Shown here in pieces: positions 1 to 64,000 of a DNA stretch of 64,000 nucleotides. Below the pieces are notes generated by a model. The model ran no database searches and was not told the origin of the DNA. It saw only the letters and a program-made list of their open reading frames with translations. The position numbers and the translations under genes are program-made. Origin of the DNA: Malacoraja senta (lineage: Eukaryota); contig CM075989.1 of NCBI GenBank assembly GCA_038087875.1, positions 24,368,001 to 24,432,000 of the forward strand, read 5' to 3'. The first letter of the stretch is position 1; the number at the start of each line of letters is the position of its first letter.

Positions 1-773
1 TTTAGAGATACAGTGTGGAAAACAGGCCCTTTGGCCCAACGAGCACGCCGACCTGCGATCACTGTCCTACACTAGGACCAATTTACAGGTCAATTAACCT
101 TCAAACCTGCACATCCTTAGGATGTGGGAGAAAACCAGAGCACCCGGAGAAACCCATATGGTCACAGGGAGAATCATGAGCCCTGTTCTGGCACTGTAAG
201 GTAGCAGCTGTACCGCTGCACCCCTGTGCCACCCGTTATATTCTATGTGGCTTATTATGTGGCAGTAAAAATGCCAGTCCATGGTAAAATGTAAACAGCC
301 AAGTGATAGAAATTCATTACGTAAATGAAACCAGAGCACAGATATTTGCAAAAATATTTTGCAGACCTATTCCTTTCTCCAGAGATACTGCCTGACCCGC
401 TGAGTTACTCCAGCACTCTGTGTCTATCTTCGGCTTAACCCAGCATCTGCAGTTCCTTCTTTCACATTTTTGGTTCCCAACAGAATTGCTTCGCAAGAAG
501 TCACATCTGGTGAAGAATTAGTTGTAAACTTGCGTTGCAATCTACCAATTCCTCAATGGTAAATATTGGATGCATATCTAACTTGCCGTAAATCATTTGC
601 TGTTCATATTATCAAGGTTTTACTTTGTTGGTGTAACGTAAACGCAATCAATTTAAATTTCACAAAGAATCTTTGTAGTATAATTATTGCAGTTTTCTTT
701 TTAGAATGACGGCTGTTATTATTGTAGTTTTCTTATTTCTGGTCCAAAACCTGTGCATCATATTATTTTCCAG

Positions 774-986
774 GCTGCCCAACAGTTGCCAAAGACAAAA
801 TGGCCATCACGTGGTATTTCAATAATCAATCTATCCACAGCATACCAGGACTTGAATACAAAATCCTGGCCAGAGGACAGGTCCTCGAAGTGAGAATGGC
901 ATTGGAGAGGTTGGCGGGACAATACAAATGTCAGGCTGCCAATAATATTCGGACAGTCTCTGCTTATGTGAATGTGAGCTTTGTAG
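774..986 (+). CDS. ADAMTSL3: ADAMTS-like protein 3, internal exon (Ig-like domain); earlier exons lie upstream of the window
   Basis: ttttccag acceptor and gtatgc donor, phase 1-1. Translates CPTVAKDKMAITWYFNNQ...GQVLEV...GQYKCQAANNIRTVSAYVNVSFV, an Ig C...W...YxC pattern. Paralogue assigned from SAXO2/EFL1 synteny. Confidence 0.85.
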
Positions 987-1273
987 GTATGCTAAGAATT
1001 TATTCACTTGCTGTTTGGTATCATTCACCATTTTAAATTGGAGCAGCATTAGTGTGGGAGAGTGCTTGAAGAGCAGAGACCGTTGCACATTGCAACAGGA
1101 ACATCTGAACAGTGAAAGGCCTGAGAATCTCCACAATAGTAAATGTCAGGGTCGTCAAATGGTCTTTTATTTAACGTAACTACTCCCTAATGTTAATGTT
1201 CCTGCTTATTTATGCCCATCAGTCACTAATATAATTCTGGATTATAGTTTGAATATCGCCCATTCATTAAATG

Positions 1274-1590
1274 TTAGTTTAGTTTAGTTTTAGAGATACA
1301 GCGCGGAAACAGGCACTCTGGCTCACCGGGTCCGCGCCGACCAGCGATCCCCGCACATTAACACTATCCTACACCCACTAGGGACAATTTTTTTTTTTTT
1401 TTACATTTTACCAAGCCAATTAACCTGCAAACCTGTACGCCTTTGGAGTGAAACTGAAGATCTTGGAGAATACCCACGCAGGTCACAGGGAGAACGTACA
1501 AACTCCGTACAGACAGCACCCATAGTCGGGATCGAACCCGGGTCTCTGGCACTGCATTCTACTCTCCCGCTGCGCCACCGTGACTGCCCT
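1274..1590 (-). mobile_element. HE1-like V-SINE (representative)
   Basis: Same head, body and tail as 9606. Other copies at about 1-234, 10550-10870, 14150-14435, 16978-17420, 21970-22262, 26186-26770, 28661-28967, 31122-31433, 31975, 35220, 57680-57978, 59133-59445, 61570-61862 and 62685. Confidence 0.88.
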
Positions 1591-2798
1591 TCTTTTCTTG
1601 TCTCTGGGATCATTAATGTGAAGTTCCCAGGTCTGCAATACACTCTTGAAATTCAGAGCAGTTCAAAGCAATTTACTAATACAAAGGGTGTTGAGGTACA
1701 GACACAATGAAAATCTTACTTGCAGAAGCTTCATAGAGTCACAGAGTGATGCAGTGTGGAAACAGGCCCTTTGGCCCAACTTGCCCACACTGAGCAACCT
1801 GTCCCAGCTACACTAGTCCCACCTGCCCGCGTTTGCCTCATATCCCTCCAAACCTGATCTATCCATGTAGCCATGTATCTGCCATGTTCACAGGCAGATT
1901 GATCCAGGAAACACGCAGTAAAACATAAATTATACTTAAATTACGTCAAAGTCAGCAAGATGATAAAAAGACAAAAGACAGGACAAAAACAACAAGACGT
2001 GGGTGCAAAGCACAATCTGAAAAAAAAACAAGTTTATGGTCGTGCAAGAGGTGGCCTGTAGAATTCTGCTCACATGCCTTGTGGGCCGTTTTTCCAATTT
2101 TTAATCATAAAATGCTGGATTAATTCAGTGGGACAGGCAGCATCTCTGGGGAGAAGGAATGGGTGACGTTTCAGGTCGAGACCCTTCTTCGGACTGCAGC
2201 ATTTTGTGTCCATCTTCGGTGTAAACCAGCATCTGCAGTTCCTTCCGACACTAATCATTACGGCAAAATCAGTAAGGCCAGACAAGATGCTGGATGAAAA
2301 GTGAAGCTTTAAGATGAGGATGGGTTGAGATGAGCAACAGGTTGGGGGATGGACTTCTGACTCCTGTTAAAGTCATTATCCTTTGACTGGAGTGTTTCAG
2401 CACTTTCCCTGCGTATGTATTTTACGGCCTGTCAAAGATTTCATCCACACTCTGTTATTCCAGCACCCAGGCGGATATTTTCCACAGCTGTAACTGGCTA
2501 GATTTCACCTTGTTCTGTGAAAATTTGTTGCAAACAGGGAGTTTGAGCATAAATAAATCCACATCACACTTAACGACCACACTGGAGGCACGAGGATCCA
2601 CAGTGAATACTATATTATTCAACACAAAGCCAACAAGCTCCAATTCATAAGCATTGGCATCCTGGCCCATAAAACCACAGCTACTCAGTCTTATTTATGC
2701 TCGTGTTCCTCATTTGTTGTACGTCCTCCGAGAAATGTAAATGCATAACATCTTTTTTCCGTGATACTTCATTGAGAATAGATTATCTTTGTCTGGGG

Positions 2799-2992
2799 AG
2801 ACACAAAATGCTGGAGTAACTCAGCGGGACAGGCAGCATCCCTGGGGAGAAGGAATGGGTGACGAGTCGGGTCGAGACCCTTCTTCAGACCGGAAACGTC
2901 ACCCATTCCTTCTCTGCTGCCCGTCCCGCTGAGTTACTCCAGCTTTTTGTGTCTATCTTCAGTTGAAACCGGCATCTGCAGTTCCTGCCTAC
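2799..2992. mobile_element. Fold-back (inverted) Penelope pLTR element
   Basis: agacacaaaatgctggagtaactcagcgggac... and its reverse complement. 13-bp flanking direct repeat atcttt(g/c)tctggg at 2785 and 2995. Confidence 0.85.
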
Positions 2993-3687
2993 AAATCTTT
3001 CTCTGGGTGAAATGTGATTTTCAATGACATTGGTTTGAAAGTGGACAAGTATCACAAGACCTTAAGACATAAAAGCAGAAGGACAAGTTTGGAGGGATAT
3101 GGGCCAAACGCAGGCAGGTGGGACTAGTGTAGCTGGGACATCTTGGCTGGTGTGTGCAAGTTGAACCGAAGGACCTGTTTCCATGCTGTATCACTCTATG
3201 ACTCTAATTAGGCCATTAAGCCCACCAAGTCTGTTCTGCCATTCAACCATGGCTGATCTATTTTTCCCTCTCAACCCCATTCTCCTGCCTCTCGCCATAA
3301 CCTCTGAATCAAGAACCTGTCAATCTTCACTTAAACAATACCCAAACACTTGGCCTCCACCGCCGTCTGTGGCGATGAATTGCACAGATTCACCACCCTC
3401 TGGCTAAAGAGCTTCCTCCTCATCTACATTCCAATGAAAAAAAAATGTGTAGGATAGTGTTAATGTGCGGGGATTGCTAGTCGGCGCGGACCCGGTGGGC
3501 CAAAGGGCCTGTTTCCGTGCTGTATCTCTAAAACTAAACAAAAAACTAATAGCAGAATGTCGCAGGGTATAAATATTAAATAAATTAAAATATCAATGTA
3601 ATGCTATGCATGAATAATAATAATTGTTAACATTATTACAAACGTTTGAATGTTCTGACCAGAGTGGATGGTTGTTTTTGTGAACAG

Positions 3688-3871
3688 GTGTGATGTGGGT
3701 CGCCAGTGACTGGTCTACCTGTTCAGTGACTTGCGGCAACAATGGAACTCACTACAAGAAGATGCTCTGTCTGAACGCAAGGGGACTAGAGGTGAATGAG
3801 TCAGCGTGCTACGAGCTTCCAAAACCCCCTATAGTCGTTGAACCGTGCAGCATACAGGACTGCCCTGTCAG
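3688..3871 (+). CDS. ADAMTSL3: ADAMTSL3 exon, thrombospondin type-1 repeat
   Basis: aacag acceptor, gtaaga donor, phase 1-2. WVASDWSTCSVTCGNNG...PCSIQDCP. Confidence 0.9.
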
Positions 3872-4267
3872 GTAAGATGAGAAAATCAACCACTTTTTAA
3901 GTTCATAAGTTCCAGGAGCAGAATTAGGCCATTCAGCCCATCAAGTGAAGGGGGGAAAGATTTAAATAGGAATCTGAGGGGTAACGTCTTCACGCAAAGG
4001 GTGGTGGGTGTACGGAACAAGCTGCCAGAGGAGGTAGTTGAGGCTGGGACTATCCCAACATTTAAGAGACAGTTAGACAGGTGCACGGGGATAGGACAGG
4101 TTTGGAGGGATACAGGCAGGTGGGACTAGTGTAACTGGGACATGTTGGCCAGTGTAGGCAAGTTGGGCCGAAGGGCCTGTTTCCACACTGTATCACTCTA
4201 TGACTGTCTACTCTGCCATTCAAGTACGGCTGATCTATCTCTCCCTCTAAACCCCATTCTCCTGCCA

Positions 4268-4575
4268 ATTGATCAAACATCTACAGCATTTTACTGCAGA
4301 CGTTGAAAGAGCTGAGCCTCCTCAGAAAGTACAGATGGCTCTGTCCCTTCTTACACAGTGCCTCAGCGTTCCTGGACCAGTCCAGTTTACTGTCCTTGGT
4401 AAACTGCACATTCACATTCACACCCTTGATGGGGACAGGGGACAGGGGACAGGGGTGTTCCTCTCCTGCTAAAGTCCTCTAGTCTTGTCGGCGTTGAGCT
4501 GCAGGTGATTCAGCCCACACCACTCAACAAAGTTGTTGACTACACCTCTGTCTTCAGCTTCCCTCCCCTCACTGA
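4268..4575 (-). mobile_element. Degraded Rex1-type RT fragment
   Basis: Minus strand reads RGVVNNFVEWCGLNHLQLNADKT and LDWSRNAEALCKKGQSHLYFLRRLSSFNV. Confidence 0.75.
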
Positions 4576-5249
4576 TTAACCATGTCTTTATATTATGTAA
4601 ATGGTCTTCATATATAAAATGTAACATTTAGCCTTGGTCTGAGGAAGGCTTTCAACCCAAAACCGTGACTGTCCATTCCCTCTACAGCTGCTGCCACCCC
4701 CATTGAATTCCTCCAACACTGAGTTTTGCTCAAGATCCCAGCATCTGTACTTTCTTAAGTCTCCATTAACTTTGGCTTTGTGTGTTTGAAACCTGCCCAG
4801 AATGTATCCCTTTGTAATCCATATTAAAGTCCTTTGTATTGTTTACATTTGCGATGTCCAATAACTTAAGGACTCCTCTCAACTTACACATATAACAACT
4901 TTTGGAAAGCTTTGATTACTAATGATAAATGATTAAATCAGGCAACATTAAATGTTGCAATGTGTAGTGTGCAGATGAGTGAACTGGAGGACAAAGTGTG
5001 GCAAACATTCATAGCTGTCAACAATGCTTATGTGGACTTCATTGTAGCACGAGGACCATGTTACAAATTGGCTCTGTTACACGGCCCCAGGCAAGACCAT
5101 GGATTATAGTGTACTGACATTGATGAATTAGTTCCGACATAATGAGGAGATAACATATTGCTTTACAACATGCACAGAAATCTGGGCTATCTGCTAAACA
5201 ACATTAGGGTTTGGTTGGAACGAATTGCTTCTTTTAGTAAATGTCTCAG

Positions 5250-5700
5250 TTATAGAGTGATACAGTGTGGAAACAGGCCCTTCGGCCCAATGTGCCCACA
5301 CCGACCAACATGTCCCATCTACACTAGTCCCATCTGCCTGCATTTGGCCCGTCTCCCTCTAAACCTGTCCTATCCATGTACTTGTCCAAATGTTCCATAA
5401 ATGTTGTGATAGCCCCAGCCTCAACTACCTCCACCGGCAGCTCGCTCCATACACCCACCACCCTTTGTGTACAAAAGTTGCCCCTCAGGTTCCTAATAGA
5501 TCTATCTCCCCTCACCTCACACCTATGTCCGCTGATTCTTGATTCCCCTTCTCTTGTTCAACTACTCCAGGTAAAAGACTGTACATTTGTCCGATCTATA
5601 ATCTCATGGTCTTATACACCTCTGCAAGATCACCCCTCATCCTCCTGCACTCCAAGAAATAATGTCCTAGTCTGCTCAACCTTTCCCTACAGCTCAGCCC
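5250..5700 (-). mobile_element. CR1 LINE 3' fragment (representative)
   Basis: Reverse complement of the 44600-45003 tail. Related fragments at about 1736, 3080, 3945, 6100, 7736, 14940, 32395, 35945, 47270, 48360-48790 and 56115-56820. Confidence 0.88.
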
Positions 5701-6799
5701 TTTAATCTGAGTTTAAAATTCCATTGCACTGGGATCTATTATATCTATGTCCTTCCTAATTTTGTAAACTGGTGTAAAGTCACTCGCCAGCCTGCAGTGG
5801 GAATAAACTCAACCCATCCAATTTCTCCACATAACCACAGCCCTCCAATCCAGGCAAGTTCCCAGTAAATCTTCCACACCTATCTATTGTTGCCACATCC
5901 TTGCTGCAGTGTGAGGACCAGAACATTACTCCAAGTGGCAGTTTTGTTACTATTCTGTGCCAAATTGATGCATTATCAGCAATATCTTGCTTAGGTACAA
6001 TTAATTTAGAAAACTGAACAGTGCTGGTCTTTTCACTTGGTAATGTTGCAGAGTGTAACATTACTATTGCTCAGTGTGTATCTTTATAATACTGTTATAA
6101 AGTCATGGAGTCACACAGCACGGAAACAGGCCCTTCGGCCCAACTTGCCCATGCCGACCAACATGTCCCATCTGCACTAGTTCCACCTGCCTGCATTTGG
6201 CCCATATCCCTCTAAACCTGTCCTATCCATGTACCTGTCCAAATGTTTTTTATACTTTGTGATAGTACCGAACTCAACTATCTCCTCCGGCAGCTCGTCT
6301 CATACACCTACCACCCTTTGTGTAAAAAATTTGCTCTTAGATTCCTATTAAATCTTTCCCCTCTCACCTTAAATATATGTTTTAAAAAAACAATTGACAG
6401 GTTTCTTCCAGTTGGAATACGATGGGCGACCTGTGTAAAACTATTCTCTGCTGTCACACAATCCTTAAGTCCAACACTTAATTTTAATTTCACCCATGTG
6501 TATTTTGTTCTGAATGTCTGTTGCAGCACTAATTGAGAACGTTAAATTGTCAGCATTCCTTTACATGCCCCTGGTGGTTCTTGTACAATGTGTGCCTTCA
6601 TGCTGGCCTGGTGTAATAATCTCAGCTCCAGCTGCAGTCAGCCTCAGATTCTAACCTAAACTTAAGCCTTCCAAAGCAACCTTCAAACGTGCAGAGCCCC
6701 CAATGTGAATAACAACAGTACAGGTGCTTTCTAACATGCTAGGGAAATCAAATTGGAAGTGAAACTCATAACAAGTCATGCTATGAGTTGTGGATGTAT

Positions 6800-6990
6800 C
6801 CCAGTCCATCACACAGACCAGACTCCAGGCTACCATTGTCTCCTTCACACAGACCAGACTCTATCACCCAGACCAGACTCCATCACCCAGACCAGACTCC
6901 ATCACACAGACTCCATCACACAGACCAGACTCCAGACAAACATTTACTCCATCCACCCTTCGCACTGCCTGGGGAAAGCAGCCAACTTAG
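6800..6990 (+). repeat. About 19-bp minisatellite (tccatcacacagaccagac) expanded within a Rex1 ORF2 fragment
   Basis: About six degenerate copies encoding SITQTRL, followed by CLGKAAN homologous to 15930-15955. Confidence 0.75.
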
Positions 6991-7863
6991 AATATCTTAG
7001 GTGTTGTTATATTTATTGAGCCAGATCTTGTTCACCTGATGTTCTCTTCTAGAACAGACACAAAAAGCTGGAGCAACTCAGCGGGACAGGCTGCATCTCT
7101 GGAGAGACCCCTCTTCAGACTTGAAATCTGAAGAAGGGTCTCGACCCGAAACATCACCCATTGCTTCTCCCCAGAGATGCTGCCTGTCCCGCTGAGTTAT
7201 TCCAGCATTTTTGTGCCTATCTTTGTTGGCTGTGGTCTCCCCCATGTCTACATCTACCCAGCCGAGAATCAGAAGGTCACTCTTCCTGCCTGGAGTTCGC
7301 TTGATGTCAGCCCTGGCTTGCACAGCAATAGGATCTCAAGATTCAGTTTAGTTTATTATTGTCACGTGTACTGAGGTACAGTGAAAAGCATTTTGGTGTG
7401 TGCTATCCGGTCACGAATAGACGATACGTGATTACAATCAAGCTTCCACAGTGTACAGATACAGGATAGAGGATACAACTTTTATGTAAGATCAAGTCCA
7501 GTAAAATCTGATTGAAGATGTTCCACTGATGTATAAAGGAAGCCACAAACCACACAGCAGGAAAAGCAAAGGGACATGTAATATAAAAATTAAATGATAT
7601 CATGTATAGACTGGGGTTGACCTGTGGGCTCGAGGTGGAGACCGGTGGTGGAATGGGCTGACAGTCCAAACCTCACAATAGATTGAAACTGTTCTCAGGT
7701 CCAGTCACCAAACATAAAAATGAATAGATGCATTGAGAGTCATAGAGTGATACAGTGTGGAAACAGGCCCTTCAGCCCAACTTGCCCACACCAACCCATG
7801 TCCCATCTACAGTCATCACACCTGCCTGCTTTTGGCCCGCATCCCCCTAAATCTGTCTAATGT

Positions 7864-8129
7864 AAGATAGACACAACATGCTGGAGTGACTCAGCGGGCC
7901 AGGCAGCATCCCTGGAGAAATGGAGACCCATTCCTTGTCCCCAGAGATTCTGCCTGTCCCTCTGAGTTACTCCATCATTCTGAAGAAGGGTCTCGACCCG
8001 AAACATCACCTACTCCTTTGCTCCATGGATGCTGCCTCACCCGCTGAGTTTCTCCAGCATTTTTGTCTACCATCATTTTGTGTCAATTGTGGGTTTAAAC
8101 CAGCATCTGTAGTTCCTTCCTACACATAC
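7864..8129. mobile_element. Fold-back Penelope pLTR element (composite)
   Basis: Inverted arms plus a hammerhead core at 7980-8007. 11-bp TSD ctgtctaatgt at 7853 and 8130. Confidence 0.8.
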
Positions 8130-9605
8130 CTGTCTAATGTGAATGTTCCGTTCAGAATGAGCACTTGCATTTTTTAGTAACGGCTTTAATGCAGCAAAAT
8201 GGTCAGGAAAGCGTAGGAAAACAAAACAGATTTGTGCTGGAGGTTCTTGCTGTGCACAGACGTCCCATGCTCCACATGAAAGCCTGCGTGCATCTATAAG
8301 ACAAGATGATTACATTTATTGTTACATAGCTGAATTTAATTCAGCTAAAGGTTGGCTCCGAGTTCTGATTTTTACATCAGCCAAAAAGCATAGATGTCTT
8401 GATAAATGGAAAACATCAGGCGATCAAAACAACTGTGAAGCATAAGTCCAATGTGAAAAGACTCTATTGTCAGTTCATCAAAGATCCAAGATCTTATCCA
8501 AACTGCAGGATTAGTGGATGGACTCAGGGGAGTGGTGGAAGATTGCAAAAATATGTTTCTGCCTTACCCAACCTCCCTCTCATTTTGAGAAGGGTTGGGT
8601 CCAGAGCCTCGTTTTATGGATGTTAGAAAATTGTTCCCGTCTCCCAACATTCCAGAATGGAAACCAAATGTTTCAATGGACACCAGCAATCAGACGTGCA
8701 AAATAAAAAGCTCAACATCTTGAAGATTTGGAACTCTGACCAATTATTAACCCTGAGGATAGGCACAAAATGCTGGAGTAACTCAGCAAGTCAGGCAGCA
8801 TCTCTGGAGAGAAGGAACGGGTGACGTTTTGGGTCGAGACCCTTCTTCAGACTCGACCCGAAACATCACCCATTCCTTCTCTCAAGAGATGCTGCCTGTC
8901 CCGCTGAGTTACTCCGACTTTTTGTGTCTATCTTGGTTTAAACCAGCATCTGCAGTTCCTTCCTACACACTAACCACAGGGCACAGGTTGCTAGTCTCTC
9001 TAAACCCTCTTTGTGTAGCCAGCCATTCTCCCGCTCATTGGTCTGGATTACCACATCAACTGGTGACCCAACTCAGCACGAAAGCAGCAAATGTCCTGCA
9101 CGGCAGCACAAATGGATCAGGGTCAAAGACTGATAACTACACGCCAGAATCCGGACTGCCTGTTATGTCAAATCTCTTGAAAAGAGTGAAGAATAAGAAG
9201 CTGTTACACAATCTCCGTCTCAGCCAGTGGTTGCCCAGCTGCCAACTTGGCCACAGAGCAAGAGGAGCAATCGGTGTTCTCAGTTTCATTGTCCCAGACT
9301 GGAACTAATTACCAAATGTAAAGTCAGATCAAAATGTCAACTGTTTAGCCGCTATCTCAAAGAATTGCCTGATATGTGAACCAACATTATTATTTTTACG
9401 CATTATTAATCCTGACCTCCCATCGACCTTATTGGAGACCTTTGAGCTATCTTTATTCGGACTTTGTCTCACTTCAATGTTATATCTTGCACTAAATGTT
9501 GCGCCCTCAATCCCATCTGTACCTGGCGGGCGGCTTGATTGCATTCATGTATAGTCTTTTCTTTGACTGGATAGGACATAAACATAAGCTTTTCACTGTA
9601 CCTCG

Positions 9606-9936
9606 GTGACACGGTGGCGCAGCGGTAGAGTTGCTGCCTTACAGCGCTTGCAGCACCGGAGACCCGGGTTCGATCTTGACTACGGGTGCTGTCTGTACGG
9701 AGTTTGTACGTTCTCCCCGTGACCGCGTGGGTTTTCTCCGAGATCTTCTGTTCCCTCCCACACTCCAAATATGTGCAGGTTTGTTGGTTAATTGGCTTGG
9801 TATAATTGTAAATTGTCCCTAGTGTGTGTAGGGTAGTGTTTGTGTGCGGGGATCGCTGGTCGGCGCGGACTCGGTAGGCTGAAGGGCTTGTTACTGCGCT
9901 GTATCTCTAAACTAAACTAAACTAAACTAAACTAAA
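9606..9936 (+). mobile_element. tRNA-derived V-SINE (HE1-like), full length, inserted in a Rex1 3' UTR
   Basis: A box tggcgcagcgg, B box ggttcgatc, central gtgggttttctccg...cctcccacactccaaa domain, CR1-like tail and (ctaaa)n. Confidence 0.88.
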
Positions 9937-11542
9937 CATGTGACAATAATTAACTAAACAGAACTGGTTGAGAACACCCATTATCAATTTTGAAGCAAAT
10001 ATATTAACAAATGCAACTGAAGAATTTCTACTAAATCACTTGTTTCATTATTAGAAATTCTTCAGTTTATTGAAGTGAAGAATATTAGAGATGCATTGTT
10101 GCCATGTTGGATCCGAACTTGTGTCTCACTGATATGGAAGTCCAGTGTCTAGTCAACCAATGGTACTAGTCGGTTAGACTGGACACCAGGCAGAGCTCTC
10201 ATTATCTCAGTCCACAAAACACAAACTGCTGGATGAGCTCAGCACATCCGGCAGCATCTGTGGAAGGAACGGACAGAAGACATTTCAGGTCAGATTTCTT
10301 CAGACTGGATTTCCATTCTCTCCACAGGTACTGCCTGGCCCTCTGAGTTCCTCCAGCAGTTTGCATTTTGCTGGAGCTTCTGCAATTCCTTGTGCCTCTT
10401 TGTCCAAATGATTGCCTGAAACTTTTCTTGCCCATCTGAATAAATGAACGATTGATTCTTTATTGTCACATGTGACAAGTCACAGTGATATTCTTTGTTT
10501 TGCATAGCCAAGGTATGCAAAGAGTCACCACATAAAGAGCGCAGGCAGTTTTTAGTTTTTAGTTTAGTTTGGAGATACAGCGCGGAAACAAGCCCTTTGG
10601 CCCACTGAGTCCGCACCGACCAGCGATCCCCACACACATTAACATTATCCTACACACACTAGGGACAATTTACACATACACCAAGCCAATTAACCTACAT
10701 ACCTGTACATCTTTGGAGCGTGGGAGGAAAACAAAGATCTCGGAGAAAACCCACGCAGGTCACGGGGAGACGTACAAACTCCATACAGACAGCACCCGTG
10801 GCCGGGATCGAACCCGGGTCTCCGGCGCTACAAGGCAGCAACTCTGCCGTTGTCTCACCGTGCCGCCCCCTCGCCACAATTAACACACAAGGAACTTTTC
10901 TTGCCCACCTGGGTGACAGAACATCAGTCTAACGCTCCGACAAAAGGCACTTCCTGCTTCAATCAGCGCCTCCTCAAAACTGCGCCAGCCTCGTCGGCCA
11001 AAGTAATGCACTCGAGTCTTGATGACGGGGCTTGAAGCCACACTTTGTGATTTGTGCTATCACTGAGCCATGGAAAACACAGCTGCTCAACGGATGGGAG
11101 AGACGCGATGAATAATGCAGAACGCTACGAGTCAGGCATCTCATAGGAGAGTGAAATGGATCTTGCTACTCAATGACTGGCACGTTCTTTACAATTATGG
11201 ATGGTGTGTGTGTGTGTGGAAACAAGGAGACTGTTTGGCAAATTAATGGCTGAGGGAATCAGTCCAATGAATATCTAATCATGCGTTGCATGTCGTAATG
11301 GCTGAAGCAATGGACGGGTTGTTAATCATACATGTTACTTTTTAACAAATAAAATTAACCTCCAGTAATTTTTCTCCTATTTAAACATTTCTAATAGGCT
11401 AATATTGTCTGTATTATTTAACTTGATGTGATTTGCTAAAAAGGTTGCACCTTATGACGATGAGTCAAAAATGGTGTTACTGCCTTTTAATTGTGTTACG
11501 GACATGTAGGAGCATGGCTAAACTGGGCAAGTGATGGGCAGA

Positions 11543-11715
11543 AGGTACACAAAAATGCTGGAGAAACTCAGCGGGTGCAGCAGCATCTATGGAGCGAAGG
11601 AAATAGGCAACGTTTCAGGGCGAAACCCTTCTTCAGCAGCTGCTGCACCCGCTGAGTTTCTCCAGCATTTTTGTTTACCTTCGATTTTCCAGCATCTGTA
11701 GTTCCTTCTTTAACA
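11543..11715. mobile_element. Fold-back Penelope pLTR element
   Basis: Inverted arms. Perfect 15-bp TSD caagtgatgggcaga at 11528-11542 and 11716-11730. Confidence 0.88.
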
Positions 11716-12280
11716 CAAGTGATGGGCAGATACAGGTTCTTGTATCACAGGTTATAGGTACAGAATTAGGCCATTTGGTCCATGAAGACAGTTTAAGAAT
11801 AAGGGGTAGGCCATTTAGAACGGAGATGAGGAAAAACTTTATCACCCAGAGAGTTGTGAATCTGTGGAATTCTCTGCCTCAGAAGGCAGTGGTGGCCAAT
11901 TCTCTGGATGTTTTCAAGAGAGAGTTAGATAGAGCTCTTAAAGATAGCGGAGTCAAGGGATATGGGGAGAAGGCAGGAACGGTGTACTGATTGTGGATGA
12001 TTAGCCATGATCACAGTGAATGCCGGTGCTGGCTCGAAGGGCTGAATGGCCTACTCCTGCACCTATTGTTTATTGTCTATGTCTACTCCACCATTCAATC
12101 ATGGCTGATCTATCTCTCCCTCTCATCCCCATTCTCCTGCCTTCTCCCCACAACCCCTGACAGGTGAGGGAGGTTGATTGGCAAATGGGTGGAGGAAGGC
12201 CAGAGATGCAAAGTCTCCTGTCCATTTCCAATAGTGTTGATGTGAAGATTAACTTCCAGGAACTAATTCTGTCCCTGCAG

Positions 12281-12485
12281 ATGGGTGACGACCTCAGTGA
12301 CCGAGTGTTCGGTCCCGTGCGGTAAAGGAGTGCGAAGACTCAGAGTGAGATGTGAGCAGTTGACGGCCAGCGGCACTGTGACCATTGTACCTCCATCTAT
12401 CTGCGCAGAAGAGGATCGCCCAGCCAGTGAGGTGGAGTGTTCACTGCCGCCCTGTGGCCAGTGGAAGAGGTCGGCTTGGGGAGAG
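12281..12485 (+). CDS. ADAMTSL3: ADAMTSL3 exon, TSP1 repeat
   Basis: ccctgcag acceptor, gtaaac donor, phase 2-0. WVTTSVTECSVPCGKGVRRLRVRC...CSLPPCGQWKRSAWGE. Confidence 0.9.
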
Positions 12486-12955
12486 GTAAACCTGTCCACC
12501 ATTAAATCCTCCCTTTGATCTGGTATTTTGTTGGTTCACATGCTTGATCAATGAATGGTGTTTTATCATTAATGTCTTATTATTATTAATGTTTAGTGTT
12601 TTCTGAGTGATTCGTAACTGTCACTGTATGTCATGTTGTTACTTGTGGGCGGAGCACCAAGGCAAATTCCTTGTATGTGAGTACTAGGCCAATAAACTTA
12701 CTTACTTACTTACTTAATCAATGCTCTTTAACGCAGATAAAGAATGAAAGAGTTGGAACCCGTTCCTCAGGGATTTTTCTGTGATATTTTCAGGAGAATT
12801 ACGTAATTAAAAAAAGAAAAACAAGCCTAAAAAGTTTACACAAGTTTGAGAGTGAGGGGGAAAGATTTATTGTCATAATAAATTAAAAACAGGACAATGG
12901 AATTCAGAACAATGAAATTCTTACTTCCAGCAGCATGACAGATATGTAAACATAG

Positions 12956-13176
12956 ACACAAAATGCTGGAATAACTCAGTGAGACAGGCAGCATCTGTGG
13001 ATAGAAGGAATGGGTGACGTTTTGGCTCGAGACCCTTCTCCAGTCTGAAGAAGGGTCTCGACCCGAAACGTCACCCATTCCTTCTCTCCAGAGATGCTGC
13101 CTGTCCCACTGAGTTACTCCAGCTTTTTGTGTCTATCTTCGGTGTAACCAGCATCTGCAGTTCCTTCCCACACACT
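12956..13176. mobile_element. Fold-back Penelope pLTR element
   Basis: About 90-bp inverted arms centred near 13043. TSD taaacatag at 12947 and 13177. Confidence 0.88.
13045..13072 (+). ncRNA. Minimal hammerhead ribozyme-like core
   Basis: CTGAAGA-A-GGGT-CTCG-ACCC-GAAA-CGTC, inside a fold-back pLTR element. Confidence 0.7.
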
Positions 13177-14548
13177 TAAACATAGCAGCAGAGTTGATTA
13201 AGATGGAAGCAATCATCAGTATTGGAAGAAAACTTTGTTTTCCCCCAAGCTGAATTTAAAATGAAAGCGTTGAGTGGTGTTTCACACGACAGATGAGAGT
13301 GTGCATGGTTGTATGAGCTGTGGTGGAACAGCTGTTGGCCTGGGTACGAGAGCATTATTTATGGGGGTTGAGGGGAGAGTAACACAACTCCCCTGTGATG
13401 TTGCTGACGCTGTATTGCGTTACGTGCCATGCCCTGACCCGCACTTTTCTGGGAAAAGTGATGTGAGTCCTGTTCCCACCTGATGAGCACTTGGCCTTTA
13501 GGCAGCAGTGACGTCCCAGTCCCACACTGGAGCTCCATCATTCCACAGCCAGACAAACCGTAAGGGGGTGTTTATAATATTTACAGTGTTGGATGCAAAA
13601 ACCTGGTGATCGGGCATTAAATTGATGCCAACTATTCAATCTGTCATCAATGTGCAGCATTACGTAACGATCACCCACTACCACAGACTTGCTCAATGCT
13701 ATTTAGTACACACTCTCATTTTATTTCTGAAAATACTGTAATTTTAGTCTTGCCGTTGGAGTGGCTCGTCTGCCGAGACCGAATTGGCCCAAATTACTGC
13801 ACAGACATTCAGGAGACACTGGGATATGTCACAGGACTGAGTGGCCAGGATCCAGCCCTGTAAGGCAGCAACTCTACCGCTGCACCACCATGCCGCCCCA
13901 TATTTCATCGTTCCATATTCTTATTCCATCATTCATCAACATTTGCTTCCTGAATATCCCCTGACTCCTTATGGACCAACTCATCCTGTAACTTTCACAC
14001 CTCCACATTTTACAAGTCTCAAACATACGCTGCTCCAGTGCGGCTTTTGCTGTTCAACAATAAATCTCTGTCCAAACACACAAAAAACTCTCCTTTTAAA
14101 ATCAATAATTGATTTTAATGCGTTCCAGATTTACGCTTGGTTCAGTGATGGACAGGCCCATCGGTCCACTGAGTCCACGCCGAACATCGATCACCCATTC
14201 ACACTAGTTCTATGTTATCCCATCCTACACACTAGGGATGATTTACTGAAGCCAATTCACCTACAGACCTGTACGTCTTTGGCATGGGGGAGGAAACCAA
14301 AGATCTCAGAGAAAGCCCACACAGGTCACGGGGAGAACGTACAAACTCCGTACAGACAGCGCCCGTAGTCGGGATCGAACCTGGGTCTCTGGCGCTGCAA
14401 GGCAGCAACTCTACCGCTGTGCCACCGTGCCGCCCTAAATTTACATTTAATGTTCCGTAACAAATTTCAGAATCTTTTCATTTTGTGGCTAGTGTGTGTT
14501 TGAGTATGTTTAAACGTGGCGACTCTTTACTCTTTGTTTCTATGACAG

Positions 14549-14658
14549 TGTTCGGGCCGCTGTGTGGGTGATAAGGTCGCTGTCCAGCACCGGCAAGTCG
14601 TGTGTCGCTATACAAATGGAACTTCAGCTGCAAAGTCTACCTGTGAGAAAACAGAGAG
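14549..14658 (+). CDS. ADAMTSL3: ADAMTSL3 exon, TSP1 repeat (not in the ORF track)
   Basis: tctttgtttctatgacag acceptor, gtattg donor, phase 0-2. CSGRCVGDKVAVQHRQVVCRYTNGTSAAKSTCEKTER continues the WGE of the previous exon. Confidence 0.88.
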
Positions 14659-15854
14659 GTATTGGGGAAAACACCATCACAGACTGCGACACACTGCCTG
14701 GTGATAATACAGGCCAAACGCAGGCAGGTGGGACTAGTGTAGCTGGGACATTGTTGGCCGGTGTGGGCAAGTTGGGCCGAAGGGCCTGTTTCCACACTGT
14801 ATCACTCAATGACTATTCAAAATTCAACATCGGTGAAGCAAACACCTTTTGTCAAGTGTGCTTTTATTATGTCATGGATAATCAGTTTTGAATTGACTGA
14901 AACGTTTTCCTTTAAGTTAAATAAAGGATATCAACATTTAGAGTCACAGAGTGATACAGCATGGAAACATGCACTTCGGCCCAACATGCCCACACCGACC
15001 AACATGTCCTAGCTACACTAGTCCCACCTGCCCGCATTTGGTCCATATCCCTCTAAACCTGTCCTATCCATGTACCTGTCCAAATGTCTTTTAAATTTTG
15101 TGATAGTCCCTGCCTCAACTACCTCCTCTGGCAGCTCATTCCATACACCTACCACCCTTTGTGTAAAAAGGTTGCCTCTCAGGTTCTTATCTTTCCCCCC
15201 TCACCTTAACCTACAATGATAATTATTTGGAATTAGACATATCCTAAAAGTTAAGTACAAATGATGTTGACGTACTCAGCCAAGTACTGTAAATAACGGG
15301 TTTTAAGTCTCGGCAAGAAGCTAGCAGTTGTTCTGGCTGTGTCTAACACATGCTGGGGAGTTCACACTGTGGTTTAGAGGTCAGTGTCAGTGCCATGGAT
15401 TCACCATGAATGAGTACATCGTATCTACAGGCCCCTCATGTTTTACGCCTGTTTGATTTATGCATTTTTGAAATAATGTGCCTGATCTTTGATTTACACC
15501 CTCGTATATTGGGAATAACACGGTCCAACCTACACCTGGCAGTGTCGGCCAAATATGTTTAATTTATGCATGATGCGGTGCTTTTCATGAATGTGGCGTC
15601 TGTGTAAAGCACGAGGTATTTATTTATACCTGTATTGTATTTGTATAAATTTGTGGGACTTCCGGTCAGATATTTTGGTCAGAAATTGTCTTGGGGCTTC
15701 TTCACTCTAGGGTAAACAAATAAGTCGAATTATTTTTTCATGCAAGGGAGAAAGCCCAAGAATATTCCCACCAACCATTGCCCTGAAATTGATGCTGGTG
15801 TCTAAGGATCATATTCTATGTCCATTTTCCTTTTGTAAACTTCACAAAGGTCAA

Positions 15855-16660
15855 AGCAGCGAATTGCGGACGCAGCCCAGCCCGTCACACAAACCAACCT
15901 CCCTTCCATTGACTCCATCTACACGTCACGCTGCCTCGGCAAGGCCAGCAGCATAATCAAGGACGAGTCGCACCCTGGCCACTCCCTCTTCTCCCTCTCC
16001 CATCGGGGAAAAAAGTATAGAAGTGTGAAAATGCACACCTCTGGATTCAGGGATAGTTTCTTCCCAGCTGTTATCAGGCAACTGAATCATCCTACCACAA
16101 CCAGAGAGCAGTGCTGAACTACTATCGACCTCTTTGGTGACTCTCGGACTATCCTCGACTGGACTTTGCTGACTTTACCTTGCACTAAACAATAATCCTT
16201 TATCATGTATCTATGCACTGTAAATGGCTCTGTTGTAATAGAAACATAGAAAATATGTGCAGGAGTAGGCCATTCGGCCCTTCGAGCCAGCACTGCCATT
16301 CAATATGATCATGGCTGATCATCCAAAATCAGTACCCCGTTCCTGCTTTCTCCCCATACCTCTTGATTCCTTTAGCCCTAAGAGCTAAATCTAACTCTCT
16401 CTTGAAAACATCAGTCAATTGGCCTCCATTGCCTTCAGTGGCAGAGAATTCCACAGATTCACAACTCTCTGGGTGAAAATGTTTTTCCTCATCTCAATCC
16501 TAAATGACCGACCCCATATTTTTAAACTGTGACCCCTGGTTCTGGACTCGCCCAACATCGGGAATCATGTATAGTCTTTCTGCTGACTGGTTAGCACGCG
16601 ACAAAAAACTTTTCACTGTACCTCGGTACACGTGACAATAAACTAAACTGAACTGAACTC
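15855..16660 (+). mobile_element. Rex1/Babar-type LINE 3' end, interrupted by a CR1 fragment (16240-16563, -)
   Basis: LPSIDSIYTSRCLGKASSIIKDESHPGHSLFS...RDSFFPAVIRQLN, then a UTR ending cactgtacctcggtacacgtgacaataaactaaa. UTR-only copies at about 7338, 9420, 19005, 19780, 29380, 46994 and 52117. Confidence 0.8.
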
Positions 16661-16728
16661 CCAAACCATCACTTGCCTTTGTCCACAGCTGCTGCATAAC
16701 AGTGAGTAACAGTGTTTGTATCCCCCAG

Positions 16729-16943
16729 GCCAGCTACAGCCAGACGGTGTGCGTCGGAGAGGTGTGATGTGCAGTGGAGAGCGGGCCAGTGGAGACAGTG
16801 CGCGGCCACCTGTGGCAGTGGTTTCCAGTCCCGGCGGGTCGCCTGTGTCCACAACAAACATCACAGGGCAGTGCCCAACCAACACTGTGGGTGGCAGCAA
16901 CGCCCCATCACATGGCAGCATTGCAACATCACCAGCTGTGACA
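16729..16943 (+). CDS. ADAMTSL3: ADAMTSL3 exon, last TSP1 repeat
   Basis: tcccccag acceptor, gtaagt donor, phase 2-1. QWRAGQWRQCAATCGSGFQSRRVAC...WQHCNITSCD. Confidence 0.92.
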
Positions 16944-18304
16944 GTAAGTAGTTTTACCTCGCAACACAAATAAAACCGGCGGCACGATGGCGCAGCGGGT
17001 AGAGCAGCTGCCTCACAGCGCCAGAGATCCCGGTTCAATCCTAACTACGGGTGCTGTCTGTACAGTTTGTACCTTCTCCCCGTGACCGCATGGGTTTTCT
17101 CCGGGTGCTCCGGTTTCCTCCCACACTCCAGGTTTGTAGGTTAATTGGCTTCTGTAAATTGCCCCTAGTGTGTTGATAGAACTAGTGGTGCAGCGGTAGA
17201 GTTGCTGCCTTACAGCGAACCGCATGGGTTTTCTCCGGGTGCTCTGGTTTCCTCCCACACTCCAAAGATGTACAGGTTTGTAGGTTAATTGGCTTGGTAA
17301 ATGTAAAAATTATCCTTAGTGGGTGTAGGATAGTGTTAATGTGCGGGGATCGCTGGTTGGCGCGGACCCGGTGGGCTGGAGGTCCTGTTTCCAACGCTGT
17401 GTCTCTAAATTAAACAAAACAAACTTTTATAAGACAGATAGAAGGTTTATCTTCAAATATGATGCAGGAAGAAATTTCAATTTCTTTCAGAGGTATTTCT
17501 TTAACCGGGGGATGGTGAATCTGTGGAATTCATTGCCACAGACGGCTGTGGAGGCCGACTCTTGGGGTATCTTTAAAGCAGAGGTTGACGGGTTCTTGAT
17601 TAGTGCGGGTGTCAGAGGCTATGGGGAGAAGGCGGGAGAATGGGGTTGAGAGGGAAAGATAGATCAGCCATGCTTGAATGGTGGAGTAGACTTGATGGGC
17701 CGGATGGTCTAATTCTGCTCCTGTGTCTTATGGCCTAATCAGATAATTAGTGATGATCATAAGGGTGCAGTTTTCTCATGTGAGATACAATGTGGTAAAT
17801 GGAGCAGTGAATGAGTTTGCGATCTTCACCTGACGACGATGTCAGTTATTGATCAATTGGCCGATACTTTACATCACATGACCTTGAAACAGTGAAATTC
17901 TATGTTTTACAAACAATACGCAAAGTATGCAGAGTCGCCACGTGGAGCGCCAACGTGGTTACAAAAATATTCATTATACTCCCGATAATCTCTCTTCCTT
18001 CTTGCCCCCATGCCCCCCCCCCCCCCCGATACCCTCTGTTCTCAGCAGCATGTCCTCAACTGACTGCTGCGACTCACGCGGGTGTTAGCCCTCCTCCCTC
18101 CTCGACGATCTCCTCGCTCCCCAACGGCCTCTCTCTCTCTCTCTCTCTCTCGGTTCCCCCCCCTCCCGTCTCTCCCGCACCCCCCCCTCGATCTCTCCCA
18201 CGGCCCCCCTCCACTCCCACCGACGGCCCCCCTCACTCGCCCGTCCCTCCATTCTCTCTCCCCCTCGCCCGGCTACAACTTGAGATCTGCATGTGTTGTT
18301 TCAG

Positions 18305-18420
18305 CTGCGGACGGAGAGTGCAGCGACACAATGCGTTACTGTGCACTGGTGCAACGTCTGATGCTGTGCCACCTGAACACCTACAAACACAGATGCTGCA
18401 AGTCCTGCAGGCTGCTTTAG
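18305..18420 (+). CDS. ADAMTSL3: ADAMTSL3 terminal coding exon, PLAC domain
   Basis: ttgtttcag acceptor, phase 1. ECSDTMRYCALVQRLMLCHLNTYKHRCCKSC has the 6-Cys PLAC pattern, then TAG at 18418-18420. Confidence 0.92.
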
Positions 18421-19992
18421 TTTGCACACACCGCTGCTCGCTGCACCATTAGACTGTGGACCGACGTATACACAACCAGCCCCCTGTCGCTGAACAGAAT
18501 GCAGTGGAACCTGGAGACACCAGATCCCAGAGGAGGTGTTAATTATGTTGTAAATCTGCTTGTACAGAAATGCTGCTCATTGTATCGGTAAAATATGTAG
18601 CATCCGATTCTCAGACAAAGAACTGCTCAAGTGTTCTTGTCTTTTGGAATCTAACGTGGACTTGTTGTGCCAATGTATTCCCCATCACCAAAGATAAGTG
18701 TTTAGGTGGCAGCACCGAGGCTGGGGTGTGAAATATTTACTGCAAGCCGCAGACAAAACTTCTAAACGTACAGGTATCCTTGGAGGCAGGAGGAAACTGG
18801 CAATCCAGGTGAGTTGGTCGTCCTTCATCATCGTGTTGAATCCTAACCTTTCACATTTGAGATTCCAGATTATGTTTTATCTGAATTAGCAGCCAATCAT
18901 GAACATAAAGTATCCCGTCATTTAGATGTTTAACTTGTAGACAGCTGTCATGGCAGCTGCTTTAAACCAAGCAAGGCCTATCTGCAAATCTACTCCATAT
19001 TCACAGTTTAGTTTATTGTCAGGTGTATCGAGGTACAGTGAAAAGCTTTTCTGTTGCGTGCTAACCAGTCAGCAGAAAGACAATAGATGATTACAATCGG
19101 GCCATTTACAGTGTATAGATACAGGATAAGGAAATAGTGTTTAGTGCAAGGTAAAGCCAGCAGAGTCCGATCAAGGATAGTTCAAGGGTCTACAATGTGG
19201 TAGATAGTAGTTCAGGACTGCTCTCTGAGTGTGGTGGGATGATTTGAAGCAAATGCAGGCAATAGTCCAGGTGTTACAGGCCAGCCCAGCCTATGCTGCC
19301 ATCCAAGTATTAGTTTATGTTCTAGGAGCAGAATTAGGCCATTCGGCCCATCAAGTCTACTCCGCCATTCAATCATGGCTGATCTATCTCTCCCTCCTAA
19401 CTCCATTCTCCTGCCTTCTCTGACACCCGTACTAATCAATAGCAGAGTTAGCAGATCAGCAAACATTAGCAGTGTGAATACATTGGATTCACTTTATTCA
19501 ACTTAATTATAAAATGATACAAGGTTTGCTGCAGGTAAACTGTGTTTGTGGGAAAATTTTGTAAGGACAATCTCACTGATCACTCTTTGATTTTTAATAC
19601 AATGGAGTTAGACAGCGTGGAAACATGCCCTTCAACCAACCACATCCATGAACACAAAAGGACACAAAGTGCTGGAGTAACTCGGCAGGTCAGGCAGCAT
19701 CTCTGGGGAATGCACCACAGATGCTGCCTGACCTGCTGAGTTATTCCAGGACTTTGTGTCCTTAACCTCGCCACCATCAACTAGTGTGTGGTGCTGACCT
19801 CCCATCTATCTCATTGGAGGCCCTCAGTCTTTCATCGGACTTTACCTTACACTAAATGTTATTCCCTTTATCCTGTATCTGTACACTGTGGACGGCTCGA
19901 TTATAATCATGTATAGTCTTTCTGCTGGCTGGACAGCATGCAACAAAAAGCTTTTCACTGTAGGCGCCAATAATCTAAACTAAAGTTCTTAA

Positions 19993-20311
19993 ACGGCCTG
20001 ACCCACATACGCGACTTTTTCGACGACTGCCGGCGCCCATCGTAGGTCGCCGAAAATTTCAAACATGTTGAAAATTCAGCAGCGACCAGAAAGACGCTAC
20101 GACTCTTTGGGTGACTAGGAGACGACTCACGACCATACAGGCGACATGTCACGGGGTGAAGCCTGAATGGTCGTGAGTAGTCGCCCAAAGAGTCGTACCT
20201 TGCTCTGGTCGCCGATGGATTTTCAACACGTTGAAAATTTTCGGCGACCTGCAACGACCTATGACGGGTGCCAGCAGTCACTGAAAAAGTGGCGTAAGTG
20301 GGACAGGCCCT
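19993..20311. mobile_element. Palindromic MITE, TIR (A)GGGCCTGTCCCACTT, TA-rich target (Harbinger- or Kolobok-like)
   Basis: Terminal inverted repeats flanked by TAA on both sides; internal inverted gtcgccg..ttcaacaygttgaaa..gcgacc modules. Confidence 0.8.
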
Positions 20312-21247
20312 TAATTGTTGCTCTTTGCAACCAAAATGAGTGCTGAGAATTGACGCCTCACCGTTACAATGGCAGGTACAGTTCAGTGCACGGACTGATG
20401 TCGGGCAGAATCCAAATGTGCCAGAATGCTGCGTCAGCACATTTAAAAAAAACAAAGGCAGTAAATAGCTCTTAAATTTCGGCCTGCCTCCATATCTGAC
20501 ATTTCCAGTGAAGCTGTCCAGCAGCAATACAGCGATTAAAAATGATTTGATTTCACTGAATATAAAAATCATGTAAAAACTGAAAAAAGTCGAATATTTA
20601 CATAGTGTTTGAAAAAGCAATAAGTACTGTACAGTGGATTGATTGAACACATATATTTCTTTTAGTGATATCATTCCGAGATCACTTGGAAATAAATCGT
20701 GTAACTCTAAACATTGCTTGCATTTGGAGCTGGTCACATGAAACTTCTCCCCTCAAAATAACACGAACGCTGGTTTCTTGTGACATCTCAATGAGTAATG
20801 AACTCATATAAAAGCTCAGGTTTCACTTATTTATAATGTGCAAGCTCAGCCCAGAGCCATTTCATTCCGTTTGCTTCAATATCATCTAATTTCATTCTCA
20901 AAATGTTGTTCCTTCCCCTGAAGCCAAGGGCATGGTCCATTAAACACAGCCCATTGGACATGGTCCATTAAACATGGCCCATTGGACAGACTAGATGCAA
21001 GAAAAATGTTCCCGATGTTGGGGGAGTCCAGAACCAGGGGTCACACAGTTTAAGAATAAGGGGTTGGCCATTTAGGATTCAGATGAGGAAAAAATACATC
21101 ACCCAGAGAGTTGTGAATCTGTGGAATTCTCTGCCACAGAAGGCAGTGGAGGCCAATTCACTGGATGTTTTCAAGAGAGAGTTAGATTTAGCTCTTAGGG
21201 CTAAGGGATATGGGGAGAAAGCAGGAATGGGGTACTGATTCTGGATG

Positions 21248-21783
21248 TGAAAGAAAGAACTTCAGATGCTAGTTTAAATCGAAGGTAGACACAAAATTCT
21301 GGAGTAACTCAGCGGGTGAGGCAGCATCTCTGGAGAGAAGGAATGGGCGACGTTTTGGGTCAAAACCCTTCAGACTGATGTCAGGGGAGGGGGCGGGACA
21401 AAGATAGAATGTAGGCGGGGGCAGTAAGATTAGTGGGAAAACTGGGAAGGGGAAGGGGATGGAGAGAGAAAGCAAGGACTATCTGAAGTTAGAGAAGTCA
21501 ATGTTCATATCGCTGGGGTGTAAACTACCCAAGGTGCTGTTCCTCCAATGTGCGCTTGGACTCACTCTGACAATGGAGGAGGCCCAGGACAGAAAGGTCA
21601 GATTGGGAATGGGAGGGGGAATTGAAGTGCTGAGCCACCGGGTGATCAGGTAGGTTAAGACGGACTGAACGGACGCGTTCAGTGAAACGATCGCCAGGCC
21701 TGCGCTTGGTCTCGCCGATGTAGAGAAGTTGACACCTGGAACAGCGGATGCAGTAGATGAGGTTGGAGGAGGTGCAAGTGATC
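21248..21783 (-). mobile_element. Penelope-like 3' fragment (GIY-YIG + pLTR) nested in a CR1 tail
   Basis: Minus strand encodes CTSSNLIYCIRCSRCQLLYIGETKRR, homologous to 46460-46769. 13-bp TSD CTGATTCTGGATG at 21235-21247 and 21784-21796. Confidence 0.9.
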
Positions 21784-24700
21784 CTGATTCTGGATGATCA
21801 GCCATGATCACATTGAATGGTGGTGCTGGCTCAAAGGGCTGAATGACCAACTCCTGCACCTATTTTCTATGTTTTATGTTTGTAAACCCTGTTCTCTGGC
21901 GATCACTGTATCTGTAGTGGAGAGTCAGGCACAGCCAAATAGTTCTCTAGTTTTAGTTTAGTCTTTTTGTTCTTAGTTTAGAGATACAGCGCGGAAATAG
22001 TCCTCCGGCCCACTAGTCCTCCGCTAGTCCGCGCCGACCAGCGATCCCCCATTCACTTTCGCTATCCTACACACACTCGGGACAATTTACCTTTTTTTCC
22101 CCTGAAGTCAATAAACCTAGAAACCTTCACGTCTTTGGAGTGTTGGAGGGAAACGGATCACCCAGAGAAAACCCACGTGGTCACAGGGAGAACGTACAAA
22201 CTCCGTACAGACAGCACCCGTAGTCAGGATGGAACCTTGGTCTCTGGTGCTGTGAGGCAGCTGTAACTCAGCCAATGTGTTGCCCTATCTTTGATCGCTC
22301 TTCCTTGGTGAGGTTGTACTTTGCCTGGTACCTTCCCACATCGGGGCGATTAAGCTCCCGCATCGGGGGGATCTTAGCTCCCCCGTGCCGGGCGATCGGA
22401 CCCCGGGTCGGGGCGAGTCGAACTTCCTGCACTTGGAGCTTCCCGACATCAGTCACTACCCGAGACTGCGAACTCCTCGATGCTGAAATCCGCAGGCCGC
22501 AGTTGGAGCGTCGATCCCAGGGAAGGGATCGCAGGCTCCGATAGTAAGTCCACGGCCCCACGGTGGAGCTCCAAGTCAGTCTCGAGCAAGGCCTCCATCT
22601 CCATGATGTTTGGCCGCAGATCGACCGGAGATACGATCTGGAAAACAATCGCATCTCCGGCAAGGTAAGCGATTGCAAAAATAAATTCCCCCACCCCCGA
22701 CATAAAACAAACCAGAGAACACTAAAACATACTCTTTAACATGGACTTAAAATAACAAAACAGAGGAAAGGACAGACAGAATGTTGGCGAGGCAGCCATT
22801 GCCGGCGCCACCTTGTGAGCTGAGTGGGAGATATGCAGGAAACGAGTGATATGGATCACATGTAGGCAGAAGAGATTCATTTACTTTGGCAGCATGTTCA
22901 GCATGGAGCCGAAGGGCTTGTTGCTGTGCTGGTCTGTCTCGACAGTATACTGTATGTTGCTATTCTTCTTATCTAAGAATGTATCTGAGTAAACTGATAT
23001 CATTAACAATATATTCCAACTTTATGCTCCATATTTCAAATCACCCTTACCAGCCCTTGCGTTTCCACCAAACAATGACTAATGCATAGTCTTCTGAGAT
23101 TTATTACAATACATGTTTGGCTGCAATTAAGATGACAGAATATTTTCCTGATCAGTTAAATCAAATGTGAAATGCAAATTGCAATATAAAATTGCAGCAA
23201 AATAAATATTTCTGCATCCAGATTTCTCTAAATCTCTGAATAGCTCAGTAAATGGGTTTAAAATATACGACGGAAATATTAGCACTGTAGCCGCAATGCA
23301 TGTTATCAATAACTCATGCTGTGGGCCTGACAAGATTTCGTTGATTTAATAATAAAAATTTACGTCGAGATTTTTTTAACGTGACTCAAATTTTCCTTGC
23401 ATTCCTTCTTAATGTCAAATAATAGTCAAGGATTCAAAAATATACAGCTGCGTTTTATATTTGGTGAACAGCATTACCATGCGGTGATTTTCAATCTCGC
23501 CTTTACCTTATTGAAGGGAATAAAGGTAAAAGATGAAATAAGTAGCAAGGAACTGCAGATGCTGGTTTAAACCGAAGTGAGACACCAAAAGCTGGAGTAA
23601 CTCAGCGGGTCAGACAGCATCTCTGGAGAGAAAAGGAACAGGTGACGTTTTGGGCAAGACCCTTCTTCCTTTTCTCCAGAGATGCTGTCTGACCCGCTGA
23701 GTTACTCCAGCTTTTGGTGTCTATCCTTGACAGGAACTGTTAGGTCAATCTAAAGCCATAGTTTCGTTGCCAGTTTCCAGAATAAATACAATTCTTGATA
23801 AATTTATGGAAAATATGTGCAGAGAAGTATAAACTAATCTAGCAAATGTAAGTCACACAAATAATTGTGCTGTGTATTATATTTAAATTGAACTTCATAA
23901 ATTAGAAAATAGTACAATAAGTTTGCTGAACCTCGGTTGGTAAATAATTGAATGAGTGTTCGGCGAGAAGGCTTTTATTTGTGGATAAACAACAGTATTA
24001 TAGGCAGTGGAAATACTTACCATTTGTTCATATTTGTGCATTTATGTATTGTCCAATTATGTTTGTGTATACAGCTGTTTTAAGTTGGTCTTTTCCCAGA
24101 TTAGGATCCTGGGCAATCGGGGAAATACCCCGTCATTTTACTTTCTCCAAATTATTAATGCCTCGTGACCCTTTTAAGAAAAGTTATGCATAAATTGTAA
24201 TAATTGTAGCATATTACTTGTACATATTTATTTTTCTGTTATGAAGTGCAATACTGAATACTGTACATTGTGTGTTATAAAGAATATTTTTGTTGGGACT
24301 TATCTTTGACTACCATAGCTTTTCTTCCAAATTGCTTTTCACTTCCTATTTAACATTATAATGCTCGTAGCTACGTTATGCACATCAAATCTGTCTCTTT
24401 TTTTCAGACATAGCAATGCACGTTACCTGGTAATGAAATTATCCCATGGTCAGGGTTTGGGAGGAATTACCTGAAGCAGTGCTAAATGCGAGGGGAATCG
24501 AAAGTGCTGCCCATTGACACCCTGGAGTCATTAACACTTTAAAAGCAGGCGCATAACAACTAGGCAATCTGGTGTTTTGCACTAAGGCCGAGTGCTCATT
24601 CTTGCCTTTGAGGGAGTGCAGCGTTGGTTCACCAGGTTAATTCCCGGGATGGCAGGACTGACATATGATGAAAGAATGGATCGACTGGGCTTATATTCAC

Positions 24701-24932
24701 TAGAATTTAGAAGGATGAGAGGGAATCTTGTAGAAAAAATCTTAAGGGATTGGACAGGCTAGATGCAGGAAAAATGTTCCCGATGTTGGGTGAGAAGCAG
24801 GTGTCACAGTTTAAGAATAAAGGGTCGGCCATTTAGGACTGAGATGAGGAAAAACTTTTTCACCCCGAGAGTTGTGAATCTGTGGAATTCTCTGCCACAG
24901 AAGGCAGTGGAAGCTGATTCACTGGATGATTT

Positions 24933-25690
24933 CAGAATCGGAATCAGAATTACACTTTATTCGCCAAGTATGTTTTGCAACATACAAAGAATTTAATTGG
25001 CCAGATCAGTCATACAATTAAAAGCAACAGATCAATCAAAAACACATTTTAACATGAACATCCACCACAGTGACTCCTACACATTCCTCACTGTGATGGA
25101 AGGCGAAATAAAGTTCAAGTCCTTCCCTTAGTTCTTCCTCGGTCCTGGGCCTCGAGCCTCCGTTGACAAGACGATCTTCACTCCCGTAGCTGGCGGCGTT
25201 TGGGCCCTCCACGTTGAGGCGATCCGCTCCCGCATCGGGGGGGATGTCGGCTCCCCCAAGCCGAGCGATCGAACCTCGCGTCGGGGCTGGTGAACCTTCT
25301 GCGACGTTGGAGCTCCCGACTCGGCCTCACCCGAGACGGCAAGCCCTTGATGTTGATTCCGCAGTGGTCACGGTGGGAGCGATCCCAGGCAAGGGATCAG
25401 CTCCGATGTTAAGTCCGCGCCCCGCGGTGGGGCTCACGACAGTCCGAGGAGGCTCCCAGCTCCAGCGATGGAAGGCCGCAGAGCCCGGAGAATGTGATCC
25501 AAAATTGATCACATCTCCAGGAAGGTAAGAAACTGAAGAAAAAACGTTTCCCCCGATCCCCTCCCCCCACATAACACAAACCGGAGAACATCTAAACAAA
25601 ATTTTAACGAACTAAAAAATAACAAAAAGAAAGAAAATACAAACAGACTGCCGATAGGGCAGCCATCTCCCCGACGCCCCTGGTGGTATA
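24933..25690 (-). mobile_element. GC-rich non-coding retroposon nested in a CR1 fragment; partial second copy at about 22310-22812
   Basis: CR1 sequence stops at 24932 and resumes at 25691. The minus strand ends in aataaa plus a (ttctga)-like tail. Colinear similarity with 22310-22812. Confidence 0.72.
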
Positions 25691-27709
25691 CTTCAAGAGA
25701 GAATTAGATTTAGCTCGTAGGGCTAACGGAATCAAAGGAAATGGGAAAAAAGCAGGAATGGGGTACTGATTGTGGATGATCAGCCATGATCATATTGAAT
25801 GGCGGTGCTGGCTCGAAGGGCTGAATGGCCTACTCCTGCACCTATTTTCGATATTTCTATGTTTCTATGCTCAGTAATTTCATGCAACTATTCGGTTCAC
25901 CAAGGCCTGCTGGATATCCTGGTTGCTACCCATTTTAACTCTTTATCCCATTCCCACACAGAGGGGCCTCCTCCATTGACAGAGGCAGGCTACAGGCAAA
26001 CTGGAGGACCAGCACCAGTAGCTGACAAACCAGTGGTATGAATATTGAATTCTCCAACTTTAGATAAATTCCCATTACTCTCTCCACCCTTTCTCGCCCC
26101 ACGTACAAACTCCGTCTATCCAGGCCTTTCACCATTCGGCCAAGTTCATGTTGACCATCAAGCAACCGATTGTACTGGTCCAACACGGATCCCGGGTTCG
26201 ATCCTGACTATGGGTGCTGTCTGTGCGGAGTTTTACGTTCTCCCTGTGACCACGTGGGGTTTCTCCGGGTGCTCTGGTTTCCTTCAACTATAAAGGTGTG
26301 CAGGTTTGTAGGTGAATTGGTAAATTGTCCCTAGTGTGTAGGATAGTGCTAGTGTGTGGAGATCGGTTGGCTGAAGCGTCTGTTTCCACATTGTATCTAT
26401 AAAATAAACTAAACCGTCTCTCTACCTTATGCAGTGGAGAGTGTAAAGGAGAGGAGACAGATGGGGATACCATGTGGAATATGGATTCATCGCTGCCTCA
26501 CAGCGCCAGAAACCCGGATTCCAACCTGACCTTGGGTGCTGTCTGTGCAGAGTTTACACGTTCTCCCTGTGGCCGTGTGGGTTTTCTCCGGGTGCTCCAG
26601 TTTCCTCCCACACCCCAAAGACGTGCGGGTACGTAGGTTAATTGGCCCTCTGTAAGTTTCCCCTGGTGTGTAGGAAGTGACTGTGAAAGTGGGATAACAT
26701 GGAACTAGTGTGAATGGGTGATGGATGGTCGGCATGGACTCGGTGGGCCGAAGGGCCTGTTTCCGTGCTGGATCGTTCAATCTTGGTCCTTCCTGGTTGC
26801 AGCACGAGTGAGACAGGAGGTTTGTGGTCTGTTCCATGCTGCTCATCCGCCCCCTCTAGTGGGATGCAGCGGCTCATGGGCATAGTGTTCTGTCAAAGCA
26901 CCAGAGACTGATACAGAACGGGATATCCAGCTGCCCACACTGAACTCTTAGTTTCGCTCAGTTTAAGTTCAAGTTCAAGTTCACGTTTGTTGTCACTTAA
27001 CCAATTAAGGTACAGTGAAATTAGCTTAGTTAAGTCTAGTTTAGTTTAGTTCAGTCTAGTTTAGTTTAGATTTACAGAATAGAAACCTGGACCAGGTGAT
27101 TTATCCATTTTAAGCACAAGTTGACTTTCTTGTCCTTTTCATCTAGTTTTAGCTTGTCCAAGGGGTCAAGGAAAGAGCCTTCACGTCATGGCCCTGTTTC
27201 CACCAATCTTTCCACCACCACACACAAGAAGCATAAGAAGCGACAAGACAGACACCATTGTATGCAGATGCCGAGAAGTGTGTTCAGCTCTGGCCGAACA
27301 GCTTCTCATCTTGTGTGTGGACTCGACAAGAAGAAGAAGCTTGTCCAAAATGTCAACACTAACCTCGTTCACCAACAATAACCTTATTCTTGTCCTTCTT
27401 CCGTAGAGCTGTAAACCTTCCATTGAAATGAATCCTGTACCAAATGTAAGCAGCTGCAGAATCTGTTAGCAAATACCTCTTCCAAATGCCAATAGATTCT
27501 CCCTCCCTCCTTTAAGCTCTTAGGAAATATTTTTAGGGACAAATGTGCTTCCTTTTCATCTCCTTCCAACCTGAAGTGAACCCCATGATCTTATGAACCT
27601 CTATCAATACTTTGAAAATGTATTTATCCCCAATCACAGATTCCTGTAGTCCTCCTCTCATCTCATCATGTTTCAAGTAGTTAGTGGTCTTCCCATTCTC
27701 CCTACCAAT

Positions 27710-28175
27710 GAGTGGGTTAACATGCTGTATGATGAGCGTTTGACAGCACTGGGCCTCCTCGCTGGAGTTTAGAAGGTTGAGGGGGGACCTCATTGGAACT
27801 TACAGAATAATGAAAGGCCTGGATAGAGTGGATATGGAGAGGATGTTTCCACTGGTGGGAAAGTCTAGGACCAGAGGTCATAGCCTCAGGATTAAAGGAC
27901 GCTCTTTTTGGAAAGAGGTGAGGAGGAACTTCTTTAGTCAGAGGATATAGTTAATCTGTGGGACTCATTGCCATAGAGGGCTGTGGAGGCCAAGTCAGTG
28001 GTTATTTTTAGGGCAAAGATAGATCGATTCTTGATTAGTACAGGTGTCAGAGGTTATGGGGAGAAGGCAGAAAAATGGGGTTGGGATGGGGAGATAGATC
28101 AGCCATGATTGAATAGCGGAGCTGACTCGATGGGCCGAATGGCCTAATTCTGCTCCTATAACTTGTGAACTTGTG
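27710..28175 (+). mobile_element. CR1 LINE 3' fragment, second subfamily (representative)
   Basis: Encodes a SLEFRRLRGDLI-like ORF2 end; tail gatagatcagccatgattgaat...ggccgaatggcctaattctgctcct. Relatives at about 11785, 16240 (-), 17495, 20985, 24610, 29820, 39522 and 50970. Confidence 0.88.
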
Positions 28176-30581
28176 AACAAGATGTAACACCTTGCACTTT
28201 CCCATCGTGAAATGCATTTACCAGTAACATGGTCACTTTGTAAGTGTATACTGTTTCAACTAGTCATCAGCCCGGTGGAATTCCTGTCCATGTTCACAGG
28301 TGAGGAATCTCTCATTGGAAGTGCCATGCGTTCTTGCGTTCTCTCCAGAATTTTTGTTCCCTGAAGAAAATGGGTAAAGGACAGCTCAAGTCCAACGGTT
28401 CCATCCAATCACGAGTGCAACACAATTTATTCCCAGCACTTTGTTTTTGTTTTGTTGAACAAGTTGGGCTTGGTTTATCTCCTCACTTTGGTGCTAGTGA
28501 CTAGTACCAATGGCTAGCCTATTTTAGGATGATTTTAATTAGAGATAGGCTAAAGTTTTGTCGGATGGCAGCTCCAAAAGTGAGCAACATCGGGAGGCAG
28601 AAGGTTCAGGACACAAACATCACCTTATGGCGCTACCTATGACAACTGACCATGAATTCTTTTAGTTTAGCTTAGTTTAGAGACACAGCATGGAAACAGG
28701 CCCTTCGGCCCACCGAGTCCATGCTGACCCCTTAAACTAGCACTATCCTACACACTCGGGGTAATTTACAATTCTTACTGAAGCCAATTAACCAACAAAC
28801 CTATATGTCTTTGGAATGTGGGTGGAAACCGGAGCAACCGGAGAAAACCCACACAGTCCCAGGGAGAACCTACAAACTCTGTACGGACAGCACCCGTAGT
28901 CAGGATCGAACCCGAGCCTCTGGCGCTGTGAGGCAGCAGCTCTACCCACTGCACCACTGTGTCGCCCTTGCTCCAAAGGTTGCTGTCAGTTCTATAAGGA
29001 CAAGTGCTGACAGTTTCACTGGTATGACAACTACAATCTCCAACCCTTTGTGTTTTGCACATTTACATTTGGATTTGCGTTTTGGAGAGTGGGGGATATA
29101 GAGTTTGAGACTTTTGGACAGATATAGAAGGATTCAGAGGGCAATCAGCTAGATACAGGCAAATGGGACTAGCACAGTATTCAAATTTGGTCAACATGCA
29201 TAGGATGGGCTGAAGGGCCTGCACAGCTCTGTGACACTATGACTCTGTATGTGTCCTATCTATGTCTTACTTTTCCACATGGAACAACAGTAAGAATGGA
29301 TTGAACTGAAGTGTAATGCAGCGGTATGTACATTCCTGTTGAATATAAATCAAAGTCACTGGGCAGAAGAATAAAATGACTATTCCCTTTATCCTGTATC
29401 TGTACACTGTGGACAGCTTGACTGTAATCATGTATAGTCTTTTCACTGACTGGATAGCACGCAACAAAAACACTTTTCACTGTACACATGACAATAATAA
29501 AAAAACGAAACTAAATTAAATGTTAGTGATTTGCAAACAGCCAAGTGAGAAAACATAACTTTGACCAATTAAGTAAGTTAGTAATTCTTAAAGATAGCAG
29601 AGCAGTGAGTGGAATCCAAACCTTGCAACAACATTTAAACTGATACATGTATGTCATATGTGCAATACATGTTCCATAGTTGGAGACAATAGGTGTAATT
29701 AGCTTAGCTGTTTATGTTTAGTTGTTTTCAGCGTGCAGACACCTATGCAGAGGCTGTCACGTTCTGTCCTCACATCAGTACCTTTGAGAAAGTGGTGAGA
29801 ACTCTCTGACCTTAGATGATAGATTCTTGATCTTAGATAGATAGATTCTTGATTAGTACGGGTGTCGGGGGTTATGGGGAGAAGGCATGAGAATGGGGTT
29901 AGGAGGGAGAGATAGATCAGCCATGATTGAATGGTGGAGTAGACTTGATGGGCCGAATGGCCCAATTCTGCTCCTACCCGTTATGACCTTGTGACCTAGT
30001 GTGGTCTGTGTGGTGAAGGTGTCTTCACACAGCTGTGCCACGAGTGGAATCTGGGGCATATATGCAAGCGTCAATGAAACAAAGCTCATCTGTCTGTCAG
30101 TCAGTCAGTCGGGCTGGAAGGTAATCTGGAGGTGACGGTGTTCACAGTTTTTACACTGCTATTTCACACACATGGAAGCACTTTAATTCGATTTTCAAAA
30201 GATTGGTCTTTGTTATTTTAGTTCTTAATAAGTATCTCTGGTAATTCAATCTTACTCAAAATCAATACCCTCTAGTGAAAACAAAATATAACTTTGAACT
30301 TTCCACAATTACGGGCAAATGGCTGAGCCAGGAACACGTTTCACTTTCTCCAGTTTTGTCTACATTCCTCCCTCATCTCCTGAAGGTGGTGACTCACACT
30401 GGAGTAACATTACAGCACCGCACACTCGCACATCTCCACAAAGTGTAACTGCATGAAGTCCTGGGGATGTGGTGGGCTGAACGACCTGCTTCTGTGCTGT
30501 AGGAACATGGTGTGAAATACTGGCACCCGCAATGATGGCCATATCTCTGGGATTATTCGCGTAGATGGGGCATCTTGATTG

Positions 30582-30850
30582 GTGTGTGTGTGTGTTTATT
30601 TATATATTTATGTGTGTGTGCGTGCGTGCATGCGTGTGTGTACATGTGTGTGTGTGTACATGTTTGCATGTGTGTGTGTGTATATATATATATATGTATG
30701 TGGTGAGTCTCGACCCGAAACATCACCCATTCCTTCTCTCCACAGATGCTGCCTGTCCCGCTGAGTTACTCCAGCATTTTGTGTCCCCCTTCGATTTAAA
30801 CCATCTGCAGTTCTTTCCTACACATATATATATATATGTATGTGTATATA

Positions 30851-30903
<53 letters not shown>
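30582..30903. repeat. Compound (TG)n/(TA)n microsatellite containing a pLTR fragment (30703-30823)
   Basis: Direct reading of the sequence. Confidence 0.95.
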
Positions 30904-30908
<5 letters not shown>

Positions 30909-33608
30909 CAACACATGTTTATTACCAGTTTGATTTCAACATTTCATCTTTGAACATCATTACTTGTGGACAATCCAGTCATTATTTTGAACTCTGTGAA
31001 ATGTCTAAGTAACCAGTTAAATGTTCTTCTGATCCGTGTGGTTTGCTGTGAGATTTCACCAGCATGATTGGCTGTGGAGCCAAAGTAGTTGCATCACATG
31101 TGGCCATTGTGTGGGTGTACTGTTAGAGATACAGCACGGATACAGGCCCCTACAGCCCACAAAGTCCGCGCCAACCAGCGATCCCCACACACTTACAGTA
31201 TCACCCTACTCACATTAGGGACAATTTACACATACACCAAGCCAATTAACCTACCAACCTGTACGTCTCTGGAGTGTGGGAGGAAACCAAAGATCGTGGA
31301 GAAAATCTACCCAGGTCACGGGGAGAAGGTACAAACTCCGTACAGACAGCACCCATAGTCGGGATTGAACCCGGGTCTCCAGCGCTGCAGGCACTGTAAG
31401 GCAGCAACTCTACCGCTGCGCCACCGTGCTGGCCTTATTTATGGGCAGCTTGACAAGTGTCTCCGCACTTCTCTCTGCAATCATCCACAACCCTTCAGTG
31501 ATAATAGTTTTCTTAACCACGTTAGCTTTATATCTTCCTTAACCAAAGGATGAATGGCAAAGGGTCAAAAGTGCAAACAAAAGTCAAATATATAATGTGT
31601 GTCCTGACAAACAATATGGATCTGATTTATAAAATATCCTGCTTGCAGCGTATTGTAGCTATTGATGCTGCTGTGATAGATGTGTTCAATATTTCTCTCA
31701 CAGAAGTTACCCATTAAAAGGTCATTCCGTATATTTTTCTTACTTTTTTCTAACTCATATTTTTTTCATGATTTTCTCTGAGATAAAATTGGGACTAAAT
31801 TTGACGTAATTTTGCCCAGTTCAAATTATTTTCTCTCCTTTTGCTTGTTATTTTCTGAAATCATACCATTTATTTTGTCATTCTTAAACTGTTTACAGAT
31901 TTAGTCAAATGTCAGTTTGCAAAGATTAATCAATATCTTCAGTCTACAATATGAACAAGATACTAAAGAAAAATGGGCGGCGTGGTGGCGTAGTGGTAGA
32001 CTTACTGCCTTACAGCGCCAGAGACCCAGGTTCGATCCTGACTACGGGTGCTTGGCTGTATGGAATTTATACGTTCTCCCCGTCACCTGCATGGGTTTTA
32101 TATATCTCTAAACTAATGATTTATTTAGGTTTGCAGTCTACTCTTAGGATGTTTTTCTGTTCACCATTTCTATATACATTTACCTATGAACGCTGTAGGT
32201 AATGTAGCCAAACGTGACGCAGTACAGAGATGAAAGAGCTCTTCAACTCCTGAATTCACCCATGGCTCCTGATTTGCTTTGCTCCTGAAGATCTCATATT
32301 GATTAGATGCTTTGAAAGAGAGATTAACAATTGCATTCACTCATTCCTATTGTCAATGACAATTCACCCAAAAGTTCCTGGAGAGATTCCTTAATCATAG
32401 TGATACTGCGCAGAAACAGGCCCTTCGGCCCAATTTGCCAACACCGACCAACATGTCCCATCAACACTAGTCCCACCTGCCTGCATTTGATCCATATTGA
32501 CTCGTAGTCAGGATCTACCTTTCCCTCTCAACCCCATTATCTTGCCTTCTCCCCATAACCCTCGACACTCTTACCAAGAATCTGTCAATCGTTGCCTTAA
32601 AAATATCCATTGACTTGGCCTCCACAGCCGTCTGTGGCAATGAACCCCACAGATTTACCACCCTCTGACTAAAGAAGTTCCTTCTCATCTCTTTCCTAAA
32701 GGTGCATCTGTTCATTCTGAGGCTGTGGCCTCTGGTCCTAGACTCTCCCAAAAGATTCCAGTTGACTTGTGATGCATGCCTTCTAACTTTGCAATGTATT
32801 CTGCCTATCCTGATGACCTCAATAGCCTTTAATGGAATCTCACAAAACATCTTCCCAGCTCCAGATGTTCGACTAACTAATCAACACTAATCCACTGTGA
32901 CAACCTGGGAAGACTTCTGTGCAAATAAAATGATTCTGTGATCCAGGTGGAGGGATGGACCTCACGAGAGATGTGAGTCAGGGCGGGTAATGGCTCTCAG
33001 TCCCAGCTCCAAATCACAATGGTGTCCTCCACTCTGCAAGAAATTGCAGAATTACCACTTCCACACATAATTGGCAAACGCATAAAGTCATTTCTTTCTC
33101 TGTCGAAATAACAAAACGTTGTCTTTCTCCATAATGTAATGCAGCTGTCATAATATTGCTGGCATGAGTTTCGTTCTGTAGGTTAGTCAGGATGCACAGA
33201 CTCGCCCTTCGAATGTTAACAATTTTATTCGTATGGTCCCTATACATGCCAATAATTTAGTAAAGTATTTTTAAAATGTGTTCATCTAGGGAGCTTTGTT
33301 GTAGAATAAATGTATGATATTCAAAAAAGAATGAAAGATTTGCAAATATTAGATGTGATTCCTAATTGGCGCTGTAAAATTTGATGAGCAAATGTCCCAT
33401 CAATTGACCATGTTTTATTCATTAAAACTGCAGTTTTCGCAATTATCAGGATATTGGAAAGGAATATATGATAATTAAACTATCTTGTAAGTGACATCAG
33501 AGTGGGCACATAATTTGGGTGCAGGAACTCTGATTTCCCTAGCCCACTGCTTCATCCAAAGAACCCAACGGTATCATTTAGACATGTTATACCTTCTGAT
33601 TCTCCGTG

Positions 33609-33912
33609 TTGGATTGCAACCTTGTCGTGGTCGGGGAGCTTGTGTGTCTCAGTGACAACCTAGAGCTATGCCAGCAGGAGATTTGTCTCCTGTTAGGGTC
33701 TCCCATGCTGGACAGGTCGAAGGGTAGAGGCGAGACGAAGAGCGATCCACTGGTCCTCCAGGTTGGGGGTTGAGCACGGGGCTAACAACCCTGTCTCGTA
33801 AAACAAATATGTTACGGAAACAGCAACTGAAGGAATCAACACGACTGGGTGGAGGACCATCGTTGCTGCCCTACATGCCAGGAGGCATAATATGCTGTAA
33901 GTAAGTACTGAG
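33609..33912 (+). mobile_element. Bipartite non-autonomous RTE-clade element (5' UTR fused to 3' tail)
   Basis: 5' part ccttgtcgtggt...gagctatgcc...agggtctccca...ggacaggtc...tccactgg resembles RTE/BovB 5' UTRs. 3' part reads WRTIVAALHARRH followed by (taag)n. 12-bp TSD tgatt(c/g)tccgtg at 33597 and 33913. Confidence 0.78.
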
Positions 33913-34318
33913 TGATTGTCCGTGGGAAAGTCAAATGTTGCTTCGTTGTGACATGGGATTTAAATATCCTCGTGTTGAAAAGATTTCATGCATAATGAAT
34001 GTTGAATCTGCGAGTCCTTGTTTCGAGTCTTTTATTTCTGTGCGAGTATCTTACCTATAAATAAATACTGTATTTATTTCAGCCTGACTATGACAGCTTA
34101 ATGATGTGAAATGAACAAGAACACAAAGCACAAAGTGCTGGAGTATCTCAGCGGGACAGGCAGCATCTCTGGAGAACGTGGACAGGTGACTTTTCTGGTC
34201 AGGACTCTTCTTCAGACTGATTGTTGGGGGTGGGGGGAGAGGGATTTGGGCCAGACGTAGGCAAATGGGACTAGCTTAGATGGGGCATGGACGTCAGACT
34301 GATCAAGGATCCTGAACA

Positions 34319-34580
34319 GAAACGTCACCTATCCATGTTCTCCAGAGATGCTGCCTGACCTGCTGAGTTACTCCAGCACTCTGTGAAACGTCACCTATCC
34401 ATGTTCTCCAGAGATGCTGCCTGACCCGCTGAGTTACTCCAGCACTCTGTGAAACGTCACCTATCCATGTTCTCCAGAGATGCTGCCTGACCCGCTGAGT
34501 TACTCCAGCACTCTGTGAAACGTCACCTATCCATGTTCTCCACAGATGCTGCCTGACCCACTGAGTTACTCCAGCACTCT
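34319..34580 (+). repeat. 66-bp tandem array (4 units) of a pLTR segment, within a fold-back element at about 34130-34615
   Basis: Unit gaaacgtcacctatccatgttctccagagatgctgcctgacccgctgagttactccagcactctgt starts at 34319, 34385, 34451 and 34517. Confidence 0.95.
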
Positions 34581-36326
34581 TTTTTTTTGTTATAAATCAG
34601 TACCTGCAGTTCATTTCTATAGAAATATAAAGCACAGCATGTTCTGTAAACACATAATCAAGGAGAAATTATGAATAGGGGAGTTTCTGCAGCTGTTATT
34701 AATTGTCTTTTGGATGTGAATATTAAAATCCTAATATTGAAATATTGGCTAAATGTGAGGGTTCATTAAGAAGTGAATTTGGAAGCGATAACTTTGAAAT
34801 GCAATTGCTGCTGGGTGAATTGTTATTTTTAAATGAGATAATTATACATATTAGTAAGTTATTAAAGGGGTATGGTGCTAAGGCCAAGGTGTAGAATCAT
34901 AATGGAATATTATAATTGAATAATGGGGTTGGGCCTGAGGGAGGTTCATTGAATATACTTGGCTTCTCAGCCCCACCAGTAATTCTGAACCAACTACTGG
35001 GTTTAGAAAAGAGTTACTTCATCTAATAGCTTCTAGCTAATTATATGCAAATTGTGACACCATAACAATTTCCAGTAAACATCATGGGGTTGGGCGTCTT
35101 GGGACAGTCTAAAGGGTAGGGTGTTCGTGGTTGTTCTCTCAGCCCATCAAACTCGCTTGGAATCTGGCCCTAAAAATGGGTCATTGCATATTTTCACGTT
35201 CCAAAATGCCCTGCTGGTATTGCCTCACAGCGCCAGTCCCGGGTTCGATCCCGATCACGGGTGCTGTCTTTACGGAGTTGGTACATTCTCCCTATGACTG
35301 CGTGGGTTTTCTCCGGGTGCTCCGGTTTTCTCCCACACTGTAAAGACGTGCAGGTTTGGAGGTTAATTGGCTTCGGTAAATTGAAAATTGTCCCCAAGTA
35401 AGTAGGATAGAACTAATGTAAGGGGTGACCGCTGATCGGCGTGGACTCTGCGCTGTATTTCTAATACATTTCTAGCATCACATGCTGTTCGGTTAATGAT
35501 ATTCTTTTTCATGTAGGCCTGTTTGAACTGTTTTAAAATATCTGATTCTCTCAGGTGCAAGAATCTGAACCCTGCCACTATTTTTTTTATTTAGGATTTC
35601 AATTAAAGAACATTGCCTGTCTATTATGAAGTACTATCACACAATTTACCACGATCAATAATATGGGGTTGTAGGGACAGGTGTCAGCTGTTTACCTTGT
35701 GAGCACCTCACACCATTCAGTGAGATGCTGGGTACTTTGTGATCAAATTCCATACAGCTGTCTTTGTTCCATATCCCATAACACTTGTGGGTAACAAAAG
35801 TTTAGCACCTTCCTTGTTAAAATTAATAATTAATCTAAAGCCAATTTTGCATGTGGAATGTTTCCTATTTTTCACAGTCGCTTGGGACACATAATTACCA
35901 AAATAAAATCTTCTATAAATTTCCTTTTTTATCTGGAAAACTTAGAGTGATAGAGTCACAGATACAGTGTGGAAACAGGCCCTTCGGCCCAACTTGCCCA
36001 CACCGGCTAACATGTCCCAGCTACACTAATCCCACCTACCTGCTTTTGGTCCATATTTGTCCTATCCATGTACCTGTCTGTTTCTTAAACGTTGGGATAG
36101 TCCCTGCCTCAACTACCTCTTCTGGCAGCTTGTTCCTTGCACCCAGCACCCTTTGTGTGAAAAAGTTACCCCTCAGATTCTTAGTGAACCTTTACCCCTT
36201 CACCTTAATCCTATGTCCTCTGGTCCCCAATTCACATACTCTGGGCAAGAGACTCTGTGCATCTGACCCAGCTATGCAATAAAAATGAACGTCAAATGCT
36301 AGTTTATGCCAAAGATAGACCCAACA

Positions 36327-36650
36327 TGCTGGAGTAACTCAGCAGGTCAGGCAGCATCTGTGGAGAACATGGATAGGTGACGTTTCACAGAGTGCTGGAG
36401 TAACTCAGCGGGTCAGGCAGCATCTGTGGAGAACATGGATAGGTGACGTTTCACAGAGTGCTGGAGTAACTCAGCGGGTCAGGCAGCATCTGTGGAGAAC
36501 ATGGATAGGTGACGTTTCACAGAGTGCTGGAGTAACTCAGCGGATCAGGCAGCATCTGTGGAGAACATGGATAGGTGACGTTTCACAGAGTGCTGGAGTA
36601 ACTCAGCGGGTCAGGCAGCATCTGTGGAGAACATGGATAGGTGACGTTTT
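36327..36650 (-). repeat. 66-bp tandem array (5 units), same unit in the opposite orientation
   Basis: tgctggagtaactcagc starts at 36327, 36393, 36459, 36525 and 36591; an inverted arm follows to about 36733. Confidence 0.95.
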
Positions 36651-37684
36651 GTGTCCGACCCAAAATGTCACCTGTCCATTTTCTGCAGAGATGCTGCCTG
36701 ACAAGGTGAGTAATTCCAGCACTCTGTGTCTATAGTAAAGAATCAGAACATGTTCACCTAGCACTGAATGATGCCTTTAAATGAAAAATATGGAATATAT
36801 AAACAACATTTTAATGAACAGAGAAGTCCAAACTTACTTTGAAATGATACGGAATCAATACTGTTATTTACCAACATTTTTATTGTAAATATTGACATCA
36901 ATTTTAAATACTCTGCTACCGAGGATTTTTTTTTAATTGTACAAAGAATGATTATGCTACAGATAAAGATCTGCATCAGAATATTTCTAGTAATTACATG
37001 AATGTGATTAATTCTTCTGTTTTTTACTGTCATTTCATTTTAAGATACTACTGATAATTAGGGAAAATTCAAAGAAAGGATCTGCTGTGAAACTTTTGTG
37101 AATATATTAGGTGGAAGATCACCTGATTATTTATGGTTTATTCTTTATTATAATATATTAAGATCATATTCTTCTTTGTGGCCAATGCATTAAAGAACGG
37201 AGCCTTATTTTAATCACTGTCAAGCAGCAATATATCTACATTTTACAGGAAAATTAAGAGGGAATGCTAGAGATTTAAAATAAGGCTGAATTGTCAGGCA
37301 TTGAATAGATAGTACAGAAATTGTACATATGCATTATTGTATGTTGTTGGTTAGCCAAATTACAACAGCTATAGTTTAAAATATACTAATCATCAACAGT
37401 GTAAAATAAACCTGAAAATAACTTGGAAAAATATGTTGCTTCTGATATTTTGAAGGATTTACTCCCTTCATTAAAGCAAAATACATTAATAGACTGAATT
37501 TCTCACATACATAGTCATCATTACCAGAATAAATTATGATTACAAGGAGAGAAATAAAAATCAATGTCACTGCCTTTGGCAGAATAGTGTAAAGGGATTA
37601 TAATTTGAATTACAAAATCGGAATAGGTTTGATATTGTCTAATGAATGCAACATAATTAACATCGGAAGTTACATTTCTAGATA

Positions 37685-38670
37685 TTAGGACATCACAGCC
37701 ACTTCTTTTGGAATTGGCATTTCATTTGGCATCACCAGTCTTTCTTCTGATGGTGTTATCTTGTGGAAGAACTTATGTCCACGCGAATCAGTGGTTTCAA
37801 ACACAAAGCCTGGTGGAGTGGGATAACTGGCGGGGCATATTTCTAGCCTCTTTGGAGTATACTCAGTGCGATACAAGGTTCCAGCATCAAATGGTGTTTT
37901 ACTGTGGAGAGGAACATTGGCAGGTTTGAAGCTTTGCAGCGGGTGGATTGGATGAGGGACATAGTTTGCCTTAAAAGTTGTCAAGCCGTCAAATTTTGCG
38001 CATGACACTTTTAATTCTTCGCCGCGTTTGATCGCCTCTGGCTTCTTTACATCCCATGTCTTGAAGTCATCCTTCATGGTCGTACTCCCTTGGAAAGGTG
38101 CATGGACCTTTCTAGCACTCGCAGGTTTAAATGGAGCAGGTGGCTTAACATTGTGTCCAATGTAGTCAAGGTGGGAAGTCGTATTCAGATCCATTGGGCC
38201 ATCGGGTTGCACGTAGTCTGGATGTTTGTGCATGTACGGCAAACTGACCGGCCAGGCCTGATAGCGGTCACGGAATTCTGAATTCCCGTCAAAGGGTGCG
38301 TCTGATCCTATTTTTGACTGTTCTGGTTTAAAGCTCTTTGTTATATCGCCGTGCATTCCTGTGTAATCCCGACGGTGAGTGGTGAGAGCTTCAAAAGGTG
38401 TGTCACTTGGTTTATATTCCTCTCGTTGTCTGACAAACCGCTCCCCCAACGGGTGGGCTACATAAGATATTTTGTGATTCGTTAGGTTATCAAAGGGGAC
38501 ATCAGATGTTTTGGGGATATCGGGTGGTTTGAAACTCTCCCGCAGTGAATACATCTTGGGACCATAGTCATCTTGGAACGTGGATGGGTTTCCAAAGCGT
38601 GCAGCGGGGGGACAATATGCTTGTGATGGTTTAGGCTTCCTTTTAGGAATGTCCCACATTCGGTAATCAT
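37685..38670 (-). CDS. SAXO2: Stabilizer of axonemal microtubules 2, exon 4 (terminal)
   Basis: Long exon with recurring (T/S)x(Y/F)xxD(Y/F) Mn-type repeats and C-terminal EICPASYPTPPGFVF...GHKFF typical of SAXO2. Acceptor AG at 38672-38671, phase 1. Confidence 0.93.
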
Positions 38671-40174
38671 CTATTTTTAAAAAAGTGCTGGTATATTAGA
38701 ATACATCTTCATAAGTAGATTGGACTTTAAGCAAACAGAACTGAATTATCACTATTTTACATGAACTAAATGTAAGCATTAACAAACAAGATCACACCAC
38801 ACTAGCCTTTAAACAAAGTTAAAGACAAACAGAGGTGGGGATGTATCGACTTATCAGTTGCAATGCTGAAGAATGATCTGATTTTCATGAATGTGTCTGA
38901 ATGCAATAACTCATAAATCTAATATTATTTAAATGTTAATATTTATCTAACATTTAGAATTGTGTTTAATTAAGTAACACGTAGTGCATAGAGATTGTAA
39001 ATGATTTCAAGAAACAGTGAGAATGATTCTCATTTCACCATTGCTTCATTCTTAAGTGTAAATTTGCCATTATTAGTCAACCTTAAAAGTAATCAGGATA
39101 AGAGGAGATTTTAGGTCTTGGAAAAAGTCTTTTTTTTCTTCAGTAGGTCGAATTTAGTCAAATCGATGTTAAAGAGGAGTATAGAAATACATGGTTAATG
39201 CTGAAGGTGGACAAAAATGCTGGAGGAACTCAGCGGGTGAGGCAGTATCTATGGAGCGAAGGAAATAGGTGACCTTTCGGGTCGAGACCCTTCTTAATGC
39301 TAATGTAGTTCAAGGAATGTTGGTGTTTAAAGGTCTTCCGAAGGAATACCAATGCAAATACAGGTGTTCTGGTGGAATAGTGACTGACACAGTCCACACA
39401 AATGTGTTAAACTAGCAATATTAGTAATAAATATAATTCTGACATTTAAGCCACTTTCATCCCTGTCTAAGAGATACATTTATAAAGGCAAATTCAATTG
39501 ACTGCGATTTTTGCAACTGGTGTCAGGGGTTATGGGGAGAAGGCATGAGAATGGGGTTAGGAGGAAGAGATAGATAAGCCATGATTGAATGACGGAGTAG
39601 ACTTGATGGGCCAAATGGCCTAATTCTGCTCCTATCACATGACCTTATGAACTGAAGTATGCAGAACAACAAAGGTTTTATAAGATAGATTGCAAAGGAT
39701 AATGAATATAATTCCAGTCTGTTCTCTTTGGTAATGACTGGAAATGTTTTTAATTGATCTTTGTGACATGCTTGGCAAAGTTGAACCTGTACCCCATTGT
39801 TAGTCTTCTGTATAATTTTTAGACTGCATGGCACACTCAGCCCCTTCAGAGAGCTTTAAAATCCAGTTACATAATGAAGAACAGTCACGCGTAGGTCGAA
39901 GCTAATTGAGGTGATAACTTGACATCCCCGGAGTACTTCCAGAGTATTCCATTTGTCCTCATGTGATGATATGACATATTTTGATTATCAGTGCACACGT
40001 GACCAAATGTTATGAATTTACTTTCACATTTTCTCCAGGTTGCTGGCCAGTCCCGTCACGTCCAGGTGATCAGACCTGTTTGTGTAATTTGTACTACAGT
40101 GCAGGGAGACATGGGTAGAATCTATTAAGATTGGAGTTAACAATTAAACAAAAGAAGTATCGATAACCTTCTAC

Positions 40175-40377
40175 CTTTGTATGTTGGCACAGTGTCTACT
40201 TTCCCTCCTTTCCCGTGCTTTCTTTCTGGAGGACGCATGCTCTCTGTGGGTTTGATTTTGTGAGGATTATAGTCTGTCTTGTAGGTTGTGTGGTGATCTA
40301 CCTCACCAGACTTTGGTCTATACTCTGGCTGTGTGTGAACATATCGACGTGTAACATCATGAGGTATATAATCTGTT
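40175..40377 (-). CDS. SAXO2: SAXO2 exon 3
   Basis: ctacag acceptor, gtagaa donor, phase 2-1. TDYIPHDV...TTYKTDYNPH...KVDTVPTYK joins DDYRMWD of exon 4. Confidence 0.92.
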
Positions 40378-41246
40378 CTGTAGATAACAAAATAAGAATC
40401 AAATGTTACTGCAAAATACACTTTTAGTGTTTTAACTTCTTAATCATTTCTTTGGTAGAGAAAGGATTCTTTTTTTAAGTGTATCTCGACAGAATACACA
40501 AGAATGCCTACTATATTCTGTTGTGCTGAAGCAAAGCAAGAATTTCATTGTCCTATCTGGGACACATGACAATAAACTCTCTTGAATCTTGAATCTCTTG
40601 TAAGCAAATGGAATCCCAGAGACTTTAGCTTTCTAATATTTGTAACATTGGAGTCTATTTGCTGCCAGCTTAAAGATTAAACCTGCTGTCCTAGGTAGTG
40701 AAAGAAAAAAGAGAAAGGGGGAGAAAGAGAGAGAGGAAGGGAGAGAGGGAGAGAAAGAGAGAGGATGTTTCTTTCTTCACTTTACCACATATGGAGGCGT
40801 CCATTAATCTTGGTGTTGTGACTAGTAACAGAATTGATATCCTTGTCCATCCTCGCGTATCTATTTGAACTCAGCTCAAATGGGAGCTTCTTGAATCCTT
40901 GGATTGGAAAACCTCTTTGCATTTGTCGATATCAGGTATATCAAGATTGGTGCTGGTGAATCTTGGAGTCCACTCCAATATCTGTCGAGCTATTCATCTT
41001 AACATTGGATTGAATTTCAGCTGCGGTTAGATTTTATAGTCAGCTCCCGCAAGATATGAATGATGATATTCCTCCGTGTGCTGGCTGATTTGTGCTGGTG
41101 TAGTACTTGTGGAATCATTTGCACTTGCCATGGGCGAGTTGGAAAACAAATGCAATTCATATTTTAGATAGACACATTTTTGCAAAAGCCATGGACATGA
41201 AGATCACATACCTGTGGCAATGCGACTAACATCTGTCTGGCTTAGT

Positions 41247-41274
41247 CTGAAGAAGGGTTTCAATCCGAAACGTC
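41247..41274 (+). ncRNA. Minimal hammerhead ribozyme-like core
   Basis: CTGAAGA-A-GGGT-TTCA-ATCC-GAAA-CGTC; stem II is retained through a G-U pair. Confidence 0.6.
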
Positions 41275-42246
41275 ACCAATTCCTTCTATCGAGAGATACT
41301 GCCTGTTCCGCTGAGTTACTCCAGCAGTTTGTGTCTATCTAAAGTCTCAGGAGTTCCATGTAGCATCAGTTTAGCACATGTTTTTATTGGCTTATAAATT
41401 TTGAAACATGTTCTCTGACGAAGAATTTATGCGATTCACTCCGCACTTGCTCACCGATACTCAGACCACTCGACACATGTTAGGCCTTCGAGCAATACAT
41501 CCCACTTGAAGTGTTTTCTAAGTTGACTGCATAATTTCAAAATGCTGCACACAATTAAAAGTCATGAAATGTCAAACAATTTACAAACAAACTTTCTTTC
41601 TCGCAGTTCCTGCTGATTTTCATCAATCATAAAGAATATGAAAAATCCAAACAGATTAAATCAGGATGAATCATGTATTCTCAGGCACTTCTTCAGTTTA
41701 AGTTATACTTCCGATATGAGTGAACAGAGGAAAAACACTGAATGTCTGCGTTATTCAGCTGAAAATGAGTGCAGAACACTAATTTAAAACGTGAGAAAAT
41801 CTGCGTGTTGTCAAATAGAAGTTATAAAATAATTCTCTCTAAAGAATAATGGCACTTAAAACCCCCCACCCCCACATCAGTCTGAAGAAGGGTCTCGAAC
41901 CAAAACGTCACCCATTCCTTCTCTCCAGAGATGCTTCCTGTTCTGCTGAGTTACCCCTCCAGCATTTTGTGTCTACCCTCTATAACTACTCTCTATAAGT
42001 AATCAAACAGTTTTATGAAGTCATGCTTAAGTCATGTACAGAAAGTCCTGTTAGCTGCCTACATACGTTACTATACCATGTACTTAGCTCATGAGGCCAA
42101 GGACCAGTTCTGCTTTGTGATACCAGAAGTAAAGTTGCACAAATAATAACATCAGTGTAAAGTGTACTTGAAATGTGCTAAATAATTGTACTTATACATC
42201 CACATGTGCCTTACAGATATCCAAACTATTGTCTTAAGACATTTAC

Positions 42247-42426
42247 TTAAATGTTGAGTTTCCATCCATTTTGACACGGTTATTCAGATATTCCAGTTTG
42301 GGTCTATAGCTGTTTGGTGGCTTGATATCACCATGTGGAGGATATTTCTCATGATACTCAGTTAGCAGGCATGGCTCCAGAGACTTGTCGAATATTTTTG
42401 ACGGCAGATGCGGACAATGATGCCTC
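42247..42426 (-). CDS. SAXO2: SAXO2 exon 2 (not in the ORF track)
   Basis: ttttcatttacag acceptor, gtaaat donor, phase 2-2. RHHCPHLPSKIFDKSLEPCLLTEYHEKYPP...MDGNSTF. Confidence 0.92.
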
Positions 42427-43120
42427 CTGTAAATGAAAATGAGACCAGTTTTACTCGTGAGTCCAGATTACTTCTGATAGTGATCAGTAAAAAGGCAGAA
42501 AATAAGTCAAGAACGTTAGATATATTCTGCAATGCTGCCACATAGTGGTGCACAATACAACCAAGACTTTGCTTTGCAAGTTCATTAAAGCAGATAAATT
42601 GCACATTTAAATTAAATTAAATGGGACGATGCTTTTCATAAAAGAGCAAAGAAAAATGTAAGAAAACGTACAATGTTTACAGCAATTATGGTTTCCAGCC
42701 ACACAATGTCAAAACATAAGGCAACATTATCAGAGTGTGTTGTCTGCAAGATGTGCATGATTTTCACAAATATGAAGAGCTCATTGTAAATTAAACAAAC
42801 AAAAAGCACAGTATCAGGTTGCTACAAGTAACTTCCAAAATTATTACCAGTAGTTCCATTTGGTGCAATGCTCGACTTTGCTTTGGTAAATATACCATCA
42901 ATAATCTTTCAGAATATGCCATTTCTATCTTCAAAGCAACCGTCTTTGTAGCCTGCAAGTTTTATGGTTTTAACAGGTTTAGACTTTGGGTTTCAGTGAA
43001 CAACATTTATTTATTTTCTTTGAAAGAAATGCATTAAAAAAAAGGAGAGATTCTGAGAGGGTGGGGTTGGGATTAATGAGTTTGCAAGTGACAGAGAAAG
43101 GGCTAAAACAGTGGAGGAAG

Positions 43121-43550
43121 AGTGCTGGAGTAACTCAGTGGGTCAGGCAGCTTCTGTGGAGAACATGGATAGGTTACGTTTCACAGAGTGCTGGAGTAAC
43201 TCAGCGGGTCAGGCAGCATCTGTGGAGAACATGGATAGGTGACGTTTCACAGAGTGCTGGAGTAACTCAGCGGGTCAGGCAGCATCTGTGGAGCGAAGGA
43301 AATGGGCAACCTTTCGGGCCGAAACCCTGAAGGAAATAGGCAACGTTTCGGCCCGAAACCCTTCCGGGTTTCGGCCCGAAACGTTGCCTATTTCCTTCGC
43401 TCCATAGATGCTGCCGGAACATGGATAGGTGACGTTTCACAGAGTGCTGGAGTAACTCAGCGGGTCAGGCAGCATCTCTGGAGAACATGGATAGGTGATG
43501 TTTCGGGTTGAGACCCTTCTTCGAACTGATACCCTTCTTCGGACTGATTG
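43121..43550 (-). repeat. 66-bp tandem array (4 units) interrupted by a palindrome of a second pLTR subfamily
   Basis: Units at 43123, 43189, 43255 and 43445; inverted repeat at about 43278-43415. Confidence 0.9.
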
Positions 43551-43737
43551 TAGGAGGGGGGAGGTGAAAGCTGGAAGAGAAAGCCTGTACTAATGTTGGG
43601 ACCAGGTACTTTGTAACTTGGTCAGCACTCTTTATGTGGCGACGATTGCATGCCTTTGGTACACAAGCAAAGAATTTCACTGTGACTTGTCACATGTGAC
43701 AATAAAGTATTCAATCAATACACAGCACTGTTTTGTA

Positions 43738-45003
43738 CGTGGGAGGTCGTGCCTGATTAATTTTTTTGAAGACCTGACCTAAAAGGTCGATGAGGGCAGA
43801 GCTGTAGATGTTGTGTACATGGACTTCAGTAAGGTGTTCGACGAGGTGCCGCATGGTAGGCTGCTCTGGAAGGTTAGATCGCATGGGATCCAAGGAGAGA
43901 TAGCTGAATGGATAGTAAATTGGCTCCATGGAAGGAAGCAGAGGGTGATGGTGGAAGGTTGCCTCTCGGAATGGAGACCTGTGACTAGTGGTGTGCGTCA
44001 GGGTTCGGTGCTGGGCCCGTTACTGTTCGTCATCTACATCAATGATTTGGATGAGAACATACAGGATGAGATTAGCAAGTTTGCTGTGATACAAAAGTTA
44101 GCGGTTTTGCAGATAGTGAAGATGGTTGTGAACGATTGCAGCAGGATCTGGATCGATTGGCCAGGTGGGCCGAGGAATGGTTGATGGAATTTAATAGAGA
44201 GAAGTGTGAGGTGTTGCATTTTGGGACGTCGAACAAGGGCAGGACCTACACAGTGAATGCTAGGCCTCTGGGTAGTGTTGTAGAACAGAGGGATCTAGGA
44301 GTACATGTACATGGTTCCTTGAAGGTCGAGTCGCAGGTAGATAAAGTGGTCAAAAAGGCTTTTGGCACTTTGGCCTACATCAGTCAGAGTATTGAGTATA
44401 CAAGTTGGGAGGTCATGTTGCAGTTGTATAAGACATTGGTGAGACCCCATCTAGAATATTGTTTTCAGTTCTGGGCACCATGTTATAGGAAAGATATTGT
44501 CAATCTTGAAAGGGTTCAGAAAAGATTTACGAGGATGTTGCCAGGACTAAAGGGTGTGAGCTATAGGGAGTGGTTGAGTAGGCTGGGTCTCTATTCCATG
44601 GAGCGCAGGAGGATGAGGGGTGATCTTATAGAGGTGTACAAAATCATGAGAGGAATAGATCAGGTAGATGCACAGAGTCTTTTGCCCAGAGTAGGGGAAT
44701 TGAGGACCCCGGAGGACATAGGTTCAATGTGAAGGGGAAAAGATTGAATAGGAATCCGAGGGGGTAACTTTTTCACACAAAGGGTGGTGGGTGTATGGAA
44801 CAAGCAGCCAGAGAAGGTAGTTGAGGCTGGGACAATGCCATCATTTAAGAAACAGTTAGACAGGTACATGGATAGGACAGGTTTGGAGGGATATGGTCCA
44901 AGCGCAGGCAGGTGGGACTAGTTTAGTTGGGACATTGTTGGACGATGTGGGCAAGTCGGGCCGAAGGGCCTGTTTCCACGCTGTATGACGCTATGACTCT
45001 ATG
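43738..45003 (+). mobile_element. 5'-truncated CR1-clade LINE (HER1-like), frameshifted RT and 3' UTR
   Basis: [14 protein letters not shown]...[34 protein letters not shown] and RRRMRGDLIEVYKIM. Tail gggccgaagggcctgtttcc...tatgactct. Confidence 0.95.
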
Positions 45004-45822
45004 GCTCTGTGACTGGAGATGACAACGTGAGCAGGGTTGAGGATGTGGCAGGCAGCACTGGTTCTCCCTGGTCAGAGCTGCAGACGCATGGCCCCACTTT
45101 ACAAATGGCTATTTGTCAAGATAATGGGGGACTCAACACTCTTCAATCTGCACTTTGGCAGGAGATAGGAAGGGAAGGAGTTTAAACTGAACCTGTCTGT
45201 GTTGTCAATTTCTCTTTTGTACATAGATAACAAAAGAGTTTAGTCAACTCTTGGTTTCCAGGGAACACTCTATAGCAACCAAACTTTAAAACAACATGCA
45301 AAATATCACCAGCGCACCAAGTACCTTTGGTCTCTTTTAACAGGCAACTTATTTTAAATATGTCAAAAGAAAAGTTATTTCTAAACAACAAGATAGATTT
45401 TGCACTTTGGAGTTAGCAGTAAATTGCATTCAAAGTACAATAGTTTATTTATTGATTTTACGCTGCAATTTTCTGTTTAATTTCAACTGATAGTCAGAAG
45501 TATAAAATGTTCTGTAAACTGCACAATGGGAAAATACCTTATAATGCAAGATTTTTTTGTGATACTTTTAAGAATGGTAACCAGAAGACTACTGTTTATT
45601 AAATTTAAAATGGGTTGACCAGAACAATAATCAGAGCTCCTCATACACTCACAGAGTGATCCTGAGCTTCTGGCCTGATGCCGTTGTATTTCACCATCCT
45701 ACTCTGACTTTTCTGTCAGTGCTCACCAACACTGCTATAACGAGATTCAAGGCAAGCTTGACAAACAACCATTTTAATCAATGCATATTTCAACCTTAAG
45801 GACTCAACAGTGTCTAACTACT

Positions 45823-46978
45823 CCACTACAAACCTACCGACTCCCATGGCTCCACTACAAACCTACCGACTCCCATGGCTCCACTACAAACCTACCGACT
45901 CCCATGGCTATCTGGACTACACTTCTTCCCACCCTGCTTCCTGTAAGGACTCCATCCCCCACTCCCAATTCCTCCGTCTACGCCGCATCTGCTCCCAGGA
46001 TGAGGCGTTCCACACCAGGGCATCTGAAATGTCCTCATTCTTCAGGGAACGGGGGTTCCCCTCCTCCACCATAGATGAGGCTCGCACCAGGGTCTCTGCC
46101 ATACCCCGCAACACTGCTCTCTCTCCCCATCCCCCTACTCACAACAAAGGCAGAGTCCCCCTAGTCCTCACCTTTCACCCCACCAGCCGTCACATACAAC
46201 AAGTGATCCTCCGTCAGTTTCGCCACCTCCAACGTGACCCCACCACTCGCCACATCTTCCCATCTCCCCCCATGTCTGCCTTCCGCAAAGACCGCTCCCT
46301 CCGTAACTCCCTTGTCAATTCTTCCCTTCCCTCCCATACCACCCCCTCCCCTGGTACTTTCCCTTGCAACCGCAAGAGATGCAACACTTGTCCCTTCACC
46401 TCCCCCCTCCACTCCATTCAAGGACCCAAGCAGTCGTTCCAGGTGCGACAGAGGTTCACCTGCATCTCCTCCAACCTCATCTATTGCATTCGCTGCTCTA
46501 GATGCCAGCTGATCTACATCGGTGAGACCAAGCGGAGGCTTGGCGATCGTTTCGCCGAACACCTCCGGTCGGTCCGCAATAACCAACCTGAACTCCCGAT
46601 GGCTCAGCACTTCAACTCCCCCTCCCATTCCGTATCTGACCTCTCTGTCCTGGGTCTCCTCCATGGCCACAGCGAGCAACACCGTAAATTGGAGGAAATG
46701 CACCTCATATTCCGCTTGGGCAGTCTACATCCTGGGGGCCTCAACATTGAATTCTCCCAATTCTGCTAGCCCTTGCTGTCCCCTCCCCTTCATCAGCCAT
46801 CTGGTTGTCTCCTCCCCTCCCCCAGCCCTCGGGCTCCTCCTCCGCCTTTGTCCTTTTTTCCTTTCTTCTCCCCACCCCCTATCAGTCTGAGGAAGGGTTT
46901 CGGCCCGAAACGTTACCTATTTCCTTCGCTCCATAGATGCTGCTGCACCCGCTGAGTTTCTCCAGCATTTTTGTGTAC
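45823..46978 (+). mobile_element. 5'-truncated Penelope-like retroelement: RT C-terminus, GIY-YIG endonuclease and 3' pLTR
   Basis: Open frame to 46769 with YKPTDSH..YL and NLIYCIRCSRCQLIYIGETKRRLGDRFAEH (GIY-YIG). Perfect 15-bp TSD CAGTGTCTAACTACT at 45808-45822 and 46979-46993. Confidence 0.92.
46887..46914 (+). ncRNA. Minimal hammerhead ribozyme-like core in a Penelope pLTR
   Basis: CTGAGGA-A-GGGT-TTCG-GCCC-GAAA-CGTT: catalytic core boxes, 4-bp stem II, palindromic AACGTT in place of stem III. Stem I is weak. Confidence 0.7.
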
Positions 46979-47437
46979 CAGTGTCTAACTACTATCTACC
47001 TCTTTGGTGACCCTCAGACTATCCTTGATCGGACTTTGCTGGCTTTACCTTGCACTAAACGTTATTCCCTTATCACGTATCTGTACACTGTAAATGGTTC
47101 AATTGTGATCATGTATTGTCGTTCTGCTGACTGGATAGCATGCAACAAAAACTTTTCACTGTAACTCGGTATACATGACAATAAACTAAACAAATTAATT
47201 AAACTAACAAACCTTTCCTATCTACGCAGCTCTCTAGAGGGCTTTCAAATGTTGTTATAATACCTGTATTGACAACCTCCTCAGGCAGCTTATTCTATAC
47301 AACCATCACCCTTTGTGTGAAAAAGTTGCACCTCAGATTCCCATTAAATCTTTCCTTTCCCCACTCACCTTAAATCTATGTTCTCTGGTTCCTGATTCAA
47401 CCTACTCTAGGAAAAAGACTGTGCATTCACCCTATCT

Positions 47438-47508
47438 TCTTCTTCTTCTTGTTGTAGGATTCCGGCAGTGTAGACGCTGCTAAGCGTATTACTGCCCTCC
47501 ACAGGTCT
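47438..47508 (-). mobile_element. 71-bp LINE 3' tail (I/Nimb-like) with (GAA)n end
   Basis: 12-bp TSD ttcaccctatct at 47426 and 47509; stem-loop followed by gaagaagaag on the minus strand. Confidence 0.7.
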
Positions 47509-48147
47509 TTCACCCTATCTATTGCACTCATGATATTATACACCTGAAATATCACCATTTGAACCTTTAGGCCAAATTCCTTCATGAAAAATCAGTAACA
47601 TAGCAGAGCAGATTGTGCCTAGGGACTTTACATAATCAATACCATCCAAACATTGACCTTGACTATCTGTCACTGAAGCCAATGAAAGCTGTGGGCTAAC
47701 AGGGGCAACTCCAATCAGGAAAAAGAGGTGAAGAGATTTAGAGTGAATTCCTGTGCTTTGGATCTTGGTGAATGAAAACAGATGGTTGACCAATTTTACT
47801 GTTTTACAAATACTTTCCTTGGTCAAACCTAGAGAACAATAGAGAATTTTGTGAACAGCATCAATTTCCTTTAAGTGGAGTTATCAAAAACAAGGTCTCA
47901 TTAATTACTTCCTGCTGTGAGTGGCATAAATAAACGACAATAGCTTGTTTTATTTAGCAGAAAGAGATTTATCCCGAACAAAAGATCAATGAATTTCAGA
48001 CATTACATGCAGCAATAACCTTCCTGTCATTTTGTGGCCTAATTTACATGTTACATAGAACAGGAAAAAGGCCCTTTGGCCTTCAATGTCTGTGCTGAAC
48101 ATGATGCCAAAACCAACACTTACCTGTCAGCGCATAATCCTTTTCTC

Positions 48148-48360
48148 TCTGAAGATTGACACAAAAAGCTGGAGTAACTCAGTGGGACAGGCAGCATCTC
48201 TGGAGAGAAGGAATGGGTGATGTTTCAGGCCGAGACCCTTCTTCAGACCCAAAACGTCATCCATTCCTTCTCTCCAGCGATGCTGCCTGACCCGCTGAGT
48301 TAATCCAGGTTTTTGTGTCTATCTTCGGTTTAAACCAGCATCTGTAGTTCCTTCCTACAC
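48148..48360. mobile_element. Fold-back Penelope pLTR element nested in a CR1 fragment
   Basis: Inverted arms; TSD atccttttctc at 48137 and 48361. Further members at about 2108, 7056, 8760, 10215, 19659, 23545, 55326, 57145 and 59772. Confidence 0.85.
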
Positions 48361-49210
48361 ATCCTTTTCTCGCCTTTCCCTGCATATCCATGTGCCTGTC
48401 CAAAAGTCTCTTAAACATCACTTTTGCATCTGTCTCCACCACCATTACTCCTGGCCTCCTCCACCCTTTAAGTAAAATACCTGTCCCGTCCAATTCCTTT
48501 TGCCCCTCTCACCTGTGAGCTATACTCTCTAGTATTTGTTTTTTCCATCCTGGGAAAAAGGTTCTGGCTGTCTATCCTATCTACGCCTCTCATAATTGTA
48601 TATACTTCGATCACATCTCGCCTCAACTTCTGGTGTCCCAGGGAAAACAACCCAAGTCTGTTCAAACTCTCCTGTAGCTAAAACTCATTAATCCAGACAT
48701 CATACTCGTGAACCTCCTCTGCACCCTATCCAAAGCCTTCTGCAATGCGGTGACAGTATTACGTACAATACTCCATATGTGGCCCAACTAATTTAAAACT
48801 AGAAGCTAGCTCCAGACAATTGTCCTTCACCCCAATTCAAGTCCACTGCTATTGTGTTTCATCAGAATGTACTGTGCTTATTTTTAGGCACATGAGGAAA
48901 GAATCTTAAGGCAGTTTTCGTTTTGTGTTCCAGCATAACTTTTAAAATGATTTGTCGTTGAAAGTTCCCAACAAACTGATTAATGGGGTCCAAAGTTTCT
49001 ACAAATAATTCAGTTTAAATACTCTTAATATCTATTTCTCAGCATTTAAAATTGGACTATTATTGGACAGCTGACATAGGTTAAAAATATTATTTTTGTG
49101 AAAAGTAATTCTCAGAATGTCACAGTGTGGAAACAGCCCACTGGGTCCATGGTGACCACAAGCACCCATTCACACTATTCCAATGTTATTATTCCCCATC
49201 CCCTATCAGT

Positions 49211-49238
49211 CTGAAGAAGGGTTTCGGCCCGAAACGTT
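49211..49238 (+). ncRNA. Minimal hammerhead ribozyme-like core
   Basis: CTGAAGA-A-GGGT-TTCG-GCCC-GAAA-CGTT in a solo pLTR fragment (about 49195-49340). Confidence 0.68.
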
Positions 49239-52200
49239 GCCTATTTCCTTCGCTCCATAGATGCTGCTGCACCCGCTCAGTTTCTCCAGCATTTTTGTGT
49301 ACCTTCGATTTTTCCAGCATCTGCAGTTCCTTCTTTAACACTTATTATTCTCATGTTGCCATCAACCTCCCCACACAATTTGCAGAGGCCAATTTACCTA
49401 CCAACCTACTTGTCTTTGGGACATACAAAGAGACCAGGGGACTGGTAACATGCAAACTCCACATAGAGAGCTTTAAATATCAAGATTGAAGCCAGATCAC
49501 TGGAGGTGTAAGGCACCACCTCTATTCACTGTGCTACTGTGTTATCTCTTAAACAAGTCTTAAGACAAGTACAGATTTTACTGTATTGTGTACACTTCAA
49601 TCCAGAAACTGTGGAAGATACAAGTCTATAGTGACTCCAAGACCATTATGGTGCAAGCTCAGGGCAACAGTGGGTACAAGATTCATGTTGCTACAGAATT
49701 ACTGAATGGAGTGAAGATTGAATGGGGTGCTTTAAGAGAGGATTGCGTTGCAATGTGGGGACTGTTCATGATCCCGTGACAGAATATCACAACAGCTATA
49801 CATTTATATATATATATCAGTCATTTCATCGAATGTCATAATACAGACAGAAAACAGTCACATCAAAGCTGAAATCCTGAGAAATTATCCAGATTTGAAA
49901 AGTCAAAGAGAGTGATTTTGTGGCTTCAAAAAGGACAGCAGGAAAGAGGAACCATCCAGTGTCTGCTGCGACTCCAAGTGTTAGACAGTGTGAGAGCAGA
50001 GTTGCAAAGATCCTGAACCTTGGGAAGCAATCAAAGCAGACATTGTCACAACCAAGTTTGTGTTATCTAGCTTATATAACTATAGTAATTACAACTACAT
50101 GAATTATTAGTCCAGTGATAATTTTTATGTAGACTGGATTCTTGAGCGATTGGTAAGCATTAAACCTTATCTCATCATTTTGCAAGGACAAAAATATGAC
50201 AATCGTGTGAAGCTTGATACATTATTCTGCCACCATAGCAAAGTCTGAAACATGATATATCCATTTACGACGATGTGATTATATTACTCGGCTCCTGTAG
50301 ATCTTGAACATGCTGACAGGCAATGGTCTTGGTTGGAAAACATCCCAACATTACACTGATTCTGCTTGAGCACTTGACGTTGTACAGCCAACAGAGCTGA
50401 GCACCAAGGTTGAGAAGTTGAATTAAACTGAATAGCTCCTGAGCTAAGTGATGTATTTTGGTGCTGTAAAACTTGGTGATAAAACCACTCAATCTTCATC
50501 TATCTTCCAATTAACACGTTTCACTTACACTTTTTCTACTTTTTTCATTTATCTGTTTTCTACTTTAAAGTACAAAACAGATAAAGATTGACATGAGTGG
50601 TTACAGCAAATGGGAATTTTAAAGGCACAGGGCCCTTGGGGAGAATGAAAACTAAATCTCAGCACTATCTTAAATGGGCAACCTTTTTAAACATTTACCC
50701 CATGTTCTAAATTCTCCCAGAACACAAAACATCTTCTCATATCCAACTTGTCAAGACCCCTCAACATCTTCAAATGCTTTACTATGGTTTTGAATATCAG
50801 TCCCCACAAGCCTTTCCTCATTCTCTGGGTGTTTGCTTATGGGATCAGAACCACCACTTAAGAATGCTTGCTACTCTTTATTATACATGCCATTAATATT
50901 TTATCTCTTCAAATTTTCATTGAAATGGAAAAACATTCCTTCATCTATTCAGCTACATTCCATAATCTGCAGTTAGATTTAGCTCTTAGGGCTAACCAGA
51001 ATCAAGGGATATTTGGAAAAAGCAGGAACGGAGTACTGATTTTGGATTTTGGATGATCAGCCATGATCATATTGCATGGCAGTGCTGGCTCGAAGGCCGA
51101 ATGGCCTACTCCAGCACCTATTTTTCTATGTTTCAATGTTTATATACTTTATATTTCTGCCGCTGTGCTGAAGGTTTCCCAGATACCTAAATTATGTTGT
51201 GTTTTAACACAAAACTCCACTAGTTTGGTATACAATTACTAATACAAGTGTTGTTCCAGTATAAAACTTTTATTTTAAGTGAAGCTGGAAGTAAAACGCG
51301 CTGATGTTGATGGAAGTAATTCTAGACAGTTTGGCTCTCTGAAGGTGTCACTAATGAGAGGGACAAGTCAAGCAGGATTCTTTAAATATCAAAGTAAGAA
51401 GATCGATATTGATTTAAAGCAGACCCAGTTACACTAATGGTCACTTTTTAATTTTGAATTAATTAAATGACAAATTGTCTGAAAGTATCATAACTTCAAA
51501 TTTGCTTTGAAAGAGGAATAAATATTTCTTACATTTTCTCTGATCTTGTGAAGGAACCAGAGATTTATATTCATCTGACTGATTTCAGGAGACACCAAAG
51601 GAACATTATTTGGTTCTTTGTATGGATAATTAGAGATTGCCATTTGGGACACTCATTAGCAGCAGAACAAAACGTTTTGTATTGTGTGGTACTTATATCT
51701 TTATATACACACTACAATGTCCAATACTAAATGAATTTTAAACTAGTTCCTATTCAATAAAATAAGATTCAAATTGTGAAACCATTGCAAGACAATATGA
51801 TGATACTGATGATGATATTTTATTCTCACAAGTGCCTCTGTACATAGGCACAGTGACAATCTTTGTTATACTATAAATCAGTGTTTCTTAAACTGGTGAA
51901 TGGTTCACCCAAGGATGAATGAGTTAATTTACGTTTTTTTGCTCATGTGACAAAATAAATTATATATAAAATTATACATAACGGAGAATAAGACGAAAAT
52001 TAGCAAAAAACAGAAGAAAATTTAGTCGAGGGTGAATTAAATTTTGTGATAAAAACTCAAGGGTGAATGACACTGAAATAGTTTAAGAAGCACTGCTATA
52101 GATTAACGTACTATAACAAAAGCTTTTCACTGTACCTCGGTACACGTGACAATAAACTAAACTGAGATAAGCACAACCATAGAAAAGTACAAAAGTGCAA

Positions 52201-52394
52201 CGATTGTAGTGTAATTGTAGACTTCACCGATAAATTAATACGCTCTGGGGAATGCACAGTTTAGATTTGGTGTGCAATTCTCTGGAGTTTTGTTTGGGCT
52301 GACAACATTTTGCCACAAGTTGGGGCTGTCACCCCTGTCCCATCACATCACGTTGCACCTCAATCTCTTACCATGGTTTTCCTGCAAAACTTAC

Positions 52395-52432
52395 CCACAG
52401 TTACAGATTTCGCAGATGCATTTTCGGGTCAT
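52395..52432 (-). CDS. SAXO2: SAXO2 exon 1, coding part
   Basis: ATG at 52432-52430. MTRKCICEICNCG is the SAXO N-terminal Cys motif, followed by a GTAAGT donor. The four exons sum to 1407 nt = 468 aa + stop. Confidence 0.92.
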
Positions 52433-52449
52433 CCTGGCTGCTGCTGAGA

Positions 52450-52740
52450 TGGGCTGGTGTGGAGGTATATGAGGCTTTGCCTGGAGCTCACACTGCCTCT
52501 GTGGGCTGGTGTGTGTTTGTGGGGAGGGGGGGGGGGAGAGAGAGGGCTTTGCTGGAGCTCACGCTGCTGCTTTGGGCTGCTGGTGTGGGCTGGTGCAGGC
52601 TGATCTGGGCTGGTGTGGGGGTATATGAGGCTTTGCCTGGAGCTTACACTGCCTCTGTGGGGTGGTGTGTGTGTGTGGGGGGGGGGGGGGGGTGGGGGGA
52701 GGGGGGTAGAGAGGGCTTTGCTGGAGCTCACGCTGCTGGA
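52450..52740. repeat. Tandem duplication (period about 156 bp) with poly-G tracts, upstream of the SAXO2 ATG
   Basis: tgggctggtgtgg.ggtatatgaggctttgcctggagct.acactgcctctgtggg at 52450 and 52606. Confidence 0.9.
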
Positions 52741-52839
52741 GCTCACGCTGCTGGTGCGGGCTGGTACAGGCTGCTGTGGGCTGCTGTGGGCTGCTGTGGG
52801 CTGCAGGAGTGGGGGAGAGAGGGCTTTGCTGCCGCCGCC

Positions 52840-52990
52840 GCCTCTATTGTGCGGGCAGCGTCTCCAGCCCGGCAACGGTCGCCCGGCAACCAACGCGTCC
52901 CGGCAACGGCGCCGCGTCACGCTCTACGTCACGGGTCAGAGGTGAGCGGCCTGGACCGGGCTGGAGCCTGGCGGCGACAAGGTGGGTGCT
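52840..52990. promoter_or_regulatory. CpG-rich bidirectional promoter of SAXO2/EFL1 with RFX X-box and CRE-like half sites
   Basis: CpG-dense non-repeat segment between divergent genes. GTCGCCCGGCAAC at 52878-52890 fits GTNRCC(N0-3)RGYAAC; further GGCAAC half sites at 52871 and 52902; CGTCAC at 52915 and 52927. Confidence 0.7.
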
Positions 52991-53196
52991 CGCTCGCTCC
53001 CCGCTCCCCGCTCCACACTCACCCCCCCCTACTCACTCCTCACTCACCCCCCCTACTCACTCCTCACTCACCCTCTACTCTCCCCCTCCTCACTCTTCGC
53101 TCCCTCCATCCTCACACTCCTCCTTATTCCCTCCTCTCCCTCTCCCTACTCCCCCTCCCTCTCTCCCTCCCTCTCCCCCTCTCCCTACTCCCCCTC

Positions 53197-53396
53197 NNNN
53201 NNNNNNNNNNNNNNNNNNNNNNNNNNNNNNNNNNNNNNNNNNNNNNNNNNNNNNNNNNNNNNNNNNNNNNNNNNNNNNNNNNNNNNNNNNNNNNNNNNNN
53301 NNNNNNNNNNNNNNNNNNNNNNNNNNNNNNNNNNNNNNNNNNNNNNNNNNNNNNNNNNNNNNNNNNNNNNNNNNNNNNNNNNNNNNNNNNNNNNNN
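53197..53396. other. Assembly gap (200 N)
   Basis: Run of N, preceded by C/T low-complexity sequence at about 53010-53196. Confidence 1.
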
Positions 53397-53416
53397 TGTA
53401 TTGTTATCATTTATAG

Positions 53417-53484
53417 GTAAAACTACCTTAGCTGACAGCCTTATTGCTAGCAATGGGATCATTTCTAATCGACTTGCAGGAAAG
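53417..53484 (+). CDS. EFL1: Elongation factor-like GTPase 1, exon (end of G1/P-loop)
   Basis: ttatag acceptor, gtaagc donor, phase 1-0. GKTTLADSLIASNGIISNRLAGK. Confidence 0.95.
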
Positions 53485-53744
53485 GTAAGCGGATAGATAT
53501 TTAAGTGAGATTTTTACAAATAATCTTTGGGTCTTGACCCGAAACGTCGCCTATTCCTTTGCTCCTTGGATGCTGCCTCACCCGCAGATCTTCTCCAGCT
53601 TTTTTGTCTACCTTCGATTTGTATATAACAACTTTTATATAGCAACTTTCACTTTCCAGTTAGATGACTGGGAATGAAACACCAGCCCTGTTGTAAGATA
53701 GGGAACGCAGCAGGTATGGGGAATGGCTAGACAGTCTGCTTTAA

Positions 53745-53920
53745 TGATTTTGGTTCAGGATTAAACATTGACCAGGATTCTGGAGTGTGCCTTTCTTGTA
53801 GTACCGTCACAAGATCTATTATGTACACCAGGTTCTTAATTTAATGTGTTTTCAATGAATAGCTCCTCTGACAGACAGTACAGCAGTGAAATGTCAGTGT
53901 AGAATTTGTATTCAGGTATA
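53745..53920. mobile_element. Highly degraded DeuSINE-like (SacSINE1/AmnSINE-type) segment
   Basis: Ordered patches ggtt.agg.taaa.attg.ccagga...gatct.tta.gt.cacc...tttaa.gt...cctc.gacag...cagtac.gca.tg.a.tgtcag..taga.tt.gt resemble the Deu domain as recalled. Confidence 0.4.
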
Positions 53921-54339
53921 ATAATGCTACTTGTGTATGGTGTGCACACCCTAAAGTTAGAGGTTAACTTGTTCTATTTGATCTTGATTGTGGCCTGTTG
54001 TAGATTTAGTGTTGCTAGAAACTGACCAGTCCTCAGCTGCAGGAACTTGGTTGTTGCTTTATGGTACCAGTTCACTGCCTTGACTTGTAGTTTTAATATC
54101 AAACATGATGCACTCTTTTAGAATACTAGCGACGTGCTGATAGTGGTAACTGAAAGGATGTATGAAACACGTCATGAACAATGAAGTCAACATTTTTGCT
54201 ACATTGTGCAGGAGTATGTGAGTGGAAGAAATGTGCATTCTTGTAATGGGAAAGACAAAAATGTTTGATGATTTCTAAGCTGTCATTTTTGGGGAGTACC
54301 AACACAAGCTGGGAACATAATTGCCTGTCCATCTCTTTA

Positions 54340-54554
54340 AGGGCCTGTCCCACTTGGCAACTGCCGGCATCATTGACTGATGTATCAGGTTACCGAAAAA
54401 TTTGCGGCGTGATGACATATGACGAGCTGTGTTTTTTCAAGTGTCGCAACATTTTTTTTTTGTCGCCGCTGGATTTTGAAATGTTCAAAATCTTTTGGCG
54501 ACACTGATATGATGCCGGCATTCGCCGAGAAAATCGCCAAGTGGGACAGGTCCT
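54340..54554. mobile_element. Second copy of the palindromic MITE
   Basis: ttaagggcctgtcccacttggc...gccaagtgggacaggtccttaa. A third, truncated copy lies at 62495 to about 62655. Confidence 0.82.
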
Positions 54555-55175
54555 TAAGTTACCTTGGTGTGCAGCTTTCCAGGCAAAGGAGATTAGCTGA
54601 ATATATGAGAACTCATTTCGAAAATATAATTTATTGTGAATAATAGTTTCAGGTATTTGAAGTCAATGTTAGTTGTTTTTGTCAAGGGACATACAGCTTT
54701 GTGCATCATTGTATTTCTAATCAAAAAGCTGCTGTCGAGCTTTGGCCAATACATGGCCATTGACTCAACCTGCTCTATAACAACACAACATATTTCCCAT
54801 GGGAAGTTGGACTAAGTTTGTTCTGAGGCCACTTTAGAGGCTAATTATTTTCCTTGAAAATGTCTCAAAATTTTCATCTACTTTCCCATTTCTTTATTTT
54901 CTCAACAAACTCTTCAGTTATCGTGCTACATCATAACATACCATGTTATGGTTTGTGTATACTTGAAGTTTTTCCACTTGCGATTTGTTTATATATTTTT
55001 GAAAATATTATTCTTGTTGAGTCATGACAATTAAATGGATTGACAGTTAGGTGTTGCAAAAAATAACTCAATTGATTTGTGAAAATTGCAGCAGTAACTT
55101 GTGGACAGGATTTAAATTACTCATTGAATAAATCTATTGAAAATATTAATCATGTGTAATTCTTGCTCATTATAG

Positions 55176-55260
55176 TTACGATATATGGATAGTCGAGAAG
55201 ATGAGCAGATCAGAGGAATCACAATGAAATCCAGTTCTATATCATTGCACTTCAATACAG
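55176..55260 (+). CDS. EFL1: EFL1 exon (switch I, RGIT motif)
   Basis: tatag acceptor, gtaaat donor, phase 0-1. [28 protein letters not shown]. Confidence 0.95.
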
Positions 55261-58198
55261 GTAAATTATTTAGTAGAATTGCACACAATAGTATCATTGA
55301 ATTATGTACAACAGGATCTGCATCGAAGATAGACACAAAATGCTGGAGTAACTCAGCGAGACAGGCAGCATCTCTGGAGAGAAGGAATGGGTGACGTTTC
55401 GGGTCGAGACCCTTCTTCAAACCCGAAACGTCACCCATTCTTTCTCTCCAGAGATGCTGCCCGTCCCGCTGAGGTACTCCAGCATTTTGTGTCTATCTTC
55501 GATTTAAACCAGTATCTGCAGTTCTTTCCTACACAGATGTTGTGTTTGATTTGCTGTTTGCCAGAACAATTAAAAACAGATCACATTGCTTTGCTCCCTT
55601 GCAATAGCCATGTATGTTCCTGTATGTCAACTATTTATCGATTTTTTTTCCTCGTATGAAGTGTAGCTGTCTTTTCAATCACTCTATTTTTATTACCACA
55701 AAATTAGTTTCTCTTGCTTTTGTTGAATTAGTTCCTGATCCCCAAACCAGGTGAACGTTTTACATTTATATTCTCTCAAAATCTTATGTTGTTTAAAAGG
55801 TCTTCTTTACAGTATGGTGTGCATTGCAGATTAGTAATCAGGAAACTTAGATTAATAATGCAGAGATCTGAGTTCCGATCCAAATTCAATTAGTAACCTG
55901 GATGTTTTTTTCATATTGGTCCTTTCTAATAATGTCCATAATACTATCAGATTGTCATTGAAACCCAACTGGTTCAATAATATTCTTCAGGGAAAGACAT
56001 TTGCTCTCCTTATCAAGTCTGGCCTGTTTATGGTTGATGCCTGAATGCCCTTTCATTTTGTGGAGTGAATGAGTTCAGTGAGGCTGTTGTCGGTTTTATC
56101 ACAGCATCTTAAAGTTACATAGCACGGAAACAAGCCCTTTGATTCAACTTGTCTTTGCCGACCAAGTTGATAACCTGAGCTAGGGTTTCGACCCGAAACG
56201 TTGCGTATTTCCTTCACTCCATAGATACTGCCTCACCCGCTGAGTTTCTCCAGCATTTTTGTCTACCTAGTCCCAATTGCCTGTGTTTGGCCTATATTAC
56301 AGTAAACATTTCCTGCCAGTGTACCTGTCTAAATGTATTTTAAACATTGCAATCATACCCGCCTCTGCAGCTTCCTTTGGCAGCTTGTTCTATATTCCCA
56401 CTGCCCTCCATGTTAAATGATGCCCCTCGGATCCCTTTGAAATCATTCCCCTTTCATTTTAATCACATCTCTAGGTTTATGCTTCCATACCCTAAGACAA
56501 GGACTATGACCATTCATCTTATCAATGACACTCATGATTCTATATACCACTATAATGTCACCCCACGGCCTCCTTAGTTCCAGGGATGAAAGCCCCAGCC
56601 TATCCAGCCTCTCCTGGTAACTCAATCACTCCAGTCCAGGTAACGTTGTTGTGAATCTTTAATGCACTCTCTCCAGGTTAGTGACATTGTTTCCTGTAGC
56701 TGGGTGAGCAGAACTGCACACAATATCCAAGTGTGTGTCACCAACTACTTGTATGGTTGTAACATGGCATCCCAATCCCGATACTCAATGTTCTGATCAA
56801 TGAAGGCAAATGTGCCCAAATGTTGGGAAAGCTAGCTCTATAAAAAAAAAAATCTTCAGGTAATCTATGCCAGGGAATCACAATTTTGGTTATCTTTTGT
56901 TTGCAGTTACTAATGAAGGACTATAGGAAGGTTGCCACAATACAATCCTTCTTGACATCCCAACATGATTACTTAATTGCAACCCTTCATTCAGGAATGT
57001 GGCTTCCACTAAATAGGAAATCAGGAAAGCATTTAATTGAAACTTAAGGCTTTACAAATGTCCAGATGTTGTAGCGATAATCAGCTTTATAGATTTTGAA
57101 GTGGAAGACTAGTGGCATATGGGAGAACCATTCTAAATACACTGTGTGTAGGAAGGAACTGCAGATGCTAGTTTAAACCGAAGACAGATACAGAAAGGTG
57201 GAGTAACTCAACGGGTCAGCCAGCTTTTCCCCAGAGATGTTGCCTGACCCACTGAGTTACTCCAGCTTTCTGTGTCTGTCTTCATCATAAATACATTATT
57301 CTCTTCACCAGCTATTGTGTGTACTCTCAAAAGAATGCTCAGGTTATTCTGACTTTCCAAACTTGCAGCCTTTACCACCAAGAAGCAACTGAATGGGAAC
57401 ACCATCACGCATCCCCCTCCACATCATGCATCACCCTGACATGGAAATATATCACTGGCCCTTCACTGTCACCTGGTCCAGATGCTGAAACACCCTGCCC
57501 AGCAGCACTGCACACCAGCAGGGCTGGAGCTGACCACTACTTCTCCAGGGCAGTTTGTGGTGGGCAACTAATACTGGCCTTGCTGGGGGCTGCCAAATCC
57601 TAAAAATGAGTAGTTAACAGTATTTTTGTGGTATTTTTATAATATCACAATATTTTCAGAGGAGTTCTTTTAGTTTTTTTTTAGTTTAGAGATACAGCGT
57701 GGAAACAGGCCCTTCGGCCCACCGAGTTCATGCTGACCAGTGATGCCCGTTCACTAGTTCTATCCTACACACTAGTGGCAATTTACAGAAGCCAATTAAC
57801 CTACAAACCTGTGGGTCTTTGGAGAGTGGGAGGAAACTGGAGCACCAAGGGGTAAACCCCACACAGTCATAGAGAGAACGTGCAAACTCCTTACGGACAG
57901 CACCCATCGTGCGTATCAAACCCGGAACTCTGGTGCTGTAAGGCAGCAACTCTACCACTTCGCCACTGTGCCGCCCTGAAAGGCTCTTCTTATGCCTAAT
58001 TAGTTTAATTCATTAAGAATGAAAAGTTACATATGTCCCTTTGGGAATTTTGTTGATGAATGGCACCATTCATTTGAGCCTGATCATCACCACTTGCAGT
58101 TATAGGATTTAAAAGATAGATTAATGAATGATTGCACTCCAGTTATAAATAGAAAAATGGCTTGTGGAAGATAGTACATGTTGCCTTATATTTCACAG

Positions 58199-58332
58199 AT
58201 AATCAAGAATATCTCATCAATATGATCGATTCCCCCGGCCACGTGGATTTCTCCTCAGAAGTATCCACTGCTGTGCGAGTATGTGATGGTGCTGTGGTTG
58301 TTGTCGATGTTGTCGAAGGTGTCTGCCCTCAG
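58199..58332 (+). CDS. EFL1: EFL1 exon (G3 DxPG motif)
   Basis: ttcacag acceptor, gtaaac donor, phase 1-0. [41 protein letters not shown]. Confidence 0.96.
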
Positions 58333-58658
58333 GTAAACTCAGGGAATATGCACTTTTTCACCGTTGACAATTTGCAACATCTATTTGAATATGAAATTGA
58401 GAGTCGGTGCCTACACGGGGTATTAAATTTGGTCGAGAAAATTAGCCTCACGAGATTTTCTAATTACTGCAGTATGAAATTATTTCCCCAAGCTAGTTTT
58501 GCACGGGCACTGTTACCAATATTTTTTAGACATGTTGCCGGTTAAATAGATGATCTAGAATGCATCAGTGTTGTTTTAATGCTGAAACAACAATAATTTA
58601 ATTTGATTACTGTGGATAATCTGAATAGAAATGAGAACTTTTGCTGTTTCATTTTCAG

Positions 58659-58796
58659 ACTCAGGCAGTGTTGCGCCAGGCCTGGTTGGAGAACATTCGC
58701 CCAGTTTTAGTCATTAACAAAATCGATCGGCTGATCACTGAACTAAAATTAACTCCTCTTGAAGCTTATATTCAATTGCAGAAGATTCTGGAGCAG
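58659..58796 (+). CDS. EFL1: EFL1 exon (G4 NKxD motif)
   Basis: ttttcag acceptor, gtaaga donor, phase 0-0. [37 protein letters not shown]. Confidence 0.96.
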
Positions 58797-61700
58797 GTAA
58801 GAAATATCGGCTTATTGTGCTCATTTAAAACGTTATTCTGCACAATTCCTGTGTATTTTGTCAGTGCTCAAATAGATGATGTATTTTTCTATGCATGCCA
58901 TTGTACTGTGATGCAGATAAATCTTTATATGTCAATAGACCAAGTGGGACCCATTGGGCTCCGTCCCCCAACGCGGGTGGGGTGGTGCGGCCAAATCTTT
59001 ATATATCAATATACTCAGCAGAAAATGTTTAAAAGTGCCCCAAAAATAAAATTAGAATGGATATTTAGCATTTTGCTTGTTCAAGGTAACATTTTTTTGT
59101 TCCTTCTGGGAAAGTTTTATCTGTTATAATTTGGTTTAGAGATACAGCGTATAAACGGGTCCTTCAGCTCACTGAGTCCGCACCAACCAGCGATCCCTGC
59201 ACATTAACACTATTATACACACACACACACACACTAGGGACAATTTCACATTTACACCAAGCCAATTAACCTACAAACCTGTACGTCTTTGGAGTGCGGG
59301 AGGAAACCGAATATCTCGGGGAAAAAACCCACGCAGGTCACGGGGAGAATGTACAAACTCTGTACAGACAACACCCGTAGTCAGGATCGAACCCGGATCT
59401 CTGGCGCTGTAAGGCAGCAGTTCTACCCGCTGTGCCACCGTGCGGGCATTAGTGCTGCGGACTTTTAATTACTTTGGCAATCTGCGACCAAGGAGATTTG
59501 CAAGCTGGGAATGTGAGGTGAAGAGTGAAGAGGTACCAGGAGAACTGAAGCAGAATAATGTGGTGCCCAGATTCACAGCTTGTATCGGTCATCAGCATCT
59601 CCCTTCCTATCCAAGTAGAATAATAGGTCTGATTGGTTGAGGCACATGCACGCTATAGTAAATTGTTAAGAAAAAGGAGAGGATATACCTGAAGGTAGAT
59701 AAATATACCTGAAAAGGGGACGATATACCTGAATGTAACATGCAAGGTTCAATGAAATAAAAGTTAATTTAGTGTGTAAGAAGGAACTACAAATGCTGGT
59801 TCACACCGAAGAAAGATCACCCATTCCTTCTCTCCAGGGATGCTGCCTGTCCCGCTGAGTTACTCCAGCATTTTGTGTCTATCGTCGGTGTAAACCAGTA
59901 TCTGCAGTTCCTTCCCACACATGACTTGGTGGTATCTGTGGACTGAACCAGGACTTCCAAATTAAAGCGACAGAACCGAGAAAGCAGGGGAAGGGGTGAT
60001 TGGCTGTTAAGTAAAAGGAGAAATAATGGAAATTAAAAGGTAAAGCTCAAAGTAAGGCAAAGGGTAACAAAAATAAACTGATAACATTATTTTAAACAAG
60101 CAATATGCAAAATAAACATTTAAGAAAGCAAGCAAGTGCAACAGAAGGAAGGAATTAATACTATTTTCACTGTAGCGAAGGACATTATTTTGTATTGTAG
60201 ATGATTGTACCTGCAAATGGGTTTTATTTGAATATTTTTCATGATCATTCAAGGATAATTGCCAGTGACTCTTGGTCTCAGCTGTCTAAGGAGGAACCTG
60301 GGGCATGTTCCATATCATCTCGCACTAATTAAATTAAACACAGTACTGAAAATGAAACCCATCTGCGATATAATACATTGATTTCTCTACTCGTTCTAAG
60401 TGATGGAAGAAGATTTAAAGAAATATTTCAACAGATGGCTTACAGATGACAACGCAATTATGGTTGCACTGCTTCCACAGTCACCTTTGACCCATGCAGG
60501 ATATGGACCTTAACGTGACCTATTATGAGTTTGCTGATTATTTGGCACTGATGGGTTATGAAACCAATTCATCATAGAGCAATATGTTGCATTAAGCAGC
60601 ACAATAATTTAGAGTCTTGTTTAACAGCAAGTTATTTGTAATCCATTTAAACCGGGTATCTCCTGTGTGCTGTTAAGACTGTAAATTAGCTGCCATGATT
60701 GCTGGAAAGATAATTAGCAACTTTAATCAAAGAAGTAATTCTATGACCCCCAAATGCTTCCATCTAGATCTTTACACAAAATGAATTGTTGCTGAAATTA
60801 TTACTGTGCCATGTATTTTGCTCCATTTTGACTGAGAATTTCCTCCTACCTAATGGAGTAACTTTTGCATTGCTGTTGTGGATTTTTAATTATGTGTGGC
60901 GGCCAGTTTGTACAAAGCATCACAAGCAGAAATGAATGACCAACGAGGTGATGTGTTGTTAGTGTCAGCCAGTATACTGGCACCGCTCCATCCCTGTGTT
61001 TGAATCAAGCTAAGGCAACCTTGCTGTCAGCTTGAGCCAACAAGGTTGGTTCAAGTATGATCCCTCTCCAGTCCTCATTTTGTAAAAGGAATTTTTTTAA
61101 AGTGTTGATTGGTAAAATTATATAATATAAAACTGGCATTTCATAGGCATATGGGGAGAATCTGCAAAAAGAACCTTGTTTGACATAAATTTCTAAAGCT
61201 ACTGATGAAAGTCCAAGTTAATTATACTCGGAAGATAAATTTGCGGAATAGGGAAAGATAACATAAAATTGAAAAGAACGTTTTTCTTTGCATATTATAA
61301 GCATTCATTCATTTAAGGGTAGCAGATGTTTAGAATTACTGTTGTAGGATTCATTTCCTAAGAAAAAAAAAAGTGAGTTCAGAGTTGGGCTGTACTGGTA
61401 ATTTGCTGACAGACTTCTTGCTATTGTATCTCCTGTACCATAGACTAAAGCCTGTACTTGGGTCACGGAAAATCTTACTGGAAAGCAATATAATATTGCA
61501 AGCTAGAGGAAGAGTCTTGGGAATGGCGGAGTGAATTGATCGGGAAAGTGACCTTTAGTCCACTTTAGGCTTTAGAGATACAACGCGAAAACAGGCCCTT
61601 CAGCCCATCGAATCCACACGGACCAGTGATCACCCCAATACTAGCACTATTCAACACACTGGGGACAATTCAAAATTTTTACCAAAGCCAATTAACCTAC

Positions 61701-62114
61701 AAACCTGTACGTCTTTGGAGTGTGGGAGGAAACCGGAGAAAGTCCACATGGTCACAGGTAGAACGTACAAACTCCATACAGACAGCACCCGTAGTCAGGA
61801 TCGAACCCGGGTCTCTGACGCTGTAAGACAGCAACTCTACCGCTGCGCCACTGTGCCGCCCTAAGAGATCTATGTCTTTTTTCATAAAAACACTTGCAAA
61901 CTGAAGAAATTAGAAAAATATTTGATTTGAGCTCAATATTATGTATATTGCAGTTGTTTGTGTCTGAAGCCTTTAGAATAATAACAAATGAAGTTTGTGG
62001 TGCTATCACACACATCTTTTAAAATGTGAGCAGCATATTCTGTTTTCTTTAAAATGATTTGCCAAGTAAAAATATGAATTTCTTTCATTGGACAATAATA
62101 TCTGAATATTTTAG

Positions 62115-62329
62115 GTAAATGCGATAACTGGGAGTCTTTTTACTTCCAAAGTATTGGAATCAAGAGCGGAGATGGATGTCACACGAGAGCCTACTTCAGA
62201 CTGGAAGACTAGTGGGCAGATTTATGACTGGAGCGCTGGCCTGGAAGAAACAGATGATTCGCACCTCTACTTCGCCCCAGAACAAGGGAATGTGGTTTTT
62301 GGAAGTGCTATTGATGGCTGGGGCTTCAG
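62115..62329 (+). CDS. EFL1: EFL1 exon; gene continues beyond the window
   Basis: ttttag acceptor, gtatgc donor, phase 0-2. [15 protein letters not shown]...[35 protein letters not shown] contains the EFL1-type insertion absent from eEF2. Confidence 0.95.
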
Positions 62330-64000
62330 GTATGCAGTTCCTTTTAAAAACCTCCTTCAATCAGGAAGCATAAATGCTGAGAACACACATATTAGGCCTG
62401 CTGAATGCATAGTCAATTTGACTCCAACAACAAATCTGAAGTTCCCGAAAAATGAGTTGTGAGATTGGAATGTCTTTGCTTAAAGAAATTGGAAAGGGCC
62501 TGTCCCACTTACGCGGTTATTTTCGGCGATGCCGGCACCCGTCATAGTCGCAACAGGTTGCCGAAATTTTTTTAACGTGTTGAAATCCAGAGGCGACCAG
62601 AAAAAGAGACTCTTTGGGCGACTACTCATGACCATGCAACCGTCACCCCGCGACATGAGCAGCAGGAAACTGTAGTATCTATAGAAAACCCATGCAGGTC
62701 ACAGGGAGAATGTACAAACTCCGTACAGACTGCACCCGTGGTCAGGATCGAACCCGGGTCTCTGGTGCTGTAAGGCAGCAACTCTACCGCTGCCCTTCAC
62801 AAGTTGTGAAGGAGGTTTCATTTGCACATAACCTAAGCTACAGAGCAGCCTCATTCCGACAGGGTTGACGGAGGGCCCTGAACACACTGGAGGGCCAGGG
62901 AATGAACCAGACTGCTGTACACAGACCAGAGTTAACCCAGTGCTCGCCCATGCCATGCACGATTGAGATATTCACTAAATTAATACTTAGTTGAAACAGT
63001 GATTACTTTATTAGATGTAAAGTGGATCCTGCAACTTCTCTTTAAATTGCACAGGTTTTGACGGCATGGGTATGGTAATTAGTGAAATAATATTTGTCCA
63101 CATGGAGAAATCTAGAACCGGCCTTGTGGTTTTAGAATAGAGATTGCCCATTTAAGGCAAAGATGAAGAGTAATTTCTTACTTCAGAGTGTTGTGAATAT
63201 TTGGATTTCTGTACCCCAGAGATCTGTGGAGGCTATTATAGAATGCATATAATCATGGCTGAGTCTGAAAGGGTTTTGAAATGTGGGGGAGTTTACACTA
63301 ATGAAGACCAAACAGAAAAGTAGAGTTGGAGCCAAGATCTGATCAGTCTGATTTTATGAATTGTAATATAGTCTCAAGGGTCTGTATGGCTATTTCTTGA
63401 ACTTTTATATTAGAAAGTTTAAAATGTAGCTTCTATCTCTGCTTCCCTGTCCCAACTATGGCTGAAAGTTGGGAGCTGAAATGTATTATTTTAAATCTGG
63501 TGCTTCCATGGATTGTAAAGGCGAATGCAGGTGGATAGCCTTCCTTTCTCTTTTTATATAAAATTCATTTTCATGTTCTGGGTGTTGCTTACGCCAGCAT
63601 TTATTAACGGTTTTAAATTGCCAATGACAAGATGTTGGTGAGCTGGTTTTTTTTGTTGGAGTTGGTTATTGCCTGAAATTCTAGGTCCCATCCACCTCCA
63701 TCCAAGAGCCCCAGCAGCCCTTCCCAATGCTGCTTGACCCGCTGAGTTCCTCCAGCACTTTGTGTTCTTGCTCAAGGCTCTAGCATTTGCAATGCCTTGT
63801 ATCTTTCTGTTCATGTTTGAATGTTGTTGAAGTCAAGGTGCATGCAGGTGTGGACTGCTTTGTTTCTACAAGTTTTGTGAATTGATTGTGCAATCAATTG
63901 CAAATAAGCTAATTGCTGACCTTATGATGGCAGGAAGATCACTGGTGCAACAGCTGAAGATGCTCGGTTCTAGGACCCTGCACTGAGGACCACCTGGAAT

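Follow-up and report, generated by a model that had tools for sequence, protein, structure and literature searches.

The nearest described system to the repeat reported here is sSat3 of snakes, a 67-nt internal piece of a SINE that is found in tandem at thousands of dispersed subtelomeric loci (Vassetzky et al. 2023, PMC10702118). In the sections of that paper dealing with spread between loci, this was attributed to unequal recombination and concerted evolution, and no further route was given. In non-LTR retrozymes each unit contains an entire type I hammerhead, as described in PMC7229834 and by Li et al. (bioRxiv 10.64898/2026.07.22.740005), the supplements of the latter listing retrozyme families for one cartilaginous fish. 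The Cla-element of Chironomus forms minisatellite-like mobile clusters by a mechanism there called unknown (bioRxiv 10.1101/080721), and a title cited in the same source reports its co-transposition with flanks. How tandem repeats with one junction spread to thousands of loci is an open question for satellites derived from transposable elements, such as sSat3 and Cla.

In the whole 64-kb stretch of DNA that was analysed (the window), a 66-bp unit formed arrays at three loci. As in sSat3, so far as its published description goes, a piece internal to a short retroelement and shorter than it was repeated in tandem at many loci, with one shared junction, greater uniformity than the parent and a subtelomeric bias (here with two interior exceptions). 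The parent here was a Penelope pLTR, whereas that given for sSat3 is a tRNA SINE; units were 98% alike, compared with a reported 89% in sSat3; and most arrays retained old parent sequence at both ends, which the snake paper describes as a minor class. Unlike its account of spread, host mosaics, passengers and a donor-recipient pair here indicate invasion of pre-existing copies. Like the non-LTR retrozymes of the sources above, the arrays were non-coding, tandem, dispersed, transcribed and related to the pLTR of a Penelope-like element (PLE) in the same genome (~80% identity), but their units held the GAAA/cleavage half of the hammerhead only and would fail the filter described in bioRxiv 10.64898/2026.07.22.740005. 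The arrays are best read as a transposon-derived dispersed minisatellite and not as a retrozyme.

With PLE pLTRs bearing minimal hammerheads (PMC4209133, PMC11167929) the arrays shared the sequence itself, that of both unit and hosts, and a coding family was present; unlike the PLE insertions of this genome, they lacked even spread and inverted 5′ arms. The Cla unit is AT-rich and 120 bp long, and the targeting of homologous relics, as seen here, is not reported for it in the source cited. No paper on the 66-bp repeat or on array invasion of old copies was found in a literature search, and Repbase or Dfam may catalogue the unit. Human minisatellites cluster subtelomerically. In gene conversion of Alu elements and in cDNA-resident chimeras of L1, an old copy has its middle overwritten by young sequence, with no new target duplication; such events are sporadic and keep the copy length, whereas here tandem units were added, thousands of times.

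The 66-bp unit and its three arrays

Tandem Repeats Finder detected a 66-bp period at 34319–34580 (4.0 copies), 36327–36649 (4.9) and 43119–43293 (2.7), and the 16-mer across the junction between units occurred nine times exactly in the window (three, four and two times in arrays 1, 2 and 3; 0.03 times in shuffles), confirming the preliminary description of one unit with an identical junction at three loci. The 16-mer was also found with one mismatch at 43175 and with two mismatches at 30990, an unrelated place.

Array 1 (34319–34580, + strand) comprised four 66-bp units with three exact junctions. It was preceded by the old head of its host (34297–34318, +), a degenerate hammerhead with stem II and a broken CUGANGA box, and followed by an old pLTR tail of the host (34581 to about 34620, +); an older inverted pLTR copy (34130–34217, −), 91% identical to the unit and devoid of the junction, lay upstream. 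Array 2 (36327–36649, −) comprised five units with four exact junctions, the last unit stopping at unit position 60. It had no CUGANGA head, and its head-to-head host consisted of an old inverted arm at 36663–36727 (+, 86% identical to the unit) and an old pLTR tail at 36290–36326 (−, end approximate). Array 3 (43119–43504, −) had the order unit, passenger-carrying unit, unit, unit, next to an old, degenerate host head (43505–43526, −) in which both the core box and the cleavage triplet were altered. The four units earlier described for array 3 were present, one of them being split at unit position 22 by a 123-bp palindromic piece of a subfamily-B pLTR (passenger X, 43294–43416, −) that had gone unmentioned. 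The loop of this X (43355–43370) was inverted relative to most copies, with the same change in three compared X units, as expected from flipping between inverted repeats.

The unit corresponded to 66 of the ~125 bases of a pLTR element, namely the stretch after stem II of a minimal hammerhead. Its parent was a Penelope pLTR: the young subfamily B lay directly behind frames with reverse transcriptase (RT) motifs and GIY-YIG at several loci, and the pLTR behind such frames was ~80% identical to the unit. The hammerhead was assigned by eye, because it matches the minimal form described in PMC4209133 and because the same pLTR stands behind RT/GIY-YIG frames; Rfam detected no hammerhead, other ribozyme or credible family in the window. 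Units began at the GAAA box and lacked the CUGANGA box and stem II, as had been described, and every unit retained the GAAA box and the cleavage triplet, with half of the catalytic core absent. An array had at most one head, and both core boxes were intact in 18 of 75 heads in the array sample (see below) and in none of three in the window. Therefore the ribozyme is not needed in cis, and a working role for it there was not supported.

A T-run at positions 59–66, common to most old pLTR copies, was missing from array units. The monomer defined by cleavage was predicted to fold as a rod (−17.1 kcal/mol; z −2.96 as a linear and about −2.5 as a circular molecule), its predicted stem being lengthened by the junction, and the array-type bases 27 and 63 strengthening the stem that crosses it. 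The CpG of the cleavage palindrome was changed in 16/271 cases, compared with 28/269 for the CpG at 43–44 (p=0.06).

A 5′-truncated PLE with the end of the RT region and GIY-YIG, followed by a subfamily-B pLTR, was located at 45762 to about 47000 (+). Its protein was 86% identical to that of locus L168, and it represents the coding family related to the 66-bp repeat. A second Penelope-like family had an intact 759-aa RT and GIY-YIG frame with an overlapping 597-aa frame in front, at loci L161, L162, L175 and L176 (G000:C5550, C14:18.24–18.41 Mb and many small contigs), where many near-identical tandem copies and long simple repeats alternated at a chromosome end. The family was unrelated to the 66-mer at its ends, and this telomeric element was rejected as the coding partner because its loci did not match the unit. 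At L035:3732–3887, three tandem ~50-bp units, each with a degenerate head, formed a separate retrozyme-like local duplication.

Number, origin and distribution of the arrays

A 23-letter stretch across the junction was matched exactly at 15,536 places in the 1.94-Gb genome (control, 0) and was thus not confined to the region of the window. A merged sample of 1.08 Mb in 84 segments, which was enriched, part of it having been chosen around known matches, contained 129 arrays with 477 junctions, 375 of them exact; among its segments were contiguous tiled stretches, 264 kb long around the window and 160 kb long on contig C2. By scaling, the genome would hold about 5,300 arrays, provided that no giant array holds many of the matches. 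Head frequencies refer to these 129 sampled arrays and not to the genome. The junction position was homogeneous: among the 416 places in 1.67 Mb where pLTRs adjoined in tandem, 398 shared this one junction, and the remaining 18 were heterogeneous. All eight sampled words were present in 14 sequencing runs (three organism labels and one unlabelled; runs X15–X20, with metagenome labels and a low word share, were left out), and contigs under organism labels B and C covered the junction, which therefore probably predates a species split. The passenger junction was not bridged in the contigs of organisms B and C, which break at branches.

Poly(A) reads spanning the 66-base joint numbered 2,176 and 2,727 of 12.9 million records in two runs, excluding that the arrays were an assembly artefact. 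These reads came about equally from both strands and had no pile-up of ends, in data that cannot show small circles. The array transcripts look like read-through, and an RNA step may take part in array spread.

Passenger X was 124 bp long in most copies, and a diagnostic 20-mer had 1,634 exact matches genome-wide (counts with two mismatches were left out, as ordinary subfamily-B copies match too). X continued into a unit at all 30 loci fetched. Internal X units, 52 in number, were irregularly placed among 66-mers and never lay two side by side. In passenger Y, a longer form, X was joined by a spacer of 67 bases and by an inverted, complete arm of subfamily B; the 40 copies scored, out of 349 candidates, were all identical, and in 10 of 10 inspected Y lay among units with differing outer flanks. 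Judging from these sequences, X and Y would have started as DNA flanked by two arrays at a single locus and would have travelled with the arrays from then on. With such carriage, independent local slippage is ruled out, and neither a monomer circle nor reiteration on a one-unit template is needed or fits well. Slippage was also rejected because the junction had a microhomology of only 1–2 bases and passengers were common to different chromosomes. The junction has one origin, and arrays were copied from arrays. Thus two proposals of the preliminary description, that independent slippage is unlikely and that the concatemer is mobile as such, were borne out by the genome-wide count, the transfer of passengers between chromosomes and the use of one junction in nearly all adjacencies.

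Unit number also changed locally. In a 27-junction array, a block of three units with private changes occurred three times over, and arrays with several X repeated X together with its private changes. These duplicated blocks of private variants show that the arrays, after arrival, behave locally like a minisatellite.

The preliminary description had overlooked where the arrays mostly lie: within old pLTR copies that were already in place, and clustered towards chromosome ends. In spot tiles, junctions were found in 5 of 31 within 3 Mb of a contig end but in 0 of 51 interior ones (p=0.006, hand tally). Old pLTR hosts were present in nearly all tiles and were not clustered at chromosome ends, and young subfamily-B copies were evenly spread (37 in 1.08 Mb vs 13 in 0.40 Mb). 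Only 19 of the 1,634 X matches were on C1, although this contig is a fifth of the genome, and 39 of the 40 scored Y copies (of 349) lay within ~3.5 Mb of a contig end, with 25 at one end of C5. Dense array clusters were also seen inside two giant scaffolds (C1 219–227 Mb and C2 86–91 Mb), which may be ancestral chromosome ends or scaffold joins. Variants were regional: X was found in 4/9 arrays beside the window vs 0/52 at C1:2.7–3.4 Mb, C27G in 5/9 vs 3/54 and T66G in 4/39 vs 0/90.

Two arrays 177 kb apart, at C1:2.975 Mb and C1:3.152 Mb, formed a donor-recipient pair. The array at C1:3.152 Mb consisted of an A-type head, the broken end of the C1:2.975 Mb array together with the first 82–83 bases of the element inserted there, one unit again and then its own tail. 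The shared array end and the 82–83 flanking bases were 100% identical, the only identical two among 34 family matches, and the head subfamilies of the pair differed. Another candidate pair, C2:2.60/2.61 Mb, was rejected: it shared >1.3 kb of flank and was a local duplication or an assembly duplicate.

Ends, interiors and routes of spread

Internal units diverged by 1.2% from the unit and by 2.3% pairwise (n=272), compared with 12–19% from the unit for solo copies. A head in register was present in 75 of 129 arrays (random flanks pass in 39/500), and all 75 heads were distinct, with a pairwise divergence of 29% (solos, 22%). They came from several old pLTR subfamilies; among first units, 16 were of subfamily A and 13 of other types. 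The CpG at unit positions 5–6 was intact in 37/75 first units vs 255/272 internal units, and divergence at positions 1–11 was 0.19 and 0.07 in first units, 0.12 and 0.07 in solos, and 0.015 and 0.004 in internal units. Young sequence extended from ~28 on in first units and up to ~51 in last units. The earlier assignment to a single pLTR subfamily therefore held for internal units; heads, starts of first units and tails were older and mixed.

Of 172 A solos, 59% had the subfamily-A base at position 40, but in A-headed arrays the first or last unit kept it in 2/19 cases (p=2e-5; passenger-ended units were excluded, the count with them being 2/24). Therefore the middle of the host had been replaced and not split. 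Headed arrays belonged to the subfamily nearest the unit in 40/66 cases, headed solos in 14/238, and part of this excess may be A hosts that switched early. By a strict 20-base in-register test, pLTR was not recognised in 42/129 5′ flanks and 64/129 3′ flanks, many of which look by eye like natural short ends or later insertions. The 3′ end fell at 63–75 in 85/122 arrays vs 418/492 solos, array ends being similar to those of solos but more often truncated. The 3′ switch was narrow (52–67) and near the natural short 3′ end of the elements; the 5′ switch was broad. Flanking direct repeats were found for 7/125 arrays vs 15/620 shuffled pairs, with one convincing 14-mer. An inverted partner, the usual Penelope product, accompanied 387/846 solos (46%), compared with an inverted arm with junction in 4/129 arrays, and there were two head-to-head pairs of young arrays. 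A PLE-mobilised element would be of one age throughout, descend from few masters and have an inverted 5′ arm, as pLTR copies of this genome do; the arrays had old, distinct heads and young interiors and rarely had such an arm. Non-allelic gene conversion leaves old ends, a young middle and no new target duplication, and this was the pattern found.

Young arrays very probably entered old pLTR copies by homology. The reading that we prefer, and consider reasonably probable, is that a young, single-origin, pLTR-derived minisatellite invades old solo copies by homology-directed DNA repair, with several units copied. A break in an old pLTR copy would be repaired in an SDSA-like manner, with a strand invading an array that lies nearby or has paired ectopically; synthesis would pass n junctions and re-anneal in a later unit, turning a solo copy into an array. 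As reversal from array to solo would require the loss of every junction, the junction would possess a built-in drive. Overshoot beyond the end of the donor, or copying through array-bracketed DNA, would capture passengers (X, Y and the 83-bp piece), and after arrival unit number would change as in any minisatellite. The Penelope protein and the ribozyme would be likely bystanders, perhaps involved in the first duplication or in some breaks. Copying at the DNA level is favoured because of the end clustering, the regional variants, the 177-kb pair, the even spread of young subfamily-B insertions and the few inverted arms. Several observations run counter to break repair. The homology is just ~66 bp at 80–90% identity, which is short for vertebrate recombination, and the 3′ switch lies near the natural 3′ end, where the Penelope enzyme, by priming, would place it too. 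The arrays are transcribed, a related RT/GIY-YIG family has young copies, and the monomer is predicted to fold as a rod. Unrecognised flanks, truncated ends, the slight excess of direct repeats and the interior clusters on C1 and C2 also count against it.

The same footprint would result via an RNA intermediate if the Penelope RT/GIY-YIG protein nicked an old pLTR near its 3′ end and reverse-transcribed multi-unit array RNA there, the cDNA annealing to the 5′ part of the host and the middle being deleted. A PLE enzyme is known to cleave AT-rich DNA at its own pLTR and to start inside the RNA (PMC11167929). Such retrohoming, the main rival to break repair, is consistent with the narrow 3′ and broad 5′ switches, array transcripts from both strands, the existence of a coding partner family whose pLTR matches the unit at ~80% identity, the loss from array units of the T-run at 59–66 of most old copies and the two head-to-head pairs of young arrays. 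It appears unlikely, however, since young subfamily-B insertions are even and arrays uneven, a diffusible RNA sits ill with the regional variants and with the 177-kb distance between donor and recipient, and both inverted young arms (4/129) and de novo insertions with duplications are rare. It is rather improbable that the arrays are a protein-free, ribozyme-less parasite, whose RNA would hijack the Penelope RT/endonuclease, retrohome into dead pLTR copies, replace the T-rich nick site so that converted copies become immune, and carry array-bracketed DNA as cargo; if so, a vertebrate genome would harbour a homing drive with relic target sites in the hundreds of thousands. Extrachromosomal DNA circles, formed from arrays, optionally amplified by rolling circle and re-entering an old pLTR by homologous crossover, would account for arrays starting and ending at varying points of the unit, for the absent target duplications and for the local bias. 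A single crossover, however, would retain the whole host, split over the first and last units, whereas the host middle was lost (marker kept in 2/19), and arrays with several passengers had no repeating higher-order period, making this route very unlikely.

The preliminary description proposed that 66-nt RNA circles made by the hammerhead, or reiterative template jumping, gave rise to the concatemers in a retrozyme-like manner. The GAAA box and cleavage triplet in every unit would fit this, as would the predicted rod with its junction-extended stem and the slightly better kept CpG of the cleavage palindrome. Both variants, jumping on a one-unit template and rolling-circle copying of a monomer circle, nevertheless fit poorly with the arrays that mix 66- and 190-base units with 0 adjacent pairs among the 52 passenger units; telomerase-like reiteration on a one-unit template was rejected as a general source on the same mixing. 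Units also lack half of the catalytic core, few heads are intact, the poly(A) data, which could not reveal small circles, had no pile-up of read ends, and clustering and landing in old copies are left unaccounted for. We regard this origin as extremely unlikely. It is scarcely credible, too, that a dimeric element inserted long ago gave rise to the arrays and that concerted evolution between them has kept just their interiors young. Old heads and tails, local block duplications and enrichment of the subfamily closest to the unit (40/66) agree with this, but heads came from several subfamilies, 51 interior tiles had no diverged old arrays though old solos were common, and the 177-kb pair had differing head subfamilies.

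Old hosts, tracer passengers and the donor-recipient pair make the route of spread readable from sequence. If the preferred homology-guided invasion is general, dead transposon copies would constitute a landing-pad network by which the junction and inter-array cargo pass from one chromosome end to another with no transposase, and subfamily ages inferred from invaded copies would be misleading. Comparison of old ends with young middles offers a cheap test in snakes and in other sharks and rays.

Other features of the window

Dozens of older solo pLTR copies were present in the window, many of them paired head-to-head. About a dozen such pairs formed long hairpins (e.g. 2803–2943, 7067–7207, 8765–8915 and 12958–13123, with further pairs at 23591–23711, 48168–48308 and 55335–55490), and spurious miRNA-like Rfam matches in the window were due to these hairpins. 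A run of 200 N at 53197–53396 was distant from the arrays. A gene for SAXO1/2, a microtubule stabiliser, had a large exon at 37688–38695 (−; Pfam E 3e-65), flanked by arrays 2 and 3, which possibly sit in its introns.

What the first reader, a model, noticed from the sequence alone, without database searches (positions are those of the whole stretch)
46887..46914. Abundant repeat family carries a minimal hammerhead ribozyme core and belongs to Penelope-like elements
Seen: the motif CTGANGA-A-[4-bp stem + tetraloop]-GAAA-CGT(C/T) lies about 120 nt after the stop codon of a GIY-YIG ORF. It recurs intact at 13045, 41247 and 49211 and is decayed at more than ten other sites on both strands. Stem II varies but stays paired (GGGT-CTCG-ACCC, GGGT-TTCG-GCCC, GGGT-TTCA-ATCC). 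Known: Penelope pLTRs carry minimal type I hammerheads whose stem III is reduced to a palindrome such as ACGU and which are thought to cleave as dimers. Inference: this genome holds very many such motifs, including sense-strand copies inside ADAMTSL3 introns. Caveats: stem I has only about 2 clear base pairs, and there is an extra A after CUGANGA.
Basis: partly seen in the sequence, partly recalled or inferred. Interest (0 to 1): 0.7.

Follow-up and report, generated by a model that had tools for sequence, protein, structure and literature searches.

The report
Penelope hammerhead at transcript's front end
This is an already known kind of minimal self-cutting-RNA motif carried by a very abundant Penelope-type jumping gene; most young copies begin just in front of the motif and span its cut site uncut, so it likely forms the first bases of the element's RNA and is predicted to cut poorly or not at all in this family.

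Summary
Observation confirmed. The motif lies 117 nt after a GIY-YIG stop codon in a young, 5'-truncated Penelope-like (Neptune/Nematis-type) insertion with a 14-bp target duplication. The genome holds 57,703 exact matches (control 0). It fits the published PLE minimal-hammerhead consensus, including the 'extra A'. 25 of 55 testable distant relatives carry it at the same place with covarying stems. So it is a new member of a known kind.

Two corrections. Stem II variation inside this genome is not covariation. Only 13045 lies in the ADAMTSL-like gene.

Added: of 100 young copies chosen by a downstream anchor, 39 start within 10 nt at the core's 5' foot, 91 span the cut site and 1 non-inverted copy starts near it. 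Four of 5 single extra bases at the junction are G. Likely the reverse transcriptase starts inside the RNA and runs off a capped start just before the core, on uncut templates. This family has only 2 bp of stem I, and a competing hairpin is predicted to mask the core, so cleavage is doubtful and untested. Two unchecked notes of this scan report the same pile-up in other genomes.

The parts
45809..45822 (+). left copy of 14-bp target-site duplication
   Evidence: identical to 46980-46993
45823..45909 (+). 5' junction of the truncated insertion: a 29-nt piece of the element present three times (likely re-priming by the RT)
   Evidence: sequence; double hits; cause inferred
45881..46769 (+). 3' part of the PLE ORF: RT thumb region, Cys-rich linker (CNRKRCNTC), GIY-YIG endonuclease, stop TAG 46767-46769
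   Evidence: 99-100% identical to the 40 best scored of 2,214 genome candidates
46882..46887 (+). initiator-like TCAGTC; predicted transcription start at 46884-46885. Also reads as the end of a pyrimidine tract plus CAG (splice-acceptor-like)
   Evidence: 5' ends of copies pile up here; initiator consensus recalled, not from a call
46885..46916 (+). minimal type I hammerhead motif: stem I 46885-46886 with 46915-46916; CUGAGGA 46887-46893; extra A 46894; stem II 46895-46898 with 46903-46906; GAAA 46907-46910; palindrome ACGU 46910-46913; predicted cut 46914|46915
46897..46911 (+). competing hairpin (6 bp, 3-nt loop) predicted to sequester the GAAA core in the young subfamily
   Evidence: prediction only
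46917..46979 (+). rest of the pLTR up to the first of two fixed 3' ends (+93); other copies carry a further ~35-nt tail
46980..46993 (+). right copy of the target-site duplication
49193..49341 (+). short copy of the young subfamily with tail; motif at 49211
12949..13150 (.). head-to-head inverted pair of the older subfamily; motif at 13045 in the + arm; between Ig and PLAC exons of an ADAMTSL-like gene
41244..41340 (+). short, decayed copy of the older subfamily starting at the core's 5' foot; motif at 41247

Best explanation
The motif is the minimal hammerhead of a young Penelope-like retrotransposon's terminal repeat, and it likely forms the first ~30 bases of the element's capped RNA, which is likely copied into DNA uncut. 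Shown: identity, copy number, target duplications, two fixed 3' ends, the pile-up of 5' ends at the core's foot, and the motif's conservation with covarying stems in distant relatives. Inferred steps: (1) transcription starts 2-3 nt before CUGA at an initiator-like site, which leaves stem I only 2-3 nt of 5' strand; (2) the element's RT starts inside the RNA at +93 or about +130, as shown in vitro for the anole element; (3) started at the RNA's 5' pLTR it runs off the cap after ~95 or ~130 nt and yields the short copies, often folding back to give inverted pairs; started at the 3' pLTR of a read-through tandem transcript it yields long, randomly truncated copies such as 45823-46979; (4) in this family the RNA alone would cleave poorly or not at all; any cleavage would need a partner copy and probably the element's protein, and would decap the RNA ahead of the ORF rather than make the template.
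For: 5' starts of 100 young copies picked by an anchor at +51..+93 (C3 = +1; the first 100 of 20,083 matches, all on contig C1 0-9.7 Mb): 39 in -6..+3, 18 in +4..+26, only 3 in -99..-7, 31 further upstream, 3 in +27..+31 (2 of them inversion junctions), 6 in +32..+51. 49 of the 69 starts within -99..+51 fall in -6..+8 (p 1e-33 against uniform); 91 of 100 span the cut site. Genome-wide, only 7,165 of 19,101 exact young cores keep the 7 upstream bases. Of 600 copies, 43 gave a target duplication; the 19 with it abutting the element start at -2 to +9, mode -1, and 4 of the 5 single extra bases are G, as expected from copying a cap (cap signature recalled). 3' ends: 66 of 100 at +93, 33 at +124..+133, 1 at +109, like the two RT start sites of PAc (PMC11167929, results read). 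No homology at the 3' junction in 18 of 25. RNA reads of a related organism break off at -2 and -1 with unrelated flanks (558 and 614 reads), i.e. its transcribed copies have the same wall. Motif in 25 of 55 testable relatives (from a set at 35-51% protein identity); reverse strand 1 of 55, coding region 0 of 55, shuffles 0 of 1,100; covariation score 0.83 against 0.20 shuffled. Predicted stem II probability 0.57-1.00 in 15 distinct relatives but 0.00-0.04 in three window copies; the hammerhead fold costs 3-10.5 kcal/mol over the minimum. PAc uses unprocessed RNA, and its hammerhead cuts only with protein.
Against: No RNA 5' end was seen directly: run X24 (a related organism, about 6% read, fragmented poly(A) library) shows no place where many molecules begin or end. 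The cap-G count is 4 of 5. There is no TATA box upstream, and the site also looks like a splice acceptor; in D. virilis the start lies ~125 nt upstream of the core and an intron ends at stem I, so the layout is not universal. Part of the 7,165/19,101 drop is ordinary mutation or subfamilies with a different upstream base. Folding predictions ignore protein, dimers' tertiary contacts and co-transcriptional folding. The core and the GGG/CCC pairs are unchanged between the two main subfamily consensuses (3 changes in +1..+28, all at tolerant positions), which fits continued selection, though it is too few changes to test. The 15 relatives were picked by a descriptor that demands pairing, so one search is partly circular; 30 of 55 had no strict match.
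Confidence: 0.6

Rival explanations
1. One reading: the motif is an active dimer-cleaving ribozyme that cuts tandem precursors into unit-length RNA, the template for new copies.
For: All core nucleotides present; strongly conserved and covarying in relatives; tandem arrays exist, e.g. L033 with cores at 1165, 5309 and 8251; low dimer/trimer activity reported for a schistosome motif.
Against: 91 of 100 copies span the cut site and 1 of 68 non-inverted copies starts within +27..+31; stem I 2 bp; competing hairpin, and a predicted -24 kcal/mol inactive intermolecular duplex against -1.7 for ACGU.
Confidence: 0.12
2. The 5' wall is a 3' splice site (pyrimidine tract + CAG|TC), as with the D. virilis intron that ends at stem I; short copies come from spliced or splicing-derived RNA.
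For: The sequence reads as an acceptor; starts peak at -1/0; precedent in PMC4209133.
Against: Among 35 non-inverted short copies none is joined to an upstream part of the element as a 5' exon (2 sense matches, to tail and core); the 4 pairs with shared flanks appear to be insertions into the same host repeats or core duplications; target duplications abut the element directly. No GT..AG joint among the RNA joints listed (lists truncated).
Confidence: 0.1
3. The wall is set at the DNA or protein level: the endonuclease or bound element protein resolves or stops the cDNA at this site, whatever the RNA's start.
For: PAc protein cuts pLTR-junction DNA on both strands, and the tail has been ascribed to EN-mediated resolution. 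The stem II region is a near-perfect DNA palindrome.
Against: Ends trail off downstream (-2 to +9) from a sharp upstream edge, as for incomplete run-off; extra G; 31 of 100 copies read straight through the site. An RNA structure block would stop RT on the 3' side of the fold, not the 5' side (inference).
Confidence: 0.13
4. The short copies are a separate SINE-like master element that happens to begin at the core.
For: Short copies have their own target duplications; PLE-derived non-autonomous elements are described (bioRxiv 10.64898/2026.07.22.740005, parts 1-2 read). One hairpin copy did amplify as a passenger of another repeat.
Against: Short and long copies share both 3' ends and both +29 variants (A/G: short 17/38, long 16/15), and the wall recurs in older subfamilies. 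It would still need an RNA starting there.
Confidence: 0.05

Closest known systems
Minimal hammerheads (min-HHR) of metazoan Penelope-like elements, Cervera and de la Pena 2014 (PMC4209133; main text parts 1-2 of 4 and supplement parts 1-2 of 3 read)
   Same: Consensus CUGANGAH-G..C-GAAAN-palindrome-UH, extra nucleotide after A9, G10.1-C11.1, position in the pLTR, thousands of solo copies, pairs on opposite strands. The listed Acropora (Neptune) motif has nearly the same stem II.
   Different: Stem I only 2 bp (2 bp is listed for some others, e.g. D. virilis, Culex); 57,703 exact matches against about 9,000 in Xenopus by a different method; no cartilaginous fish among the Fig. S3 rows I read; the pile-up of 5' ends is not described in what I read.
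PAc, Poseidon element of the green anole (Frangieh et al. 2024, PMC11167929; parts 1-2 of 4 read)
   Same: Two internal RT start sites bounding a 30-40-nt tail; non-homologous priming; uncut RNA as template; no reads ending at the cut site.
   Different: PAc is Penelope/Poseidon clade and its ORF begins at stem II; here a Cys-rich linker is present and the first ATGs of a tandem copy are at +51 (41 codons) and +164. 5' ends of genomic copies are not analysed in the parts read.
EN+ PLE clades Neptune and Nematis (description in PMC8557442, passages read)
   Same: C-terminal GIY-YIG, CX2-5CxxC linker, tail, tandem and inverted arrangements.
   Different: No tree was built, so Neptune versus Nematis is not decided here.
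Animal non-LTR retrozymes (bioRxiv 10.64898/2026.07.22.740005, parts 1-2 of 5 read)
   Same: PLE-derived, hammerhead-bearing, non-coding copies; found there in the one cartilaginous fish sampled.
   Different: Those are tandem repeats with a full motif in each unit; here copies are dispersed monomers or inverted pairs, and the 66-nt tandem units in the window start inside the core and lack CUGANGA.

Membership tests
EN+ Penelope-like element | C-terminal GIY-YIG endonuclease | tested here: met
   Pfam PF01541 E 2.7e-4, just below the curated cut-off; YIGET motif and conserved Cys/His in 34 aligned proteins
EN+ Penelope-like element | RT upstream in the same ORF | tested here: met
   Longer genomic copies read RT motifs (KPADKGG, QGVAMG, YIDD) upstream of the same C-terminus, with frame breaks in individual copies; some homologs carry PF00078
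EN+ Penelope-like element | pLTR with optional 30-40-nt tail; tandem and inverted arrangements | tested here: met
   tail in 16 of 37 pLTRs, inverted partner in 7 of 30 loci; tandem in L033
Neptune clade | CX2-5CxxC linker between RT and EN | tested here: met
   CNRKRCNTC, invariant Cys; shared with Nematis
Neptune clade | RT phylogeny with reference Neptune elements | not tested
   no named reference proteins were in hand
PLE minimal hammerhead (motif) | core CUGANGA, GAAA, UH | tested here: met
PLE minimal hammerhead (motif) | nucleotide between A9 and G10.1; G10.1-C11.1; palindromic 15.2-16.2 | tested here: met
PLE minimal hammerhead (motif) | stems I and II supported by covariation | tested here: inconclusive
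   met across distant relatives (partly circular); not demonstrable within this genome; third stem I pair broken in both window subfamilies
Active hammerhead ribozyme | fold is populated | tested here: inconclusive
   prediction only: stem II probability 0.00-0.04; protein and dimer effects not modelled
Active hammerhead ribozyme | self-cleavage after H17 | not testable with these tools
   needs an assay; genomic ends give no sign of cut templates
Rfam hammerhead families | covariance-model match | tested here: not met
   none among 41 matches at E<=10
Non-LTR retrozyme | tandem units each with a full hammerhead | tested here: not met
   the window's 66-nt tandem units lack CUGANGA; not surveyed genome-wide

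The most novel reading that the evidence does not exclude
Tens of thousands of genomic copies form a fossil primer-extension map of a Penelope RNA: RT starts at +93 and about +130 and runs off a cap 2-3 nt before the hammerhead core. The hammerhead would then be the capped leader of the mRNA, its cut a decapping switch and not a template-making step, and this highly successful lineage would have largely disabled the switch through a 2-bp stem I and a newly perfected competing hairpin.
Probability: 0.4. Interest if true: 0.62.

Novelty: new member of a known kind. Interest (0 to 1): 0.36.

Why it matters
That Penelope pLTRs carry minimal hammerheads has been in print since 2014, so the finding as posed is ordinary. 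What the hammerheads do is still open (PMC8557442 passage). This family gives a testable handle: it predicts an exact RNA start, shows that templates were almost always uncut, and offers a natural pair of weak (this genome) and well-folding (distant relatives) versions of one motif for side-by-side assays. I found the 5'-end pile-up in no paper listed by my searches (listings and the passages named), but the library lacks most subscription papers and one key paper was not held.

Tried and rejected
Rfam: no hammerhead match. Covariation inside the genome: 421 aligned copies gave clusters of 173, 124, 47 (misaligned tandem units, set aside) and 12; the rest fell in clusters under 5; core positions are not better kept than flanks among copies, as expected for dead copies. 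A genome search for cores with a different stem II gave 713 matches (control 4), but all 30 loci read belong to the same lineage and 18 of 30 are one hairpin copy with an A.A mismatch carried inside another ~700-nt repeat, so it says nothing on selection. A first 5'-end histogram over mixed subfamilies (287 copies) and one over 37 young copies were set aside as biased by core-based sampling and replaced. An extended stem I was looked for by folding and not found. RNA: no RNA holder listed for this organism; X24 of a related organism shows both strands about equally over the short repeat and no pile-up of molecule ends. A start codon or intron for the ORF was not settled. PDB search of an RT-EN stretch: 0 hits. 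Viral contigs: no relative. Earlier findings by place and by sequence: nothing. Lunse et al. 2016 on dimer cleavage is not held; I know it only from a review's passages and reference list (PMC6765202). bioRxiv supplements were not seen and may list chondrichthyan families.

Full report
Numbering: C3 of the hammerhead (window 46887) is +1, the base before it 0; the predicted cut is +28|+29.

1. Observation. The motif is at 46887-46914 as written and recurs at 13045, 41247, 49211 and, unlisted, 11611 (-); 5 matches against 0.08 expected. It lies 117 nt after the stop of ORF 45762-46769, which hits GIY-YIG just under Pfam's cut-off. The genome has 57,703 exact matches to a degenerate 28-mer, control 0. 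Rfam's hammerhead models do not detect it.

2. The element. The insertion spans 45823-46979 between two copies of a 14-bp target duplication. It is a 5'-truncated member of a young family: 2,214 candidates, the 40 scored 99-100% identical. Copies end at +93 or after a ~35-nt tail (16 of 37); 7 of 30 loci have an inverted partner; L033 is a tandem with three cores. These are the hallmarks of Penelope-like elements (PMC8557442 passages; PMC3846280 passages). The Cys-rich linker points to the Neptune/Nematis type; no tree was built. The best named homologs are from sharks and rays at 52-75% identity, then corals and echinoderms, so the host is probably a cartilaginous fish (inference). Host context: Ig and PLAC exons on + up to 18417, SAXO exons on -, an EF-type GTPase on +; the names ADAMTSL3, SAXO2 and EFL1 rest on recalled human synteny. 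Only 13045 is in the first gene; pieces there are 9 on +, 8 on -.

3. Is it a hammerhead? By the published consensus, yes, the extra A included (PMC4209133). As an independent test I aligned 34 proteins, fetched 80 metagenome and 6 genome-collection loci at 35-51% identity (probably animal DNA in those assemblies) and scanned downstream of the ORF end. 55 of 86 had enough sequence; 25 of 55 hold a strict motif, 23 of them 81-142 nt and 2 about 300 nt after the ORF end; controls 1 of 55 (reverse strand), 0 of 55 (coding), 0 of 1,100 (shuffles). A relaxed look found further near-intact cores in some other loci. Fifteen distinct motifs plus two window copies align with an invariant core; 7 of 8 pairs show double changes, score 0.83 against 0.20, partly circular because the descriptor demanded pairing. 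Inside this genome there is no such evidence: the two main subfamilies differ at 3 of 28 motif positions (loop, a U-A/U-G pair, H17), copies decay neutrally, and the one abundant alternative stem II is a mismatched passenger in another repeat.

4. Is it likely active here? Relatives have 3-6 bp of stem I and a stem II probability of 0.57-1.00; the window copies have 2 bp and 0.00-0.04. In the young subfamily +11..+25 form a 6-bp hairpin that takes up GAAA; forcing the hammerhead fold costs 3-10.5 kcal/mol; the predicted self-dimer is an inactive long duplex. These are predictions. The anole element's hammerhead cut only with protein, so activity with protein remains possible.

5. Where copies begin. 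With an anchor downstream of the ribozyme (20,083 exact matches) I took the first 100. Starts: 31 upstream of -99 (10 ran to the end of the reference), 3 in -99..-7, 39 in -6..+3, 18 in +4..+26, 3 in +27..+31, 6 in +32..+51. 91 span the cut site; 1 of 68 non-inverted copies starts near it. Copies starting beyond +51 cannot be seen this way, and all 100 are from one end of C1; genome-wide, 7,165 of 19,101 exact cores keep the 7 upstream bases, an independent though cruder count. Of 600 copies 43 gave a target duplication; the 19 that abut start at -2 to +9 (mode -1), and 4 of 5 single extra bases are G; several others repeat the first ~9 nt of the core. No shared upstream exon was found among 35 short copies. 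Reads and contigs of related organisms show the same step in depth and loose ends at -5 to -1, but no true RNA end was visible.

6. Mechanism. Most likely (0.6): transcription starts at the initiator-like TCAGTC; the RT starts internally at +93 or about +130, as in PMC11167929; at the 5' pLTR this gives ~95/130-nt copies ending at the cap, at the 3' pLTR long truncated ones. Inverted pairs fit fold-back priming (32 of 100 copies have an inverted partner; self-priming was proposed in PMC3846280). Templates were uncut. Rivals: active template-making ribozyme (0.12), splice acceptor (0.10), endonuclease or protein-set end (0.13), separate SINE master (0.05). D. virilis differs: its mapped start is at 371 and the core at 496, with an intron between (the two numbers come from two papers and may not share coordinates exactly).

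7. Novelty. The motif-element link is known; this is a new member, with an unusually large count. The 5'-end pile-up was not in the papers my searches listed. I reached it before consulting the scan's notes (note); two unchecked notes report it in other genomes. Interest 0.36.

Noticed in passing
L211, L213, L214, L217-L221, L226-L229, L231, L235-L239 (centre ~1500): A ~700-nt repeat, itself apparently palindromic, carries an inverted pLTR pair in its middle and has amplified to several hundred copies (most of 713 matches): a Penelope hairpin captured by another mobile element.
   Followed up: partly
window 34295-34576, 36309-36655, 43123-43328: 66-nt tandem arrays derived from the pLTR (+21..+87), lacking CUGANGA; a minisatellite born from the repeat, also seen in L112-L116.
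   Followed up: partly
L170, L196, L148; L139/L105, L181, L037: Independent insertions fall at nearly the same positions of host repeats (CR1-like, by recall), which suggests a target-site preference of the endonuclease.
   Followed up: no
L132, L151, L191, L196 5' junctions; window 45823-45909: Short duplications of the element's 5'-most bases at junctions, as if RT re-primed on the template after reaching an end.
   Followed up: partly
position +29 (window 46915): A/G variation at the base after the cut site: short copies 38 G to 17 A, long copies 15 G to 16 A; subfamily mix or A-to-I editing, not tested.
   Followed up: no
L033 1215-1340 and 1328 onward: A 41-codon upstream ORF starts at +51 in the pLTR and overlaps the main ATG at +164; a donor-like site lies at their overlap, so an intron may fuse them.
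   Followed up: partly
L272, L277, L288, L289, L304, L310, L312: One distant family has a TATA-like box about 40 nt before the core, which would again put the start a few bases before stem I.
   Followed up: no
L320-L325: Penelope-like elements sit in two assemblies labelled as bacterial MAGs; probably host-animal contamination.
   Followed up: no
window 43711-45000: A CR1/L2-type LINE RT fragment (weak RVT_1 hit) lies just upstream of the element; 200 N at about 53,200-53,400 mark an assembly gap near a GC-rich region between the SAXO-like and EF-like genes.
   Followed up: no
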